DNA of 64,000 nt, taken from an uncultured Chloroflexia bacterium. GTDB taxonomy: Bacteria; Chloroflexota; Limnocylindria; Limnocylindrales; CSP1-4. The DNA lies in assembly GCA_963707215.1 (NCBI GenBank), contig CAVPPB010000003.1:160001-224000 (forward strand). Reading direction: 5' to 3'. Positions 1-64,000 of the stretch are shown one piece after another. Position numbers and translations under genes: made by a program. Under the pieces are notes generated by a model. That model ran no database searches. It was not told where the DNA came from and saw nothing but the letters and a program-made list of their open reading frames with translations. How positions within the stretch are numbered: position 1 is the stretch's first letter; every line of letters starts with the position of its first letter.

Positions 1-947
1 GGCGGCCGGGCCCGGACGCCACCTTGCCGCGACGCCGGATGCCGGCCGTGTCGATGAGCACGATCTCGCTGCGGCCCCACTCGAGCCGCGTATCGATCGC
101 GTCCCGCGTCGTGCCCGGCACCTCCGAGACGATGACGCGCTCCTCGCCGAGGAGGGCGTTGAGCAGGCTCGACTTGCCGACATTCGGTCGCCCGACCAGG
201 GCGATCGCGGCCGGTCCCTCGTCGGCCGCCGCGATCTCGGCGTCCCAGCGTCGGGCGGCCGCGTCGACGAGGTCCAGGTCATCGTCCGCCCCGGGCTCGC
301 CTGCCTCGCGGTCCCCCGCCTCATCCTCGACGACGCAGGATCGGCGCGAGACGACCCGTCCGCGATGTCGTCGGCCCAGACCTCCGCCTCGGCCTGCGCG
401 CGCCTTGCGCGCCAGCTCCTCGGGGCTCTCCGGCGGCAGGTTCCAGACCAGCACGTCGAGCAGATCGGCGACGCCCCGGCCGTGGACTGGCCGCGATCGG
501 GTGGGTCTGCTCCCAGCCGAGCTGATGGAACTCGGCCGCCTCGAGCTCCCGCGTCTCGTTGTCGGCCTTGTTCACCGCCACGAGGACCGGCGTGCCCGGG
601 CCGTCGCAGCAGCTCGGCGGCCTCGTGTCGGCGGGTGTCAGACCAGTCTCGCCGCGTCGACGACGAAGACGATGAGGTTCGCCTCGGCGATGGCCAGTCG
701 GGCCTGGTCCTGGACCCGCTCTCGATGTCGTCGTCCGGGACGACCTCCAGGCCCCCGGTGTCGACGACGACGAACCGACGTCCGTTCCACTCCGCATCGC
801 CATAGAGTCGATCGCGGGTCGTCCGCGCCCGATCCTCCACGATGGCGGCGCGCGACCGACGATGCGGTTGAAGAGGGTGCTCTTGCCGACGTTCGGTCGG
901 CCGACGATGGCGACGACCGGGAGGCCGGTCGGCCCGCCGGCTCTCAC
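1..947 (-). CDS. der: Ribosome biogenesis GTPase Der/EngA (runs off left edge; several apparent frameshifts)
   Basis: [17 protein letters not shown] at the N-terminus, AVNKAD motif, and a second [18 protein letters not shown]-domain near 100-210; pieces lie in different frames. Confidence 0.9.
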
Positions 948-1932
948 GGCCTTAGCCTGCGGCGCGACGGCGACGGCGGCGTCGGGATCGACGTCGTCCG
1001 CCCGGCCGGCGTGGCGGCCAGGGCCAGGGCGGCCTCGGCGAGCTCCAGGGCGTTGGCACGGGCACTCAGGCGTCCCGGCGAGCTCGAGGATCCGCTGGCG
1101 ACGTCCCGCAGGTCCTCGATCGGCGTCGACGTGCCGCCGGTCACGCCGACGATCGGTCGCCGCCCCGAAGCGACCGAGGGATCGGTCAGCTCACGGACCA
1201 GGTCTGGACCTGGACGGACGGGCGTGCCGACGATCTCGCACAGGCGGGTGAGCTCCTTCGTGTTGGCGCTTGAGCGGCCGCCGACCACGACCATGAGACT
1301 CGACCTGTCGGGCCGTCTCCATCGTGTCCTCCTGCCGCCGGATGGTCACCGGGCAGACGGTGTTCACGATCTTGAGTTCGTGGCTGCGACCGACGATGAA
1401 GCGCCGCCAGGCGCTCGAACTTCCAGGGGGGCTGGGTGCTCTGGGAGATCAAGCGCCATCCGCTTCCTGCGCGGGATCCGCTCCCACTCGTCCTCATCGT
1501 CGACGACGATCGCGTCGGGGGCGAAGCCGAGCAGGCCGACGACCTCGGGATGGCTGCCGCGTGCCCAGCAGGACGATGGTGTAGCCCTCCTCGACGAGCC
1601 GGACGAGCTCTCTCTGCTCCTGGATCACCCAGGTGCAGGTCCCGTCGATGACGTCGAGCCCGTTGCGCCTCGGCCCGCTCCATGACCTCGGGCCGCACGC
1701 CGTGGGCGCGGATGACGACGGCCGCACCCTCGGTCACGTCGTCGAGGGTCGCCACGTGTCGGATGCCCAGACCCTCGAGATCACGGATGACGCCCTCGTT
1801 GTGGACGACCTGACCCAGGGTGTGGGTGACCTTGCCCGCCGACCGGGCTTCCTTCGCCTTGTCGATCGCCTCGCGGACGCCGTAGCAGAAGCCGGTCCGC
1901 CGGGCGATCCGAATCTCTCGGATCGTTCCCAT
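944..1932 (-). CDS. ispH: 4-hydroxy-3-methylbut-2-enyl diphosphate reductase (frameshifted in this assembly)
   Basis: [42 protein letters not shown] and GVTGGTSTP motifs spread over several frames. Confidence 0.9.
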
Positions 1933-1991
1933 CACGCCGCCGATTATGTCATGCGGCCCGGTCACGGCCGGTCGGCCCGCCGGTGCCTTGC

Positions 1992-2723
1992 TCAGCCCCC
2001 TGCTGAAGGTTCGGCGCCGGGTTCGTCCCGGATCGGTCCGGCGTCGACGTACGCGCCGCGGTAGGCCAGCGGCAGCAGCTCGGCGATCCGATGCATGATG
2101 ACGTCGGTGGCGAGCGCCTTGGCCGCGCGTCGGTCGATCGCCGGGTCGAGCACTTCGCCGATGCGGAACGGCTCCCCGACCGTGACGGTGACATGGCCAC
2201 CGCGCCTGGGCTTGGCGCCGCGCGGCCAGACCTGGCCGGTGCCGACGATGCCGATGGGCAGGATGGACGCGTCCGTCCGCATCGCGAGCAGCGCCAGACC
2301 CTCGCGGGCCCGCTGTAGCGCGCCGTCGGGACTGCGGGTGCCCTCCGGGAAGACGACCAGCGCGTTCCCGTCGCGAAGGATCCGCTCGGCGACCCGGAAG
2401 GCCTCGATGTCGGAGCCGGAGCGCTCGACGGGATGCACGGAGTAGGCCCGGACGAAGTGGCCGAGGATGGGCCACTCCAGCATCTCCCGCTTGCCCAGCC
2501 AATGGATCCGCCGGCCCATCGCGGGAACCAGCCAGCCGGCCAGCATCACGCCGTCGGCATTGGAGACATGGTTGGCGGCGATGATCAGCGGACCCTGCCT
2601 CGGGATCCGGTCGAGCGCACCGACCAGATCGACCCCGGTGAAGATCCTCGACCCGACCCGGGCAGCGAAGCTCATCAGGCGGATGTAGGGCGTGACCCGG
2701 TCCTGGCTGGCGGCGCCGCTCAT
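1992..2723 (-). CDS. plsC: 1-acyl-sn-glycerol-3-phosphate acyltransferase
   Basis: NHVSNAD (HX4D) and FPEGTRS motifs; follows cmk. Confidence 0.9.
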   Translation of the reverse strand: MSGAASQDRVTPYIRLMSFAARVGSRIFTGVDLVGALDRIPRQGPLIIAANHVSNADGVMLAGWLVPAMGRRIHWLGKREMLEWPILGHFVRAYSVHPVERSGSDIEAFRVAERILRDGNALVVFPEGTRSPDGALQRAREGLALLAMRTDASILPIGIVGTGQVWPRGAKPRRGGHVTVTVGEPFRIGEVLDPAIDRRAAKALATDVIMHRIAELLPLAYRGAYVDAGPIRDEPGAEPSAGG

Positions 2724-3418
2724 CCCGGGGCTCCGCCGGTCTCCCGGATCGCCTGCACGACGGCCGCGACCGTCGCCTCGAAGTCGAGGCCGTCGGTGAC
2801 GATGATGACCGCGTCGTCCGGGACCCGGAGCGGGGCGACCTCGCGGCCGCGGTCGATCGCGTCGCGGCGCCGCAGCGACGCCAGGATCTCGGCCGCCTCG
2901 GGTCCGTCTGGATCGAGGTCGCGCTCGAGGGCCCGTCGCCGTGCCCGCTCCTCGGCCGACGCGTCGAGGAAGACCTTGAGGTCCGCGTCGGGGAGCACCA
3001 CGCTGCCGATGTCGCGGCCGGCCATGACGATGTCGCCGGACGCGGCCATGGCCCGCTGGCGCTCGAGGAGGGATGCCCGGACCTCGGGGATCCGGGCGAC
3101 CGAGCTCACCACGGCATCGACCTCGGCCGAGCGCACGGCGTCGGTCACGTCCTCCCCGTCGACGAGGACGCGCGCCAGCCGACCCTGCCGATCAGCTTCG
3201 AGATCGACCGTCGGAACGAGCTTGACGAGGGCCGGCACGTCGCCGAGGTCGACCTCGGCGCGGATGGCGGCCCGGGCCACGGCCCGATAGAGCAGACCCG
3301 TGTCGCAGAAGCGGTAGCCGACAGCCAGTGCCGCCGCTGCCCCGACGCTGCTCTTGCCGGACGACGCGGGACCGTCGATGGCCACCACAAGCGGGCGTGA
3401 CCCGGCCTTGGGCTCCAT
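2720..3418 (-). CDS. cmk: Cytidylate kinase
   Basis: AIDGPASSGKSS, DTGLLYRA, GRDIGSVV. Confidence 0.95.
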   Translation of the reverse strand: MEPKAGSRPLVVAIDGPASSGKSSVGAAAALAVGYRFCDTGLLYRAVARAAIRAEVDLGDVPALVKLVPTVDLEADRQGRLARVLVDGEDVTDAVRSAEVDAVVSSVARIPEVRASLLERQRAMAASGDIVMAGRDIGSVVLPDADLKVFLDASAEERARRRALERDLDPDGPEAAEILASLRRRDAIDRGREVAPLRVPDDAVIIVTDGLDFEATVAAVVQAIRETGGAPG

Positions 3419-3461
3419 GGCGCCAGCATACCCGGCACCCGGCCGCCCTCGAGGGGCCGGC

Positions 3462-4235
3462 TCACTCCGGCTCGCCCCCCAGCTCCCGCTTCTCCTCGGC
3501 GGTCAGGGCTCGCACCGCTCCCGAGGGGAGGCCCGCCAGGGTCAGGTTGCCGATCCGGATCCGGACCAGGCGGCGGACCTGGATGCCGACCGCCGAGAAC
3601 ATCCGCCGTGCCTGGCGCTTGCGGCCCTCGCCGAGGACGAGCCGGTACCAGTGCAGGTCGTCGGCCGGTGAAGGCTCCAGCAAGGGGACCAGCGATCGGA
3701 CCGTCGGCCACGATGCCTCCCCCACCTCGATGGCGCGGGCCGGTCCGTCGGCCAGCTCGATCCCGCCGCGCAGCGACCGGACAGCGGCGGGCTCGAGCGG
3801 TCGGTCCGACGCGACGAGGTACTCGCGGTGGACGCCGTGCCGCGGATGGAGGACGCGCTGGGCCCACGGACCGTCGTCGGTCAGCAGGAGAAGGCCCTCC
3901 GAGTCCCGGTCCAGGCGGCCGACCGGGTAGAGCCGCGCTCCGGGCCGGCGGAGCGGTTCGGGCACGAGGTCGATGACAGTGCGCACGGCGTGGGCGTCGC
4001 GGACCGTCGATGTCACGCCGGGCGGCTTGTGCAAGGCCAGGTGCACGCGAGGCCGGCCGACGACGATCGGCCGGCCGTCCACGGCGATCACCGCCGCTGC
4101 CGGGTCCACCCGTTCCCCGATGCGGGCGACGCGACCGTCGATGGTCACCCGTCCCGCTTCGATCAGTGTCTCCGAAGCGCGGCGCGAGGCGACGCCGGCA
4201 CTCGCGAGGACCTTCTGGAGGCGCTCCCCGCTCAC
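3462..4235 (-). CDS. rluB: rRNA pseudouridine synthase (RluB/RsuA family) with S4 domain
   Basis: ERLQKVLASAGVASRR, YPVGRLDRDSEGLLLLTDDG; lies after scpB. Confidence 0.88.
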   Translation of the reverse strand: MSGERLQKVLASAGVASRRASETLIEAGRVTIDGRVARIGERVDPAAAVIAVDGRPIVVGRPRVHLALHKPPGVTSTVRDAHAVRTVIDLVPEPLRRPGARLYPVGRLDRDSEGLLLLTDDGPWAQRVLHPRHGVHREYLVASDRPLEPAAVRSLRGGIELADGPARAIEVGEASWPTVRSLVPLLEPSPADDLHWYRLVLGEGRKRQARRMFSAVGIQVRRLVRIRIGNLTLAGLPSGAVRALTAEEKRELGGEPE

Positions 4236-4251
4236 CCCGGGCCGGCCTCGC

Positions 4252-5103
4252 TCATTCCGGGCCTGGGTCGCCGGGACCGGGCCCGACCGGGGTCCCCGGC
4301 CCGACCGACGGTCCATCGGCCTCGTCACCGTCGTCGGCCTGGGCGGCGGCGCCCTCGGTCCCATCGGGCTCGTCCGTCGGATCGACCGTGGCGATCGGGA
4401 TCCCGGCCCCCTCCTCGACGAGCCTGGCGGCGATCTCCGCCGGCAGCGGCGGCAGCTGCTCCAGGCTCGTCAGGCCGAACCGCTCCAGGAAGTCGAGGCC
4501 GGTCCCGTAGAGGAAGGGCCGGCCCGGCGTCTCGGCCCGGCCAAGCTCGACGACCAGGCGCCGGTGCAGGAGGGTGCGGACCGTGTAGTCGCTGTCGACG
4601 CCGCGGATGCGCTCGATGGCGGCCCGCGTCACGGGCTGCCGATAGGCCACGATGGCCAGCGTCTCGAGAGCCGCCGGGGACAGCCGGACCGCGTCGGCAC
4701 CGACGTACCGGCCGATGAGGGGACCAGCCTCCGGGGCGGTCGCGAGGGCCACCCGGTCGCCATCCAGGAGGAGCCGGATCCCCCGCTCGGCGAGGGCGAC
4801 CTCCAGGTCGCCGAGACGGTCGTCGACGACCGCTCGGTCGACACCGGCGATCGTCGCGAGCTCGCGCCGAGCAAGCGGTCGCTCCGCGACGAACAGCAAT
4901 GCCTCGAGCTGCTGCTCGCTGAGCTGGCCGCCCTCGTCCGGCGGATCCGGTGCCGTGGGGGCGGTGACGCTCTCGCCGGCTGCATCCGGCGGGGCTGCGG
5001 CTGGATCCGCCACGGGGCCGCTCGGTCCTCCAGCGCCCGCGCCCAAGCCCGGCCCGACCGCGACGCCCGGTCCCTCCGGCCTCTCCCTGCGTTCGCCGGT
5101 CAC
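4252..5103 (-). CDS. scpB: SMC-Scp complex subunit ScpB (true start may be slightly downstream)
   Basis: LEALLF, LSPAALETLAIVAYRQPVTRA, GRPFLYGT. Confidence 0.95.
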   Translation of the reverse strand: MTGERRERPEGPGVAVGPGLGAGAGGPSGPVADPAAAPPDAAGESVTAPTAPDPPDEGGQLSEQQLEALLFVAERPLARRELATIAGVDRAVVDDRLGDLEVALAERGIRLLLDGDRVALATAPEAGPLIGRYVGADAVRLSPAALETLAIVAYRQPVTRAAIERIRGVDSDYTVRTLLHRRLVVELGRAETPGRPFLYGTGLDFLERFGLTSLEQLPPLPAEIAARLVEEGAGIPIATVDPTDEPDGTEGAAAQADDGDEADGPSVGPGTPVGPGPGDPGPE

Positions 5104-5990
5104 GCGAAGTCCGCCAGCGATTCGTCGAGCGCGGCGGCTTCGTCGACGGGGACGCCGGCCGCTCGGCGCTCCGCCTCGGACGTGCGGCGGGCCGCGATCG
5201 GACCCCAGGGGCGCTCCTGCTCCACGACGATCTCGCGCCGCTTCATCAGCTCGAGCATGGCCAGGAACGTGACGGCGGCGACGGCCCGATCGCGGACCCC
5301 CCGGAGCAGCTCCTGGAGGACGACGACGTCCGTGTCACGCAGGGCCGCCCGGATGATCTCGGCACGCTCGGTCAGGGTCACCGTCCGCGGGATCGTCTCC
5401 GGGGGTGGGGGCGGGGGCGGCACGACCCGCAGGAGCGCCTCCAGGGCATCCATCAACCGCTGCGGGTCGATCGGTTCCGGATCCGGCGCCCGGGCCCCCC
5501 GGAGGGCCGCGGCCGCCGCTGCAGCGGGTTCGCGCCGGAACACGCCGACGCGGTCGGCCGCCCGTTCCTGGAGGACCTGCCCAGCATCACGGAAGGCCCG
5601 GTAGAGGACGAGGCGGGCACGCAGCTCTGCCTCCGGGTCGACCTCCTCATCGAGGCCGATCGGGACAGCCTGCGGCGCCCTCGGCAGCATCGCCCGGCTC
5701 TTGATGAGGATGAGCTGAGAGGCGACCGTGACGAACGCCGCCACGTGCCCCATCCGGTCCTCGTCCAGTTCCGCGAGCGCCTCCAGGTAGGCCTCGGCCA
5801 GCGACCCGAGTGGGACGGTGAGGACGTCGAGCTGGCGAGCCTCGATCAGCGCCAGCAGCAGGCCGAGCGGCCCCTCCCAGCCGGCGACCGATACGTGGGC
5901 TGCCCGGTCCGGCCGGCGATCCGGCTCGAACCGGACGGCCGACGGGCCCGCCTCCAGGGAAGGCAGCGGCAGAGGGCCTACGACGGCCAT
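5100..5990 (-). CDS. scpA: Segregation/condensation kleisin ScpA
   Basis: EGPLGLLLALIE, LILIKSRAMLP, TFLAMLELMK. Confidence 0.95.
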   Translation of the reverse strand: MAVVGPLPLPSLEAGPSAVRFEPDRRPDRAAHVSVAGWEGPLGLLLALIEARQLDVLTVPLGSLAEAYLEALAELDEDRMGHVAAFVTVASQLILIKSRAMLPRAPQAVPIGLDEEVDPEAELRARLVLYRAFRDAGQVLQERAADRVGVFRREPAAAAAAALRGARAPDPEPIDPQRLMDALEALLRVVPPPPPPPETIPRTVTLTERAEIIRAALRDTDVVVLQELLRGVRDRAVAAVTFLAMLELMKRREIVVEQERPWGPIAARRTSEAERRAAGVPVDEAAALDESLADFA

Positions 5991-6487
5991 CAGCCGGCCT
6001 CGTCGGCGAGCCGGAGAAGCTCGCCGTACTCGGGATCGCGGGGCGCTTCCTGGTAGCGGATCAGGTCCACGGTCCGTGGCGGGCAGCCGACCCCGGCCGC
6101 GAGGGCCGCCGACGTCTCCGCATGGGTGGCCAGCGTCTCGAGATCGCCGGACCAGCCCGGGACGACCCCCCCAAGCCGAACGACCCAGGGGCCGTAGGCC
6201 TGGCCGAGTGAGTGGACGACCCGGGGCAGCACCCCGACCCGGCCCTTGCCGGCATCGTGGAGCAGGCCGGCCAGGAGGACGTCACGATCCTCGACCCCCT
6301 GGGCGCGGAGGGACGCGAGGACATCGAGGCCGTGGCGTCGGTCGGCGACGTGCATCCGGTCGAAGAGGGCCAGCTGCTCGGGCCGGAGCCATGACGCCAC
6401 CGCCGCCCGCTCGTCCGGTCCGACGCGGGCGGTCAGGTGGCCCCGGAACTGGCGGACCCTAGACGCCCACCAGGAAGTACGTGACAT
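5990..6487 (-). CDS. HD-domain protein
   Basis: H...LLHDAGK...H...ADE HD superfamily pattern. Confidence 0.75.
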   Translation of the reverse strand: MSRTSWWASRVRQFRGHLTARVGPDERAAVASWLRPEQLALFDRMHVADRRHGLDVLASLRAQGVEDRDVLLAGLLHDAGKGRVGVLPRVVHSLGQAYGPWVVRLGGVVPGWSGDLETLATHAETSAALAAGVGCPPRTVDLIRYQEAPRDPEYGELLRLADEAG

Positions 6488-7097
6488 CCAGCATGAACCT
6501 CACGAGGACGTTCCCGAACAGCAGGACGCCCACGATGATGATGACGAACCCGTATTGGGCGAGCTGTGTCCGGAGCCGCCAGACCGTCGCCGGTGGCAGG
6601 AAGCGGAACAGCAGCTGGGACCCGTCAAGTGGTGGGACGGGAATCATGTTGAAGACGGCGAGCATGACGTTGTAGAGCACGAAGTTGAAGAGGATGATCG
6701 CCGCGATGGCCGGGACCTCGACCTGGAAGCCGAGCAGGGCTCGGATCACGAGGGCCATGACCGAGGCCATGATGAGGTTGGAGGCCGGCCCGGCCACGGC
6801 TACGATCACCTCGCCGTTGCGACGGTCGACGAGGTTCGAGGGGTTGACCGGGGTCGGCTTGGCCCAGCCGAAGACGAACCCTCCGAGGAGGATCGACACG
6901 GTCAGCAGGATCCCCCCGAGGGGATCGAAGTGGCGCCGCGGATCGAGCGTCAGCCGGCCCATGAAGCGGGCGGTGTGATCGCCGAGCCGGTCCGCCGCGT
7001 AGGCATGGGCGAACTCGTGGACCGGGAAACCGACGAGCAGGAAGAAGGCGATCAGGATCCCCGCGCTGAGCAGTCGCTCCGGACTCAGGTCGAACAC
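6459..7097 (-). CDS. Site-2 protease family (M50) zinc metalloprotease
   Basis: HEFAH, AGPASN, FNMIPVPPLDG, multiple TM segments. Confidence 0.92.
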   Translation of the reverse strand: MFDLSPERLLSAGILIAFFLLVGFPVHEFAHAYAADRLGDHTARFMGRLTLDPRRHFDPLGGILLTVSILLGGFVFGWAKPTPVNPSNLVDRRNGEVIVAVAGPASNLIMASVMALVIRALLGFQVEVPAIAAIILFNFVLYNVMLAVFNMIPVPPLDGSQLLFRFLPPATVWRLRTQLAQYGFVIIIVGVLLFGNVLVRFMLDVTYFLVGV

Positions 7098-7153
7098 GGA
7101 TACCTCGGTGCGAGCGGGACGACGCGAATCCTAGCCCGCCCGAGCGGAGCCGG

Positions 7154-7924
7154 TCAGATGCGCTCCAGGAGCTCCCGCTTCTTGGCCTCGTACTCCTCGG
7201 GCGTGATGGCGCCCGAATCCCGCAACTCGGCCAACGAGGCGAGTGTCCTCGTCGCGTCGTCCGAGCCGGCTGCCTGCGCAGCAGCGGCGGGTGCTGGCGG
7301 CGGCGGAGCCGCTTCAGCCTGGGTGGGCTGAGGCGGAGCGACAGGAGCCTGGGCCTCGGCCCGGACCGGCGGGGTCGGCGTCCGCGGCGTGTTGATCATG
7401 ACGAGGCGCTCGTCCTTGGCGGTCATCATCGCCTTCTTGAACTCGACCGGGTCGGGCAGCGCCACGAGCTCGTCGACGCCGGTGTCGGCCGGGGTGAGGA
7501 TCCGCAGGTTGCCCCAGCCGAGCACTCGTCCGAGCCACGGGACGTTGATCTGGGCGTCGGTGATGTTCTCGATGGACGAATCGCTCGACTGCTTGTTGAC
7601 GACCCCCCAGACGCGCATCACTCGGCGATCGGTCAGGAGGTACTCCTGTGACCTCCAGATCAGGATCGCCCAGACGAACCCGACGGCAGCGATCGCGAGG
7701 GCGATGACGGTGCCCCAGGTCAGGATCTGGTCGATGAATCCGACGGGCCCCTCGTTGCCCGTCAGCTGGGTGAGCAGGAAGCCGACCACCCCGATGGCGA
7801 AGGCGATGGCGACCCAGCGCCCGGCGACCAGGAACGGGAAGATCCAGTGCTGGCGCTCTCGACGGATGATGGACTCCCCGGGTGCCAGGAGTCCGTCGGC
7901 GTACGTCATCGGCTGCTTCTCCAT
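7154..7924 (-). CDS. Membrane protein with bacterial PH domain and C-terminal SHOCT domain
   Basis: Two TM helices, YLLTDRRV motif, C-terminal LAELRDSGAITPEEYEAKKRELL. Confidence 0.8.
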   Translation of the reverse strand: MEKQPMTYADGLLAPGESIIRRERQHWIFPFLVAGRWVAIAFAIGVVGFLLTQLTGNEGPVGFIDQILTWGTVIALAIAAVGFVWAILIWRSQEYLLTDRRVMRVWGVVNKQSSDSSIENITDAQINVPWLGRVLGWGNLRILTPADTGVDELVALPDPVEFKKAMMTAKDERLVMINTPRTPTPPVRAEAQAPVAPPQPTQAEAAPPPPAPAAAAQAAGSDDATRTLASLAELRDSGAITPEEYEAKKRELLERI

Positions 7925-7927
7925 CCC

Positions 7928-8944
7928 TCAGGCCCGGGGGTGGGCTCGGGCGTACATGTCCCGGATCCGCTCCCCGGAAAGGTGAGTGTACAACTGGGTC
8001 GTGCTGATGCTGGCGTGTCCCAGCAGCTCCTGGACCACCCGCAGATCGGCCCCGCCCTCCAGGAGGTGGGTGGCGAACGAGTGGCGCAGGGTGTGCGGGC
8101 TCACCCGATCGCCGAGGCCGGCCCGGGCGGCCGCGTTCTTGACGGTCGCCCAGGCCTGCTGGCGCGCCAACCGGCGGCCCCTGGCCGTCAGGAACAGCGG
8201 TCCGCCGGCGATGGGATGGACGTGACCCATGGCCAGCCAGGCCGCGCGCGGTCCCTCGATCCACCGCCCCAGCCACTCGAGGGCGACGTCCCCGACCGGC
8301 ACCAGCCGCTCCTTGTCGCCCTTGCCGACCACCCGGACGAAGGCGCCTTCGCGTGACAGGTCGTCGAGATCCAACCCCAGCGCCTCGGAGACCCGGAGGC
8401 CCGCCGCGTAGAGGAGCTCGAGGAGCGCCCGATCCCGGGTCGCCATGGCCGCCCCCGATACGTCGCCCACGGCCTCGCCAGCCGCCTCCAGGAGAGCCTC
8501 GACCTCGTCGACGGTGAGCGTCTCCGGCAGGAGGCGGGACTGCCGGGGCAGCTCCAGACGAGCGGCCACATCCGTCGCGATGAGGGACTCTCCGAAGGCG
8601 AACCGGTAGAACCCCCTGATCGAGGCCGCCCGGCGGCGGAGGCTCGTCGGCGCGAGCCCGGAGCGGCCGTCGAGCCTCCCCGACCCAGGCCGACCACGTC
8701 CAGCGGCCCGCACCAGGTGCGCCTCGGCGGCCTCCGGCCCGACGGCCCAGTCGGGTCCGGCGTCGACCGCGAAGGCCCGCAGGTCGCCGGCATAGGCCCG
8801 CAGCGTCGCTTCCGACAGTCCTCGCTCGACGCGCAGATGGTCGAGGTATCCGGCGACCGCGCGCGAGAAACGCGGGTCGACTGCCGACGGGCCGCCCGAC
8901 GGATCGACGACGCTCGAGCGGCGCGCGCGCGCGACCGGGGTCAC
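7928..8944 (-). CDS. xerD: Tyrosine recombinase XerD
   Basis: [58 protein letters not shown]. Confidence 0.88.
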   Translation of the reverse strand: MTPVARARRSSVVDPSGGPSAVDPRFSRAVAGYLDHLRVERGLSEATLRAYAGDLRAFAVDAGPDWAVGPEAAEAHLVRAAGRGRPGSGRLDGRSGLAPTSLRRRAASIRGFYRFAFGESLIATDVAARLELPRQSRLLPETLTVDEVEALLEAAGEAVGDVSGAAMATRDRALLELLYAAGLRVSEALGLDLDDLSREGAFVRVVGKGDKERLVPVGDVALEWLGRWIEGPRAAWLAMGHVHPIAGGPLFLTARGRRLARQQAWATVKNAAARAGLGDRVSPHTLRHSFATHLLEGGADLRVVQELLGHASISTTQLYTHLSGERIRDMYARAHPRA

Positions 8945-10689
8945 CCTGCCGCCACGAGCCGCTCGCCGCGCCACCCCTCGGCCCGGTCGAGCAGCTCCCG
9001 GGCGCTCGCCCGGGCGGCCTCGCCGCCCGTCGAGCCGGCGAGCATGTGGGCGAGTTCCTCCGTCCGGGCATCGCCGACCAGCGTCCGGACCGTCGTCGAG
9101 GTGCGGCCGCCACGCTCGATCTTCTCGATCCGCAGGTGCGTGTCGGCATACGCCGCGATCTGCGCCAGGTGGGTCACGCAGAGGACCTGGTGGCGCCGGC
9201 CGAGGGCCCACAGGGCGCGTCCGACGGGCTCGGCGCTGCGCCCGCCGATGCCGCTGTCGATCTCGTCGAACACCAGGGTCGGCGTGTCGTCCAGTCCGGC
9301 GAGGACCTCGCGGATCGCCAGAGCCACGCGCGAGAGCTCGCCGCCGGACGCGATCCGGGCCAGCGGCCGGGCCGGCTCACCCGGGTTGGGGGCGAAGCGG
9401 AAGACGACTTCGTCCACGCCGGTCTCGTCGAAGGCCACCGCGTCGCCGCCGAGCTCCACGGCCGGTTCGTTCGGCCCGGCGATCCGACGGCCCAGGCCGA
9501 CCGAGAAGGCGTCGCTGGGGAAGTCGAGGGGCTGGAGGGTCCGACCGACCGCCTCCGCCAGACCCTCGGCCGCCCGGGCCCGCCGTGCGGAGAGCTCGGC
9601 CGCGGCCGTCGCCACGTCCTTCAGCAGGGTCGCCTCGAGCTCGCTGCGACGGGCCCGCTCGGCATCCAGCCCCTTCAGGCGCTCGACCTCGGATCGGCAC
9701 TGCTCGCCATGGGCGATCACGGTCGCCTCGTCGTCGCCATAGCGGCGCTCCAGGGCGTAGATGAGCGACAGGCGCTCCTCCAGTCGAGCCAGCTCGGCTG
9801 GATCGTGGTCGACGACCTCGGCCAGCGCGCGCGCCTCCTCGGCAGCGTCCTCGAGCTCGGCGGCGAGCCCACCCAGGCGCTCGGCGAGCGGAGCGAACCG
9901 CGGATCGAGACGGGCGACCCGCTCGGCCGTCGTCGCTGCCGTGGCCGTCCCATCGCGGGCGCCGCCAGGATCCCCGAGCAAGGTCTCCCGGATCTCCCCC
10001 ACAGCGCGGATCGTGGTCTCGGCGTGTCGGACCGCTGCCAGGCGTCCCTCGATCTCGGTCGCCTCCCCGGGGCGCAGCCGGGCCGCCTCGATCTCCCGAG
10101 CCTCGTGGTCGAGGACCTCCAGCCGTCGGGCGAATTCGCGGGCGTCGGCGGGGAGTCCGGCCAGGACCTCGCGGTTCTGACGCCAGGCCTCGACGGCCAC
10201 GGCCACGGCGGCCCGGTCCCCCTGGTGCTCCCCGAACGCATCGAGGAGGTCGCGCTGGTGGCGATCGTCGAGGAGTCGCTGCTGATCGTGCTGACCGTGG
10301 ATGTCCACGAATTGGCCGACCGTGTCGGCCAGGCGGCCGGCCGTCACGGCCTCGTCGCCGAGCCGAGCCGACGATCGGCCCGCGGCGCTGACTTCGCGGA
10401 CCACGGTCAGATGACCATCGGGTCGCTCGAAGCGGGCCTCGACCCGGGCACCGGGTGCCCCGTGGCGCACGAGGCCCGTGTCCGCCCGGGCACCGAGGAC
10501 CAGGCCCAAGGCATCGATGAGCAGGCTCTTGCCGGCACCGGTCTCGCCGCTCAGGACGATCAGGCCCGCCGAGAGGTCGACGCGGACCCGCTCGAGGAGA
10601 GCGAGACCTTCGACGGCGAGCGAAGCCAGGCTGCCGGAGCCGACCGCGTCCCGGCCTGCCGGATCCTGCCGCTCGGCACCGGCGGTCAC
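8941..10689 (-). CDS. recN: DNA repair protein RecN
   Basis: GETGAGKS, IASGGELSR, FDEIDSGIGG, CVTHLAQIAA. Confidence 0.95.
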   Translation of the reverse strand: MTAGAERQDPAGRDAVGSGSLASLAVEGLALLERVRVDLSAGLIVLSGETGAGKSLLIDALGLVLGARADTGLVRHGAPGARVEARFERPDGHLTVVREVSAAGRSSARLGDEAVTAGRLADTVGQFVDIHGQHDQQRLLDDRHQRDLLDAFGEHQGDRAAVAVAVEAWRQNREVLAGLPADAREFARRLEVLDHEAREIEAARLRPGEATEIEGRLAAVRHAETTIRAVGEIRETLLGDPGGARDGTATAATTAERVARLDPRFAPLAERLGGLAAELEDAAEEARALAEVVDHDPAELARLEERLSLIYALERRYGDDEATVIAHGEQCRSEVERLKGLDAERARRSELEATLLKDVATAAAELSARRARAAEGLAEAVGRTLQPLDFPSDAFSVGLGRRIAGPNEPAVELGGDAVAFDETGVDEVVFRFAPNPGEPARPLARIASGGELSRVALAIREVLAGLDDTPTLVFDEIDSGIGGRSAEPVGRALWALGRRHQVLCVTHLAQIAAYADTHLRIEKIERGGRTSTTVRTLVGDARTEELAHMLAGSTGGEAARASARELLDRAEGWRGERLVAAG

Positions 10690-11531
10690 CGGGGCAGCAG
10701 CTCGACCTTCTCGCGGAGCAGGTCCCAGAAGGGCAGGGCCCCTTCCGGCTCGAGCAGCCGGATGGGCCGCTCGAGCGCCCGGACCTCGACCACGTCGCCG
10801 ACCTCCAGGCTCCGGTCCTGCCAGCCATCGACCGACACGAGGGCCTCATGGGCAGCGACGACGAGGCAGCGGACGACCTGGTCGGGGCTCACGACCACCG
10901 CCCGCAGCGTCGAGAGGTAGGCCGCGATCGGGGTCACGATCAGATTCCGGCTCAGCGGGTCGAGGATCGGGCCGCCGGCCGAGAACGAGTAGCCGGTCGA
11001 TCCCGTCGGCGAGGAGACGACCAGGCCGTCGGCGATGAAGGCGGCCAGGTGGCTCTGGTCGATGGCGACCTCCAGATGGCAGACACGGGCCAGCGAGCCC
11101 CGGGCCACCACGACGTCGTTGAGGGCGACCGTCGGCGGCGTTCCGTCGGGTCGGCCTCCGGGCAGGACGGACGCCTGGAGGAGCATCCGCTCCTCGACCC
11201 GATAGCGACCCTCGTGGAGATGCTCGAAGATCGGCTCCAGGCGATGCCCCTCGGCCTTGGACAGGAAGCCGACCTTGCCGAGGTTGACGCCCAGGATCGG
11301 GACGTCCACGGCCGCGACCGAGGTGGCCGCCCGCAGGAACGTCCCGTCGCCGCCGAGGACCACGAGGACGTCGGAGCCGGGCAGCGCCTCGACGAGGGCC
11401 GGCGTCTCGACCGCCGGCGCCCACCACGTTTCGATCGCGTGCGCCTCGCACCAGGCGGTCGCCCTGCCGAGGAGCTCCAGAGCCGCTGGCTTCGTGGGAT
11501 TGACGGCGAACCCGATCCGACTGAGGGTCAT
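10686..11531 (-). CDS. nadK: NAD kinase
   Basis: LGGDGTFL, LNDVV, DGLVVSSPTGSTGYSFSAGGP. Confidence 0.95.
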   Translation of the reverse strand: MTLSRIGFAVNPTKPAALELLGRATAWCEAHAIETWWAPAVETPALVEALPGSDVLVVLGGDGTFLRAATSVAAVDVPILGVNLGKVGFLSKAEGHRLEPIFEHLHEGRYRVEERMLLQASVLPGGRPDGTPPTVALNDVVVARGSLARVCHLEVAIDQSHLAAFIADGLVVSSPTGSTGYSFSAGGPILDPLSRNLIVTPIAAYLSTLRAVVVSPDQVVRCLVVAAHEALVSVDGWQDRSLEVGDVVEVRALERPIRLLEPEGALPFWDLLREKVELLPR

Positions 11532-12331
11532 CCGGCCGTGGCCTCCATGATCCGCGCTCCGATCATGTCGTCCGATGGGCCCGGCAGGAAGTGCACCAGG
11601 AACTCGCGGTTCCCCTCGGGGCCCCGGATGGGAGAGGCGATGACACCCCTCGCGCCGAGACCTTGATCGGCGGCCCGTTCGATGACCCGTTCGACCACGG
11701 CCCGATGGACCGCCGGGTCGCGGACCACGCCCTTGCGGACGAGCTCCCGGCCGGCCTCGAACTGGGGCTTCACGAGAGCCACGATCGAGCCATCCCCGGC
11801 CAGGCACGAGGCCACCGGACCGAGCACCAGGTCGAGCGAGATGAAGGCGACGTCGATCACGGCCAGCCCGATCTGCTCGGGGAGCCGCCCGGGCGACAGG
11901 CCCCGGGCATTCGTCCGATCCATCACCACGACCCTGGGGTCGTGGGCGAGTCGCTCGGCCATCTGTCCCCTGCCCACGTCGACAGCGTAGACACGGGATG
12001 CCCCCCGCTGCAACAGGACGTCGGTGAAGCCACCGGTCGAGGCCCCGACGTCCAGGCAGACCAGGCCGCGAGGATCGACCGCGAACGCGTCGAGGGCAGC
12101 GGCCAGCTTGTAGCCCCCACGACTGACGTACGGCTCCGGCTGGACCACCTCGAGCTGGACCGCCGGATCCACAAGGTCGCCGGGCTTGCGATCGATCCGG
12201 CCGGCGTCGCCCATGCCGACTCGCACCTTGCCGGCAAGCAGCAGCGCCTGGGCTCGGGCCCGCGTATCGACGAGGCCGCGCTCAACGAGGAGCTGGTCGA
12301 GGCGAATCCGGCGGGCCGAACCGGCCGCCAC
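11528..12331 (-). CDS. tlyA: TlyA family rRNA 2'-O-methyltransferase
   Basis: RLDQLLV, YVSRGGYKL, DVGASTGGFTD, VKPQFEAG. Confidence 0.95.
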   Translation of the reverse strand: MAAGSARRIRLDQLLVERGLVDTRARAQALLLAGKVRVGMGDAGRIDRKPGDLVDPAVQLEVVQPEPYVSRGGYKLAAALDAFAVDPRGLVCLDVGASTGGFTDVLLQRGASRVYAVDVGRGQMAERLAHDPRVVVMDRTNARGLSPGRLPEQIGLAVIDVAFISLDLVLGPVASCLAGDGSIVALVKPQFEAGRELVRKGVVRDPAVHRAVVERVIERAADQGLGARGVIASPIRGPEGNREFLVHFLPGPSDDMIGARIMEATAG

Positions 12332-12357
12332 GGGGGTCGGGGCGCCGCGCGACCGGC

Positions 12358-14442
12358 TCAGGCCGTCACGCGCTCGGGCCGCCCCGGCGAGGCCTCGAGC
12401 GTCCGCAGTGCCTCGCGGACCTGGGCCTCGATGCCGTCCTCGTCGAGGCGGATGAGACGACGCAGGTCCCCGACGGATCCGTGATCCACGAAGCGGTCGG
12501 CCGGGATCCCGATGGGAATGACCCGGATCTCCCGGTAGGCCGCATCGGCCAGCCGTGCCTCTTCGAGGATCTCGAGGACGGCGCCGCCGAACCCGCCGGT
12601 CACCACGCTCTCCTCGAGCGTCACCACGAGGCGCTTTCCCCGCGCCTCGTCGAGGACGAGCTGACGGTCGACGGGCTTGGCGAACCGGGCGTTGATCACG
12701 CCGACCGACCAGCCATCGGCCTCGAGTCGGCCGGCGACCGCCATTCCGCGAGCGACGATCGGGCCGAAGCCCACGAGCAGGACGTCGTCGCCCTGGCGGA
12801 GGACCTCACCGCGGCCCACGGGCAGCACCTCGGGCTCCCGCTCGGGGACCCCGAACCCCGCATCGCGGGGGTAGTGCAGGGCGAAGGGATGATCCTGCGC
12901 GAGGGCCGTCCGGACCAGTGAGCGGAGCTCCTGCTCGTCCTTCGGGCTGGCGATGACCAGGTACGGCAGCTGGCGCTGGGCCGGCAGCATGAACATGCCC
13001 TGGTGGCTGGTACCGTCCTCTCCCACCAGGCCGGCCCGATCGACGCCGAAGAGGACCGGCATGTCGTTCTGGCAGGCGTCGTGGACGATCTGGTCGAAGG
13101 CTCGCTGAAGGAACGTGGAGTAGATCGCGACGGCCGGCCGGAGCCCGCCCATCGCGATGCCGGTCGCGAGGGCGACGGCATGCTGCTCGGCGATGCCGAC
13201 GTCGATGAAGCGATCCGGGAACTCGGCCCCGAACCTGGCCAGCCCGGTGCCCGTCGGCATCCCCGCGGTGATCGCCACGATCCGTCGGTCGTCGCGAGCG
13301 AGGTCCACGAGCTCGTTGGCGAAGAACTGGGTGTAGTTCGGGGCCTTTGCCGGCTGCTCGGCGGCAGCCTCCGGCGCGACCGCGTCGTCGCCGACGGCCT
13401 CGACCGGCATCGCGGCAAGGTGGTCGTCCTCGGTGGGGCCTTCAGGGCCCTTGCCGTCGGACCTGCCCGACTCCGTGGGGTCGGCCCGATGCCCATCGTC
13501 GGCGTCGGCCACGGGACCCAGCGAGATCGGCGGGAGGGCCGCACCGTGGAAGCTCACCTGGTCGAGCTCGGCCGGATGGTAGCCCTTGCCCTTCTGGGTG
13601 CGGACGTGGACGATCGCCGGTCCCTTGAGGTCGAGGGCCGACCGGAAGTTGTGGACGAGCGCCCGGAGATCGTGGCCGTCGACCACGCCGATGTAGGTGA
13701 TCCCGAGGTCCTCGAAGAGGGTCCCCGGCTGGGCGAAGCTGACGACCGACTTGCGGAACAGGCGCGACAGCTCGACCGCTGTACCTCCGACGAGAGGGAC
13801 CTTCCCGAGCCCGCGGTCGTACGCCGACTTGGTCTGCTGCCAGGCCGGCGACAGCTTGATCTCGGAGAGGTAGTGGCTGAGGGCTCCGACGGTGGGGCTG
13901 ATCGACATCTCGTTGTCGTTCAGGACGATCAGGAGCTGGGTCCGCCGCTGGCCGATGTCGTTGAGCGCCTCCAGCGACAGGCCGCTCATCAGGGCCGCGT
14001 CGCCGACGACGACCGCGATCCGCTCCAGGCCATGCCGGACGTCGCGAGCCGTCGCCAGGCCCTGGGCGATCGACAGGCCCGTGCCGGCGTGCCCGCCATC
14101 GAAGACGTCATGCTCGGACTCGGACCGACGGGGGAACCCACCCATGCCCCCGATCTGGCGCAGGGTCCCGAACCGATCCAGGCGACCCGTGAGGAGCTTG
14201 TGGGCGTAGGCCTGGTGGCCCGTGTCCCAGACGATCCGGTCGTAGGGTGACTCGAGCAGTCGGTGGAGGGCCAGGGTGACCTCGACGACGCCGAGGGACG
14301 ACCCGAGATGGCCGCCGGTCTTGGCGACGGTCCCGACGATCGTCTCGCGGATCTCCTCGGCGAGCTCGGCCAGCTGCTCCTCGGTCAGCCCCCGCAGGTC
14401 GTTCGGGCCCTGGAGGGTCGGCAGGATCGGCACTCGGGACAC
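12358..14442 (-). CDS. dxs: 1-deoxy-D-xylulose-5-phosphate synthase
   Basis: GGHLGSSLGVVE, WDTGHQAYAHK, DVGIAEQHAV, DRAGLVGEDG. Confidence 0.97.
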   Translation of the reverse strand: MSRVPILPTLQGPNDLRGLTEEQLAELAEEIRETIVGTVAKTGGHLGSSLGVVEVTLALHRLLESPYDRIVWDTGHQAYAHKLLTGRLDRFGTLRQIGGMGGFPRRSESEHDVFDGGHAGTGLSIAQGLATARDVRHGLERIAVVVGDAALMSGLSLEALNDIGQRRTQLLIVLNDNEMSISPTVGALSHYLSEIKLSPAWQQTKSAYDRGLGKVPLVGGTAVELSRLFRKSVVSFAQPGTLFEDLGITYIGVVDGHDLRALVHNFRSALDLKGPAIVHVRTQKGKGYHPAELDQVSFHGAALPPISLGPVADADDGHRADPTESGRSDGKGPEGPTEDDHLAAMPVEAVGDDAVAPEAAAEQPAKAPNYTQFFANELVDLARDDRRIVAITAGMPTGTGLARFGAEFPDRFIDVGIAEQHAVALATGIAMGGLRPAVAIYSTFLQRAFDQIVHDACQNDMPVLFGVDRAGLVGEDGTSHQGMFMLPAQRQLPYLVIASPKDEQELRSLVRTALAQDHPFALHYPRDAGFGVPEREPEVLPVGRGEVLRQGDDVLLVGFGPIVARGMAVAGRLEADGWSVGVINARFAKPVDRQLVLDEARGKRLVVTLEESVVTGGFGGAVLEILEEARLADAAYREIRVIPIGIPADRFVDHGSVGDLRRLIRLDEDGIEAQVREALRTLEASPGRPERVTA

Positions 14443-14540
14443 CCTCCTGTTCGACGTTGCGACGGGATCAGGCCCGCCCCCGCGGCGCGGGGCACGACCA
14501 TCATGGTTCCGTTCGGGCGACGCGGTCCGGCGGATCGTTC

Positions 14541-14564
14541 GTCCGGCGAGTCTACTCGCCGGAC
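14541..14564. promoter_or_regulatory. Near-perfect palindrome upstream of dxs with a minus-strand TAGACT (-10-like) hexamer at its centre
   Basis: GTCCGGCGAGT-CT-ACTCGCCGGAC; 11-bp inverted arms. Confidence 0.45.
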
Positions 14565-14625
14565 CAGTGCATGTCAGGCGACACTGCGGATCCGCCGAGG
14601 TCCTCGCGATCCCGACGCGAGGCGC

Positions 14626-14910
14626 TCAGCGGCCTGGCGTCGGGTCGTCGGTGGAGTCCTGGTGGGTGACCGCTTCCAGCTGGCCTCCGCTCCGTTCCAC
14701 GAGCCGCCGGATCCGTGCGTCGGCATCGTCGAGGAGCCGCTCGAGCCGGCCCTGGAGGGCGACGCCACGCTCGTAGGCCGCCAGGGCCTCTTCCAGCGTC
14801 TGGCCTCCCGCCTCCAGCTCGACGACGACCCGCTGCAGCTCGTCCAGGGCCGCGTCGAACCCCAAGGTGTCGATCGGCGGCCCATCCTCGGTCCGGCGCT
14901 CGCTGGTCAC
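14626..14910 (-). CDS. xseB: Exodeoxyribonuclease VII small subunit
   Basis: FDAALDELQRVVVELE...LEEALAAYERGV. Confidence 0.92.
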   Translation of the reverse strand: MTSERRTEDGPPIDTLGFDAALDELQRVVVELEAGGQTLEEALAAYERGVALQGRLERLLDDADARIRRLVERSGGQLEAVTHQDSTDDPTPGR

Positions 14911-15110
14911 TCGCTCCTCTCCCGCGGCATCGGCCGCGCTCCGCTGCCCGCGTCCGCGCCCGTTCGCTCGGGACCGTCCGGCCTGTCGGGGTCATCCTCG
15001 TCCTCCCGGACCATCGCCCGGTCCAGCGGTCGTGCGATGAGGATACCGGCCCCGATCCCGGCCACGCCCACCACGGCGGCGATCGCCACCAGGACGAGCA
15101 CGTCGGTCAT
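14907..15110 (-). CDS. Small single-TM hypothetical protein
   Basis: ORF overlaps both xseA and xseB by 4 nt; hydrophobic N-terminus. Confidence 0.6.
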   Translation of the reverse strand: MTDVLVLVAIAAVVGVAGIGAGILIARPLDRAMVREDEDDPDRPDGPERTGADAGSGARPMPRERSE

Positions 15111-16609
15111 GGCGCGCCGCCCTCCCGGTGGGCCTCTCGTCGGGCCGGGAACGAGCCTCCGGCCACCCTGACGTCCAGGGCCCCTCCCGGTGGCACGTCG
15201 TTCGGATGGCGGACGACCAGCCCATCGTCCGCGCGTCGGACCACGGCGTAACCGCGCGCGAGGGTCGCCTGCGGTCCGAGGGCGGCCAGGCCGGCCGCTG
15301 CGGCGGCGACCGCCGATCTCCTGGCGGCCAGTCGAGCTGGCAGGAGTGGTGCCAGCCGAAGCGCTGAACGGTCCAGCGTCGACCGATCACGGGCGACCCG
15401 TCCCAGGAGGGCGCGCGAGGCCCGATCGAGGAGATGGCCCACACGCTCGCGATCGGCAGTGAGTGCGGCGCGTGGATCGAGACGCTCGAGGGCCCGCTGC
15501 TCGGCGACCAGTGCGGCGCTCGCCGCCGTCATCCGCCTGGCCACCGCGCTGTCGAGCCGTCGACCCGTCGTCCGGATGCCTCCCAGGACCTCGAGTCGGT
15601 CCGGAACGACGAGCTCGGCAGCGGCCGAAGGCGTTGGGGCCCGGACATCGGCTGCCAGGTCGGCGAGCGTCACGTCGACCTCGTGGCCGACGCCGGTCAC
15701 GACCGGGATCGGGCTACGGACGATCGCCCGGACGACCGCTTCGTCGTTGAACGACCAGAGATCCTCCAGCGAGCCGCCTCCTCGGGCCAGGATGGCCACC
15801 TCGGGGGCGCTCTCCCCCGTCGCCCGTGCCTGGTCGACGAATCGCGCCAGCCGGTCGAGGGCCCCGGCCACGCTGGCGGCCGACCCGTCCCCCTGGACCT
15901 GGCACGGGAGAAGGAGCAGCTGGGCGACTGGCCAACGCCGACGGAGGACCGTCCGGATGTCGTGCCAGACCGCGCCGCTCGGGCTGGTCACGACCGCGAT
16001 GATCGTCGGGCGCCGCGGCACGGCCCGCTTGCGCTCGGTGGCGAAGAGCCCCTCCGCCGCCAGGCGAGCCTTGACCTCTTCGAGGCGGATAGCCAGGTCG
16101 CCGACGCCGGCGGGCTGGAGGGCCTCGACGTAGAGCTGGAGCGCACCCGTCGCCTCGTAGAGGTCGATCCGGCCGTTGGCCACGACGTGCACGCCGGTCC
16201 TGGCCTCGAACGGCGAGGCCAGGCGAGCGTCGCGGAACCAGACGCACTGGAGCTGGTTGCGCTCGTCCTTGAGCGAGAAGTAGGCGTGTCCGGCCGACGA
16301 GATCGTGACGCGGCCCACCTCGCCCTCGACCCAGACGTCACGCAGGCGCTCGTCGGCCGCGACGACCCCACGGATCGTCCGGGTCGCCTCGCTGACGCTC
16401 ATGATCCGCAGCCCGACGATCCCTCGCGGCGCCGTGGCCCGTCGGGCCGCGGGCCCGAGCCCGCTCGACCCGACATCGGGAAGGCGCGGCGCCGGGACAG
16501 CCGGGTCGACGGCGCTTCTGCGGACCTCGTCCGCCTCGTCGTGGCGGACGTCGTCTGCCACATCGTCCCAGGCCGGCAGGGCCCAGTCCGGCGGGTCTCG
16601 GCGGTCCAT
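15107..16609 (-). CDS. xseA: Exodeoxyribonuclease VII large subunit
   Basis: VWVEGEV, GHAYFSLKD, ARGGGSLEDLWSFNDE, GVGHEVD, APTPSAAAE. Confidence 0.96.
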   Translation of the reverse strand: MDRRDPPDWALPAWDDVADDVRHDEADEVRRSAVDPAVPAPRLPDVGSSGLGPAARRATAPRGIVGLRIMSVSEATRTIRGVVAADERLRDVWVEGEVGRVTISSAGHAYFSLKDERNQLQCVWFRDARLASPFEARTGVHVVANGRIDLYEATGALQLYVEALQPAGVGDLAIRLEEVKARLAAEGLFATERKRAVPRRPTIIAVVTSPSGAVWHDIRTVLRRRWPVAQLLLLPCQVQGDGSAASVAGALDRLARFVDQARATGESAPEVAILARGGGSLEDLWSFNDEAVVRAIVRSPIPVVTGVGHEVDVTLADLAADVRAPTPSAAAELVVPDRLEVLGGIRTTGRRLDSAVARRMTAASAALVAEQRALERLDPRAALTADRERVGHLLDRASRALLGRVARDRSTLDRSALRLAPLLPARLAARRSAVAAAAAGLAALGPQATLARGYAVVRRADDGLVVRHPNDVPPGGALDVRVAGGSFPARREAHREGGAP

Positions 16610-16623
16610 GGGAACGACCGGGA

Positions 16624-17181
16624 TCAGACCCGGGTCAGGTACTCGCCGGTGCGGGTGTCGACGCGGATCGTGTCGCCCTCGGTCACGAAGAGCGGGACCG
16701 AGACCACCAGGCCTGTCTCGGTCGCGGCCGGCTTCCGGGCGCCCTGGGCCGTGTCGCCGGCGAATCCGGGCTCGGTCTCGACGACCGTGAGGTCGACGGT
16801 GATCGGAAGCTCGACGCCGAGCGTTTCGCCCTGGTACTGGGTCCGGTCGAGGGTCATGCCGTCCTTGAGGTATCGGACGGCCTCGTCGAGCTGGTCGGCC
16901 CGCAGGATGAACTGGTCGTAGGTATCCGTGTCCATGAAGTGGAAGTCGTCGCCGTCGCGGTACAGGAACTGGATCGGGCGGGTCTCCAGCTGGGCGCGCG
17001 GCCAGCGGTCGCCGGCCTGGAACGATCGCTCGACGGTCGAGCCCTTCTTGACGTTCCGGAGCTTGATCCGGACCTGGGCCGAGCCGCGACCCATCTTGAT
17101 GTGGTGGTAGTCGAGGATCTGCCAGAGGTCGCCATCCAGTTCGATGACGACGCCCTTGCGCAGCTCGCCGGTGGAGATCAT
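16624..17181 (-). CDS. efp: Elongation factor P
   Basis: MISTGELRKG, GDTAQGARKPAATETGL, IRVDTRTGEYL. Confidence 0.96.
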   Translation of the reverse strand: MISTGELRKGVVIELDGDLWQILDYHHIKMGRGSAQVRIKLRNVKKGSTVERSFQAGDRWPRAQLETRPIQFLYRDGDDFHFMDTDTYDQFILRADQLDEAVRYLKDGMTLDRTQYQGETLGVELPITVDLTVVETEPGFAGDTAQGARKPAATETGLVVSVPLFVTEGDTIRVDTRTGEYLTRV

Positions 17182-17234
17182 CGGTCGGTCAGCTCCTGGG
17201 GATGGGGTTCGAAGCGGGCCCGGCGGGCCGGCGC

Positions 17235-18899
17235 TCAGGGATGGTAGAAGTCGATCACGATCCGGAGGTTGCCCCCGGAGCTCCAGATCCCCACGCCGGC
17301 GCGGTCGAAAGCGGGGTTCATCATGTTCCGCCAGTGGCCGCCGTTGTAGCCCTTCTCCGATTGGAAGAAGCGGACCAGGTTGATGGCAGCGCGCGACAGG
17401 TTGCTGTAGTACCGGCAACCGAGGTTCTCGGCCCAGCGGTAGCTCGTGTACCCCGCCGCGCGGAGTCGGTCGTCGGGGCCGCCGCCGTAGAAGTGGCTGC
17501 AGACGCCCGCGCTGACCAGCTTCTTGGCGTACGGCCGCGCGACCCGGTCGCTGATGCCGGTGTCGTACTTCAGCGGTCCGGCGGACCCGCCGCCGGGGCT
17601 GGAGCAGCTGCCATCGGTCTCGACCCAGCCACCGCCCCGGGTGCAGTTCATGAGGGCGATCACGTACTTCTCGGCAGCGACCAACGAGCCGGACGGGGGC
17701 TTCGGGACCGGGGCCGGATCCGACGGCGGGCGGGTCGTCGCCCGCGGCGTCGCCCGCGGCGTCGCCTTCGGCGCCGGCGTGGGTGGCGGAGGTGGCTCGG
17801 GCTCGACGCTGAAGGTGGCGCTCGCGCTCGCGCTGATCGGTGCTCCCGTCGCGGATCGGGCTCCGGTCCCCACCTGGAGGACGACCGTCGCCCCGTACGG
17901 GAACGGCTCGGCCGGGTCCACGACCAGGACGGTGTCGTCCTCGGCCCAGCGTGGCTTGCCCTCGAGCGGCTTCCCGTCGATGGTCACGGTGAAGGCCCGG
18001 CGCGTCGTAGCCCGATCCATCGGCGCGGTGAAGCGGACCGACACCTCGGCATCCCGCTCGACCTTCTCGGTCTTGTCCTTCGGCCGGAAGCGGATCACCG
18101 ACGGGGCGCTCTCGGTCTGGAGCGCCATCGACCCCGACGGATCCAGAGGGGCGCCTTCCATGTCGGTAGCCCCAGCGTCGAGCGAGAGCAGGTAGACCGA
18201 ATCGGGTGCCAGGGTCGTGTCGGGCCGGAAGACGAGCCGGGTCACCGGGACGCCGGGCGCCACCGCTTCGAATGATCCGGCGACCGGCGGAACGACGTGG
18301 AAGGAGGCCATCACCGATGGCACGTCGACGGGCCGCTCGAAGTCGAGCACGAACGCCGAGTCCACCCTTACCCGCTCGCCGGCGGTCAGCTCCGGCAGGA
18401 ACGCCATCGCTGTCCGATCGCGGGTCAGGAAGCTGGTCCGAACCGCCGTCGCCAACGGCGCACCGTCGGCGTCACGGGCGGTCGGCCGGACGCTGACCGT
18501 GTAGTAGGTCGCCGGCTGCCACGCGTCCACGGGTCGGACCACGAGCTGGCTGGCATCGTCGTTCCAGGCGAGGGACACCGGTGCCGGAGGCCGGACCTCG
18601 AGGGCCGCAGCGACGCTGGCCGGGTCCATCGGCCCCGTGAACTCGATGGTCAGCGGCGAGTCGATCGCCCGCCCGACCTGGATCGCCCGGAATGCGGTCG
18701 CCGGCGGCCCGCTCGTGTCGCTGGCCGGAGTGGCGGTCGTGGGGCCCGGTCGACCGGCCGTCACGACGACGACGCTGGTCACTCCCAGGACGACGAGCAG
18801 GAGCGAGAGACGCGGGACGCCGACCCGCCGGACGACGGTCCCGAAGTAGAGGCTCAGAAGGGTCGGAACGGCGAGGAAGGCAGACGCGATCTCCCGCAA
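17235..18899 (-). CDS. Membrane-anchored protein with three Ig-like (Big_5-type) repeats, Pro/Thr linker and C-terminal CAP/SCP domain
   Basis: Repeated 'F..PMD.ASV' Ig modules; C-terminal SH..G..PDDRLRAAGY, AENLG, GHWRNMMNPAFDRAGVG. Confidence 0.8.
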   Translation of the reverse strand: MREIASAFLAVPTLLSLYFGTVVRRVGVPRLSLLLVVLGVTSVVVVTAGRPGPTTATPASDTSGPPATAFRAIQVGRAIDSPLTIEFTGPMDPASVAAALEVRPPAPVSLAWNDDASQLVVRPVDAWQPATYYTVSVRPTARDADGAPLATAVRTSFLTRDRTAMAFLPELTAGERVRVDSAFVLDFERPVDVPSVMASFHVVPPVAGSFEAVAPGVPVTRLVFRPDTTLAPDSVYLLSLDAGATDMEGAPLDPSGSMALQTESAPSVIRFRPKDKTEKVERDAEVSVRFTAPMDRATTRRAFTVTIDGKPLEGKPRWAEDDTVLVVDPAEPFPYGATVVLQVGTGARSATGAPISASASATFSVEPEPPPPPTPAPKATPRATPRATTRPPSDPAPVPKPPSGSLVAAEKYVIALMNCTRGGGWVETDGSCSSPGGGSAGPLKYDTGISDRVARPYAKKLVSAGVCSHFYGGGPDDRLRAAGYTSYRWAENLGCRYYSNLSRAAINLVRFFQSEKGYNGGHWRNMMNPAFDRAGVGIWSSGGNLRIVIDFYHP

Positions 18900-19008
18900 T
18901 CGACAGGCTCCTCGGTGTTCCTGGCTCGGACAGGGGCCGCCCTGGGGTGGCGACCGACCGGCGTCACCCTATCACCGACCTTGTCGGGGCGGCAAACGTC
19001 GTTCCCGG

Positions 19009-20235
19009 TCAGGCCGGGAGGGCGATCACGTCGCGAGGGAACCGGGTGAGCAGGTCGACGCGTCGGGCGCCGCTGTCGACGTGGACGAGGTCCTCGATCC
19101 GGACCCCCGTCCGACCGCCGAGGTAGACGCCCGGCTCGACCGAGAAGACCGTCGGGCTCGGGAGCGGGGTCTCCTGCGCCACCCGCGAGAGGCTCGGCGC
19201 CTCGTGCGTGGCCAGGCCGATCCCGTGGCCGGTCCCGTGGCCGAACCGCTGGCCGTGTCCTGCGGCCGCGATGATCTCGCGAGCGGCCGCGTCGACCGCT
19301 CGGCCCGAGGGCAGCACCCCCTCGCCGACCGACCGCTCCAGCAACCCGATGGCGGCGGCCTGGGCCCGGGCGACCAGGTCGTAGAGCCCGAGATCGCGCA
19401 CCGCGGGCTCGCCGAGGAAGAGGGTCCGAGTCATATCGCTGCGGTAGCCGGCCACCTGCGCGCCGAAGTCGAAGAGCATGACCCGACCGGACCGGAGCCG
19501 CCGAGGGCCCGGCGAGCCGTGCGGAAGGGCGGCCTGTGACCCCGCCAGCGCGGCGACGTCGAAGGCCAGGGCCTCGGCCCCCTGCTCGCGCATGAGGATC
19601 TCGAGACGCCAGGCCAGCTCGCGCTCGGTGGTTCCGACGCGGACGTGCGGCAGCAGCGCCGCCAGGGCTCGATCCGCAACGGACGCGGCAGCCGCGATCC
19701 GCTCCACCTCGGGCGCTTCCTTGACGGCCCTGGCGTCGTCCACCCAGCGGCCGGCCGGGACGAGCTCCACGTCCGGTGCGGCCGCCGCCAGCGCCTCGTA
19801 CAGCCCATGGCTGATGTCGCCGACGGGCACGGCGACCCGCCTGGCCCCGATGGTGCCGACGAGCTCCGGCCAGCTGGCCGGCAGGTCGTACGTCACGGCC
19901 TCCACGCGCGAGCCGGGCGATTCGCGACGGCACTGCAGGGTGTACCTCGTGTCGGCCAGGACGACCACCTCGTCCATCGAGACGAGGAACCGACCCGAGT
20001 GACCCGCGACCTTCTCCTCCCCGTCGCCCAGGACGACGCCGGTGAGGTAGCGGATCTCCTCGCGACGGAGCCCGAAGTAGGCGTCGACCCCGGCCTCGGC
20101 CAACTGCTCGCGCAGGCCGGCCAGCCGCCGTGGACGTGCCTCGCGGTCGGCCTCGGCCCACTGCCGGATCCGGCGAGCCGTCGGCGGGGCTGCGAAGTCG
20201 GCCGGGACGGGCAACCGCCGAGGAGCGCGGCCCAT
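19009..20235 (-). CDS. pepP: Xaa-Pro aminopeptidase (M24)
   Basis: ALPHG, FDFGA..GYRSDMTRT, HGTGHGIGLATHE, SVEPGVY, GVRIED. Confidence 0.9.
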   Translation of the reverse strand: MGRAPRRLPVPADFAAPPTARRIRQWAEADREARPRRLAGLREQLAEAGVDAYFGLRREEIRYLTGVVLGDGEEKVAGHSGRFLVSMDEVVVLADTRYTLQCRRESPGSRVEAVTYDLPASWPELVGTIGARRVAVPVGDISHGLYEALAAAAPDVELVPAGRWVDDARAVKEAPEVERIAAAASVADRALAALLPHVRVGTTERELAWRLEILMREQGAEALAFDVAALAGSQAALPHGSPGPRRLRSGRVMLFDFGAQVAGYRSDMTRTLFLGEPAVRDLGLYDLVARAQAAAIGLLERSVGEGVLPSGRAVDAAAREIIAAAGHGQRFGHGTGHGIGLATHEAPSLSRVAQETPLPSPTVFSVEPGVYLGGRTGVRIEDLVHVDSGARRVDLLTRFPRDVIALPA

Positions 20236-20238
20236 CAG

Positions 20239-20266
20239 AGGTAGCCGTACAGTTGCACGGTAAGCA
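20239..20266. repeat. Left att junction: 12-bp core plus arm ACGGTAAGCA
   Basis: Core identical to 26508-26519; arm 20257-20266 is 9/10 inverted to 26494-26503. Confidence 0.85.
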
Positions 20267-20337
20267 ACACTACCGCGACGGCTCGTGATGAAGGGTTGCC
20301 TCGATCGTGCGCACGGCGCGATGGTAGCGCGGGGGAC

Positions 20338-20371
20338 GGCCCCCGGTCGCCCGCCGCTCCGCTGGCCTGCC
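20338..20371 (+). repeat. Degenerate copy (R0) of the array repeat
   Basis: ggcccccggtcgcccgccgctccgctggcctgcc resembles the consensus. Confidence 0.5.
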
Positions 20372-20391
20372 GGAGCCGGGCAGGATGGGGG

Positions 20392-20991
20392 TCAGTCGCT
20401 CGAGCAGTGGATCCTTCGCTGCCACGCGCGCTCCCGTCGCTCGTGCTCAGCGTGTTCTGCGGCCGGGGTGTAGACGCGCACCTCGACGGTCGGGCCGACG
20501 AGGACGGAGAGCGCCGTCCGTGTCCGCCGCGACTCGCTGATCCACAGGACCACGCCGACCGTCGGACGCGGGTCGGATCGCCGGACGCGCTCGGCATCGG
20601 ACTCGATCAGGTATCCGGCTTGTTTCACTCCGTCCGCGCTCGTGACGACGATGCCGTCGGGGTCCTCGACCAGGACGATCCGCCGCCCGAGCGCGAACGC
20701 GTCGGCCTGCGCGTCGGGGAGGAGGTCGGTCACCCGTAGCAACTTGGCCCCGGCGGCGAGGAACTCGTCGGGGTAGCCACGGTCGCCCCACGTGAGCATC
20801 TTCCCGTCCGTAGGGTCTGAGAGCGTCACGCCAGAGGTTCGCTCTCGCCCTTCGCTGTAGTTCCAGAAGAGGTGCGCCGGCATGGTCACCGACCCGACGG
20901 TCACCTCGGCGAGCTGATCGTCTCGTCCGGTCGCGCCCTGCTCGAACGGGACCGTGGTGCTACCTCCGAAGAGGTTGCGAAGGAAGCCCAT
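20392..20991 (-). CDS. Hypothetical protein (array unit 1, 199 aa)
   Basis: GGAGGA RBS before ATG; MGFLRNLFGG N-terminus. Confidence 0.7.
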   Translation of the reverse strand: MGFLRNLFGGSTTVPFEQGATGRDDQLAEVTVGSVTMPAHLFWNYSEGRERTSGVTLSDPTDGKMLTWGDRGYPDEFLAAGAKLLRVTDLLPDAQADAFALGRRIVLVEDPDGIVVTSADGVKQAGYLIESDAERVRRSDPRPTVGVVLWISESRRTRTALSVLVGPTVEVRVYTPAAEHAEHERRERAWQRRIHCSSD

Positions 20992-21056
20992 CTTCCATGT
21001 CCTCCGGCTGGACCTCGGACCAGCGTACTGCGCCCGCCGGGGATGAGGACCGAAAC

Positions 21057-21088
21057 GGCCCCCGTCGCCCGGCCGTGGGCTGGTCGCC
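21057..21088 (+). repeat. Array repeat R1
   Basis: GGCCCCCGTCGCCCGGCCGTGGGCTGGTCGCC. Confidence 0.95.
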
Positions 21089-21164
21089 TCCCCCTGGGCG
21101 AGAACGCGCCGACGGGCCGAGGAACGGATCTGCAACGCCCTCCCATCTCAGGCGTCACCTATGC

Positions 21165-21560
21165 ATGGTCGAGAGTCTCCGCGCTCAGCTCCGACGGCAC
21201 ATCTACGTCACTGCCGCGCTCATCGGGCCGCCCGCGATCTTCATCGGGTTCCTGGCCGCCATCCTCGGCTGGGCGTTGTTCCCCGACGTGGGCTGGGTCC
21301 GCCTCGACGAGGATGGAGACGAGATCCCCCTACTCCACATCGCGATCTTCTCGGTCGTCTGGATCTTCGCCCTTTACCTGCTGAGCGCCGCGGTTCTCGG
21401 GAAGCGCATCAGCCTGATGGTCAGCGAGGAGCACCGGGCCTACGCCCCGCCAGGGTCCTTCCCCCGACGGCCGCGGGGCAACGGCTACTGGATGGTCGCG
21501 GCCGGCTCGGGCATCGCCGTGTTCTTCATCGTGGCTGCGGCCATGGGATGGCTCACCTAG
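21165..21560 (+). CDS. Hypothetical membrane protein, ~3 TM (array unit 2)
   Basis: Three hydrophobic segments; stop codon 6 nt before R2. Confidence 0.7.
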   Translation: MVESLRAQLRRHIYVTAALIGPPAIFIGFLAAILGWALFPDVGWVRLDEDGDEIPLLHIAIFSVVWIFALYLLSAAVLGKRISLMVSEEHRAYAPPGSFPRRPRGNGYWMVAAGSGIAVFFIVAAAMGWLT

Positions 21561-21566
21561 CAGGCC

Positions 21567-21598
21567 GGCCCCCGTCGCCCGGCCGTGGGCTGGTCGCC
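21567..21598 (+). repeat. Array repeat R2
   Basis: Identical 32-mer to R1; similarity continues about 30 bp downstream. Confidence 0.95.
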
Positions 21599-21706
21599 TT
21601 CCCCCTGAGCGGCGAGATCGCGCCGGCCGGCCCGGAGCGGGCGATCTCCGCCGGCTCCGCGGACTACGCCGACTGGCTCGCCTGTCCGGAGTGCGTCACC
21701 TACCGC

Positions 21707-22240
21707 TCAACACTTGGTTTCCTGGTTGGCATGCAGCCGCAGCCGCGCCCGTCTGCTCGCCGCGTACGCGGTCAGGGCGACGAACGCAAGGAGGCACGCG
21801 ACCGCGTACATCAACCCCTGCGCCGCGGGCGTCTCCGGCGCGACCGCCGTGTCCGGGAGTGCGGACACCGTGACGTCCACGGCGCCGGCGCAATCGGCTC
21901 CCGGGACGCTCGCCGTCACCGTCCAAGCGCCCTCCTGGTTCCCCCAAAAAGCATGCACGAAGAGGAAGTCTCCCGCCGCGTCCGCGATCCCCGGCGAGAA
22001 GTCGCCGAACGGGACTCCGTTCCACGTGAAGGTCAGGTCGATCTGCGCGCCGGGCACGAACGAGCCCCAGAACGTGATCTCTTCTAGCTCCACAGTAATG
22101 CTCGTGCTGCCCTCGTCGCCGGGGGCCGGGTCGATCGCAGCGCGGAGCACGCAGTCGCCCGGTGCCGCGGCGACGGGCGGCGCGGCCGCGAGCGTGACCG
22201 CAAGGAGTACAGCGGCAAACGAAACCGAGATGCACCGCAC
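21707..22240 (-). CDS. Secreted protein with LPxTA-type C-terminal sorting signal (array unit 3)
   Basis: Signal peptide FAAVLLAVTLAAA; LPDTA + TM + RRARLR tail; GGGAGG RBS before GTG. Confidence 0.7.
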   Translation of the reverse strand: MRCISVSFAAVLLAVTLAAAPPVAAAPGDCVLRAAIDPAPGDEGSTSITVELEEITFWGSFVPGAQIDLTFTWNGVPFGDFSPGIADAAGDFLFVHAFWGNQEGAWTVTASVPGADCAGAVDVTVSALPDTAVAPETPAAQGLMYAVACLLAFVALTAYAASRRARLRLHANQETKC

Positions 22241-22398
22241 AGCAGGACCCTCCCGGGACGCCGCATGCGGGTCGGGTCCGCCAGTGGCTCGACACGGTCC
22301 TAGGCAGCCAGGGTTGGGACCGGGTCTCATCGCCCCCCGCGATGGCGCGGACGATGCGGCCGGCTGCACCGGCAGTCAAGATGCGTCGGTCATCGAAC

Positions 22399-22430
22399 GG
22401 CCCCCGTCGCCCGGCCGCGGGCTGGTCGCC
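22399..22430 (+). repeat. Array repeat R3
   Basis: 31/32 identical to R1. Confidence 0.95.
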
Positions 22431-22475
22431 TTTCCCGCTGCAACGCCTCGCTGCCTGTGACGTCAACCTCTTGAG

Positions 22476-22910
22476 ATGAGATCGCAGGGGATCGGCCCGC
22501 TCACGGACAGCGGTGACGGCGACCGCTGGACGACGGCGGTCGGCGCGGCGCGGGCCTTCGTCATCGGTTCGGTCGGGACGGCGGTCGCCGTAGCCGGCTG
22601 GGTGGCGCTCGTCCAGCTTCCAGCCCTCATCGAGAGCCTCGGCGCGCTGGTGTTCTTCGGCCTGCCGCCCCTGCTGGCCGCCATGGTCGGGGCAGCCACC
22701 GCCCGGTGGGGCGACCGGACGATGGAGGCCGCGATCGCCGGTGCCCTCGGCGGCTGGCTCACCTGTGCCGCCCTTCCGCATGCGCTGACCCTCGTCGGTG
22801 GCCGGGTCGATCCGGTCTTCTACCCCTACTGGCTCATGGCCGCCGGCACGGCCGGGCTCCTCGCCTACGGCGTCGGGTTCGCCGCCGGGTGGTGGTTCTC
22901 GGAGCGCTAG
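22476..22910 (+). CDS. Hypothetical membrane protein, ~4 TM (array unit 4)
   Basis: Hydrophobic ORF; stop codon 2 nt before R4. Confidence 0.7.
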   Translation: MRSQGIGPLTDSGDGDRWTTAVGAARAFVIGSVGTAVAVAGWVALVQLPALIESLGALVFFGLPPLLAAMVGAATARWGDRTMEAAIAGALGGWLTCAALPHALTLVGGRVDPVFYPYWLMAAGTAGLLAYGVGFAAGWWFSER

Positions 22911-22912
22911 AC

Positions 22913-22944
22913 GGCCCCCGTCGCCCGGCCGTGGGCTGGTCGCC
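22913..22944 (+). repeat. Array repeat R4
   Basis: Identical 32-mer to R1. Confidence 0.95.
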
Positions 22945-22992
22945 CGTAACGCTTCGCCGCCCATGGCGCCCTGGTCACGGGAGGACCGGCCG

Positions 22993-23265
22993 GTGGAGAG
23001 CCGGAATCTCCTCGTGGCCCTCGGCATCTTGCTCGGGGTCGCGATCGGGGCGTTCGTGATGGCGAACCGGTCACGTTCTCGCAGCCCGGGCAGCAGGGGC
23101 CAGCCTGTTGGAGTCGGCTGCCTCTGGGCCCCGGTCCTCGGAGCTCTGTCGCTCGCCGGCGGCTGCAGCGTCCTGGTCGTCAGCGTTGCTCCCCTCGAGA
23201 TGACGTCACGCCGACGGAGATGCTGCGCTCCCGTCACCCGGAACCCCAGGTCGGGTCGTGGCTAG
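22993..23265 (+). CDS. Small hypothetical membrane protein, 2 TM (array unit 5a)
   Basis: GGAGG RBS, GTG start, LLVALGILLGVAIGAFVM and a second hydrophobic stretch. Confidence 0.5.
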   Translation: MESRNLLVALGILLGVAIGAFVMANRSRSRSPGSRGQPVGVGCLWAPVLGALSLAGGCSVLVVSVAPLEMTSRRRRCCAPVTRNPRSGRG

Positions 23266-24113
23266 CGGGGTGCGACGACCGGCTCGAGCGACTCGAGCAT
23301 CGACTCGATCGAGGCGGCGACCTCGCGATCAGCTTCGTCGACGTAGGCGGTGATGAACAGGATGTCACCGGCGCCGAGCACCGGGTCCGGAACGCCGATG
23401 ACGGCGCACCAGGTCGCCTCGATCCGGCGGGGATCGCTTGGTCGATCGGCTGATCGCCCCGGCTGGCCCGGGGCGGGCTCGATGACCGCGACCCAGCGGG
23501 CGCGGACCGCCGGACCGAATGGCAGCTCGACGCGGTCGGCGACCGACGCTTCCAGGCCGGTCGCCCTGAAGCCGGGGTAGTCGGTCGCGACGGACCCTTC
23601 GGAGTCGAGGTCCTCCTCCACGAGGGCGAGGATCTCCTCGGCCGTCGCCGGCGCTCCCCAGGAACCGACGTTGACCCGGAGCATCGCGTCAACGCGGTCG
23701 TCGGTCGAGGGGAACCAGGCCAGGAACGCGGCCGGGAACGCGTCGCCGGACGTGGAGGCGATCCACAGCTCGTGCGCGGCCGGATGCGGCTGGAGACCGC
23801 CGAAGCCCGGATGCTCCTCGAGCATCCGCAGCATCGCCGCCTCGTATCCGGGACCGCTGCTGGCGCCATGCCAGCCATCGGGCAGGTCCATCCTGAACGG
23901 AAGGCCCGCGAATGGATCCGGTGTCGGCGGGCCGGCCCGGGTCGTCGTGGGGGCCGGCGTCGGTCTCGGCGTCGATCCAGCCGAGGACGTCGCCACCGAT
24001 CCGGACCCGGGTGTCGCTCCTGGCGCAAGCGTGGGGGTGGTCCCGCATCCGGCCACCAGGAGCGAGCCGAGAGCCAGCGGCGGTAGCGATCGCAGGACCC
24101 GCTTCACGACCAT
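23262..24113 (-). CDS. Hypothetical lipoprotein with Pro/Thr-rich linker (array unit 5b)
   Basis: Lipobox LVAG-C after a basic/hydrophobic N-terminus; PTPAPTTT linker. Confidence 0.75.
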   Translation of the reverse strand: MVVKRVLRSLPPLALGSLLVAGCGTTPTLAPGATPGSGSVATSSAGSTPRPTPAPTTTRAGPPTPDPFAGLPFRMDLPDGWHGASSGPGYEAAMLRMLEEHPGFGGLQPHPAAHELWIASTSGDAFPAAFLAWFPSTDDRVDAMLRVNVGSWGAPATAEEILALVEEDLDSEGSVATDYPGFRATGLEASVADRVELPFGPAVRARWVAVIEPAPGQPGRSADRPSDPRRIEATWCAVIGVPDPVLGAGDILFITAYVDEADREVAASIESMLESLEPVVAPR

Positions 24114-24187
24114 ATCAGTGCCCCCGCGCTATGGCGGTCAGGGTGCCGGTCGTGGAACGGACGGGTCTAGAGGCCGAGGGCCTGAAC

Positions 24188-24219
24188 GGACGCGGGGCCA
24201 CGGCAGCGGGCTGACCGCC
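24188..24219 (+). repeat. Degenerate copy of the array repeat
   Basis: 22/32 identical to R3 without gaps; same GAAC before and TTCCCG after. Confidence 0.6.
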
Positions 24220-24323
24220 TTCCCGTCCAGATCCCTGCTGCGACATGTACTACGACAGCCTCTGCGGGGCTACGATGGCCCCGACGCGCGGCGACCCCTC
24301 GGTAGGCACCTGGAGGGCGAACG

Positions 24324-25691
24324 ATGGCAGCGAACCGCTCCGCTCAGGAGCGCCCGGAGGCGCGCTGGCAACGGGCGAGGCTCATCCCGGCGGTCGGCAT
24401 CAAGGGCGATGTCGAGCAGGAGCTGCGTGCGACCTCGGCACTCCTGGCCGTGATGGTCGCGGTGCCGGACTTCGGACGTGAGATCGTGGCTCGCGTCGGA
24501 GCACCGGGAGGCCGGATCTCCACCTTCACCGAAGTTCGCTTCGATCGCGATGACGGCAAGACACTCCGTCCGGACGGGGCCATCCTCGTTGAGCGGGGCA
24601 GCACCCGGTGGACCTGCCTCGTCGAAGTCAAGACTGGGAAGAACGAGTTGCAGACGGCCCAGATCGAGGCGTATCTCGATCTGGCCCGGGCTCACGCCTT
24701 CGACGCCGTCCTGACGATCTCGAACAGCATCGCCTCCGACTCGACCGAGCTGCCCGTGGCGATCGACCAGCGCCGTGCCCGGGGCTTGAAGATCCGTCAC
24801 CTCTCGTGGTGGCGCATCCTCACCACCGCGATCGTCGAGAAGGAGCACCGCGGGATCGACGACCCCGACCAGGCGTGGATCCTGGGCGAGTTGATCCGCT
24901 ATCTCCAGGACGAACGATCGGGTGCGTCGGGCTTCGAGGAGATGGGGCCCAACTGGGTTGCCATTCGCGACGGAGCCATGCGCCAGACGCTCCGCCAGAG
25001 TGACCCGGCGGTGCGGGACATCGCCGACCGGTGGGAGCAGTTCATCGAGTACGTCAGCCTCGATCTCAGGCAGACGCTGGGACGACCAGTCGTGCCGCTC
25101 TGGGCTCGGAAGAGCACCCGCGCCACGCGACTTCAGGAAGCGACGCGGAGTCTCGTCCAGGACGGCACGCTCAGGGGCTCCATCAAGGTCCCGGACACGG
25201 CGGCCCCGCTGGACTTGGAGGCCAATCTGCGGACGCAGCGCCTGACCACGAGCGCCGAGATCGCGGCACCACGGGAGGGTCGGGCGCAGACGCGCATCAA
25301 CTGGATGCTCCGACAGGCGAAGGAGATGCCCGCCGATCTCCGTGTCGAGGTGCGTTACGTCAATGCGCGAGAGCACCCCGCGATGTTGCTCGGGAGCGCC
25401 ATCGACCGGCCTGAGCGGCTCCTGTATGGACCCGACCCGAAGCGGGAACCTCGGTCCTTCCAGCTGGCCCTGACGAAACCGCTCGGCCGGAAGGGCGGGA
25501 AGGGCTCCGGCTCGTTCCTTGGCGACTCGCGCGAGCAACTCTTGTTGTTCTATCGCGAGGTGCTGCAGCAGGTCCGCGCCTGGCAGCCACCTGCGCCGCG
25601 CCTGCCCGAAGCCGCCAAGGCTCCGGATTCCGCGGACTCGGGTCTTCCGAGCGGGGCACCGACCGACGTGGACCCGCTCGCAGGGGACTAA
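24324..25691 (+). CDS. Putative PD-(D/E)XK nuclease-domain protein (array unit 6, 455 aa)
   Basis: TEV.F...RPDGAI...LVEVKTG...QIEAY restriction-endonuclease-like motif. Confidence 0.7.
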   Translation: MAANRSAQERPEARWQRARLIPAVGIKGDVEQELRATSALLAVMVAVPDFGREIVARVGAPGGRISTFTEVRFDRDDGKTLRPDGAILVERGSTRWTCLVEVKTGKNELQTAQIEAYLDLARAHAFDAVLTISNSIASDSTELPVAIDQRRARGLKIRHLSWWRILTTAIVEKEHRGIDDPDQAWILGELIRYLQDERSGASGFEEMGPNWVAIRDGAMRQTLRQSDPAVRDIADRWEQFIEYVSLDLRQTLGRPVVPLWARKSTRATRLQEATRSLVQDGTLRGSIKVPDTAAPLDLEANLRTQRLTTSAEIAAPREGRAQTRINWMLRQAKEMPADLRVEVRYVNAREHPAMLLGSAIDRPERLLYGPDPKREPRSFQLALTKPLGRKGGKGSGSFLGDSREQLLLFYREVLQQVRAWQPPAPRLPEAAKAPDSADSGLPSGAPTDVDPLAGD

Positions 25692-25700
25692 GTCTTCCGT

Positions 25701-25724
25701 CCCTCCGTCGCCCGGGCCTGGGCT
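25701..25724 (+). repeat. Partial degenerate repeat copy after nuclease stop
   Basis: ccctccgtcgcccgggcctgggct. Confidence 0.45.
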
Positions 25725-25769
25725 CCGACTGGCCCGGGAAGCTGGCGCTCGGCGCATTGAGCCCAAACT

Positions 25770-25802
25770 GGCCCCCGTCGCCCCGGCCGTGGGCTGGTCG
25801 CC
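25770..25802 (+). repeat. Array repeat R5
   Basis: Consensus with one extra C; followed by TCCCCCTGGACGAGATCGC as in R1/R2. Confidence 0.93.
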
Positions 25803-25888
25803 TCCCCCTGGACGAGATCGCTATCCGGCCACGGAGCCGGGGGCGAGCGACACCCTAGGTGGCGCGGCTCACCGCAGACTTACCAGCC

Positions 25889-26113
25889 ATGCGTCGCCGC
25901 GATCTCGAGCGCCTCCTTCTCGCCGGTCGAGCGGCCCACCTCCCCCGGCTCGTCGATGCTGGATACGCCCCAGGAGCCGCCGAGAAGGCGATGGTGGCGT
26001 GGGAGGCCAGGGCCGACGCCGAGGGCCGAGAGCGCGGCGAGGGGGCGTTCTGGGACGGCATCGAGGCGTGGGCAGCGGAGCAGCGGCCCTGGCGGCGGGA
26101 TGTCCCGCATTGA
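25889..26113 (+). CDS. Small hypothetical protein (74 aa)
   Basis: ORF MRRRDLERLLL...FWDGIEAW; CAGACT hexamer 8 nt upstream of ATG. Confidence 0.55.
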   Translation: MRRRDLERLLLAGRAAHLPRLVDAGYAPGAAEKAMVAWEARADAEGRERGEGAFWDGIEAWAAEQRPWRRDVPH

Positions 26114-26145
26114 CGGCCGCGCCCGACCGGTCCTAGCGTGCAACC

Positions 26146-26280
26146 GTGACCACTCGGCGGAAGACACTCACGGTCCTGCTCGTCGCCCTGCTGGTGGTCG
26201 TTGCCGCCCTCGCGCTGTACGTCGGGGTCCAGGTGTGGCAGATCCTCGAGATGCACTCGGGCGGCATCCCGAGGTTGTAG
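26146..26280 (+). CDS. Single-TM micropeptide (44 aa)
   Basis: MTTRRKTLTVLLVALLVVVAALALYVGVQVW...; TAGCGT hexamer 6 nt upstream. Confidence 0.5.
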   Translation: MTTRRKTLTVLLVALLVVVAALALYVGVQVWQILEMHSGGIPRL

Positions 26281-26384
26281 CCGGCTTTGGTGCGGTCCTG
26301 ACCGTCGTCTTGGTCGTCGGCTTCGTCATGGCTGGCGATCCCTTCCCCGTGCCGGACGTCCGGTCGGGGTCAGGGGGTGGGTAG

Positions 26385-26513
26385 ATGAAGCGTTGGCTCG
26401 TGGTGGTCGGGTTGGTCGTGCTTGTAGCCGTGGTCGTGGTCGTGGTTTGGCCTGTCGTGTTTCCGCCAGGCGGGAGGATGGTCGGGTGTGAACTGCTAAC
26501 CGTCTATAGGTAG
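26385..26513 (+). CDS. Single-TM micropeptide (42 aa) ending in the att core
   Basis: MKRWLVVVGLVVLVAVVVVVVWPVVF... Confidence 0.4.
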   Translation: MKRWLVVVGLVVLVAVVVVVVWPVVFPPGGRMVGCELLTVYR

Positions 26514-26519
26514 CCGTAC
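26494..26519. repeat. Right att junction: arm TGCTAACCGT plus 12-bp core
   Basis: Core 26508-26519 identical to 20239-20250; overlaps mltG stop. Confidence 0.85.
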
Positions 26520-27853
26520 TTGCGGAGCTTCTCCTCGTGCTCGGCCAGCGACTTCGAGAAGTCGTGAGCCCCCCCACCGTCGGGGATGGCCACGAAGTAG
26601 ACGTAGCCGTCGTCCTGGTCCGGCGCCAGCGAGGCGTCGATGGAGGCAGCCGTCGGCGACACGATCGGTCCGGGGATGAGCCCGCGGACCCGGTAGGTCT
26701 GGTAGCCGGCCAGCTCGGGAGGGAACTCGACCCCGGCCAGGGGCACGCCGAGGGGCTTCCAGAAGAAGTACTCCTGCCACTGCTCGAACGGCAGCTCGCC
26801 AAGGTTCAGCGTGTCGTTGCCCCAGATCACCGTGGGGTCCGCGTTGAGAAGCGAGCCCGTGTCGAGGCGGTTCTGGTAGACGCCGGCGATGAGCGGGCGC
26901 TCCTCGTCGAGGACCGCCTCTCGCTCCACGATCGAGGCGAGGGTGAGGATCTCGTAGAGGCCGAGGCCGCGCACCTCGGGCACGGCGATCCGATCCGGCC
27001 CGACCTCCTCGTAGAACTCGTCGAGCATCATCCGGACGAGGGCCTCGGCGTCGGTCCGGCCATCGGGATCGGTCCGCAGCCGGTACGTGGACGGGTAGAG
27101 ATAGCCCTCCAGCGTCGCCCCCTCCGGGAGCTCCACCCACGGGTATTCGGCGAGGAGGGCCGGCGGCGGGGCCGTGACGAGGTCGTAGAACGCCTTCGGA
27201 TCGACCCCGGACTCGACCGTCTGGAGCTTGGCCGTCATCTGCTCGAGGCGGATGCCCTCCTTGAAGGTCACATCGGTCGCCGTGACCACGATCCGGTCCT
27301 CCTCGAGCGCGCGCACCACCTCCCGCGGGTCCATGTCCCGGCGGAGGCGGAACGGCCCGGCCTCGAGACGATCGCCCAGCGACGCCTCCCAGGCGGCGTA
27401 ATCGAAGGCCGGCCGCGACAGGATGAGACCGTCCGCGAGCAGCCGGTCACCGACGGTCGTCACCGTGTCGCCGGCTTCGACGACCCAGGCGACCTCGGAC
27501 GGGTCCGACGACGCCGGCGTGGCCAGCTCGTCCGCGAGCGACTCCTCGACGAGCGAGGCGACGAAGGGAAGCCGCCAGGCGCCGGGGTTGTCGATCGCCC
27601 AATCGGCGACGGCCGCGGCGGCGAGGGGCCGGAAGACGGTGACGGCGAGGAACGCCATGACGACGACGATCCCGCCGACGAACAGGAGGAAGCGCAGGAA
27701 GCTCGGCCCGCTACCGCGCCGCGGAGGGCGCCGGCGACCCGGAGCGCCGTTCGGTCGCACCGGCCCGATGCCCGGGTCCACTGTCGGCCCGTTGCCGATC
27801 GGGTGGGCCTGCGACCGACCGCCCCGCGGCGCTCCTCCTCGTCTGACCGTCAT
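26504..27853 (-). CDS. mltG: Endolytic transglycosylase MltG (YceG)
   Basis: TM anchor, LEGYLYPSTY, LTLASIVEREA, IAGVYQNRL, LNADPTV, GLIPGPI. Confidence 0.93.
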   Translation of the reverse strand: MTVRRGGAPRGGRSQAHPIGNGPTVDPGIGPVRPNGAPGRRRPPRRGSGPSFLRFLLFVGGIVVVMAFLAVTVFRPLAAAAVADWAIDNPGAWRLPFVASLVEESLADELATPASSDPSEVAWVVEAGDTVTTVGDRLLADGLILSRPAFDYAAWEASLGDRLEAGPFRLRRDMDPREVVRALEEDRIVVTATDVTFKEGIRLEQMTAKLQTVESGVDPKAFYDLVTAPPPALLAEYPWVELPEGATLEGYLYPSTYRLRTDPDGRTDAEALVRMMLDEFYEEVGPDRIAVPEVRGLGLYEILTLASIVEREAVLDEERPLIAGVYQNRLDTGSLLNADPTVIWGNDTLNLGELPFEQWQEYFFWKPLGVPLAGVEFPPELAGYQTYRVRGLIPGPIVSPTAASIDASLAPDQDDGYVYFVAIPDGGGAHDFSKSLAEHEEKLRKYGYL

Positions 27854-28329
27854 TCGTGCTCGTCCTCCATCCGTTCTCCGGCGGTCGCGCGTGCATCGAG
27901 CTCGTCCTGCAGGATCACCGCCGCAGCCTCCCGGTCGATGAGCGCCCGACGGGCGGCTCGGCGTGTCGGCCCCGGCGGACCACCCGAGCGGCCGCGCGGG
28001 GCGCGTCCGAGGCGCCCTTCGGCGACCTCGCTGCTGAGGCGTTCGTCGCGGAGGACCACCGGGATGGCGAGCAGCGGGCCGATCGCTTCGACCCAGGTCC
28101 GGGTCCGCCGCGCCTGGTCGCCCTCGCCGCCGGACATGTCCAGGGGGAGCCCGACGACTAGCTCACCGACGCCCTGCTCAGCGACGATGTGACGTAGGCG
28201 CTCGGCGTCCGCCGCGACGTCCCGACCTCGACGGATCGTGGCCAGAGGCCGCGCGAGGCCGCCGACCGGATCCCCGACCGCGAGGCCGATCCGGCGCTCC
28301 CCCAGGTCGACCCCCAGCAGCCGCGTCAC
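27850..28329 (-). CDS. ruvX: Holliday junction resolvase-like / pre-16S rRNA nuclease RuvX (YqgF)
   Basis: LLGVDLGERRIGLA, VVGLPL, DERLSS, IDREAAAVILQ. Confidence 0.93.
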   Translation of the reverse strand: MTRLLGVDLGERRIGLAVGDPVGGLARPLATIRRGRDVAADAERLRHIVAEQGVGELVVGLPLDMSGGEGDQARRTRTWVEAIGPLLAIPVVLRDERLSSEVAEGRLGRAPRGRSGGPPGPTRRAARRALIDREAAAVILQDELDARATAGERMEDEHE

Positions 28330-30158
28330 GAGCCCGGCGACGACGCCGGTTCCTCGCCGTCCGGGGTCGCCTCGGATCCCTGGCCCACCACGACGACCTC
28401 GACCCGGAAATCGTAGGTGGGGATCGTCGCGGCCCAATCCGGGCTCAGCTCGACCTCCGCCGACCCGTACGGCACCAGAGCGGCGACCGCCTCCTCGGGG
28501 GTCTTGCCGAGAACGAGCAGCTCCAGCTCGGCCGGATCGAGCCGGGCGATCTGCTGGCCCGTCGTGCTCACGGGGAACTCCACCGTCGTACCGGCGACGG
28601 TGGGGGTGCCGACGTCCACGCGGCCTGAGCCCGGCACCAGGTCGTGGCCCGGATCGACGGCATCGGCGAGGCGATCCTCGGCCACGACCTCGACGGCCGA
28701 CTCATCGACGACCGTGACCTCGCCGGTGGCCCGGGCTGCCAGGTCGAAGCTGGCGATCTCCTGGCCCACGAACCCGGCGGGATCGGGTTCGTAGGTCGGC
28801 TCGCCCAGGGTCGCGGTCTCGGCGAAGAGCGTCGTCCCGGCCGGGGCCGTGGCCGGGTCGCCAAGGCTCGTGGCGAAGGCCTCGCCCAGCTTCACGCCGA
28901 GGTCCTCGCGGGCCCGGGTCACGTCGGCCTCGGTCACGACCGGGAAGGACTCCCGGGTGCCGCCGCTGGTCGCCGCCTCGTTGGTCACCTGGATGACGTT
29001 GCTGTTGATGCCCGACGGGACCCGCACGATCGTCCCCGCGGGCACGTTGCCCCCCGGGCCGCCCTCGGCCGCGCGGACCCCGACGTCCCGGGACTGGCAC
29101 TTGATGTCGGGCAGCGGCGTGAAATCGATCTGGGCGACCGGCAGGAACACCTCCTCGACGGTCCTGAAGGCGACCCCGGCGGCCGTCCGGACGACGGTCC
29201 CGGAGGCGATCGTGTACGACTCGGTGGGATCGCAGTTGGTCCACGTCACGGTCCCGCTTGCCGCGGTCTCCTCGACCCGCTGACCGGTCGCTTCGTAGCT
29301 GCCCTGCGCCGTGACCTCGACGGGGATCCGCTGGGCCGGGACCACGCCGGCCTCCACGTCGATGGCAGTGATGCCCGGGTCGGCCCGCACCGTGAACTGG
29401 ACCGGGCCGACCGTCGACACCGCCGGGGTGACGGTGACCGTCGCGGCAGGCAGGAGGAGGTAGCCGGCGACCCCACCGACCACGAGCGCGCCGACGCCCA
29501 GCAGGACGATGACCGCGATGACGGCCACCGTCCGGCCGCCTCGCCGTCGGGCCGCGGCCGGTGCGGCCGGGGTCGCGGCCGCGGAACGGGGGCGGACATC
29601 CGCGGAGGAGGCCGGTGGCGGCAGGCCATCTTGGTCGGCAGTGCCAGCGACGGCGGGGCCTGAGGGTGCCGACCGACCCGACGACGCCGGTCCCGAAGGC
29701 GCCGGGTGTGCAGCCGGGACTCCGACCCCCGCGCCATCCGCCGGGCCCGGAGACGGCCGCCCGGCAGCCGACCCGGCGGCCAGCGCCCCGGCGGCAGCGG
29801 CAGCCGCAGCGGCAGCCGCGACTCCCCCTCCCTTCCTCGGCTCGCCGCCGGATGGCCCGGCCTCGCTCACTTCCGTCGGTGGCGGAGGTGGTCCCTCGAA
29901 CTCCTGGACGGAGGCGAACGTGGTCAGCCCGGCCGAGCCCGCGAGCGCTCGGGAGGCGGCGTCGGGCGCGATGACCGCCAGATCCTTCCCGGCCGAAGCC
30001 GCTTCGCGGGCCAGCAGCCGGAAGTTCATTCGTGAGGTCGCCACCCTCGAGCCCGGCGGGATGACGACCGCGACCCGGCCGGCCTCGTTGGAGCGGATCC
30101 GAGCCGCCGCGGTCGTGATCTCGTCGTCGACGTCGAGGTAGATGATCGGGCCAGCCAT
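28326..30158 (-). CDS. Membrane protein with conserved IIYLDVDDEI N-terminal domain and extracytoplasmic baseplate-J/gp47-like domain
   Basis: Single TM; 'A.GTVT..N...I..GT.V', 'A...G..GNVPAGTI', 'VTNEAATSGG' patterns. Confidence 0.65.
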   Translation of the reverse strand: MAGPIIYLDVDDEITTAAARIRSNEAGRVAVVIPPGSRVATSRMNFRLLAREAASAGKDLAVIAPDAASRALAGSAGLTTFASVQEFEGPPPPPTEVSEAGPSGGEPRKGGGVAAAAAAAAAAGALAAGSAAGRPSPGPADGAGVGVPAAHPAPSGPASSGRSAPSGPAVAGTADQDGLPPPASSADVRPRSAAATPAAPAAARRRGGRTVAVIAVIVLLGVGALVVGGVAGYLLLPAATVTVTPAVSTVGPVQFTVRADPGITAIDVEAGVVPAQRIPVEVTAQGSYEATGQRVEETAASGTVTWTNCDPTESYTIASGTVVRTAAGVAFRTVEEVFLPVAQIDFTPLPDIKCQSRDVGVRAAEGGPGGNVPAGTIVRVPSGINSNVIQVTNEAATSGGTRESFPVVTEADVTRAREDLGVKLGEAFATSLGDPATAPAGTTLFAETATLGEPTYEPDPAGFVGQEIASFDLAARATGEVTVVDESAVEVVAEDRLADAVDPGHDLVPGSGRVDVGTPTVAGTTVEFPVSTTGQQIARLDPAELELLVLGKTPEEAVAALVPYGSAEVELSPDWAATIPTYDFRVEVVVVGQGSEATPDGEEPASSPGS

Positions 30159-30160
30159 CG

Positions 30161-31438
30161 TCAGACCTTCATCGCCCGGAGGACCTTGCGAAGGGCGGCA
30201 TCCAGGGCACCCTCGTCCGTCTGCAGCTCGATGGCCTGGTAGGCCAGGCCGAGGGGGGTAACGTCCTGCTGGTCCACCAGGAGCTTCGTCGCGTCGGTGA
30301 GCGCCTCGATCTGTCCGGGCTCCATGATGTCGACGACCGGCGGCCGGGCGAACGGCAGCTCCTTCCAGAAGCGCTCGTCGGCCAGAGCTTCGCGGATCTC
30401 CGGCAGCCGTGACCCGCCGCCGCAGAGATGGATCCGGCCCGGCAGCAGCTCGCCTCCCGAGAGCTCCTCGAGGATCAGCTCCACGCCGGCCGTCCAGATC
30501 CGGGTGTCGTCGGCGATGATCGCGGCGACCGCCTCGCGGTCCTCGACCGGCAGCCCGCGGGCGTAGTCGACCTTGAGCTCCTCGGCCCGCGGGAAGGGCA
30601 GGTCGAGGCGGTCGGCCAGCGACTTCGTGAAGGCCCGGCCCCCGAGGGCGAACATCCGGGTCCCCTCGATGCCACCCTGCCGGACCAGGGCCACGTCGGT
30701 CGTCCCGCCGCCCACGTCGATGAAGAGCGCGCCGGCCTGGCGGACCTGCTCCGACCCCAGGACGCGGGCGACCGCATAGGGCTCGGCCACGACCTCAAGC
30801 AGTTCCAGGTCGAGCTGGCTGGCGACGCTCTGGAGCGCCCCGAGATGGACCAGGGGGGCGAAGGCGTTGAAGATGCTGATCGAGACGTGGCGGCCCTGGA
30901 AGCCGACCGGGTTCGTCAGGGCGTAACCGTCGATCGACGCCGCGGTGATCGCGGCATGGACGAGGCGGACGTCGACCTGGGGCAGACCGGTCTCCCAGGT
31001 GATCGATCGCTCCGCCTCCTGAAGCGCCTCTCGCTGGACCCCGTCGATGAGGCGCTGGAGCTCGCCGTCGGTGATCGGCTGGTCCGGGCGGCGCCGCTCC
31101 TGCGAGTGGGTGATCGTGAAGCCCTTCACGAGCTCGCCGGCGATGCCCAGGACGACCTGGCCGGGCCGGAAGCCGGCCATCTCCTCGGCTTCCTGCAGGG
31201 CGACGGCGCAGTTGTCGACGACGGCCGTGATGTCGGCGACCGTCCCGGACTGCATGTGGGAAAGGCCCTGGCGCTTCCTGCCGACGCCGCGGACGGTGCC
31301 GTGACCGTCCGAGTCGATCTCGAAGACGAGGGCCTTGGCGAACTCGGTCCCGATGTCGAGGGCCGTGCAGGCCGTCAGCTCCTCGCCGCTGTCCCGCTGC
31401 CAGATGCGCCGGAAGAACGCCAGCCGGCCGTCCGTCAT
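30161..31438 (-). CDS. FtsA-like actin-fold ATPase
   Basis: ALDIGTEFAK, AEPYAVA, IDVGGGTTD, GGRAFTK, LCGGGSRL. Confidence 0.85.
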   Translation of the reverse strand: MTDGRLAFFRRIWQRDSGEELTACTALDIGTEFAKALVFEIDSDGHGTVRGVGRKRQGLSHMQSGTVADITAVVDNCAVALQEAEEMAGFRPGQVVLGIAGELVKGFTITHSQERRRPDQPITDGELQRLIDGVQREALQEAERSITWETGLPQVDVRLVHAAITAASIDGYALTNPVGFQGRHVSISIFNAFAPLVHLGALQSVASQLDLELLEVVAEPYAVARVLGSEQVRQAGALFIDVGGGTTDVALVRQGGIEGTRMFALGGRAFTKSLADRLDLPFPRAEELKVDYARGLPVEDREAVAAIIADDTRIWTAGVELILEELSGGELLPGRIHLCGGGSRLPEIREALADERFWKELPFARPPVVDIMEPGQIEALTDATKLLVDQQDVTPLGLAYQAIELQTDEGALDAALRKVLRAMKV

Positions 31439-34218
31439 CGATCGCCCGCCAGCGCGGACCGGATGACCTCGAGCGCCTCGGCGACGCCCTCGGCACGAGT
31501 CCCCTTCCCCTGCGCCATCTCGGGCCGGCCGCCGCCCTTGCCGTCGATGCGGGTCACGGCCGCTCGCACAAGGTCGCCGGCGGAGACCCCGTCGGCCGCG
31601 AGATCCTCGCTCACGGTCACGAAGAGCTGCGGCTCCTCGGCCTCGAGGGCGAGGGCGATGACGCCCGAGCCGAGCTCGCCGCGGACCTCCCTGGCCAGGC
31701 CCTTGACCGCGTCGATCGACTCGAACGGCCCTGCGAAGGCGACGAGCCGCCGTCCCGGACGGACCTCCTCGACCCGCCGCGCCAGCTCGGCCGACCCGGG
31801 CAGCCCGGAGCCCCCGGCCCGCAGCCGCCGCTTCGCCTCGCGCAGCTCGTCCTGGAGCGCCCGGATGCGGTCCTCCAGCGCCTCCTCCGACGTCGCCCCG
31901 GTCAGCTCGACCGCCCGGTCCAGTCGGGCCAGGCGATCGGCCACGAGCCGCTCCGCCCCGACGCCCGTCACCGCCTCGATCCGCCGCATCCCGGAGCCGA
32001 TGCTCCGCTCCCCGGTGATGAAGAAGCCGCCGATCTGCCCGGTCGCGCGGCAGTGCGTGCCGCCGCAGAGCTCCAGGCTGTAGTCCTGGACCCGGATCGT
32101 GCGGACCGCCTCCCCGTACTTCTCGTCGAAGAAGGCGTCGGCCCCGGCGTCCATCGCCTCTGCCATCGTCATCACCTGGGCCGTGACCGACCGGTCGTCG
32201 CGGACGATCCGGCGCACCTCCGCCTCGATGGCGGCGCGCTCGACGTCGGTCAGCGCCCGGTCGCCTGGGTAGTCGAAGCGCAGATAGTCGGGGTGGACGA
32301 GCGAACCCGCCTGCCGGGCGGATTCGCCGACCACGTTGCGAAGGGCGCGATGGAGCAGATGCGTGCCGGTGTGGTTCCGCATCGCCCCGGCCCGTCGCTC
32401 CGGATCGACGGCCGCGTGGACCGCGTCGCCGACCGCCACCCGGCCGTGGAGGCGTCCCCGGTGGACGACGAGTCCGCCGACCGGCCGCTGGGTGTCGAGG
32501 ACGGTGAAGACGACCTCGCCGTGCTCGTCGCGGAGCCGGAGCTCGCCATGGTCCCCGACCTGGCCACCGCCCTCGGCGTAGAAGGGCGTCCGGTCGAGGA
32601 CGATCTCCGCATCGGCGCCGGCCGGCGATCGCAGCTCGACCTCGGGTACGGCCGCGAGGTCCTCGTATTCGACCCCGTCACGCAGGATGGCCACGACCCG
32701 AGCGTCGGCGGTCAGGCGCTCGTAACCCAGGAACGGGGTGTCGCCGGCGCGGCGCAGGACCCCCTCGTAGAGCTGGGTCATCTCGGCGTGCTGGCTCAGC
32801 TCGGCCTTGCGACCGGAGCGGCTCCGCTGGCGCTGCTCCTCGAGGGCCTCGTCGAAGCCGGCTCGATCCACCCGGACCCCGTACTCCGCGGCCAGCTCGA
32901 CGGTGAGGTCGATCGGGAAGCCGTAGGTGTCGTGGAGCCGGAACGCGACCTCGCCGTCGAGGACCGGGGCGTCATCGCCGAGGGTCTCCTCGCGCCGTCC
33001 GACGACGCGCTCGGCCGAGGTGAGCGGGATGAGCGCCTCCTCCAGCAGATCGGTGCCGGCGTCCAGGGTGCGGGCGAACTGGCGCTCCTCGCGGACGATC
33101 GTGCCCAGGATCTCATCGCGGCGCTCCGCGAGGTTCGGGTAGACGTCGCTCATCAGGTCGATGACGACCGCCGCCGTCTCGTGGAGGAACGGCTCCCGCC
33201 GCCCCAGCAGGCGGCCGTGGCGGACCGCCCGCCGGAGGATGCGCCGGAGGACGTAGCCGCGACCCTCGTTGGAGGGCAGGACGCCGTCGCCGATGAGGAA
33301 CGTGACCGCCCGGCTGTGGTCGGCGATGACCTGGTAGCTGAAGCGCTCCGCCTCGAAGGCCTCGGGATCATGCCCCAGCACGTCGCGCATCCGGTCGTGG
33401 ATGGGCCCGAACAGATCCGTGTCGTAGTTCGACCAGACTTGCTGGACGACCGACGCCATCCGCTCGAGCCCCATGCCGGTGTCGACGCCCGGCGCCGGAA
33501 GCGGCGTCAGGGAGCGGTCGGGGTGGAGCTCGAACTCCATGAAGACCAGGTTCCAGATCTCGAGCCAGCGGGGGCACTGCTCGTCGTGGTCCGGGATGCA
33601 GTGCGGGCCCTCGCTGAACTCCGGGCCGCGATCGAAGTGGAGCTCCGAGCATGGGCCGCACGGGCCCACGTCGGCCATCCGCCACCAGTTCTTCTCGTCA
33701 CCGGCCGCGAAGTCGCCCCAGCGGGCGATGCGGTCCTCGGGCAGGCCGATCTCGTCGCGCCAGACGCCGTAGGCCAGGTCGTCGGTCGTGTACACCGTCG
33801 CCGCCAGCCGTTCCGCCGGCACGCCCATGTCGCGGGTCAGGAACTCCCAGGCCCAGTGGATGGCCTCGCGCTTGAAGTAGTCGCCGAAGCTCCAGTTGCC
33901 GAGCATCTCGAAGAGGGTGTGGTGACGCGGCGTGCGCCCGACCTCCTCGAAGTCGTTGTGCTTGCCGGCGACCCGGAGGCAACGCTGGTAGTTGACGGCG
34001 CGGGTGTAGCTGCGCTGCTCGACGCCGGTCAGGGCGTCCTTGAACGGCACCATCCCGGAATTCACGAACAGGAGCGTCTGGTCGCCGGCAGGCACGAGCG
34101 AGGCGGAGGGCACGACCTCGTGGCCGCGCTCGGCGAAGAACTCGAGGAAGCGGCGGCGGATCTCCGCGGCGGGCAGCGCGATGATCCGGGGATCCGGCTG
34201 GAGCTGGGGGCTCGACAT
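31435..34218 (-). CDS. alaS: Alanine--tRNA ligase
   Basis: LLFVNSGMVPFK, HHTLFEMLGNWSFGDYFK, DTYGFP, HTGTHLLH, ELCGGTH, GKGGG. Confidence 0.98.
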   Translation of the reverse strand: MSSPQLQPDPRIIALPAAEIRRRFLEFFAERGHEVVPSASLVPAGDQTLLFVNSGMVPFKDALTGVEQRSYTRAVNYQRCLRVAGKHNDFEEVGRTPRHHTLFEMLGNWSFGDYFKREAIHWAWEFLTRDMGVPAERLAATVYTTDDLAYGVWRDEIGLPEDRIARWGDFAAGDEKNWWRMADVGPCGPCSELHFDRGPEFSEGPHCIPDHDEQCPRWLEIWNLVFMEFELHPDRSLTPLPAPGVDTGMGLERMASVVQQVWSNYDTDLFGPIHDRMRDVLGHDPEAFEAERFSYQVIADHSRAVTFLIGDGVLPSNEGRGYVLRRILRRAVRHGRLLGRREPFLHETAAVVIDLMSDVYPNLAERRDEILGTIVREERQFARTLDAGTDLLEEALIPLTSAERVVGRREETLGDDAPVLDGEVAFRLHDTYGFPIDLTVELAAEYGVRVDRAGFDEALEEQRQRSRSGRKAELSQHAEMTQLYEGVLRRAGDTPFLGYERLTADARVVAILRDGVEYEDLAAVPEVELRSPAGADAEIVLDRTPFYAEGGGQVGDHGELRLRDEHGEVVFTVLDTQRPVGGLVVHRGRLHGRVAVGDAVHAAVDPERRAGAMRNHTGTHLLHRALRNVVGESARQAGSLVHPDYLRFDYPGDRALTDVERAAIEAEVRRIVRDDRSVTAQVMTMAEAMDAGADAFFDEKYGEAVRTIRVQDYSLELCGGTHCRATGQIGGFFITGERSIGSGMRRIEAVTGVGAERLVADRLARLDRAVELTGATSEEALEDRIRALQDELREAKRRLRAGGSGLPGSAELARRVEEVRPGRRLVAFAGPFESIDAVKGLAREVRGELGSGVIALALEAEEPQLFVTVSEDLAADGVSAGDLVRAAVTRIDGKGGGRPEMAQGKGTRAEGVAEALEVIRSALAGDR

Positions 34219-34393
34219 CGGCCGCAATGGTAGCCGACCGGGCGGGTCGGGCCGGCGGCACCGCACGAGTCGCCGACCCGTCAGCGACACGTCGCGTGGC
34301 GACCGCCCGACCAAAGGGGCCATCGTGTCAAGCAGAACCGTCTCCCCGGAGCCGTCGTGGGGCACCTCGGCGCCATCCTCCAGGGCCTGGCGC

Positions 34394-34615
34394 CTAATGT
34401 CGCCGGCCGGATCCCCGATCGGCGTCGTCGGACCCGCGCCCGTGGTCGCGACGGGCACCCATGCCCAGCAGGGCTCCGACGACGGCGGCCCCGATCAGGG
34501 CGCCGATGGCCAGGCCCCGCAGGAACCGCGACCTCCCGGCCGGCTCCTCGAGCGCCGCGGCGAGCCCCCCGAGCGCCTCGACGACCTCATCGGCCACCTG
34601 GGAACGGTCGCTCAT
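34394..34615 (-). CDS. Small hypothetical membrane protein
   Basis: ATGA overlap with the upstream gene; FLRGLAIGALIGAAVVGALL. Confidence 0.55.
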   Translation of the reverse strand: MSDRSQVADEVVEALGGLAAALEEPAGRSRFLRGLAIGALIGAAVVGALLGMGARRDHGRGSDDADRGSGRRH

Positions 34616-34893
34616 CGCACACCTCCTCGCGTCGGCCCCAGCAGCGCGAGCAGGGCCACGACCGCGATCCCGGCGATCGAGACGACCGAGGCCGCCACGA
34701 TCCGAAAGTCGCCGATGCGGAGCACGTCGATGCCGAGCCGCCCGCCGATCGCATCGCCCGCCCACGCCCCCAGGATCGCCGCCAACAGGACCAGCGGAAG
34801 CCGCCCCCCGGGTGTGCCCCGGACGGCCACGTAGGCGCCGGTCCAGAAGATCCCCACGAGTACGCCCAGGATGAGGGCGGGGCCCAGGCTCAT
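34612..34893 (-). CDS. Small membrane protein (3 TM)
   Basis: MSLGPALILGVLVGIFW...; hydrophobic throughout. Confidence 0.65.
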   Translation of the reverse strand: MSLGPALILGVLVGIFWTGAYVAVRGTPGGRLPLVLLAAILGAWAGDAIGGRLGIDVLRIGDFRIVAASVVSIAGIAVVALLALLGPTRGGVR

Positions 34894-36048
34894 CCGACGG
34901 AGACCTGGGCGTCGATGGCGCCGTCCCGGTGCCGCTGCCCGAGTCGTGGGAGCGGCGATCCGGCCACCGCCCAGGCAGGTCTCGCCGTCGTAGAGCACCG
35001 CGGCCTGGCCGGGCGCGATCGCCCACACCGGCGAATCGGTCTCGACGATCCAGCGACCGCCACGGGCCGGCTCATCGGGTGCCACGGGCCGGACCATCGC
35101 CTCCGTCAAGGGGCCCCGGTGGCGGATCCGCACCTCGGCCCGGAACGAGCCTTCGTGGCCGACCGGCGGGCGATCGGCCACGAAGGACACGTCCTCCAGC
35201 TGGACAACCCGGGTCTCCAGGTCCTCGCGGCGGGCCAGGCGGATCAGGCCGCCGACCGGGTCGACCTCTGACACGTAGCGCGGCTCGCCCACGGCGACGC
35301 CCAACCCCGTCCGCTGGCCGATCGTGTAGCCGACCGCGCCATCGTGCCGACCGATCTCCCGGCCGCTCTCGTCGACGATGGCCCCGGAGGGTCCCGCGTG
35401 GCCGCCGCGCGCGCGCACCTCGGTCCGCACGTCGGCCTCGCCCACGAAGCAGAGCTCCTGGCTCTCCGGGGTGTCGGCGGTCGGCAGGCCCATCTCCCGG
35501 GCCATGGCGCGGACCTGGGTCTTGGTGAGGTCACCCAGCGGGAAGCGGGCGTGCCGGAGCTGGTCCTGCCGGAGCCCGTAGAGGAAGTAGGTCTGGTCCT
35601 TGGACCCGTCGCGGGCCCGTGCCAGCGCGACGGATCCGTCAGGCAGCTCGAGCCGTCGGGCGTAGTGCCCGGTGGCGACCGCGTCGCACTCGTAGAGGTG
35701 GCGGGCTCGCCCAAGGAGCGCCCCGAACTTCACGTACGTGTTGCAGTCGACGCAGGGGCTCGGGGTCCGCCCTGCCTCGTACGCCCCGACGAAGGCGTCG
35801 ATGACCCCGGCCGCGAACTCTCGCTCGAGGTCCAGGACGTAGAACGGGATGCCGAGAGCCGCCGCGACGCGGCGGGCATCGTCGGCGGCATCCAGCGAGC
35901 AGCAGCTCCTCTTCACCTCGGACGCGATGTCGGCCCGATCGTGGAGCCGCATCCAGACGCCGATGGCCTGATGACCCGCGTCACGGACGAGCGCCGCCGC
36001 GACCGAGGAATCGACACCCCCCGACATGGCGACCAGGATCCGGGCCAT
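34890..36048 (-). CDS. mnmA: tRNA 2-thiouridine synthase MnmA (probable frameshift near 34950)
   Basis: VAMSGGVDSS, TPSPCVDCN, ATGHYA, KDQTYFL, ESQELCF, YTIGQR, APGQAAVLY. Confidence 0.95.
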
Positions 36049-36053
36049 CGACG

Positions 36054-37238
36054 TCAGGCCGGGGTCGCCTGGCCGAGCGGGTCGGCGGCGACCTCGGTGG
36101 CGCCCGCCCTGATACGGGCGATCGTCGCCGGGACGATCTCGACCGCGGTCGCCACGTCGGCCTCGGTGGTCGTGCGTCCCAGCGACAAGCGGAGCGCCCC
36201 GATTGCCTCGTCGGCTGGGTAGCCCATGGCCGTCAGGACGTGGCTCGGCTCGGTCGATCCCGTCGTGCAAGCCGAGCCCGTGGAGGCGGCGACCCCGGCC
36301 AGGTCGAGCGCGATGACCACAGCCGAACCGTCGGCGTCGCGGACGACGACCGACAGGTGCCCAGGGAGCCGCTCGCGCGGGTGGCCCGTCAGCTCGACGC
36401 CGTCCACCCCCAGGGCCGCCTCGCGAAGGCGGTCGCGGAGCTTCCGCAGCCGGGCCGTCGTCGCCGCCTGCTCGCGGACCGCGAGGTCGAGAGCGACCGA
36501 CAGCCCGACGGCACCGGCGACGTCCTCGGTGCCGGCCCGCCGGTAGCGCTCCTGGCTGCCGCCGTGCTGCTGGGGGAGGATGTGCGTCCCCCTGCGCAGG
36601 TAGAGTGCCCCGACCCCCTTGGGTCCCTCCAGCTTGTGCCCCGAGATGCTCAGCAGGTCGACGCCCAGCGAGCCGACGTCGATCGGCAGGAACGGGGCCG
36701 CCTGGACCGCGTCGACGTGGAGCAGGACCCCTTTCCGAGCGCGGACCGCCCGGGCGATGTCGGCGATCGGCTGGATCGTCCCGACCTCGTTGTTGGCCGC
36801 CATCACCGAGACCAGGATGGTCCGATCGGTGAGCGCCCGCTCCAGGTCGTCCGGATCGACCCGACCGTAGCGGTCGACCGCGATCTCGACGATCTCGAAG
36901 CCGAACTTGTCCAGGTGGGCCAGGCTGTGACCGACGGCGTGGTGCTCGACCGCGGTCGTGACGATGCGGTGTCCTCTCGCCCGCCCGGCCCAGGCCGCGC
37001 CCTTCAGGGCGAGGTTGATCGACTCCGTGCCTCCCGACGTGATGACGATCTCGCGAGGGTCGGCCCCGAGCCGGACCGCGATCCGCTCGTGCGCCTCGTC
37101 CAGCGCCGCGCGGGCCCGCCGCCCGAGGGCGTGGGGCGAGGAGGGATTGCCGAAGTCCTCGGTCAGGAACGGCAGCATCGCCTCGAGCGCCTCGGCGCGC
37201 AGCGGGGTCGTCGCGGCGTGATCCAGGTAGACGGTCAT
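36054..37238 (-). CDS. iscS: Cysteine desulfurase (IscS/NifS type)
   Basis: YLDHAATT, GNPSS, TSGGTES, SGHKLEGPKG, STGSAC. Confidence 0.93.
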   Translation of the reverse strand: MTVYLDHAATTPLRAEALEAMLPFLTEDFGNPSSPHALGRRARAALDEAHERIAVRLGADPREIVITSGGTESINLALKGAAWAGRARGHRIVTTAVEHHAVGHSLAHLDKFGFEIVEIAVDRYGRVDPDDLERALTDRTILVSVMAANNEVGTIQPIADIARAVRARKGVLLHVDAVQAAPFLPIDVGSLGVDLLSISGHKLEGPKGVGALYLRRGTHILPQQHGGSQERYRRAGTEDVAGAVGLSVALDLAVREQAATTARLRKLRDRLREAALGVDGVELTGHPRERLPGHLSVVVRDADGSAVVIALDLAGVAASTGSACTTGSTEPSHVLTAMGYPADEAIGALRLSLGRTTTEADVATAVEIVPATIARIRAGATEVAADPLGQATPA

Positions 37239-37269
37239 GGGCGGCGATTCTACGCCGGGCGCCGCGTCC

Positions 37270-39183
37270 CTACGACCGGGGCTCCCGCTGACGGTCGAGC
37301 TCGCGGCTCCGCTCGCGCTCGCGCTCATGCTTCGGAAGGAGGCGCTTGCGAAGGCGGATCGAGTCCGGGGTCACCTCGACGAGCTCGTCGCCGCCGATGA
37401 ACTCGATGGCCGATTCGAGGGTCAGCGGGCGGGGCGGGGTCAGCCGCAGGGCCTCGTCATGGGCGTGGGTCCGGATGTTGGTGAGCTTCTTCTCCTTGGT
37501 CGGGTTGACGTCCATGTCACCGGGCCGGCTGTTCTCCCCGACGACCATCCCCTCGTAGACCTCGACCCCGGCCCCCACGAACAGCTCGGCCCGCTCCTGG
37601 AGGTTGAAGAGGGCGTAGGCGTTCGACGTCCCCGACCGGTCGGCGACGAGCACGCCGCTGGTCCGGTGGGTGACCTCGCCGGCCCACGGGCCGTAGCCCT
37701 CGCCGATCTGGTGGAGCAGGGCCGTCCCGCGCGTCTCGGTGAGGAGCTGGCCGCGATAGCCGATGAGCCCCCGGACCGGCAGGACGTACTCCAGCCGGAC
37801 CCGGCCGTCGGTGTCGGTCGACATCTGCTCCAGGCGGCCACGGCGCGCCGCGATCGACCCCTGGACCTCGCCGATGTAGTCGGGCGGGATGTCGACCGTG
37901 ATCCGCTCGTACGGCTCCTGGGTCTCGCCGCCGACGACGTGCAGGATGACCTCGGGGCGACTGACCTGGAGCTCGAAGCCCTCGCGACGGAGCTGCTCGA
38001 TGAGGACGGCCAGCTGGAGCTCGCCGCGGCCGCGGACCTCGTAGGCGTCGCCGCTCTCGGTCGGATGGATCTCGATGCTGACGTTGCCCAGCGCCTCTCG
38101 CCGGAGCCGGTCGCCGAGCTGGCGCCCGGTGACGTAGCGGCCCTCGCGGCCCGACAGGGGCGACGTGTTCGCGGCGAACGACATCCGCAGGGTCGGCTCG
38201 TCCACGTCGAGGCGCGGAAGGGGCCGGGGATCGGCCGGATCGGTCAGGGTGTCCCCGATGGTGACCTCGGGCAGGCCGGCCACCGAGACGATGTCGCCCG
38301 GACCGGCCTCGTCGATGTCGACCCGCTCGATGCCGTGGGCCGTCTGGAGGCTGGTGACGGTCCCGCCCAGGGTCACGATCCGGCCCGGCTCGACGCGCCC
38401 CTCGGTGTCGTCGGCCTCCTCGCGGAGGACCGCGATGCGCTGGCCGAGCCGGATGGTCCCGTTCCGCACCCGGCCGACCGCCATCCGGCCGACGTAGTCG
38501 TTGGCCATCAGGTTGGTGACCAGCAGCTGGAGCGGATGGCCCGGCTCGTAGCGCGGGGGCGGGGTCACCTCGACGAGCAGGTCGAGGAGGGGTCGGAGGT
38601 CGGTCCCGGCGACCGCCGGGTCGCGGGTCGCGGTGCCGGCCCGGGCGTTCGTGTAGACGACCGGGAAGTCGATCTGGCGCTCGTCCGCCCCGAGGTCGAA
38701 GAAGAGCTCGTAGATCTCGTCGAGGACCTCGCTTGGCCGGGCGTCCGAGCGGTCGATCTTGTTCACCGCCACGACGACCGGCAGGCGGTGGTCGAGCGCC
38801 TTGCGGAGGACGTAGCGCGTCTGGGGCAGCGGGCCCTCGGCCGCGTCGACGAGGAGCAGGATCGAGTCGACCAGGAGGAGCGAGCGTTCGACCTCGCCAC
38901 CGAAGTCGGCGTGGCCCGGCGTGTCGACGATGTTCAGGCGGACGTCGCCGTGCTCGACGGTCGTCTGCTTGGCCAGGATCGTGATGCCCTTCTCGCGCTC
39001 CAGGTCCATCGAGTCGAGGACCCGTTCGGCGACGGCCTGGTTGGCCCGGAACGTGCCTGTCTGGTGGAGCATGGCATCGACCAGCGTCGTCTTGCCGTGG
39101 TCGACGTGAGCGACGATGGCGATGTCGCGCAGGTCGTGACGGACCGCGGGAGGGGCGGCGGGGGTCGAGGTCGATGTGGACAC
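37270..39183 (-). CDS. typA: Translational GTPase TypA/BipA
   Basis: [41 protein letters not shown]. Confidence 0.97.
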
Positions 39184-39275
39184 GGCGCGGCATTGTCCCA
39201 CGGATGGGTGACGTCGGCCCACGCTCGGCCCGCCGCCGTCCGCCGGGCGGCGCTGTGCCTGCTAGCATCCCTCGC

Positions 39276-39974
39276 GTGACCGTCGCTGCCGTCATCGTGG
39301 CCGCCACACCGGCCTCCGCCCTTGCCGATGCCGACGGCATGGCCAGGGTCCGTCGCGAGGCGGATGCCGCCTGGTCCGGCGGCGCCACCCCGGTCGTCGT
39401 CGTCGCAGCCGATCCCGACGGTGCCGTGGCGACCGCCCTTGCAGGTGCCCCGGTGACCCTCGCCGAACCGGCTCCGGCCGATGCGGGACCGGTGGGCCAG
39501 ATCATCCGCGGCATCGAGCTGGCGCGTGACCTGGTCAGCGAGACGAGCGCTGCGCTGATCTGGCCGGCCCGGATGGCCTGGGTCGGCCCGGAGACCGTGA
39601 CCTCGCTTCTGGAGGCCCACGGTGGCCGCCGGGACCGCGTCGTTCGGCCGGCATTCCGTGGCGAGCCCGGCTGGCCGGTCGTCATGCCGCTGGCCGCGGC
39701 CGGGTCGCTCGCCGCCCTGGGACCGGACCGGATGCCCGACGAGCTGCTCGTCGAACTCGAGGCGACGGGAGCGACGATCGAGATCATCGAGCTCGGGGAC
39801 CCCGGGGTCGTCATCGACGGGGAGACGCCGAGCAGTGAGCTCCCGCCGTACGACGGGCCGCCCGAGCCGGCCAGCGACCACGCCCACGAGTGGGGCGCGG
39901 CCATCGCCGACGAGCCCGATGGGCCACCGCCGTCGCCGCCCGTCGTCCCCTACCCGGCCGACCCCGTCGAGTGA
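39276..39974 (+). CDS. Divergent MobA/MocA-like NTP-transferase-domain protein
   Basis: VAAVIVA start, ALIWPARMAWV, PAFRGEPGWPV, DGET; canonical LAAG..SR is degenerate. Confidence 0.55.
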   Translation: MTVAAVIVAATPASALADADGMARVRREADAAWSGGATPVVVVAADPDGAVATALAGAPVTLAEPAPADAGPVGQIIRGIELARDLVSETSAALIWPARMAWVGPETVTSLLEAHGGRRDRVVRPAFRGEPGWPVVMPLAAAGSLAALGPDRMPDELLVELEATGATIEIIELGDPGVVIDGETPSSELPPYDGPPEPASDHAHEWGAAIADEPDGPPPSPPVVPYPADPVE

Positions 39975-40738
39975 CCGAGGCTCCGCGCCGCCGCCGCCGC
40001 CTCTTCGTCGGCCTCGGGGTGATCGCTGCCGTCGTCGCGGTGATCCTGATCGGGGCCGGAGCCTGGCTCATCTGGCCGCAACAGAACCTGCCCGAGGCGG
40101 AGGCCGCCCTCGCGTCGACGCCCGTGGTGGCCTTCGAGGACGCCGGGGACTGGCTCGCCTACGAGCCGACCGGGGCCGACGCGGCCGTCGGCATCGTCCT
40201 CTACCCCGGGGCCAAGGTGACGGCCGAGGCCTACGCGCCGACGGCCCAGGCCATCGCCGCCCAGGGCTACGCCGCCTACGTCGTCCGCCTGCCCCTCAAC
40301 CTCGCCTTCCTGGCGCCGGACGCCGCCGAGGCCGTCCGCGACGCCGAGCCGGGCATCCGGACCTGGGCCCTCTGGGGGCACTCGCTGGGTGGCGCGATGG
40401 CCGGCCAGCATGCGGCCGAGCAGCCTGGGACCTACGCTGGCATCGCCTTCTGCGGCTCGTACCCCAATGGGGACCTGTCCGAGCAGGCCATGGCCGCCAC
40501 CTCGATCTACGGGACCCTGGACGGCGGCCTCGAGCGGATCACGTCCGACGAGACCCGGGCGCTCCTGCCCGCCGACACGACGTTCGTGCCGATCACGGGA
40601 GGCAACCACGAGGGCTGCGGCTGGTACACCGGCCAGCTCGGCGATCCGCCCGCCGAGATCGACCGGATCGAGCAGCAGCGCCAGATCGTCGAGGCCACCC
40701 TGGCCATGCTCGGTCGCCTCGGGGGCGGGACCCGCTAG
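39971..40738 (+). CDS. Alpha/beta hydrolase with N-terminal TM
   Basis: YPGAKV, GHSLGG, GTLDG, GGNH. Confidence 0.9.
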   Translation: MTEAPRRRRRLFVGLGVIAAVVAVILIGAGAWLIWPQQNLPEAEAALASTPVVAFEDAGDWLAYEPTGADAAVGIVLYPGAKVTAEAYAPTAQAIAAQGYAAYVVRLPLNLAFLAPDAAEAVRDAEPGIRTWALWGHSLGGAMAGQHAAEQPGTYAGIAFCGSYPNGDLSEQAMAATSIYGTLDGGLERITSDETRALLPADTTFVPITGGNHEGCGWYTGQLGDPPAEIDRIEQQRQIVEATLAMLGRLGGGTR

Positions 40739-41652
40739 GAGCCGGCAGCGGCCCGACCCAGCATCCGGCGGGCCCGGCCGAGCGGGATCGTGGCGGCCGC
40801 GATGCCGCCGACGACGAGCACGACGCCCAGGAGCTGCCAGGCCGAGGGCCGCTCGCCGAGCAGGACCATCGAGAGGATCACCGTGGCGACCGGCTGCGAC
40901 AGGAGGATGACCGAGGTCACGATGGCCGGCAGGCGCGGCAGCGACAGGGAGATCAGCAGGTAGCCGGCCGACTGCGAGGTGACCCCGAGCATCGCCAGCC
41001 AGGCCAGGCTCTCAGGGGCGGGGGTGAGGTCGAGATCGCCCATCGCGAGCCCCACGACGGTGGCCACGACGGCCGTCGACGCCGTCGCGATCGCCACCGG
41101 CCCGGCCGGCCGCCGAAGGTCGCTGCCGCCGCGACGGATGACCAGGAGGTAGCCGGAGTAGCAGAGCGCGGTCAGCAGGCCGAGGACGACGCCGAGGGCC
41201 GGGTCCACGCCGTAGGCGCCGGCGCCGATGACCCCCGAGATGAGGACGACTCCGAACAGGATCACCGGCACGGACAGCAGGACGGAACGCGACGGCCGCT
41301 CGCCGAAGAGGGTCCAGGCGACGAAGCCGACGACGAGCACCTGGGTGTTCGCCAGCACCGTCGCCAGGCCCGCCCCCACGGCCTCGATCGCGTGATGCCA
41401 GAAGAGCAGGTCGCCGGCGAAGAAGACGCCGGCGACCACCGCCAGCCCGACCGTCCGCCGTGGCAGGGGCCCGTGCCGCCCGCGCTCCCCGAGCCCGACG
41501 AGGACCAGGATCGGCAGGCCGAACAGGCAGCGGAAGACCGTCGCGGTCGAGGGCGACACGTCGGCCGCGACGTAGAAGATGCCCGAGAAGGCGATGCACA
41601 TCGCCCCCAGGAGGGCCGCCAGGCGAGGACGCGCGGTCAGGGCGCCGAGCAC
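40735..41652 (-). CDS. DMT/EamA family transporter
   Basis: About 10 TM, two EamA halves, QPVA...GERP. Confidence 0.88.
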   Translation of the reverse strand: MLGALTARPRLAALLGAMCIAFSGIFYVAADVSPSTATVFRCLFGLPILVLVGLGERGRHGPLPRRTVGLAVVAGVFFAGDLLFWHHAIEAVGAGLATVLANTQVLVVGFVAWTLFGERPSRSVLLSVPVILFGVVLISGVIGAGAYGVDPALGVVLGLLTALCYSGYLLVIRRGGSDLRRPAGPVAIATASTAVVATVVGLAMGDLDLTPAPESLAWLAMLGVTSQSAGYLLISLSLPRLPAIVTSVILLSQPVATVILSMVLLGERPSAWQLLGVVLVVGGIAAATIPLGRARRMLGRAAAGS

Positions 41653-41699
41653 GGCCGCTCAGCGCCGTGGGTCTGGCCGGGTGCCGGCGACCAGCTCGC

Positions 41700-43584
41700 T
41701 CAGCCCCGCTCGGGCTTCTGGATGCCCACGTACCGCAACCCGAGCTCGGCGTACTGGGCCGGGTCTGGCTCGGACGGGGCCTCGAGCATCAGGTCGCTCC
41801 CCGACTGGGTCTTGGGGAAGGCCATGACCTCCCGGATGTTCGTCTGGTAGCCGAAGAGGGCGGCCCAGCGGTCGACCCCCAGGGCGATCCCGCCGTGCGG
41901 CGGCGGGCCGTACTCGAAGGCGTCAAGGAGCGCCCCGAACTTGCCGCGCATCCCCTCGATGGAGTGGCCCTGCAGGGCGAAGCTCCGCTCGAGCAGGTCG
42001 CGGCGCCAGATCCGGACGGAGCCGCCGCCCAGCTCCCAGCCGTTGAGGACCAGGTCGTACTGCATGGCCCGGGCGCGTCCTGCCGGGTCGTCCGGCGACG
42101 GTCGGGCCGGGTCGCCGGAGGCGGTCACGAGGAGCGCTTCGTCCTCGGGGACCACCCCGCTGAACGGGTTGTGGGTGGCGTCCCAGCGACCGAGCTCCCC
42201 GTCCCACTGGTACATCGGGAAGCGGTGGACCCAGCAGTAGGCCAGGACGTCGGGGTCGGCCAGGCCCAGACGCTCGCCGAGCTCGGCCCGGAGGCGGCCC
42301 AGCACGTCGGCGACGACCTCCGCACGGTCGGCCACGATGAGCACCAGATCGCCCGGCCTCGCCCCGGCCAGGGCGGCCATCCTCCCCAGTCGATCGTCCC
42401 CCACGAACTTGCCGATCGGGGAGCGGACACTGCCGTCCTCGACGGCCAGGTGGACGAGACCCTTCGCCCCGAACCGCTTCGCGGTCTCGACCAGCTCGTC
42501 GATCTCCCGGCGGGTCGCCCCGGCCATGCCGGGCGCCACGATGGCCTTGACCCGGCCGCCGCTCTCCAGGGCTCCGTCGAACACGCCGAACCCGCTGTCG
42601 GGTCCGCCCTCCGCGTCGGTCAGCTCGGGAGCGAGGTCCACGAGCTCCATGGCGAAGCGCAGGTCCGGCTTGTCCGAGCCGAACCGCTCCATGACCTCGT
42701 CGAAGGTGAACCGCGGGAAGGGCACCTCCTGGATCGGGCGCTCCGGGACGACCATCCGGCTGACCTCGATGGCCATCGTCTCGACGAAGCCCATGACCGC
42801 AGCCTCGTCGCACGAAGCTCATCTCGAGGTCGAGCTGGGTGAACTCGGGCTGGCGGTCGCCCCGCAGATCCTCGTCGCGGAAGCAGCGGGCGATCTGGAA
42901 GTAGCGGTCGATGCCGGCGACCATGAGGAGCTGCTTGAGCTGCTGGGGGCTCTGGGGCAGCGCGTAGACCCCGCCCGGCTGGAGGCGCGATGGGACGATG
43001 AAGTCGCGGGCCCCTTCCGGTGTGCTCTTGATGAGCATCGGCGTCTCGATCTCGACGAAGCCATGATCGTGGTGGACCCGGCGGATCGCGTCGACCAGCC
43101 TCGACCGGAGGAGGAGCCGCTGGAGCATCGGCTCGCGACGGATGTCGAGATAGCGGTACTTGAGGCGCAGCGCCTCGTCGACCGGAGCGTCGGGCTCGTT
43201 GATGTAGAACGGCGGCGTCCCGGACTCGGAGAGGATCGTCACCGCGTCGGCCCGGAGCTCGATCTCACCGGTCGCCAGCTTCGGATTGACCGTCCCCTCG
43301 AGTCGCTCGGCGACGACCCCATCGACCATCACGACGAACTCGTTGCGAGCCCGGCTGGCGGTCTCGTGGGCTTCGGGCGCGTCCGTCGCGTCGACGACGA
43401 CCTGGGTGAGGCCATGGCGGTCGCGGAGGTCGAGGAAGACGAGCTGGCCGTGGTCGCGCCGGCGATGGACCCAACCAGCGAGGCGAGCCCGGGAGCCCGC
43501 GTCGGTCCGGCGGAGCTGGCCGCAGGTGTGGGTGCGGAAGGCGGTGGCGAGGGACGGACCCTCGGGTGGTCGAGTCTCTGACAT
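41700..43584 (-). CDS. aspS: Aspartate--tRNA ligase (one-base frameshift near 42811)
   Basis: [63 protein letters not shown]. Confidence 0.96.
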
Positions 43585-43627
43585 GGTGCCGCTATCGTAG
43601 GGCACCGTCCGTCCGGGTTGCGGCCGG

Positions 43628-44905
43628 TCAGCCGCCGCGGGCCTTGCGCCGCAGGATCGAGACGACGTCGCTGACCTCGACCGGCTTCTGGCTGGCGCCG
43701 TCCAGGTCGCGCAGGACGACCCGTCCGTCCGCCAGCTCGTCGCCGACGATGATCGCGAACCGGGAGCCCTCCTTGACCGCGGCCTCGAGCTGCCGACCGA
43801 GCTTCCGGTGCGCAAGGTCGGCCCGGACGGCCAGCCCCGCCGCCCGGAGGCCTGTGGCGATCCGGAGCCGCTCCGTCGTGGCCCCAGGGTCCGCCCCGAC
43901 CACGACGGCCAGCGGTGGCGCCGTCGGGACCTCGGCCACGCCGGCATCGGCCCGGGCAAGGACCACCCGGTCGATACCGATGGCGAAGCCGATCCCGGGT
44001 GTCGGTCGGCCGCCGAGCAGCTCGACCAGGCCGTCGTAGCGACCGCCCCCGCCCAGGGCCTGCTGCTGACCCTCGGCGCCGCGCCGGTAGTACTCGAAGG
44101 CGGTCCGTGTGTAGTAGTCCAGTCCACGGACCAACCCGGGCTCGATCCGGTACGGCACGTCGATGGCATCGAGATGAGCCCGCACGGCCGCGAAGTGCTC
44201 GGCGCAGGCGTCGCAGAGGGCGTCGACCATTCGCGGAGCCGTCGCGTTGATGGCGGCCATCGCCGGGTCCTTGCTGTCGAGGAGCCGCAGCGGGTTGGTG
44301 CCCAGGCGTCGGCGCTCGGTCTCCGGCAGGCGACCCTCGCTCCCCCGGTAGTGGGCCACGAGTCCATCGAGGTACGCGGGTCGGCAGGCCGGGTCGCCGA
44401 TGCTGTTGAGGAGGACCTGGACGTCCTCGAGGCCGACCTCGCGGTAGAAGCGGTACCCGAGCTCGATGATCTCCGCGTCGACGGCCGGACCCGGATCGCC
44501 GATCGCCTCGATGTTCCACTGGCGGAACTGGCGGTAGCGGCCGGCCTGCGGGCGGTCGTAGCGGAACATCGGCCCGACCATGGACACCCGCACCGGCTGG
44601 GGCCAGGTCTGCATCCCGTGCTGGATGTAGGCCCGCACGACACCCGCCGTCGCCTCAGGCCGGAGGGCCCAGACCTCCGCCTCGTCGGTCCGGGGAGCAA
44701 GCCGGAACAGCTCCTTCTCGACGACGTCGGTCCCCTCCCCGACCCCCCGCTCGAAGACCTCCGAGCGCTCGAAGAGCGGGATCTCCATCTCCCGGTAGCC
44801 GTAGCGGGTCGCCAGGTTCGCGGCGGCGCGCTCCACCTCGGTCCAGGTGGCCCGCTCATCGGGCAGCAGGTCGCGGGTTCCCCGTGGGCTTCGGTAGTCC
44901 GGCAT
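43628..44905 (-). CDS. hisS: Histidine--tRNA ligase
   Basis: [39 protein letters not shown]. Confidence 0.97.
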
Positions 44906-45116
44906 CTCTCGGAGTCTAGCGAGGCCTCGGGGCCGGCGCCCGGAGCGACCGGATGCGGCCGACCGTGGACGACGGCAACCGACGGCCCCTCGCGGCGAAG
45001 GGCCGCGACCGGGCCGCTCGGCCCGCTCGGCCCGCGACACTCGGCCTTGTCGGCGCGCTCGTGGCCCCCTACGGTCGGCTTGAGGCCGGGCGGACCGGCC
45101 GGTTCCGAGGAGGGCC

Positions 45117-46769
45117 GTGGGCGAGCTCCGACACGCCGGGCGCCGGCGGCCGCTCATCCCGGGTTCATCGCTCTTCGATCATGCCGACGAGCTCGACCTT
45201 GTCGTTCCCCAGACGTGTCGGCGGACCGGCCGCTGTCGCGAGTGCGTCGTCGAGGTTCGGGCGGGCGAGGCGGCCCTCTCGGCGCCGACGGAGGCGGAAC
45301 GCTACCTGCGACCGCCGTACCGCCTGGCGTGCCAGGCGGTCGTCGAGCACGACGACGTCGATATCGAGGTCGACGTCCTCCGGCGCCGGCTCCAGATCCA
45401 GGCCGGCGCTACCGCGGGGCTCGACGTCGGCGCCGATCCGCTCGAGCCGGCGGCCCGCCGTCGCGGCGACCGGGTCGAGACGCTGGACGGCGACGACCTC
45501 GGGCCGTGGGCAGGGGCACTGCTCGGGCTCGCCGTGGACGTCGGCACGACGACCGTCGTCGCGGACCTCGTCGACCTCCAGACAGGCGAGCTCGTCCGGC
45601 GGACCGCGATCGAGAACCCGCAGCGCTTCGCCGGCAGCGACGTGGTCGCCCGGATCGCCTACGACGCCGGCCCGGAGCGAGGGGAGCTGCGACGGGCGCT
45701 TCGGCGGGCCCTCGACCACGAGCTGCGGACGGCCCTGGCCGATCTCGGGCTCGACCGCGGGGCCCTCGTGGATGCGGTGCTCGTCGGCAATCCGACGATG
45801 CGCGACCTCGTCTTCGGCCTGGACGTCGGGATGCTGGGCCGTCGGCCCTTCCGGTCCACCACCGAGGCGTCCTGGCAGGCAGGGCTGCGCCGCACGACCG
45901 CCATCGTCCGCCGGGCCCACGAGGTCGGCCTGTGGATGAACCCCCGGGCCCGGGTCTACGGAGCGCCCGTGCTCGGATCGCACGTCGGCGCCGACATCGC
46001 CGCCGACCTCGTGGCCATCGACATGGCAGCCGGCCCGACCGTGTCGATGCTCGTCGACATCGGGACCAACAGCGAGGTCGTCGTCCGGGCCGGGGACCGC
46101 TGGCTGGCGGCCTCCTGCCCGGCCGGCCCGGCCTTCGAGGGCGGAGGCGTGGGCCAGGGCATGCCCGCCGTGGAAGGCGCGATCCAGGCCGTCCGGCTCG
46201 TGCAGGGCTCTCTGCACTGCGACACGATCGGCGGCGTGGCGCCCGACGGGATCTGTGGCTCCGGCCTCATCGACCTGTTGGCCGTCCTTCGCCAGGACGG
46301 TCGGATGCGTGTCGACGGCCGGTTCGACGACGGCTCGACGACTGCGGTGGTCGAGTCGGACCGGGGCATCGAGCTGACGCGGGCCGACGTCAGCCACCTG
46401 TCCCAGGCGAAGGCCGCCAACGCCTGCGGTCAGGCCATGCTGCTCGAGGCGGTCGGGGTCGCTCCCGACCAGGTCGAGCGACTCTGGCTGGCCGGCGGCT
46501 TCGCCACGTACGTGGACGTCCCCAACGCGATGGCGATCGGGCTCCTGCCGCCGATCCCACGCGATCGTGTCGTCAAGGTCGGCAACGGCGCCATCCTGGG
46601 AGCCGGTCGGCTCCTCCGATCGGTCCGTCGTCGACGAGAACTGGAGGACCTGGTGACTCGGATCGACCACCTCGAGCTGGAGCTCGACCCCCGCTTCTTC
46701 GACCGCTTCGTCGACGGCCTGCGGTTCGAGCCGCAGGGCGCCGCTCCGGCGACGGGGGCCTCGGCATGA
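45117..46769 (+). CDS. ASKHA-domain reductive activator of corrinoid proteins (RACo) with N-terminal 2Fe-2S domain
   Basis: CX5CX2C...[47 protein letters not shown]. Confidence 0.9.
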
Positions 46770-48325
46770 GCGGCCCCAGGTTCCGGGACCGCATCCTCGC
46801 CCCCGACGCCGACATCACCGTCGTCGAGCTGGTGCCGTGGCACGGCAGCGCGCTCGAGGCCGACGGGCGGGCCGCGCTCCAGCTGGCGGCTGCCATGGCT
46901 GCCCACCCGGCGGTGGACGCGGTCAGCGTCACCGACAACGCCGGCGGCCACGCGATGGCCGGCCCCGAGATCCTGGCTCGCGAGGCCGCTGCGAACGGCG
47001 CCGAGGCGATCGTCCACGTCGCCTGTCGCGATCGCAACCGCAACGACCTGCTCAGCCTGGGCTGGCGGCTCCAGAGCGAGGACATCGACACGATCCTCTG
47101 CCTGTCCGGAGACTATCCCGTCGAGGACGTAGCAGGAGTCGCCCGCCCGGTCTTCGACGTGGACTCGGTGGCGCTCCTCGAGCTCTACCGGCGGGCAGGG
47201 CTGCTGCCGGCCGAGGACGGATCCGGCGGGCTCTTCCCGGGCGCCGTGGTCAACAACTACAAGCGCCTCGAGGCGGAGGTCATGCCCCAGCTCTTCAAGC
47301 TGGAGCTCAAGATCCGGACCGGCGCCCGCTACGTCATCGGCCAGGTCGGCTGGGACGCCCGGAAGCAGGACGAGCTCCTCCGCTACCTGCGCCTGCGGGC
47401 CCTCGATGTGCCCGTGCTCTGCAACGTCTTCCTTCTCACCCGGGGGATCGCCCGGGCCTTCCATGCCGGCAAGATCCCGGGTGTCACGGTCAGCGATCGC
47501 TTGTTCGAGGAGACCGAGCGGGCCGGCGGCTCGCCCGATCGCGGCAAGGCCTGGTTCCGCGAGCTGGCGGCCCGCCAGGTCGCGATCGGGCGCGGCCTGG
47601 GCCATGCCGGGACGTACCTCGGCGGGGTCCACAAGGTCGAGGACGTCGAGACGATCCTGGACCTCGCCGCGAGCTACGGCGCGGACGACTGGAAGGAGTT
47701 CGCCCGCGAGCTCCAGTACCCGCTGCCGGGCACCTTCCACTACTTCGAGCAGGATCACGAGAGCCTCCTGAACACCGACGAGGTCGATCGGATCTACCGC
47801 CGTCGCTCGACGGCCGCCGCGCGCCGCTGGGCACGGCGGCGCGTCGACCCGCCCTACCTGGTCAACCGGCTGGTCCACGACGTCGCCTTTGAGCCGGGGA
47901 CCCCGGGGTTCCGCCTGGCGGCGACCCTGTACGGGCGAGCCGAGCAGCTCCGGTTGGAGCGTCCCCTCCACATCGCCGAGCAGGCGATCAAGATCCCCCT
48001 CTTCGACTGCCGCGACTGCGGCGACTGCTCGCTGCCCGAGATCGCCTACCTCTGCCCGGAGTCCCACTGCGCCAAGAACCAGCGCAACGGCCCGTGCGGC
48101 GGGACCCGGGATGGCGAGTGCGAGGTCCCCGGCAGGCGCTGTATCTGGGTCCGCGCCTACGGGCGTCTGAAGCCATTCGGGGAGGAGCGGACGACCCTCG
48201 AGCGCCCTGTCGTCATCACCGACCACGCCCTTCGCCGGACGAGCGCCTGGGCCAACACCTACCTCGGCCGCGACCACGCCGGCCGGGCCGACGACCCGGG
48301 AGGCGACCATGCTCCGAAGCCCTGA
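46766..48325 (+). CDS. metF: Methylenetetrahydrofolate reductase MetF fused to C-terminal MetV-like Cys-rich domain
   Basis: SVTDN, HVACRDRN, LSGDYP, VFDVDSV; C-terminal CRDCGDC...CPESHCAKNQRNGPCGG...CE...CIW. Confidence 0.85.
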   Translation: MSGPRFRDRILAPDADITVVELVPWHGSALEADGRAALQLAAAMAAHPAVDAVSVTDNAGGHAMAGPEILAREAAANGAEAIVHVACRDRNRNDLLSLGWRLQSEDIDTILCLSGDYPVEDVAGVARPVFDVDSVALLELYRRAGLLPAEDGSGGLFPGAVVNNYKRLEAEVMPQLFKLELKIRTGARYVIGQVGWDARKQDELLRYLRLRALDVPVLCNVFLLTRGIARAFHAGKIPGVTVSDRLFEETERAGGSPDRGKAWFRELAARQVAIGRGLGHAGTYLGGVHKVEDVETILDLAASYGADDWKEFARELQYPLPGTFHYFEQDHESLLNTDEVDRIYRRRSTAAARRWARRRVDPPYLVNRLVHDVAFEPGTPGFRLAATLYGRAEQLRLERPLHIAEQAIKIPLFDCRDCGDCSLPEIAYLCPESHCAKNQRNGPCGGTRDGECEVPGRRCIWVRAYGRLKPFGEERTTLERPVVITDHALRRTSAWANTYLGRDHAGRADDPGGDHAPKP

Positions 48326-49356
48326 CGGCCGGCCGTTCACCATCATCGGCGAGAACCTCCACGCGACGCGCATCGTCCGCCGCGACGGACCGCGGGTCGG
48401 TGAGGCCCCCGATGGTCGGACCGCCTTGCGGTACGACGGGCCCGATGGCTCCGAACGCTGGCTCGCCCTGCCGACGGCCATCCTGGAGAGCGGGCCGTAC
48501 GCCGACGGCAAGGTCAAGCACGTGGCCGCCGCGCTGGTCGCCGGGCTGGCCGCCGGGTCCGACGCAGAGGCGGCCGCCGGGTACGTCCGCTGGGCAGCCA
48601 CCCGCCAGCTCGACCGCGGCGCCGACTACCTCGACGTGAACGTCGACGAGATCGGTCAGGATCCCGGCACTCCAGGCCGACGCGATGCGCTGGATCGTCG
48701 GCATCCTGAGCGAGGCATTCGAGGCGCCCCTCTCGCTCGATTCGTCGAGCGCCGCCACCCTCCTCGTCGGGCTCGACGCGCTGCCTGAAGGCGCTCCGAC
48801 GCCGCTGCTGAACTCGGCCTCGGCCGAGCGCCCCGACGTCCTCGACCTGGCCGCCGACCGTGCCACCGCCGTCGTCCTCTCGGCCGCTGGCAAGGGCGCG
48901 CCGCCGGCGACCGCCGCTGCCAAGACCGAGGCAGCGACGGCCATCGCCGAGCGGGCCGGCGCGCTCGGCGTCCCACCGGACCGATGGCACCTCGATCCGC
49001 TCGTGCTGCCGGTCGCGGTCGATCCGGAGTCGGGGCGCGCCTACCTCGACGCGGTCGAAGCGATCCGGGCCGCCCTGGGTGACGAGCCGCACGTCACGGG
49101 TGGCCTATCGAACGTCTCGTTCGGCCTGCCGGTCCGGGCACTGCTCAACCGGGTCTTCATCGACCTGGCCGTCCGCTCGGGCGCCGACAGCGGCATCGTG
49201 GATCCGGTCGGCCTCGACCTCGCCGCCGCCCTGGACCCCGATCGCGATGCGCCGGCCTATCTCCTGGCAGCAGACGCCCTGACCGGCCGGGACGCCTACT
49301 GCATGGCCTACCTCACGGCCTACCGGGCCGGCGAGCTGGCCGACGCCGGCGCCTGA
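48309..49356 (+). CDS. Pterin-binding methyltetrahydrofolate:corrinoid methyltransferase (AcsE/MT2-like; frameshift near 48664)
   Basis: IIGENL, GADYLDVNVD, PLSLDSS, LLNSAS, DPLVLP, GGLSNVSFGLP. Confidence 0.85.
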
Positions 49357-49412
49357 GCGGCCGGCCCGGAGGCGGGCCACCTGCGCCGACCCGGGCGTCC
49401 GGCGCGTGACCG

Positions 49413-50150
49413 CTAGCCGGGCTCGGCCCGGATGACGGCGTCGTCGTACGACATGGCCAGGCGCTCGCCGGGCCGCAGGACGAGGTAGTCGTCGGTCGAC
49501 CAGTCGCCCTCGATGAGGCGGCGCACCAGGAGGAGCTCTCCGGCCAGCCGCTCGAACCGCCAGCCGCGCTGCTCGGCTTCGCGTCGGGCCTGGTCCTCGA
49601 CAGCACGGCCGTCACCGACGCCCAGGTCCACGAAGGCCGCCCGCTCGTAATGGGCCAGCCAGCCGCCCATCGCTTCCATGAGGTAGTCGGCGTTGTCCCG
49701 GCCGTAGCGTCGGACGTACCCCTCGTAGGTCGCCCGCATGTCCGTATCGCCGATCGCCCCGACCCCGGTGAACGGGCTGGCGTCGTCGGTCCGCTCGATG
49801 TAGTCCTGGACGTACCAGTAGGTCCCGGGCGTCGCCGCCGTCTCGTCGCGGTAGCGGTCCCGCGAGCCCAGGAAAAGGGTGATGCAATCGTGGGCCCTGG
49901 GAACGACGACCGGCACCGGCCCGGCCCGCAGGCCCGCGGTCGCCCCGCCGCAGAGCCCGTAGGCCAGGACGATCGCGTCGTAGGACGGGCCAGCCTCGTC
50001 GATCTCGGCCTGGAGGAGCGAGCGCAGGTTCGGCGGGTCGTCGTGGAGACCGCGCCGCTCGAGGCGCACGTCGACGATGTGAGGCGATCGCGCCGCGCTG
50101 AGGTAGACCGGGCGGGCGAGGACCTCGCAGGTCAGCGAGAGGATGCGCAT
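49413..50150 (-). CDS. DUF1638-family protein
   Basis: LTCEVL, GLHDDP, YGLCGG, PRAHDCITLFLGS, PGTYWY. Confidence 0.8.
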   Translation of the reverse strand: MRILSLTCEVLARPVYLSAARSPHIVDVRLERRGLHDDPPNLRSLLQAEIDEAGPSYDAIVLAYGLCGGATAGLRAGPVPVVVPRAHDCITLFLGSRDRYRDETAATPGTYWYVQDYIERTDDASPFTGVGAIGDTDMRATYEGYVRRYGRDNADYLMEAMGGWLAHYERAAFVDLGVGDGRAVEDQARREAEQRGWRFERLAGELLLVRRLIEGDWSTDDYLVLRPGERLAMSYDDAVIRAEPG

Positions 50151-50178
50151 CGACGTGCCGGTCCGCTCGCCGCCTGGC

Positions 50179-51390
50179 TCAGGCCGGCTCACCGACCGTC
50201 GCCCCGCTGGCCACCTCCTTGAGCTCGGCGCCGGTCGGCAGCATCGGCCTGCCGCGCCGGGCGACCTTGAGCAGGATCCAGGCGAGCGGGATCGTGAGGA
50301 ACCAGTTGTAGATCCGGAAGAGGAAGACACCGGCCGAGATCTCGGCCTGGTACTGGCCGCCGGTGATCGTCGTGAACATGGAGATCATCAGCAGTTCGGG
50401 AACGCCGGCTCCGCCTGGGGCGATCGGGATGATGAGGACGATCCAGGTGACCGCGTAGACCGTCAGTACCTCGAGCCCTGAGATCGCCCGCTCGGGAACG
50501 CCGACCGCCCGCAGGGCCGCCAGCAGGACGACGGCCCAGACGACCTTGGAGATGATCGCCACGACGATCGCCAGCCAGCCCCGCTGGCGGATGACCGCGC
50601 CCATCTGGTCCCGGAAGCGGCCCACCGCGCCGGCCACGTCCGGGCTCCCGGAGCGATCGAGCCGCCGCATGACCCAGTCGACGAGCCGCTGCGACTGGCG
50701 ACCGAGCGCATCCGCCAGCCGCTGCGAGCGCACGACCGCCATGATCAACCCGCCGAAGACGAAGAAGCCGACGACACCGATGAGGGCGATGAACCCGACC
50801 GTGCGGATCTCGCCCCGATCCTCGAGCTCACCCGCCAGAAGGAGCGGGATGATGACCAGGATCGGCAGGGCCAGGCGGCTGAGCATGTCGGCGACGCCGT
50901 AGAGGGCGATCCCCGAGCCCGCTGCCGCGTTGGACAGGCCCCAGCCGCGGATGACGACCCAGACGACGCCCATGTTCCAGGGTCCCGCCGGGATGCTGGC
51001 GCCGGTCCCGGTCAGGATCAGGTACGACATCGCGCCCCGGACGAGGGACAAGCCCGGGATGAGGGCCGAGAAGACCGCCCCACTCACCGCCCAGGCGACG
51101 ATCCCGAAGAGGGTCATGACCACGATCTGGAGCGGAGAGAGCGAGAGGAAGGCGTCGATGATGTCTTCGTAGGAGACGAACTGCGGGAGGATGATGACGA
51201 AGACGACGAACAGCACGCCGACGATCAGCCCGGTGCGCATGATCGTCGAGCGTCGGCTCGGCTGGCCGGCGACGGCGGCCGGGACGGGCTTCGGGCCGTT
51301 CGGCGGGCCGGTCTCGACGGCATCGCCCGGTGCCGTCGCTACAGGATCCGGTGCTCCATCCGATCCGGGCTGCTCGGTCATCTCCCTCAC
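50179..51390 (-). CDS. Lysylphosphatidylglycerol synthase TM / flippase-like (YbhN family) membrane protein
   Basis: Multi-TM; PIAPGGAGVPE, FLFRIYNW. Confidence 0.8.
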   Translation of the reverse strand: MREMTEQPGSDGAPDPVATAPGDAVETGPPNGPKPVPAAVAGQPSRRSTIMRTGLIVGVLFVVFVIILPQFVSYEDIIDAFLSLSPLQIVVMTLFGIVAWAVSGAVFSALIPGLSLVRGAMSYLILTGTGASIPAGPWNMGVVWVVIRGWGLSNAAAGSGIALYGVADMLSRLALPILVIIPLLLAGELEDRGEIRTVGFIALIGVVGFFVFGGLIMAVVRSQRLADALGRQSQRLVDWVMRRLDRSGSPDVAGAVGRFRDQMGAVIRQRGWLAIVVAIISKVVWAVVLLAALRAVGVPERAISGLEVLTVYAVTWIVLIIPIAPGGAGVPELLMISMFTTITGGQYQAEISAGVFLFRIYNWFLTIPLAWILLKVARRGRPMLPTGAELKEVASGATVGEPA

Positions 51391-51478
51391 CTCGCTCCTG
51401 ACGCCCCCATGGTAGGCGACGACCCTGCCGACCTGCGCGGTCCACCCGTCACAGGGCGAAGGGCGGGCGCCGGCGACC

Positions 51479-51922
51479 TCAGGCGCGCGGGAGGATCGCC
51501 AGGAGAGCCAGCCCGCCGACGACGACCAGCCCCGCCGCGGCCAGCCGGGCGACGAGCGGCCAGGGGCGACGGACGATCACCAGGTTCAGCATCGCTCCCA
51601 TGGCCGCCATGAAGGCACCGGGGACGCCGCCGACCGAGACCAGGACGAGCGGCAGTACGACCACGACCAGCTCGAGGACCGTCAGGCGCGGCTCGACCGG
51701 GTAGTCGCGCTCACCGATCCGGGCCCGCAGGCCCAGGAATGCCCCGTGGAGCGTCAGGGTCGCCTCCCCTCCCCCGGCCAGGGGGACCGGATAGACGGGC
51801 CGGCCGTGCCCCCGCCGTGGCTCGACCGGCTCGCCGGCGACGAAGACCTTCGGTCCGCGGACCAGATCGGGCTCGACGACGATCTCCGGGCAGCCCGGGA
51901 TGTCCGGGGTGATGGCCGGCAC
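51479..51922 (-). CDS. Hypothetical membrane protein
   Basis: GTG immediately after the relA stop; hydrophobic C-terminal half. Confidence 0.6.
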   Translation of the reverse strand: MPAITPDIPGCPEIVVEPDLVRGPKVFVAGEPVEPRRGHGRPVYPVPLAGGGEATLTLHGAFLGLRARIGERDYPVEPRLTVLELVVVVLPLVLVSVGGVPGAFMAAMGAMLNLVIVRRPWPLVARLAAAGLVVVGGLALLAILPRA

Positions 51923-51924
51923 GG

Positions 51925-54246
51925 TCAGCTCAGGTCGCGCTGGACCGAGAGGACGTCGCGCACCTGCTCGATGCGGCCCATGACCCGGGCCAGCTGGGCG
52001 ACGGAGGAGACCTGCAGGGTCGCCGTGACCACGGCGGTGTGGTCGGCCCCGACGTTGACCGCCGCGGCGATGATGTTGACCTTGTTCTCGGCCACCACCT
52101 GGGTGATCTCGTGGAGGAGGCCGGGTCGGTCGTAGGCCTCGACCCGCAGCGCGATCGGGTAGGTCTGCGTGGGCTGGGCCTCCCACTCGACCTCGATGAG
52201 CCGTCCCACCTCGCGTTCGTTGATCGCCGTGGGGCAGGTCCGCAGGTGGACCGTGACCCCCTTGCCCCGGGTGATGAAGCCGACGATCGGGTCGCCGGGG
52301 ATCGGATGGCAGCACTTGGCGAAGCGGGTCAGCAGGTCACCGACGCCCTTCACCCGGACGCCGCCGGCCGGCGTCGGCGGCGGTGGTGGCGTCGTCGGCG
52401 GCAGGGCCAGCGACGAGTCGTCGAGCACGCCGAGCCGGGTGACCACCTGCTGGGCCGAGATCGCCCCGTAGCCGACGGCCGCATAGAAGTCGTCGACGTG
52501 CTCGAAGTTGTAGCCATGGGCGACGTCGGCGATCCGGTCCAGGCCGACCTCGGAGACCGAGGTCCGGGCCAGGCGCCGCAGCTCGCGCTCCACCGACTCG
52601 CGACCGTGAGCGACGTTCTCGTCGCGGTCCTTGCGCTTGAACCACTGGCGGACCTTCTCCCGCGCGTGGGAGGTCCGCACGATGTTCAGCCAATCACGTG
52701 AAGGTCCGTGCTCGCCCTTGGTCGTCACGATCTCGACGATGTCGCCGTTCTTCAGCCGGTAGTCGAGCGGCACGAGCCGGTTGTTCACCTTGGCCCCGAT
52801 CGTCCGGTGGCCGACGTCGGTGTGGATCCGATAGGCGAAGTCGAGGGGCGTCGCCCCGGCCGGCAGGTCCTTGATGTCCCCGCGCGGGGTGAAGACGAAG
52901 ACCTGGTCCTGGAAGAGGTCGAGCTTCAGGCCCTCCAGGAACTCGCTGGCGTCGGAGACCTCGCGCTGCCAGTCCATGAGCTGGCGGAGCCAGGCCAGCT
53001 TGGCGTCGTAGGCCCGATCCGCCCGGGTGCCGTCCTTGTAGCGCCAGTGGGCGGCGATGCCGACCTCCGCCACCTGGTGCATCTGGTGGGTCCGGATCTG
53101 GATCTCGAGCGGCTTCCCGTCGAGGGCGATGACGGCAGTGTGGAGGCTCTGGTAGAGGTTGTTCTTGGGGACGGCGATGTAGTCGTCGAACTGACCGGGG
53201 ATCGGTCGCCACAGCGAGTGGACCACGCCGAGAGCCGCGTAGCAGTCGCGGACGTCGTCGACGAGGAGCCGGATCGCGTAGACGTCGTAGATCTCGCCGA
53301 ACTCGGCGCCCTTGCGGAGCATCTTCTTCCAGATGCTGAAGAGGTGCTTCGGGCGGCCCTGCAGGTCGGCCTCGATGCCCGCCGCCTCGAGCACCGGCTC
53401 GAGGGCGGCGATCGCGCGGTCGATGAAGCTCTCGCGGCCCTTGCGGCGGGTCGCCAGGAGACGGGCCAGCTCGCGGTAGCGCTCCGGCTCCAGGACCTTG
53501 AAGGCGAGGTCCTCGAGCTCCCACTTGATCTGCCAGATCCCCAGGCGCTCGGCCAGCGGAGCGTAGATCTCCATCGTCTGCCGGGCGATGCGCTGCTGTT
53601 TCTCGAGGGGAAGGGCGGCCAGCGTGCGCATGTTGTGGAGGCGGTCGGCAAGCTTGATGAGGACGACGCGGATGTCCTCCGCCATCGCCAGGAACATCTT
53701 GCGGATGTTCTCGGCCTGCTGCTGCTCTCGGGTCGTCGTGTTGAATTTGGACAGCTTCGTCACGCCGTCGACGAGGTGGGCGACCTCCGGGCCGAAGCGC
53801 TCCTCGACGTCGGCCAGGCTGTAGTCGGTGTCCTCGGGAACGTCGTGGAGCAGCGCGGCCTGGACGGCGATCGGGTCGATGCCGAGCTCGGCGACGATCC
53901 TCGCAGAGGCGATGGGGTGGGTCACGTACGGCTCGCCCGACGCCCGGCGCTGGCCCTCGTGCGCCTCGACCGCGAGGTCGAAGGCCCGCCCCACCGCGTC
54001 CAGGTCGGCCCCCGGGTACATGTCGGCGGTGACCCCCAGGAGCTCCGTCCGAAGGCCGGCGACGTCGAGGGGCTGCACCTTTGCTCCCGGAGGTGCAGGA
54101 ACCGGACCCCGGGGAGGCAGGGTGGCCGTAGCACCCTCGCTCTTGGCGTCCGCGCGGCGGCGGCGGCGCGCCTGCCCGTCGCCGGCAGCCCGAGCGGTGC
54201 GCTCCGGGCGCGGCCCAGTGTCGGAGGGGGTGCGCGGCGTCGTCAT
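51925..54246 (-). CDS. relA: Bifunctional (p)ppGpp synthetase/hydrolase
   Basis: SGEPYVTHP, LLHD, IKLADRLHNMRTL, YQSLHT, EIQIRT, TGS and ACT domains. Confidence 0.97.
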   Translation of the reverse strand: MTTPRTPSDTGPRPERTARAAGDGQARRRRRADAKSEGATATLPPRGPVPAPPGAKVQPLDVAGLRTELLGVTADMYPGADLDAVGRAFDLAVEAHEGQRRASGEPYVTHPIASARIVAELGIDPIAVQAALLHDVPEDTDYSLADVEERFGPEVAHLVDGVTKLSKFNTTTREQQQAENIRKMFLAMAEDIRVVLIKLADRLHNMRTLAALPLEKQQRIARQTMEIYAPLAERLGIWQIKWELEDLAFKVLEPERYRELARLLATRRKGRESFIDRAIAALEPVLEAAGIEADLQGRPKHLFSIWKKMLRKGAEFGEIYDVYAIRLLVDDVRDCYAALGVVHSLWRPIPGQFDDYIAVPKNNLYQSLHTAVIALDGKPLEIQIRTHQMHQVAEVGIAAHWRYKDGTRADRAYDAKLAWLRQLMDWQREVSDASEFLEGLKLDLFQDQVFVFTPRGDIKDLPAGATPLDFAYRIHTDVGHRTIGAKVNNRLVPLDYRLKNGDIVEIVTTKGEHGPSRDWLNIVRTSHAREKVRQWFKRKDRDENVAHGRESVERELRRLARTSVSEVGLDRIADVAHGYNFEHVDDFYAAVGYGAISAQQVVTRLGVLDDSSLALPPTTPPPPPTPAGGVRVKGVGDLLTRFAKCCHPIPGDPIVGFITRGKGVTVHLRTCPTAINEREVGRLIEVEWEAQPTQTYPIALRVEAYDRPGLLHEITQVVAENKVNIIAAAVNVGADHTAVVTATLQVSSVAQLARVMGRIEQVRDVLSVQRDLS

Positions 54247-54284
54247 CAGGCGTCGAGTCTACCAGCGGCCCGGGCCCGTCCCGG

Positions 54285-55946
54285 TCACACCGGATCCGCG
54301 GTCCAGCCGAGCTCCGCCAGCAGGTCCCGGGCGACCGCGGCCTCGTCCCACGGCCTTCCGCCCGTGGGCCCCAGGATCTCGCGCTCGTGCCCCTTGCCGG
54401 CCAGGACGACGACATCGGTCGGCCGGGCAGCCTGGAAGGCGGCCATGATGGCGTCCCGTCGATCGGCGATGCAGAGCAGGTCCCGGCCGCGGACGCGGCC
54501 GACCCCCTCGGCACCGGCGGCGATCTCGTCGAGGATGGCCTCGCGGTCCTCGCCGCGGGGATCCTCGTCGGTGACCACGACGAGACGGCAGCGCTCACCG
54601 GCGATCCGACCCATCATCGGCCGCTTGGCCCGGTCGCGCTCCCCGGCTGATCCGAAGACGACGACCAGGCCCCCACCCCGGGCCTCCGCCTGCGGCCCGA
54701 GCAGGTCGAGCACCATGGCCAGCGAGGCCGGGCTATGGGCGAAGTCCACGATCACGTCGAAGGGCTGTCCGCGATCGACCCGCTCCATCCGTCCGGGTAT
54801 CGCCCGGACGCCCTCCAGGCCGGCCCGGACCGCGGCCGGGTCGAGGTCGAGGGCGTCCCCCAGCGCCACGATGGCGAGGGCGTTGTGCACGTTGAACCGC
54901 CCGGCCAGCCGGAGGTCCAGCCGACCATTGGCGCGGGCCGTTCGATAGGCGAGTGAGAGTCGCCCTCCCGCCTCTTCCACGTCGAGCACCCGCACGTCCG
55001 CCTCCGGGTCCAGACCGTAGGTGACCGACAGGGCGCCGCTTGCCCGGGTCGCTGCCGCGAACAGGGCCCAGCTCGAATCGTCCCGGTTGACGATCCCGAC
55101 CCTCGGCCAGGTCGGCGGCTCGGTCCGCCTGGCCGGCCGGACGGCGGGACCCAACCCCTCGAACAGGCGGAGCTTCGCGTCCCGGTAGGCCTCGAAGCTG
55201 CCATGGAGCTCCAGGTGCTCGTGGGTCAGGTTCGTGAGGATCGCGGCGTCGTACGCCACCCCCCGGACGCGGTCGAGCGCAAGGCCGTGGGACGTGGTCT
55301 CGAGGACCGCCGCCGCATCCCCAGCATCGGCCATCGCCCGGAGGAGCGCCTGGAGCCGCGGCGCCGGCGGGGTCGTCACGTGCTCGGGCGTCGGCTCCTC
55401 TCGCCCCCCGACCCGGAGATGGACGGTTCCCACCAGCCCGGTCCGGATGCCGGCCGCCTCGAGGGCGGCGACCGCCAGGAATGAAGTCGTCGTCTTGCCA
55501 TCCGTGCCGGTGACACCGACGAGCCCGAGGCGCTCGGATGGATCCTCGTACCACCACGTCGCCGCGTCGGCGAGAGCGGCCCGGGACGAGGCGACGACGA
55601 GCTGCGGGAGCGCGACATCCGGGAGCGGCCGCTCGACGAGGGCCACAGCGGCGCCGGCGTCGGCCGCCGCCTTGACGAAGCGGTGGCCATCGACCCCGAA
55701 CCCTGGGACGGCCACGAACACGCCTGCTGGCCCGACCGCCCGCGAGTCCTCGCTGGGAGCACCGATCGCCAGCCCGCTGACGGCCTGGGCCGCGCCCCGC
55801 CGCCCATCGACCAGGACATCGACCAGCTGCCCCGAGGCCGCCAGGCGGGCAACGAGCCCGAGTGCATCGCGCGATCCGGCCGGCTCGCTCCCCTGCACGA
55901 GGGCCTCGATCGAGCCAGGCGTCGTCCTGGCCTTCGCGTCGGTCAT
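54285..55946 (-). CDS. murE: UDP-MurNAc-dipeptide:diamino acid ligase MurE
   Basis: GVTGTDGKTTT, ETTSHGL, TNLTHEHL, PGRME, VDFAHSP, AGKGHE. Confidence 0.93.
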   Translation of the reverse strand: MTDAKARTTPGSIEALVQGSEPAGSRDALGLVARLAASGQLVDVLVDGRRGAAQAVSGLAIGAPSEDSRAVGPAGVFVAVPGFGVDGHRFVKAAADAGAAVALVERPLPDVALPQLVVASSRAALADAATWWYEDPSERLGLVGVTGTDGKTTTSFLAVAALEAAGIRTGLVGTVHLRVGGREEPTPEHVTTPPAPRLQALLRAMADAGDAAAVLETTSHGLALDRVRGVAYDAAILTNLTHEHLELHGSFEAYRDAKLRLFEGLGPAVRPARRTEPPTWPRVGIVNRDDSSWALFAAATRASGALSVTYGLDPEADVRVLDVEEAGGRLSLAYRTARANGRLDLRLAGRFNVHNALAIVALGDALDLDPAAVRAGLEGVRAIPGRMERVDRGQPFDVIVDFAHSPASLAMVLDLLGPQAEARGGGLVVVFGSAGERDRAKRPMMGRIAGERCRLVVVTDEDPRGEDREAILDEIAAGAEGVGRVRGRDLLCIADRRDAIMAAFQAARPTDVVVLAGKGHEREILGPTGGRPWDEAAVARDLLAELGWTADPV

Positions 55947-57118
55947 CGCGGCCCGCCCGCCGTGTCCGGCCCCGCCCTCACGCGGCCAGCGGTCGCAGCC
56001 GTCGCCGGCTGCCGAGGGCGGATCGTCCGCCCGATCCGGCGAGCCACCCGACCCACCGCGTAGCGGCTCGGCCGGAAGACGCGCTCCTGGGCCCCGGCCA
56101 GCTCGACCCACTCGCCGCCGAAGGACCGCTTGTGCTGGTAGAGGCCCCAGGTCGGCTCCCCCTCGACCGGGGCGCGACGGGCGCCGGGCACGTCCACGCC
56201 ACCGAGGTCCAGCTCGGCCCGCCCCTCCCGGATCGCCAGCTGGAGCGACCGCCAGCGGAGCAGGTGGAGCGTCCCCGGATGGGTCCGGCGGGTCTCGACC
56301 CGGTCCGCCGAGTGGACCGTGGAGAGGCGGTCGCCGTGGCGGTACAGGAGCATCGCTCCGAGCGGCTCGCCATCGAAGCGAGCCTCGAGGAGGATGACGT
56401 GGCCGGGGGTGAACGCCCGCTCCCACCAGGCCAGCAGATCGCCGCGGGCGAAGCGGAAGCCGCGCCGCTCGCCGACCGCCCAGAGCATCGCGTCGAACCG
56501 GTCGAAGGCAGCCCGGACCGGCTCCTGCGGCGCTGCGAAGCCCTCGCCGGGGTCGGCGCCCGCCCTGGCATCGTGACGGATCACCACGAGTCCGCTCCGG
56601 TCAGCCGCCCGGATCCGCTGGCGCGTCGACTTGGCGATCGCTCCGAAGGCCGCCTCCTCATCGTCACTGCCCGCGATCGGCAGACGCATCCGGTGGCGCG
56701 AGGGCTGGAGCTCCTCGATCGGCCGGAACCCGCCGGCCCGTACAGCGGCGGCGTACGCAGCGTCACCGGCCACCACCTCCGGGTCCGCGGCCACGACGTC
56801 GGCCCCCTCGGCGGCCAGCGCCTCGGCCACGGCGACCAGTCGCGGCCCGCGACCGATCGTTCCGACCTCGATCGGCCCCCGCGCGACGTACGCCCCGCCG
56901 CCGCCGACGAGCGGCCAGGGCCGGGTGCAGCCCAGGACGCAACCACCGTCTTCGAAGACGAGGAACGACGGCCGCCAGCCGAGTGCCGAGAGGTGGTCGG
57001 CCCAGGCTCGTGACTGGAGCACGTGGCCGCCGGGCGCGTCGACGGTCCGGCGGTCCCAGTCGACGAGCTCGTCGGCGCTGGCCGCCCGGAGCCGCGCCGG
57101 CACGATCGGCGCGGTCAC
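55943..57118 (-). CDS. FemABX-family peptidyltransferase (copy 2)
   Basis: HVLQSRAW, YVARGP, KSTRQRIRAA, LDLGGV, GLYQHKRSFGG. Confidence 0.85.
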   Translation of the reverse strand: MTAPIVPARLRAASADELVDWDRRTVDAPGGHVLQSRAWADHLSALGWRPSFLVFEDGGCVLGCTRPWPLVGGGGAYVARGPIEVGTIGRGPRLVAVAEALAAEGADVVAADPEVVAGDAAYAAAVRAGGFRPIEELQPSRHRMRLPIAGSDDEEAAFGAIAKSTRQRIRAADRSGLVVIRHDARAGADPGEGFAAPQEPVRAAFDRFDAMLWAVGERRGFRFARGDLLAWWERAFTPGHVILLEARFDGEPLGAMLLYRHGDRLSTVHSADRVETRRTHPGTLHLLRWRSLQLAIREGRAELDLGGVDVPGARRAPVEGEPTWGLYQHKRSFGGEWVELAGAQERVFRPSRYAVGRVARRIGRTIRPRQPATAATAGRVRAGPDTAGGPR

Positions 57119-58203
57119 CCTTCGTCGCCGCCGAGCTGGCCCGCCGCACCGGACCGCTCCAAGGACCGGCGCGCCTGCCAGACCCGGACCCGCTGGGCGC
57201 TGCCATAGATCCGCCGCCCGAGGCCGCTGAGGACCAGGTCCCAGGCCCCGACGTAGACGACCTCGCGTCCACCGAAGCCGGTCTTGAAGTGGGCGATCCC
57301 GGGATGGGCCAGGCCCCAGAGGTCGTAGGTCTCGGCGCCCTCCTCGCGGCTCCGCCGGATCGCCTCCCACTTGAGCAGGTAGTTGCCGCGGCTCTCCGCC
57401 CCGAGTGCCGTCATCCCGCCGTACGGCTCCACGACCCGGGTCCCGACCCGGACGAGGAACAGGGTCGCCACCGCCTGGCCGTCGGAGGTCTCGGCGAACA
57501 GCAGCGATGCCCGGCCCCGCGGCCGGTAGGCATCCCACACGGCCCGGTACGAGGCCTCGGTGCGGATGTGGAAGCCGGCCCGGGACGCCGTCTCGCGATA
57601 GATGGCGTAGAACTCGGGCAGCCGGTCGGCCTCGGCCTCCACGACCCGGACACCCGTTGACCTCGCCCGATTGACGTACTGGCGCCACTTCTTGCGAAGG
57701 TCCGACCAGAGAGCGGCTTCGTCGGCCCGGAGGTCGATCAGGCGGGTCCGGTCCGGCTGGATCGGCGGCGCGGGACGCCAGCCCGAGGCCACCAGTGCGG
57801 CCCGGAACGCACCGGTCGGATCCTCGGGTCCGTCGAGCTCGATCTCGGGATCGATCCGGAGATGGGAGATGCGGCCCAGCTCGGTGGGCAGACGTGCCCG
57901 CAGCCGGGACGTCAGAGGCTCGATCGCCGCCGCCGGGTCGGCCGCCCAGACGGGACCCCGCGGCGCGTAGGCGAAGGCCCACGGTAGCGGCCTGGGCTGG
58001 CGGGCCAGCACCTGCAGCCCGATCGGCCCACCCGTCCCGTCGACGACCACCCTGGCCGAGCGCCAGCCGTTGGCGGCCTTGACCTCGGCCCACGCCGGCA
58101 GCTGCAGGTAGGAGCCGCGGGACGCCCCCTCGACGAGGGCGTCCCAGGCCAGGGTGTCCCTCTCCAGAGCCTCAGCCGACGGCTGATCGGCGGGACCGAC
58201 CAT
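57115..58203 (-). CDS. FemABX-family peptidyltransferase (copy 1)
   Basis: YLQLPAWAEVK, YAPRGP, IQPDRTRLIDL, YDLWG, FKTGFGG. Confidence 0.9.
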   Translation of the reverse strand: MVGPADQPSAEALERDTLAWDALVEGASRGSYLQLPAWAEVKAANGWRSARVVVDGTGGPIGLQVLARQPRPLPWAFAYAPRGPVWAADPAAAIEPLTSRLRARLPTELGRISHLRIDPEIELDGPEDPTGAFRAALVASGWRPAPPIQPDRTRLIDLRADEAALWSDLRKKWRQYVNRARSTGVRVVEAEADRLPEFYAIYRETASRAGFHIRTEASYRAVWDAYRPRGRASLLFAETSDGQAVATLFLVRVGTRVVEPYGGMTALGAESRGNYLLKWEAIRRSREEGAETYDLWGLAHPGIAHFKTGFGGREVVYVGAWDLVLSGLGRRIYGSAQRVRVWQARRSLERSGAAGQLGGDEG

Positions 58204-59771
58204 CAGCTGGCGCGCTCGCCGCGGACCGATCGCACGGCGATCCGGACGATCTGGTCGAGCTCGACGACGTGGAGGAGCCGCGACGCACCGACGTACACGC
58301 CCACGGCCACGGCCGTGGCGGCGGCGAGCTCGAGGAGGGTACCGACCTTGCCGGGCTCGGGACCAAGGATCCCCGCGACGGCCGTCAGGATCATGGCGGC
58401 GGGCGCGGCTGCGAGGATCGACAGGAGCGCGAACCCGAGCCAGGCACGGACCTGGTCCCCGCCGCGGAACGAAGGGTGCCGAAGGCCCAGGCGCCACAGC
58501 AGGATGGCCACCTCGACCCAGGCCCCGACCGCGATGCCAAGAGCCAGGCCCGCGAGGCCCAGCGGGCCGACGGTAAGGATCGAGACGGCCACGTTGACGG
58601 CGACCGAGATGATGGCCGCAGCCACCGGCGTCCGGGTGTCCTGGCCGGCGTAGAAGGCTCGGGCGAGGATCGCGATGGCGCCGTGGGCGGTGAGCCCGAG
58701 CAGGAACACCAGGAGCGTGATCGAGGTGAGGTCGATGGCGGCCTGGTCGAACCGCCCGTAGTCGAACAGCAGGGTCACGATCTGGACACGGGTCACGATG
58801 GCGATGGCCGTCACGAACATCATGGCATAGGCCAAGGGGCGGAGCGCGCCGGCCACCATCCGAGCGAGCTCCTCGGTCGCCCCTCCGGCGGCGGATCGTG
58901 ACAGCGTCGGCAGGAGGACGATGCCCAGGGGCACGGCGAGGAAGCCGATCGGCAGCTGGAGGATCGTGAACGCCACGGCATAGGCGGTGATCGAGCCGGC
59001 AGCGAGCGTCGAGGCCAGGGTCGTGTTGACGATGAAGGTGATCTGGGCGGCTCCCATGCCCAGGGCCCTGGGACCAAGGAGAGCGAAGACCTTGCGGGCT
59101 TCGGGGTCGTGGACTCCGATGACCGCGTGATAGAAGAACGCCGTCCTCCGTCGGACCGACGGTAGCTGGACGAGCAGGTGGCCGAGCGAGCCGAACACGA
59201 CCCCGATCGCCAGGGCGGTGACCCCCATGGACGGCCCCAGGACGAGGGCAGCCACGATGATGCCGAGGTTGTAGGCGATCGGAGCGATCGCCGCCGCGGC
59301 GAAGCGGCCGGAGGCGTTGAGGAGGGCCGTCACCACCGCCCCCAGGGCCAGGAAGATCGGCCCCAGGATCATCAACCGGGTCAGGTCCACGGCCAACTCC
59401 GTCGCAGCCGCGTCGAAGCCGGGCGTGATAAGGGGAACGATCGCTGGAGCCGCCAGCCAGAAGAGGATCGACAGTCCGATCGAAGCGACCAGGGTGAGGT
59501 TGAACACCGTCGAGACCACACGCCAGGCCCGCGACTCGAGGTCGCTGGCCAGCAGGCCCGACACAACCGGCACCAGCGCCGACGCGATGGCGCCCGCAGC
59601 GACCAGCTGGAAGATGAGGTCTGGGATCCGGAACGCGGCGAAGAACGCGTCGACGTCGGTCGTCGCCCCGAAGACGCCGGTGATCGTCGTCATCCGGAGC
59701 CAGCCGAGGACCCGGGACACGAGGAACGCCCCGGAGACGATGGCTCCTGCCCGGGCGAGTGCGACCGTCAT
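58203..59771 (-). CDS. murJ: Lipid II flippase MurJ (MviN)
   Basis: [39 protein letters not shown]. Confidence 0.95.
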
Positions 59772-60814
59772 GTCGTTCCCGACGACCCGGACGACCGGCG
59801 CGTGGCGCCGGCAGGCTGCCCTCCCACCCTGTCACGGTCCTGGTCACCGCCGGTCGCACCGGTCGTCGCCCGCGGATGCGCCGCGCGGTAGGCCGAACGA
59901 AGCCGGGCCGGCGAGACATGGGTGTAGACCTGGGTAGTGCCAAGACTGGCGTGTCCGAGCAGCTCCTGGACGACCCGCAGGTCGGCTCCCCCGTCGAGGA
60001 GATGGGTCGCGAACGAGTGGCGAAGGGTGTGCGGCGACACGCCGGGCGGCAGGCCTGCTCGCCGGCGTAGTCGATCGAGTCGCCCCCGGAGGCCGCGCAC
60101 GCCCAGCGGCCCGCCGCGGTGGTTCAGGAAGACGGCCGAAGGCTCCGGTCCCGGCGACGTGCGGCGGGCCAGCAGCAGCTGGCGGCCGCCGCCCAGGTAC
60201 TCGGCGAGCGCCTCTCGGGCAGGTCGGCCCAGGAGCCCGATCCGCTCCTTGCGGCCCTTGCCGAGCACCCGGATCTCACCCCGTCGCAGGTCGAGGCTTC
60301 GGGTGTCGGCGGCGGCCAGCTCGCTGATCCGCAACCCGGCAGCGTAAGCGGTCTCGACGATCGCGCGGTCGCGTTCGGCGAGTGCGAGCGCCAGCGTCGC
60401 CCGCGGGCCCTCACCGATCGCGGCCAGGTCCTCGTCGACGACCGCCAGCAGGGCCTCGATCTGGCCGAGCTCCAGGACCCGGGGCAGGCGACGTGGCTGG
60501 CGGGGCGTGGCGATGAGGCCCCACGGATCGCCCGGAGCGAGATCGTTCCGGGCCGCCCAGCGGTGGAACGAGCGGATGGCGGCCAGCCGTTGGGCCACCG
60601 AGGTCCGGGCGTGGTCGGCGGCGAGGCGGGCGAGGTACGCCCGGAGAACGGTCCGCGACGGCGAGCGCCAGTCCTGGCCCGACTCGTCGAGCCAGGCCAG
60701 GTAGGCGCCGACGGCGGTCCGGTACGAGCGCTGGGTGTGGATCGACGCGTCGCGGGCGGCGAGGCTGGCGAGGAAACGATCGAGGACGGCTGGCGTGGGA
60801 GGGTCGGAGCTCAC
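59768..60814 (-). CDS. xerC: Tyrosine recombinase XerC
   Basis: [45 protein letters not shown]; follows topA. Confidence 0.88.
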
Positions 60815-63318
60815 GCGTCGCCGGCCGGCGTCAGACCGTTGCCGCCAGGGTCGCGTCGCGTCCCACGACCGCTCCGACCGCCGCTGCCCTTGCCGGCCGA
60901 GCCACGGCCGCCGGAGGCCCGGCTGCCGGTCCGTCGCTGACCGCCGCCGCCGCGACGCGGACGCGCGAGCGCCTCCGGGTCCGGCGGGCCGCCGGCGAGG
61001 CGAAGACCGATCAAGGACGCCTCGCCCGTCGGCAGCTCGACCAGGGCGCCGCAGGCCAGGCAGCGGGCCTCGAGCTCGCCCGATCGGGCGACCGGTCCAT
61101 CATCGGCGTCGTGGACCGCCCCGAGCGGCTCCATCGACGTCGTGAAGTCGCACTTCGGATAACGCGCGCAGCCCCAGAAGACGTTCCCGGACCGGCGGGC
61201 CCGGCGGGCGACGAGGTGCCCGGTCTTGCAGGTCGGACAGACGACCTCGAAGGGCAACTGATCCGGCGGAGGCGGGCCCTCCTTCTTGATATAGGTGCAG
61301 GCCGGGTAGCGGTCGCAGCCGACGAAGGGCCCGAAGCGACCGCGCTTGGCGACGAGGTGACCTCCGTCCGCTTCGCCACAGGTGGGACAGCTCTCGCCGA
61401 CGCCCGGCAGCGAGGGGGTGGACCCATCGCCCGCCGTGCCCTCGCCACCCGCCTCCTCCGATCCGGGCAGGGGGCGCGTCTCCTGGTGCTCCGGGTACAG
61501 CGAGCAGGCCAGGAACTCCCCGTACCGGCCCAGGCGGACGACCATGGGATGGCCTTCCGAGCAGACCTCTTCGGAGGGCCGGGTCGTGAACTCGGCTCGC
61601 GTCAGCTCCTTCGACTTGGTGTCGACCAGCGACCGGAGCGGTTCGTAGAAGCCACGGACCAGCGGGACCCATGGCCGGCGACCGGTGGCGACCTCGTCGA
61701 GGTCCTGCTCCATCCGGGCCGTGAAATCGAGGTCGACGAAGTCACCGAAGTGGCCGACCAACAGGTCGGTCACGACCTCGCCGACCGGCTCCGGCCGGAG
61801 GCGGCGGTCCTGGACCTTCACGTAGCCACGGTCGACGATCGTCGAGATGGTCGCGGCGTAGGTCGACGGCCTGCCGATGCCCTTCTCCTCGAGGGCCTTG
61901 ATCAGGGTCGCCTCGGTGAACCGGGGTGGCGGCTCGGTGAAGTGCTGCTCGGGCAGGACCTCCAGGACGTCGACCAGGTCGCCCTCGCGCAGCTCCGGCA
62001 GTCGGCCCTCGGGCTCTTCGTCATCGGCGTCGTCCCGGCCCTCCGTGTAGACGCGGGAGAAGCCGTCGAAGACCGTCTTCGTCGCGGTGGCCCGCAGCTC
62101 GTAGTCTCCGGCCGCGAGGGTCGCCGACGCCGTCTCGAGCTGCTTCGCCGCCATCTGGCTGGCCACGGCCCGCTGCCAGATGAGGCGGTAGAGCCGGCCT
62201 TCGTCGCGGCCGAGGTGGTCCTCGAGGGCGAGGTGGTCGCGTTCGAACGACGTGGGCCGGACCGCCTCGTGGGCCTCCTGCACGTTGCGTGCCCGGGTCC
62301 GGTAGACGCGGCCGCCGTCCGGCGCGTACTCGGGCCCGAAGCGCGCCCGGATGACCGCCCCTGCCTCGGCCATCGCCTGGCGCGACATAGCCACCGAGTC
62401 CGTCCGCATGTAGGTGATGAGCCCGACCTGTCCCTCGCCGGGCAGGTCGATGCCCTCGTAGAGACGCTGGGCGACGCTCATCGTCCGCTTCGGGCTGAAG
62501 CCGAGCTTGCGGCTGGCCTCCTGCTGGAGAGTGGACGTGGTGAACGGCGGAGCCGGGTTCCGCGACGTCCGCTTCGAGCCGACCGAGGTGACCTCGGGCC
62601 GGCTGGACCGGATCGCCTCGGTGTGGCGCTCGGCCGTCGCCTGGTCACCGATGTCCGGCTTGTGGCCGCCGATCCGGACGACCTCGGCCGTGAAGGGGCT
62701 CCCGTCGGGGGCGACGAGGGTCGCCCCGAGGGTCCAGTACTCGCGGGCGACGAAGGCGCGGATCTCGCGCTCCCGGTCCACGACAAGCCGGGCGGCGACC
62801 GACTGGACCCGGCCGGCCGACAGGCCCGAGCGGACCTTTCGCCAGAGGAGCGGGCTGAGGATGTAGCCGACGAGCCGATCCACGACCCGGCGCGCCTGCT
62901 GCGCATCGACGAGGTCGAGGTTGATGGAGCGAGGGTGGTCGAAAGCCTCGCGGATGGCACCCTCGGTGATCTCATTGAAGGTGACCCGCCGGGCCTTCTC
63001 GGGAGGCAGGTCGATGGCCTGGGCCACGTGCCAGGCGATCGCCTCGCCCTCGCGGTCGAGGTCAGTGGCCAGCCAGACAGCGTCGGCCCGCTTGGCCGCC
63101 CTCTCGATCGCCCCGAGCTGGCGGCGGCGATCCTCGACGATCACGTACTGGGGGGCGAAGTCGTGATCGACGTCGACTCCGTACTCGCCCTTGCCGGGGT
63201 TCTCCGGCAGATCGCGGACGTGACCGTACGACGCGAGCACGGTGTAGCCCGGCCCGAGGTAGCGCTCGATGGTCTTGGCCTTCGCCGGCGATTCGACGAT
63301 GACGAGATTGGTCCCCAT
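60811..63318 (-). CDS. topA: DNA topoisomerase I with C-terminal zinc ribbons
   Basis: [44 protein letters not shown]. Confidence 0.98.
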
Positions 63319-63435
63319 GTCGGCGCGGAGTCTAGCACCGGCCCCAAGCCCGGCCGCTCGGACGGAGCGCCGGCATCGTCCTGCCGAGGCCGTTCTCCCC
63401 TCCCCGATGACCCTTCCCGGCCGCGACGGCGGTCG

Positions 63436-63747
63436 TCAGACCTCGCGGATCCGGCGAAGGAACTCCTCGTCGAGGTCGAGGTCGTCCTCCGCTTCCTCGG
63501 CCGCCGGTGCGATCGTGGCGTTCTCGGGGGGACCACCGGCGGCTGACTTCGGGATCTCGAGGAAGCGGATGAACCGATAGGGGAAGAAGAAGGTCGCTGC
63601 CGAGTCGTCGATGAAGACCGGTCGCGTCCCGCTCAGGGTCCGCAGGTTCGTGAGCAGAAGGCCCTGATCCCCGGGCTCGGGCATCCGCAAGAGGTCCGCG
63701 ACGAGCGGCTGTTCGTTGGCGATGTGGATGACGGTGTTCCGGATCAT
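63436..63747 (-). CDS. Conserved hypothetical protein
   Basis: MIRNTVIHIANEQPL...FLRRIREV; GAGGAG RBS upstream. Confidence 0.7.
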   Translation of the reverse strand: MIRNTVIHIANEQPLVADLLRMPEPGDQGLLLTNLRTLSGTRPVFIDDSAATFFFPYRFIRFLEIPKSAAGGPPENATIAPAAEEAEDDLDLDEEFLRRIREV

Positions 63748-63867
63748 CGGACGGTCGGCTCCTCGGGCGTGGCGCGGTCGTTGACCGCCCCGATCCGCGC
63801 CGGCCGTCCATCGACCGGGCGCACAGTGCCGCGAGGCTAGCACCGCGCCGGGGGGCGGACAACGGGA

Positions 63868-64000
63868 TCATGCGGCCACTCCGGGCCTGGGACCCGGCTT
63901 CTTCCTGGTCGGGTCGACCGACCGCGAGGCCAGGAGGCCGGCGGCGCGGTAGCGACCGATCCCCTGGATCACCAGGCCGGCCATCTCGAGGCGAGCAAGG
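63868..64000 (-). CDS. dprA: DNA processing protein DprA, C-terminal fragment
   Basis: LARLEMAGLV..GIGRY winged-helix-like end; dprA-topA-xerC synteny. Confidence 0.6.
   Translation of the reverse strand, partial: LARLEMAGLVIQGIGRYRAAGLLASRSVDPTRKKPGPRPGVAA

Follow-up and report, generated by a model that had tools for sequence, protein, structure and literature searches.

A 6,257-bp islet between mltG and pepP in a Limnocylindria genome, and the rebuilt end of mltG at its border

How can a long piece of DNA settle between two translationally coupled genes without harm to either of them, if the piece itself carries no gene for a recombinase? This question is raised by a locus in a metagenome-assembled genome (MAG) of the Chloroflexota (Limnocylindria), which amounts to 3.26 Mb in 5 contigs and is 84.8% complete, and of which a stretch of 64,000 nt, here called the window, was analysed. 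On its minus strand lie pepP at 19009-20235, encoding an Xaa-Pro/M24 aminopeptidase (PF00557, E 1.8e-51; PF01321, E 1.2e-14), and mltG at 26504-27853, encoding an MltG/YceG-like lytic transglycosylase (PF02618, E 1.7e-59). Between them an islet body of 6,257 bp (20251-26507) is bordered by a short direct repeat. Within the window the repeated 12-mer, AGGTAGCCGTAC, has two plus-strand matches and no more, one spanning 20239-20250 and the other 26508-26519 (6,269 bp from start to start), against a chance expectation of 0.00 (mean of 100 dinucleotide-preserving shuffles); the repeat noticed in the sequence-only reading is thereby confirmed. In the whole genome there are three exact copies, namely those at both flanks of the islet and one at position 661513 of contig C3, which looks to be in the 3′ end of a 16S rRNA gene. 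If a 2-nt indel is allowed, the match of the two flanks becomes longer, with 16 of 18 positions identical, and only 8 of 5000 background segments reach an equal score.

What the two copies do for the neighbouring genes can be read from the minus strand. The right copy encodes the functional Y-G-Y of MltG and the first two bases of its Leu codon, while the last four bases of mltG (26504-26507, the last Leu base and the TAG stop) are islet DNA; the gene thus reads Y-G-Y-L(CTA)-TAG and the protein ends in KYGYL. The left copy is part of an orphan mltG end, Y-G-Y-L(CTC)-TGA at 20235-20250 on the minus strand, whose TGA overlaps the ATG of pepP as TGATG (at 20235), that is, a coupled junction of ancestral type. 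Therefore the C-terminus of MltG is unaltered, with CTC replaced by CTA in the Leu codon and TGA by TAG as the stop. Both junctions read as had been claimed from the letters alone, and they support the accompanying statement that the element brings a synonymous Leu codon and a new stop and leaves MltG intact.

An insertion should have an empty counterpart, and a comparison with relatives had been proposed for this reason. Such sites are common: of 71 informative genomes that belong to other genera of the family, 65 lack the islet and have mltG abutting pepP, with the start of pepP no more than about 90 nt from the mltG stop, and in many relatives the two genes overlap as GTGA, ATGA or TGATG, like the orphan junction of the window. 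These empty sites bear out the view that the DNA was inserted between mltG and pepP and that its removal restores a coupled junction. Seven of the 72 informative genomes, when that of the window is counted, have no directly abutting pepP; four of these, including that of the window, keep pepP downstream of an insert, and in the other three pepP was not found nearby. The inserts are diverse. G436 carries 1.56 kb flanked by a 23-nt repeat (20 of 23 identical), whose start falls on the same base as that of the window's repeat, and this insert bears a c-di-GMP-II-GAG riboswitch (61.6 bits). G470 has about 458 nt at the junction; the insert of G014, about 870 nt, gives a riboswitch match below threshold (36.3 bits). 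In the sister species, G001, the junction is occupied by a 3.97-kb insert that includes genes for TetR and ABC transporter proteins, and no DNA match and no common cargo was found between this insert and that of the window. The arms of the islet next to the repeat show no significant likeness to those in G436, since equal scores are reached by 4513 and 3774 out of 5000 random pairs. The junction is thus a recurrent landing site in the family, with different inserts in G436, G470, G014 and G001.

By what enzyme was the DNA brought in? Integrative elements with tyrosine or serine integrases insert in the 3′ end of tRNA genes or protein-coding genes and rebuild that end. The islet resembles them in that its DNA rebuilds the target end, a short block of identity is duplicated and relatives keep an empty site, but the integrase gene that defines such elements is absent from it. 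Six-frame searches of the genome gave no match to PF00589, PF00239 or PF07508 within 20251-26507, and no integrase, transposase or serine recombinase was found among the islet ORFs, which match nothing in Pfam, NCBIfam, PADLOC or PHROGs. The only tyrosine recombinase of non-Xer type found in the host genome, 85% complete, is frameshifted and lies beside a tRNA-Lys gene. The same holds more widely, as only XerC/XerD-like tyrosine recombinases and broken fragments were found in the host genome, G001, G436 and G014 (MAGs of 85-92% completeness). Among papers on mltG together with attB, none treats mltG as an integration site as far as titles and the beginnings of abstracts tell. Public sequencing runs, none of which covered more than 0.10 of the sampled words, returned neither a joint from 20238 to 26508 nor a joint of a circle. 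The site-specific integration proposed in the sequence-only reading stays plausible, with its 12-bp repeat, rebuilt end and empty site, but no recombinase gene was found in the insert.

On the reading that we consider best, with a probability of roughly 0.5, the DNA came in by att-type (Campbell) integration, the recombinase either acted in trans or was lost afterwards, and a CIME-like islet was left behind. A circular DNA would have recombined once, in the Campbell manner, at a 12-bp stretch of identity within mltG's last codons, and the 6,257-bp islet would thus have come to lie between two copies of the 12-mer. MltG would have stayed unchanged because the copy on the mltG side together with four islet bases restores the Leu codon and the TAG stop. 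The copy on the pepP side would be the original mltG end, still overlapping the pepP ATG; therefore pepP would now be uncoupled from mltG and placed behind the first islet gene (20392-20994, minus strand), which is on the same strand and directly upstream, so that its transcription may have changed. As the recombinase would have acted in trans or been lost, the islet would now be a CIME-like, att-flanked block of cargo, with genes for small envelope proteins, riboswitch-controlled and others, and for a probable nuclease. CIMEs (cis-mobilizable elements) derive from decayed ICEs or IMEs, can be mobilised by accretion with an incoming element, and are described in streptococci as keeping att sites while integration and transfer genes are lost (PMC5704250). 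Likewise, the islet keeps repeats of attL/attR type and has no integration and transfer genes; it differs in that neither a parent ICE or IME nor a matching integrase is known, in its host, a Limnocylindria MAG of the Chloroflexota, and in its cargo of riboswitch-led envelope genes. Whatever the enzyme, the locus is a clean example, dated by comparison, of DNA inserted between two translationally coupled genes with neither harmed, the overlap of the coupled genes being duplicated or rebuilt on insertion, and it marks the mltG end of an uncultured soil and freshwater lineage as a landing site that can be used again.

Is a dedicated recombinase needed at all? Host recombination across the short repeat might suffice, if it excises the islet and a circle with a copy of the conserved mltG end re-inserts in a new host by Campbell insertion at short homology. 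We hold this to be unlikely. An intact non-Xer recombinase is missing from all four insert-bearing genomes searched, and between genera the DNA sequence of the mltG end is highly conserved. Furthermore, repeat length varies by event, 12 nt in the window and 23 nt in G436, and at islets beside tRNA genes in the host genome the repeats run on into imperfectly matching flanks, after 44 nt at tRNA-Gly and 34 nt at tRNA-Pro. On the other hand, for recombination of the RecA type a 12-bp repeat is very short, and the common start base of the repeats in the window and in G436 points to a defined position of cleavage. The missing enzyme also tells less than it seems, since the MAGs are incomplete and a recombinase could have come on a transient phage or plasmid.

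The interior of the islet gives another view of its past. A genus-specific 34-nt repeat, which is in its long form an imperfect hairpin of 85 nt with two paired boxes, lies in six intergenic gaps of the islet; six copies belong to the main family and one is degenerate, all have the same orientation between successive genes, and most retain the left 34 nt only. On the plus strand are copy A (21055-21105, with the 34-nt core at 21055-21088), copy B in the long form (21563-21660), copy C (22397-22447), copy D (22911-22961), which starts right after a stop codon, and, within 25702-25864, a degenerate F′ (25702-25724) followed by the long-form copy F (about 25767-25864). A degenerate copy E (24186-24236) is joined to a promoter-leader module of riboswitch cassettes (24114-24236, in minus-strand sense), the aptamer of which is broken off after about 18 nt and followed by the repeat; this module is multi-copy, with at least 15 copies in the sister species. 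An unbroken aptamer of c-di-GMP-II type (Rfam clan CL00127) is found at 22260-22346 on the minus strand, upstream of the third islet gene on the same strand, with 53.3 bits for the GCG variant model RF03170 (gathering cut-off 47.9; E 8.8e-8) and 47.3 bits for RF03169 at 22262-22346. Islets of the same modules are found elsewhere in the genome, several of them adjoining tRNA genes, and the one at tRNA-Gly, which likewise has no integrase, lies between perfect 44-nt repeats of the 3′ half of the tRNA. The islet is thus a mosaic, one of a genus-specific family of islets that share the 34-nt/85-nt repeat and c-di-GMP-II riboswitch modules; neither this family nor the repeatedly struck mltG-pepP junction was part of the sequence-only reading. 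In islets without an integrase, cassettes of riboswitch-led envelope genes move together with a repeat specific to the genus; how accessory genes are moved where a genome seemingly possesses only XerC and XerD thereby becomes a testable question. Tycheposon-type islands of marine cyanobacteria are likewise cargo arrays at tRNA genes with repeats of part of the target and with many cargo-only remnants. Those features are shared by the islets described here, but no tycheposon-type recombinase was seen and the lineage is unrelated.

Such mosaicism, with modules common to several islets, would also be expected if mltG and pepP were parted long ago in this genus and the space between them was refilled. 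A small duplication or insertion in an ancestor would then have opened the junction, cassettes would have been swapped later by recombination at riboswitch modules and at the 34-nt repeats, and the 6.3 kb would not be one discrete insertion. The sister species too has an insert, and the first ~10 nt beside mltG, in a blastn alignment past the mltG stop, are alike in both species; for this likeness an older common insertion with later turnover of cargo fits equally well as repeated integration. On contig C270 of the sister species a block of riboswitch plus repeat directly abuts the block of the multi-copy segment that lies at 25880-26167 in the window, where 3.4 kb separate the two, and a decayed orphan mltG end may be present (8 of 9 positions). 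This orphan is however not significant, as 423 of 5000 background segments score equally, that of the window is perfect (12 of 12) and keeps the ancestral TGATG overlap, and the two inserts share no cargo. We thus regard the refilled gap as improbable. Equally improbable, in our estimate, is a bolder proposal, that Limnocylindrales have an undescribed cassette system with units of promoter, c-di-GMP-II riboswitch and envelope gene, in which the conserved 34-nt site (85-nt hairpin) between units would be an attC-like recombination site; the units would gather into arrays at tRNA genes and at the mltG-pepP junction and would be moved by XerCD or some other enzyme and not by a cassette-borne integrase.

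Known integrons offer a related model. Integrons and CALINs are recognised by an IntI-type integrase or by two or more attC sites with R''/L''-L'/R' boxes. CALINs are integron cassette arrays without an integrase, and the islet could be one of them if the 85-nt hairpin repeats were attC-like sites at which single-gene cassettes are added. Its unrelated small genes are indeed parted by repeats in the same orientation, the long form is an imperfect hairpin of attC-like size, and arrays of the same repeat elsewhere in the genome include one adjoining a broken integrase. This integrase, the only one nearby, is however phage-type, tRNA-adjacent and frameshifted, and no IntI was found; most copies are half-sites, the hairpin has no covariation support (covariation term +1.24), genes lie on both strands with leaders of their own, at least one of them a riboswitch, and the 12-bp flanking repeat would be left unexplained. 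A CALIN is thus very unlikely.

A non-autonomous transposon with the 12-mer as target-site duplication has still slimmer prospects. It would account for the direct repeat at the flanks, and a 10-nt imperfect inverted repeat (9 of 10) is present 6 and 4 nt inside the ends. However, this inverted repeat is equalled in score by 181 of 3000 random 25-nt pairs, the end sequences of the islet are nowhere else in the genome, and none of the ORFs tested matches a transposase. Target-site duplications of 12 and 23 bp are moreover unusually long, and they should be equal in size. A chimeric join at a short repeat, conceivable because the genome is a MAG, can hardly be believed: an assembler would not be misled by as little as 12 bp, both junctions are biologically sensible, with an intact MltG end and an ancestral overlap, and analogous inserts are found in four independent assemblies.

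If att-type integration brought the islet in, what was the cargo? Gene 1, next to pepP, encodes a soluble protein of about 200 aa with codon-position GC of 0.70/0.55/0.84 and an uncertain start codon; a search of the ESM Atlas gives a mere lead to HIRAN clusters (score 0.88-0.89). Gene 2 (21165-21560, plus strand; about 131 aa) is a predicted membrane protein, judged by eye from hydrophobic segments. Gene 3 (21707-22240, minus strand; about 177 aa), downstream of the riboswitch, probably starts with the GTG at 22240 and appears by eye to have a signal peptide and a C-terminal hydrophobic anchor. Gene 4 (22476-22910, plus strand), a membrane protein of 144 aa, is in a block with a paralogue at 103793-104427 of contig C1 (77% over 651 nt), and repeat copy D follows its stop. 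A small membrane ORF of 102 aa at 22957-23265 (plus strand), part of an ORF at 22798-23265, is uncertain, with Pfam matches at the level of noise. Gene 5 (23262-24113, minus strand; 283 aa) is a probable lipoprotein by an L-V-A-G-C lipobox recognised by eye; no close relative was found in the genome_contigs collection, and the nearest ESM Atlas clusters (score 0.92-0.95) are unnamed or actinobacterial lipoprotein families. The multi-copy segment at 25880-26167 on the minus strand, "gene 7", has at least six further locations in the genome and may be a small ORF; substitutions of 15/9/14 by codon position are not codon-like. At the right border an ORF for 42 hydrophobic residues (26385-26513, plus strand) runs convergent with mltG, and its TAG stop is inside the right 12-mer. 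Gene 6 (24324-25691, plus strand; 455 aa) is a probable PD-(D/E)xK nuclease-like protein: D84, E101 and K103 are invariant in all six aligned sequences, and the best PDB matches that Foldseek gives for its AF2 model (pLDDT 75.6) are restriction endonucleases at E 2.5e-3 to 8e-3, none reaching 1e-3. Its homologues occur in 8 of 401 genomes sampled across the phylum, with a gene for an SLFN-g3/DUF2075 helicase nearby in three of five loci examined, and one is encoded on an IMG/VR contig, where it adjoins capsid and terminase genes.

The islet (20251-26507, 6,257 bp) separates two host genes of the minus strand, mltG (YceG/MltG, 26504-27853; PF02618, E 1.7e-59) and pepP, which encodes an M24 Xaa-Pro aminopeptidase (19009-20235; PF00557, E 1.8e-51). 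At the right junction the C-terminal end of MltG reads K-Y-G-Y-L(CTA)-TAG, and at the left junction Y-G-Y-L(CTC)-TGA is read from the minus strand, the TGA overlapping the ATG of pepP. A 12-mer, AGGTAGCCGTAC, has exactly two matches in the window, at 20239-20250 and 26508-26519, with 0.00 expected from 100 shuffles. The sequence-only reading had described these junctions, and its 12-mer positions, both gene ends and the TGA/ATG overlap were all correct when re-read. The repeat grows to 16 of 18 positions with one 2-nt indel, and an equal alignment to the mltG end is found in only 8 of 5000 background segments. Across the 3.26-Mb assembly of the window's own genome the 12-mer occurs three times; the third copy, on contig C3 at 661513, is ~290 nt off a tRNA-Ile/tRNA-Ala pair and, because of this proximity, presumably lies in the conserved 3′ end of the 16S rRNA gene. 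This third copy was taken as a coincidence.

Is there an empty site, with mltG directly abutting pepP, in relatives, as had been anticipated from the sequence? The mltG end was inspected in 72 genomes of the same family that belong to other genera (10 loci, then 28 loci, of which six genomes overlap the first set, then 40 further stretches), and one of them, G457, is uninformative because its locus stops at a contig end. The empty site was found in 65 of the 71 remaining genomes, in which the pepP start is at most about 90 nt from the mltG stop, as extrapolated from tblastn coordinates. Where the junctions of relatives were read, they typically show a GTGA, ATGA or TGATG overlap, and thus the orphan junction of the window is of the ancestral type. 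There are six exceptions. Three genomes have gaps between mltG and pepP, of ~870 nt (G014), ~1,560 nt (G436) and ~458 nt (G470), all of them tblastn extrapolations, and in the other three (G433, G438 and G464) pepP was not found within 14 kb of mltG; G433 has a second mltG-like match elsewhere in its genome. It is to be noted that all these genomes are metagenome-assembled and 85-97% complete, so that absence of a gene means that it was not found. That an insertion took place between mltG and pepP is practically certain.

The same junction is occupied in other genomes as well. In G001, the only other species of the genus, pepP is 3.97 kb from mltG, and the insert carries genes for TetR, an ABC ATPase and an FtsX-type permease arranged as an operon (15982-19761 of L025, which is its contig C77). 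This insert has no DNA similarity to that of the window, and the 12-mer is present in G001 as a single copy. A 68%-identical copy of the operon is located in the window's own genome (contig C1, 327761-330779). The clearest parallel to the islet is the insert of G436, which is bounded by a 23-nt direct repeat (20/23 identical) spanning the final codons and stop of mltG as well as the GTG start of pepP; this repeat begins at the position where the window's 12-mer begins. The insert is a single cassette, in which a c-di-GMP-II-GAG riboswitch (61.6 bits) precedes a gene whose product is repeat-rich and has a Tat signal. Similarity between the arms of the window's islet and those of the G436 insert is not significant in an unanchored alignment, and 10 of 17 positions, counted by eye, match when the arms are anchored at the repeat. 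The G014 insert has an opposite-strand ORF for a small secreted protein and a sub-threshold match to the c-di-GMP-II-GAG model (36.3 bits; gathering score 40), and that of G470 has one small ORF on the opposite strand and, by eye, an apparent decayed copy of the mltG end immediately before the pepP start. Candidate decayed orphan copies in G001 and G014 were equalled in 423 and 1427 of 5000 background segments, respectively, and are not significant. In the four genomes having an insert without full duplication (the window's own, G001, G014 and G470), the TAG stop of mltG comes from the first bases of the insert. In G014 and G470, two genomes of different genera with otherwise unrelated inserts, the 9 nt past this TAG agree at 8 of 9 positions; those of the window's genome align with G001 with one gap, and with G014 or G470 only weakly (5/9).

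Islets sharing modules with that of the window are also found beside the tRNA-Leu, tRNA-Asn, tRNA-Gly, tRNA-Lys and two tRNA-Pro genes of the same genome. The islet at tRNA-Gly(ccc) (C1:717584-722424, 4.8 kb) has the same modules as the window islet, and its boundaries carry a perfect 44-nt repeat corresponding to the 3′ half of the tRNA, with ~45 nt of imperfect flank. The one at tRNA-Pro(tgg) (C3:1299042-1300720) has a 34-nt repeat, 94% identical, which comprises the tRNA 5′ half and its upstream flank; the 5′ half is the less usual side for elements targeting tRNA genes. At the tRNA-Leu, -Asn, -Lys, -Pro(ggg) and -Cys islets, searches for a repeat of the tRNA 3′ end gave only matches of up to 16 nt, with E 0.066 or weaker. 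No recombinase was found in the tRNA-Gly and tRNA-Pro(tgg) islets, and six-frame genome searches located no tyrosine recombinase, resolvase or large serine recombinase inside 20251-26507. The sole non-Xer tyrosine recombinase found in this genome is of phage type and is frameshifted twice, so that it runs through three frames; it lies at C3:399873-401256 (9873-11256 of the C3 stretch L021), between a six-copy array of the intergenic repeat described below (C3:394-398 kb) and tRNA-Lys. The other two matches are XerD-like beside recN and XerC-like beside topA. Among the other insert-bearing genomes, G436 and G014 have two tyrosine-recombinase matches each, and G001 has two and a 24.6-bit fragment.

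The short perfect repeat, the rebuilt target end and the orphan end at the far side together form the pattern expected when a circle enters the chromosome by one reciprocal crossover. In this reading, the crossover would have been catalysed by a recombinase absent, or no longer present, in the islet. Of the earlier proposal of site-specific integration at the mltG end, the insertion stands, and att-type integration by such a recombinase is given a probability of about 0.5. It is favored over random illegitimate insertion because the same junction is used in several genera, because in the window's genome and in G436 the repeat has the same starting position, and because the sibling islets in tRNA genes have long tRNA repeats. 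Since the mltG stop overlaps the pepP start, only insertions which duplicate or rebuild the overlap would be expected to survive, and such a selective filter alone would enrich events of this appearance. The strongest alternative, which we consider unlikely, is that host recombination across the conserved mltG-end sequence moves the islet with no need of a recombinase; integrases are absent in all four insert-bearing MAGs and the repeats vary in length, both of which fit movement of this sort. Another, which seems more doubtful, supposes a gap long present in the genus, with its content swapped at the repeats. A lower likelihood is assigned to transposition, an integron-like array or an assembly artefact.

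Direct traces of the att-type reaction were sought in public data. Only six read runs matched, each containing at most 0.10 of the words sampled, and contigs of four of them (at least 88% alike) gave fragments of the repeated modules and no attB or attP joint, so that they are uninformative. A metagenome scan with the 29-nt mltG end returned one low-GC JGI contig of 1.6 kb (L026, exact match at 698-726), in which neither mltG nor pepP is present. The 18-nt islet ends had 16 and 3 matches in a genome-contig collection of 596 Gb, all in unrelated taxa and with similarity extending no wider; by a rough estimate, these numbers are near chance expectation. Terminal inverted repeats of the islet were considered and are not significant.

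MltG is left unchanged by the insertion, and translational coupling of pepP to mltG has presumably been lost. Islet gene 1 now precedes pepP by 156 nt in the same orientation, so that pepP is probably expressed from islet promoters; a simple scan gave no promoter-like site and one terminator-like site against 1.2 expected. The islet belongs to a known kind, that of genomic islets flanked by att sites and seated in a gene's 3′ end. The target appears to be new; of the papers that mention mltG and attB in a full-text search, none is, judged by title and opening of the abstract, on integration at mltG. The islet is unusual in that recombinases are entirely absent, that a junction of coupled genes has been used repeatedly, and that riboswitch cassettes in many copies and a hairpin repeat specific to the genus accompany it. 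So far, this is not enough to make it a different mechanism, and it is improbable that the islet belongs to a new cassette system.

The core of this repeat, CCCCGTCGCCCGGCCGTGGGCTGGTCGCC, lies in six intergenic gaps of the islet: between genes 1 and 2, 2 and 3, and 3 and 4, after gene 4, between genes 5 and 6, and after gene 6. The six copies of the main family (starts 21055, 21565, 22397, 22911, 24186 and 25769) are all on the plus strand irrespective of gene orientation, those at 24186 and 25769 being only 63% alike to the reference copy, and a degenerate copy at 25702 is grouped in a separate family. Some copies form an imperfect hairpin of ~85 nt, and in most the left 34 nt stand alone. 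When 12 long-form copies from the two species of the genus were aligned, RNAalifold gave a consistent hairpin with a covariation term of +1.24, that is, with no covariation support, and single-sequence folds have z-scores of -1.5 to +1.0. Rfam has no family for the repeat. With up to three mismatches the core has 15 matches in the window's genome, and a reversed control pattern has none. Clusters outside the window are at C1:101-108 kb, C1:257-259 kb, C3:394-398 kb and C3:1266 kb, and orientation is always uniform inside a cluster. The repeat is specific to the genus: the window's genome has 15 copies and G001 has 11, and a search of 39 further relatives found none.

Many copies are followed on the opposite strand by a conserved leader of ~55 nt and then by a c-di-GMP-II aptamer. 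In the window, a c-di-GMP-II-type aptamer (22260-22346, minus strand; RF03170, 53.3 bits against a gathering score of 47.9) lies directly upstream of gene 3, which encodes a small secreted or anchored protein. The sister model RF03169 has 20 matches in this genome, 17 of them above the cut-off and many within islets. To our knowledge, no ligand is yet agreed upon for the GCG/GAG variant models. An engineered variant is the topic of PMC13715770. The leader of gene 5 (24114-24195) is this same leader-aptamer module with the aptamer truncated; G001 has at least 15 copies of this module, and cargo genes 1, 2, 3, 5 and 6 were not found there.

The islet genes backed by codon-position GC and translation are gene 1 (20392-20994, minus), gene 2 for a membrane protein (21165-21560, plus), gene 3 for a protein with a signal peptide and a C-terminal anchor (21707-22240, minus), gene 4 for a membrane protein (22476-22910, plus), the lipoprotein-like gene 5 (23262-24113, minus) and gene 6 (24324-25691, plus), where membrane, signal-peptide and lipobox assignments were judged by eye. 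The islet ORFs tested have no match in Pfam, NCBIfam, PADLOC or PHROGs. Gene 1 was considered as HIRAN, for which the sole lead is ESM Atlas clusters (score 0.89); Pfam does not support it even at E <= 10. For gene 5, no close relative was found in the genome-contig collection. Gene 6 is read as a probable mobile nuclease or defence gene. D84...E101-x-K103 is invariant in 6/6 aligned homologues, and the best PDB neighbours of its AF2 model (pLDDT 75.6) are the restriction endonucleases EcoT38I, MspJI, PaqCI and AspBHI, at only E 2.5e-3 to 8e-3. Its distribution is patchy (8 of 401 sampled genomes of the phylum, including the window's own), and one homologue is on an IMG/VR contig beside capsid, terminase and WhiB genes. 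In three of the five loci fetched, these three being from another family of the class, an SLFN-group-3/DUF2075 helicase gene is near the homologue, overlapping or adjacent in L058 (7621-10925) and L060 and ~3 kb off in L057. These helicases have weak PADLOC matches to PDC-S41, Nhi and AbiO, and the two genes may form a defence pair. Further small ORFs in the islet are uncertain. One strongly hydrophobic ORF of 42 aa (26385-26513, plus) has its TAG stop inside the right repeat copy, opposite the mltG stop region, and the region 26000-26600 shows a marked G and T skew.

What the first reader, a model, noticed from the sequence alone, without database searches (positions are those of the whole stretch)
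20338..25846. Integron-like gene-cassette array delimited by a non-canonical ~32-bp repeat
Seen: GGCCCCCGTCGCCCGGCCGTGGGCTGGTCGCC occurs at 21057, 21567, 22399 (1 mismatch), 22913 and 25770 (+1 C). Degenerate copies lie at ~20338, 24188 (22/32, ungapped) and 25701. All copies are co-oriented and intergenic, and I did not see the repeat outside the island. Intervals (~720, 510, 832, 514, 1275, 1582 bp) each hold one unrelated ORF, or one convergent pair, and repeats start 2-6 nt after the stop codons of plus-strand genes (21560, 22910). Unlike classic integron arrays, the genes alternate strand while the repeat does not. Inference: the repeat is a recombination or insertion site for a gene-capture/shuffling system, with gene-sized 'spacers'.
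Basis: partly seen in the sequence, partly recalled or inferred. Interest (0 to 1): 0.92.

Follow-up and report, generated by a model that had tools for sequence, protein, structure and literature searches.

The report
Repeat-bounded gene units, not an integron
A 34-88-base repeat really does bracket single unrelated genes in this uncultured Chloroflexota genome, but it behaves as the boundary piece of riboswitch-driven gene units in variable genome islands rather than as an integron site, and how the genes between the repeats get exchanged is still open.

Summary
The 32-mer occurs 4 times at up to 1 mismatch and once with an extra C, all on the + strand and all between genes. None is expected by chance.

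In the whole genome, 18 copies fall in six loci and are co-oriented within each array. The exact core occurs only in this genus. A diverged long form occurs in two more genera.

The integron reading fails its tests:
- There is no integron integrase, resolvase, HUH or IS110 enzyme. The genome has only XerC/D-like genes and one frameshifted integrase.
- The repeat shows no attC-like traits.

The repeat (R) has a 34-nt core and a long form of about 88 nt. In 17 of 17 adjacent pairs it lies back-to-back with a promoter-like 72-nt repeat (E70) or a c-di-GMP-II-GCG riboswitch. Read in that direction, the long form follows one gene's stop and precedes the next unit.

The arrays sit in variable islands, often beside tRNA genes, and their gene content differs between sister species.

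Best reading, at 0.45: R is an inter-unit boundary or regulatory module. Gene turnover is real, but its mechanism is unproven.

The parts
21055..21118 (+). R copy: core plus a partly deleted tail. It lies between the start of the minus-strand gene 20392-20994 and the start of the plus-strand gene 21165-21560.
   Evidence: Rfull q2-68, 90%
21565..21652 (+). R long form (about 88 nt). It starts 4 nt after the stop of 21165-21560 and ends 54 nt before the stop of the convergent gene 21707-22234.
   Evidence: 81.7 bits with model R1
22397..22436 (+). R short form (core). It lies 52 nt upstream of, and antiparallel to, the riboswitch, and 40 nt before the plus-strand gene 22476-22910.
22911..22944 (+). 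R short form (core only), starting directly after the stop at 22910.
24186..24223 (+). Diverged R copy (R'), back-to-back with E70.
   Evidence: E 0.1
25701..25724 (+). Partial R copy (23 nt), 10 nt after the stop at 25691.
   Evidence: D2, 87%; E 0.43
25768..25821 (+). R copy with one extra C and a diverged tail.
22260..22346 (-). c-di-GMP-II-GCG riboswitch aptamer (RS) in front of the secreted-protein gene 21707-22234.
   Evidence: 53.3 bits, gathering score 47.9
24121..24192 (-). E70: a promoter-like 72-nt repeat directly upstream of gene 23262-24113. Its 3' end equals the first strand of the riboswitch in other copies.
25872..26086 (-). T: a repeat of 130-215 nt that elsewhere starts at the stop of E70/RS-driven genes. 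It carries an ORF on the + strand (25859-26113) that shows no sign of protein-level constraint.
20392..20994 (-). Gene, 200 aa, no family match.
21165..21560 (+). Gene, 131 aa. Hydrophobic stretches suggest a small membrane protein (read by eye). No family match.
21707..22234 (-). Gene, 175 aa. Signal-peptide-like start and hydrophobic C-terminal tail (read by eye). Riboswitch-controlled.
22476..22910 (+). Gene, 144 aa, membrane protein by eye. Together with its R and leader it has a 77%-identical DNA paralogue at C1:103793-104427.
23262..24113 (-). Gene, 283 aa, lipoprotein-like start (by eye), driven by E70.
24324..25691 (+). Gene, 455 aa. It belongs to a widespread unannotated family with a weak PD-(D/E)xK-type hint.
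   Evidence: (VRR_NUC E 0.19)
19009..20235 (-). Left flank: M24 peptidase (pepP-like).
26504..27853 (-). Right flank: YceG/MltG.

Best explanation
R is the outermost module of a composite intergenic element restricted to this clade. It is not an attC site.

That gene may be followed by T, and then by the next reverse-complement R.

In this frame the long form sits 0-100 nt after one gene's stop and abuts the next unit's E70. It therefore marks the boundary between transcription units. It most likely acts as a transcript-end or insulator hairpin, as an upstream protein-binding site of the E70 promoter, or as both. That function is inferred.

R copies share one orientation within an array because the E70/RS units do. 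Genes on the other strand are interleaved between units.

The arrays lie in variable islands, about half of them beside tRNA genes. Because near-identical modules flank unrelated genes, either the modules or the genes have been moved. The most economical route is homologous recombination between the repeated modules. This is inferred and not shown.
For: 1. Orientation lock. In 17 of 17 cases where an R hit lies within about 120 nt of an E70 or riboswitch hit, the two are antiparallel, and mostly abut within 0-4 nt. Four of these rest on weak R hits. On every array or contig, all R copies oppose all E70/RS copies.

2. Position. Of 25 long-form copies, the tail side faces a gene stop within 100 nt in 12 and a gene start within 150 nt in 1. 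The core side faces a start within 150 nt in 7 (using a crude gene caller).

3. Link to the promoter element. About 17 of 32 E70 copies carry R, or its central 18-20 nt, just upstream. The rest carry other modules. The first 16 nt of R recur 50-60 nt upstream of riboswitches in other genera.

4. Diverged relatives.
- Another genus (G005) has its own co-oriented 67-nt repeat at the same place. It aligns with reverse-complement R.
- A model of both finds such elements in 4 of 61 relatives.
- The only consensus pairing is a 5-bp hairpin. It shows compensatory changes between the genera and G-U pairs on the reverse-complement strand.

5. No recombinase. No IntI, resolvase, Y1-HUH or IS110 gene was found.

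6. Islands. 3 of 6 R loci lie within 3 kb of a tRNA, which random placement reaches in 284 of 20000 trials. In the sister species, 6 of 12 array contigs scanned carry a tRNA.
Against: - In the window, 3 of 6 copies (21565, 22911, 25768) follow plus-strand genes and have no E70 or riboswitch unit beside them.
- In 3 of 6 copies no co-directional gene reads into reverse-complement R.
- About 9 short forms end at the same base (position 34 +/- 2) and keep 97-100% identity. This suits a defined protein or recombination site better than a hairpin.
- Single-sequence folds are no better than shuffles (z -0.67 to +1.19). The consensus fold is weak: -15 kcal/mol and only 5 pairs.
- The core is identical in two species whose orthologous DNA is 72-82% identical. 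That is more conservation than promoters or terminators usually need.
- No transcript data were available.
Confidence: 0.45

Rival explanations
1. R is a true site-specific recombination site of an integron-like cassette system with an unknown enzyme. It may work together with E70 as a composite attP-like junction. Circular units carrying a gene would insert at an existing R, which would leave R on both sides and keep the array co-oriented.
For: - Arrays are co-oriented whatever the gene strand. The chance under random orientation is about 2^-13 for the four G000 arrays and 2^-10 for eight G001 contigs.
- The core has sharp ends. The left end falls within +/-2 nt in about 30 of 33 copies, and about 9 short forms share one right end.
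- Repeats abut stop codons on either side.
- The gene bodies of the window array have no DNA match in the sister species (0 of 6), whereas the repeats match at 85-100%.
- The R/E70 junction reads as an imperfect 9-5-9 palindrome (by eye).
- Decayed integrases lie beside two arrays.
Against: - No intact recombinase other than XerC/D-like genes was found in either species (genomes 85% and 90% complete).
- R does not resemble the AT-rich dif-like candidate.
- The two decayed integrases are unrelated to each other and sit by tRNAs, like ordinary island integrases.
- At C3:339 kb a two-gene block carries R/E70 in its middle, not at its ends.
- Homology between paralogous or orthologous units ends at E70, at a start codon or just after a stop, not always at R.
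- No clean excision joint was seen (short contigs only).
Confidence: 0.2
2. R is a non-autonomous selfish repeat of the MITE or REP type, with terminal inverted repeats of about 10 bp. It has spread into intergenic DNA and has no role for the host.
For: - The ends of the long form are complementary over 9-10 nt (by eye). The same end motif is kept in the G005 relative.
- Copies lie in intergenic DNA, often at gene 3' ends.
- Truncated and tandem partial copies exist.
Against: - There are only about 18 copies. They are confined to six loci rather than dispersed.
- Orientation is strict within arrays and relative to E70/RS (17 of 17).
- No RAYT/IS200-type or IS110 gene was found.
- The short forms keep a perfect core.
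- Target-site duplications were not examined.
Confidence: 0.15
3. The R core is itself a promoter or operator for genes on its own strand, for example for an alternative sigma factor such as the ECF sigma encoded beside array A.
For: - Plus-strand genes start 40-140 nt after five window copies.
- R, leader and membrane-protein gene are conserved together in a paralogous pair.
- An AAC-N17-CGT spacing can be read at the 5' edge of R when it is preceded by GA (by eye; this motif type is recalled, not tested).
- An ECF sigma gene lies 300 nt downstream of, and co-directional with, the R at C1:101181.
Against: - Only 5 of 38 copies have a co-directional gene start within 150 nt on the 3' side, while 15 face a convergent stop within 100 nt.
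- In array B no gene is co-directional with R.
- The GA before the core is missing in about 40% of copies.
Confidence: 0.1

Closest known systems
Integron cassette arrays and CALIN (clusters of attC sites lacking an integrase)
   Same: - Co-oriented repeats separate single, mostly unrelated ORFs of unknown function.
- The repeats abut stop codons.
- The repeats are more alike than the genes between them.
- There are several short arrays per genome, with no integrase nearby. [quoted passage not shown]
   Different: - No IntI is present in the genome.
- The repeat is conserved in sequence, not only in structure, and lacks the terminal boxes and palindromic fold of attC.
- Many units carry their own promoter-like element and riboswitch.
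- Genes lie on both strands.
- The repeat's orientation follows the promoter modules.
Mosaic intergenic repeat systems: REP/BIME of enterobacteria and the Neisseria intergenic mosaic elements with minimal mobile elements (recalled, not read here)
   Same: - Several short repeat families are combined in a modular way between genes.
- They lie often at 3' ends.
- They mark regions where whole genes differ between strains and can be swapped by homologous recombination.
   Different: - There are far fewer copies here, and they are confined to a few islands.
- Orientation is strict.
- The repeats are physically tied to a riboswitch class.
- No RAYT-type gene is present.
Putative mobile promoters ('Promoter reuse in prokaryotes', PMC3575422; only the abstract in the search listing was seen)
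   Same: Highly similar upstream regions lie in front of unrelated genes within a genome and between related genomes.
   Different: The reused block here is composite (R + E70 + riboswitch). Parts of it also occur at gene 3' ends and form arrays.
Xer-dependent modules (dif or pdif modules, IMEX; recalled)
   Same: Gene-sized modules are bounded by short sites, need no dedicated recombinase gene, and would rely on the XerC/D pair that this genome has.
   Different: R is GC-rich and lacks the dif-type architecture. A separate AT-rich dif-like candidate exists at C3:40333. pdif sites alternate in orientation (recalled), whereas R copies do not.

Membership tests
Integron (complete) | Integron integrase IntI adjacent to the array | tested here: not met
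   TIGR02249 scores at best 83 bits on the genome and 113 bits on the protein, against a cut-off of 265. Those hits are XerD/XerC-like proteins at window 7928-9211 and 59768-60814, which lie 12 and 34 kb from the array. The genome is 85% complete.
Integron / CALIN | attC sites: imperfect palindromes of 57-141 nt whose structure is conserved, with R''/L''...L'/R' boxes (the GTTRRRY-type ends are recalled) | tested here: not met
   - The long form contains no GTT or AAC box at its ends (by eye).
- Folds are no better than shuffles.
- Consensus folds are weak.
- Conservation lies in sequence blocks.
- The IntegronFinder attC model itself could not be run.
Integron / CALIN | Cassettes are mostly promoterless ORFs co-oriented with the sites | tested here: not met
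   In the window, genes alternate in strand. The minus-strand genes carry E70 or riboswitch leaders.
REP/BIME (RAYT-dependent) | A RAYT/Y1 transposase gene and many dispersed palindromic copies | tested here: not met
   PF01797 gives no match. There are 18 copies in six loci.
MITE | Terminal inverted repeats, target-site duplication, dispersed copies | tested here: inconclusive
   The ends of the long form are complementary over 9-10 nt. Target-site duplications were not examined. Copies are clustered, not dispersed.
Xer/dif modules | Sites with dif architecture, bound by XerC/D | tested here: not met
   XerC/D-like genes are present. R does not resemble the dif-like candidate found with recalled short probes.
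tRNA-targeted integrative islands | An integrase next to a tRNA, with the island flanked by direct repeats of the tRNA 3' end | tested here: inconclusive
   - tRNAs adjoin 3 of 6 R loci.
- One frameshifted integrase lies next to tRNA-Lys.
- No tRNA 3'-end repeat was found within 30 kb downstream of 4 tRNAs.
- The window array has no tRNA.
c-di-GMP-II-GCG riboswitch (RF03170) | Match to the Rfam covariance model above the gathering score, upstream of a gene | tested here: met
   The match at 22260-22346 on the minus strand scores 53.3 bits against a gathering score of 47.9, and lies 25 nt before the gene's start. This applies to the neighbouring element, not to R.

The most novel reading that the evidence does not exclude
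Limnocylindrales may carry an integrase-independent gene-cassette system, or one that uses an unknown enzyme. In it, self-contained units (promoter, orphan riboswitch, one envelope gene, R) would be captured at R sites, with the crossover at the fixed R/E70 junction. This would build co-oriented arrays at tRNA genes and other hot spots, as a functional analogue of integrons in which each cassette brings its own ligand-controlled promoter.
Probability: 0.2. Interest if true: 0.85.

Novelty: new variant of a known kind. Interest (0 to 1): 0.5.

Why it matters
If the modules only mark and regulate units, the locus still gives a compact map of how an uncultured Chloroflexota lineage wires dozens of fast-changing surface-protein genes to one orphan riboswitch class. 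There are 16 matches in this genome, and 23 of 36 family members carry it. That would make the ligand and regulon of the c-di-GMP-II-GCG variant testable.

If the repeats are recombination sites, this would be a second, independent solution to gene capture beside integrons, in a phylum where little is known about mobile DNA.

Either way, the identical modules around unrelated genes are a clear case of modular reuse of non-coding DNA.

Tried and rejected
Leads that gave nothing:
- RNA family scan. Rfam holds nothing for R, E70 or T.
- RNA structure. Single folds of four copies on both strands gave z-scores between -0.67 and +1.19. RNAalifold on 15 long copies gave -15 kcal/mol.
- Sigma-70 and terminator pattern scan of 20000-26600: 0 promoters and 1 terminator-like site, unrelated to R.
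- T as a protein gene. There was no Pfam hit at E up to 10. Only 6 close hypothetical relatives were found. The 68% amino-acid identity at 84% DNA identity is about what unconstrained change would give (my estimate).
- PADLOC on four island proteins: no hits.
- tRNA-derived att repeats: none found.
- R as a dif-like site: rejected.

Public runs:
- No RNA holder was listed. The six holders had small shares of 0.06-0.11.
- The runs laid were short Logan contigs.
- Depth piles up on the repeats.
- The listed joints have short sides (20-39 nt), so they can come from other copies of the repeats. No clean excision or circle joint could be read.

- IntegronFinder could not be run.
- Supplementary files of papers were not consulted.

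Full report
**Observation.** No match occurred in 100 dinucleotide-preserving shuffles. The copy at 25770 has one extra C. A profile search restricted to 19000-27000 ranks 24201-24223 (E 0.1) and 25703-25724 (E 0.43) next. Both lie above the best hit in the reversed control (E 1.4). The proposed copy at about 20336 (E 5) cannot be told from noise. The spacings are as stated.

The island lies between an M24 peptidase gene (19009-20235) and YceG/MltG (26504-27853). Its ORFs, seven counting the doubtful 22963 ORF, have no Pfam match. GC content is about 72% throughout, with no compositional break.

**Anatomy of the repeat.** Aligning all copies shows a 34-nt core and a long form of about 88 nt, such as 21565-21652. 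The two ends of the long form are complementary over 9-10 nt. About nine copies are core-only and stop at the same position, 34 +/- 2.

Folding gives no support for a strong structure. Z-scores lie between -0.67 and +1.19, and the consensus fold of 15 long copies is -15 kcal/mol. Conservation sits in sequence blocks.

**Distribution.**
- In the window's genome (3.26 Mb, 5 contigs, 85% complete) the core matches 14 times at up to 3 mismatches. The control pattern matches 0 times.
- nhmmer finds 18 copies at E < 0.01 in six loci. There are four arrays: C1:101-102 kb, C1:257-259 kb, the window, and C3:394-398 kb. There are also two single copies.
- Every array is internally co-oriented.
- Among 61 genomes of the order, only this one and its sister species G001 hold the core.
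- A scan of GTDB species representatives returned only G001 contigs, titled Candidatus Limnocylindrales bacterium.
- A scan of JGI metagenomes returned two contigs.

**Other repeats in the same islands.** Searching the island against G001 and against its own genome exposed three further families:
- RS, a c-di-GMP-II-GCG riboswitch, lies at 22260-22346 on the minus strand (53.3 bits against a gathering score of 47.9).
- E70 is a 72-nt element at 24121-24192 on the minus strand. It always lies upstream of, and co-directional with, a gene. Its 3' end is the first strand of RS in other copies.
- T covers 25872-26086. Elsewhere it begins at the stop of E70/RS-driven genes.

T carries an ORF, but that ORF has no family match, only close hypothetical relatives, and no sign of protein-level constraint.

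**Grammar.** In 17 of 17 cases where R lies within about 120 nt of E70 or RS, the two are antiparallel. Usually they abut within 0-4 nt. Four of the 17 cases rest on weak R hits. On every array or contig, all R copies oppose all E70/RS copies.

In G001 the usual order is: reverse-complement R, E70, optional RS, gene, optional T, reverse-complement R, all co-directional. The long form starts 0-11 nt after the stop in five cases.

Over 38 copies, with a crude gene caller, the tail side of long forms faces a stop within 100 nt in 12 of 25 and a start in 1 of 25.

In the window, the three minus-strand genes (20392-20994, 21707-22234, 23262-24113) each have reverse-complement R just upstream of their E70-like or RS leader. 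The three plus-strand genes sit between units. This explains why the repeat keeps one orientation while the genes alternate.

**Relatives of R.**
- RS is common in the family. It is found in 23 of 36 genomes, in none of the 24 small genomes of the sister family, and 16 times in this genome.
- In another genus (G005), a cluster of RS units has its own co-oriented 67-nt repeat 19-44 nt upstream of RS. That repeat aligns with reverse-complement R.
- RNAalifold on the joint alignment keeps only a 5-bp inner hairpin. It shows compensatory changes between the two genera and G-U pairs on the reverse-complement strand. These are effectively one or two independent events.
- A model built from this alignment finds long R-like elements in 4 of 61 genomes: 11, 13, 8 and 1 copies.
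- The first 16 nt of R recur 50-60 nt upstream of RS in G023, G035 and at C3:1273547.

**Test of the integron reading.** The genome holds three tyrosine-recombinase loci. Two are XerD-like and XerC-like, both in the window but 12 and 34 kb from the array. The third is a phage-type integrase broken over three frames, next to tRNA-Lys at the end of array C. The integron-integrase model stays far below its cut-off. No resolvase, Y1-HUH or IS110 gene was found. G001 has two Xer-like genes and one integrase remnant beside an array.

R lacks the ends and fold of attC, taking the definitions from the passages read in PMC4889954. It also does not resemble a dif-like candidate. Membership in integron/CALIN, REP/RAYT and Xer modules is therefore not met. 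The attC covariance model itself could not be run.

**Evidence for turnover.**
- In G001, pepP and mltG lie on one contig, 3978 bp apart instead of 6278. Between them are three other genes and no repeat. By eye these are an ABC transporter pair and a TetR-like regulator; this was not tested.
- None of the six gene bodies of the window array has a DNA match in G001, which is 90% complete. The repeats match at 85-100%.
- Backbone homology of 81% over 3 kb stops at the 3' end of the orthologous tRNA-Leu(caa). Beyond it the two species share only R and E70 pieces.
- At C3:339 kb a 1.35-kb block (gene, reverse-complement R, E70, RS, SRPBCC-like gene) replaces 561 bp of the G001 backbone. Its two genes lie on two different array contigs in G001.
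- Contigs from three public runs hold gene 23192-24113 at about 95% identity and then continue into sequence unlike the window.
- Of 37 array and E70/RS-linked proteins compared all against all, only three pairs are clearly related.
- One membrane-protein gene, together with its R and leader, has a 77%-identical paralogue in array A.

**Islands and tRNAs.** tRNA genes adjoin arrays A, B and C and one E70 locus. In G001 they are present on 6 of the 12 array contigs scanned. In G000, 3 of 6 R loci lie within 3 kb of one of 52 tRNAs, which random placement reaches in 284 of 20000 trials. No tRNA-derived direct repeats were found. The window array has no tRNA.

**Cargo.** The cargo is mostly envelope-related or unknown. 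Identified domains include PKD, CWB2, DUF3558, SnoaL-like and DUF4405, alongside small membrane proteins. There is also one 455-aa protein of a widespread unannotated family with a faint nuclease-type hint.

**Reading.**
- Shown: the repeat is real, clustered, restricted to this clade, locked in orientation to promoter and riboswitch modules, and set in variable islands whose genes differ between sister species.
- Inferred: R acts as the boundary or regulatory module of these units, and the repeated modules promote gene exchange by homologous recombination.
- Against this reading: the perfect, sharply bounded core, and the copies that stand alone after plus-strand genes. These keep a site-specific capture mechanism alive (about 0.2). 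A selfish MITE-like repeat (0.15) and a same-strand promoter (0.1) are weaker.

Noticed in passing
window 22260-22346 (-), and genome-wide: The orphan riboswitch variant c-di-GMP-II-GCG is greatly expanded. There are 16 matches in this genome and up to 22 in a relative. It is found in 23 of 36 genomes of the family and in none of the 24 small genomes of the sister family. It mostly lies in front of small secreted or membrane ORFans.
   Followed up: partly
window 24121-24192 (-); about 14 copies in G000: E70 is a 72-nt upstream element. It contains a 5-3-5 palindrome and two direct 9-nt repeats about 30 nt apart. It is 85-97% identical between copies and between species, and has at least three alternative upstream modules.
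   Followed up: partly
window 25859-26113 (+) / 25872-26086: The T repeat carries an 84-aa ORF. One copy (C3:398950-399181) has an in-frame stop, and several copies are truncated.
   Followed up: partly
window 7928-9211 (-) and 59768-60814 (-): Both Xer-type recombinase genes of the genome lie in this window. The XerD-like ORF, as listed, has an extra N-terminal stretch of about 115 aa.
   Followed up: no
G000 C3:399876-401256 (L056 9876-11256): A phage-type integrase is split over three reading frames next to tRNA-Lys(ctt). It is followed by a GmrSD-like gene.
   Followed up: partly
window 24324-25691 (+): This 455-aa protein belongs to a large unannotated family, mostly Actinomycetota by the Atlas listing. 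It gives a weak VRR-NUC/PD-(D/E)xK hint and no PADLOC hit.
   Followed up: partly
G005 C4:28-37 kb (L082): Another genus has its own array of nine co-oriented 67-nt repeats interleaved with six riboswitch copies and small genes.
   Followed up: partly
G000 C1:about 747100-747200: A run of a short GC-rich unit repeated about six times lies directly upstream of a riboswitch copy.
   Followed up: no
G000 C3:40333 (-): An AT-rich site with dif-like architecture was the only hit of a loose recalled probe.
   Followed up: no
window 21707-22234 (-): The riboswitch-controlled protein ends with an LPDTA-like motif, a hydrophobic stretch and a basic tail. This looks like a sorting signal (by eye).
   Followed up: no
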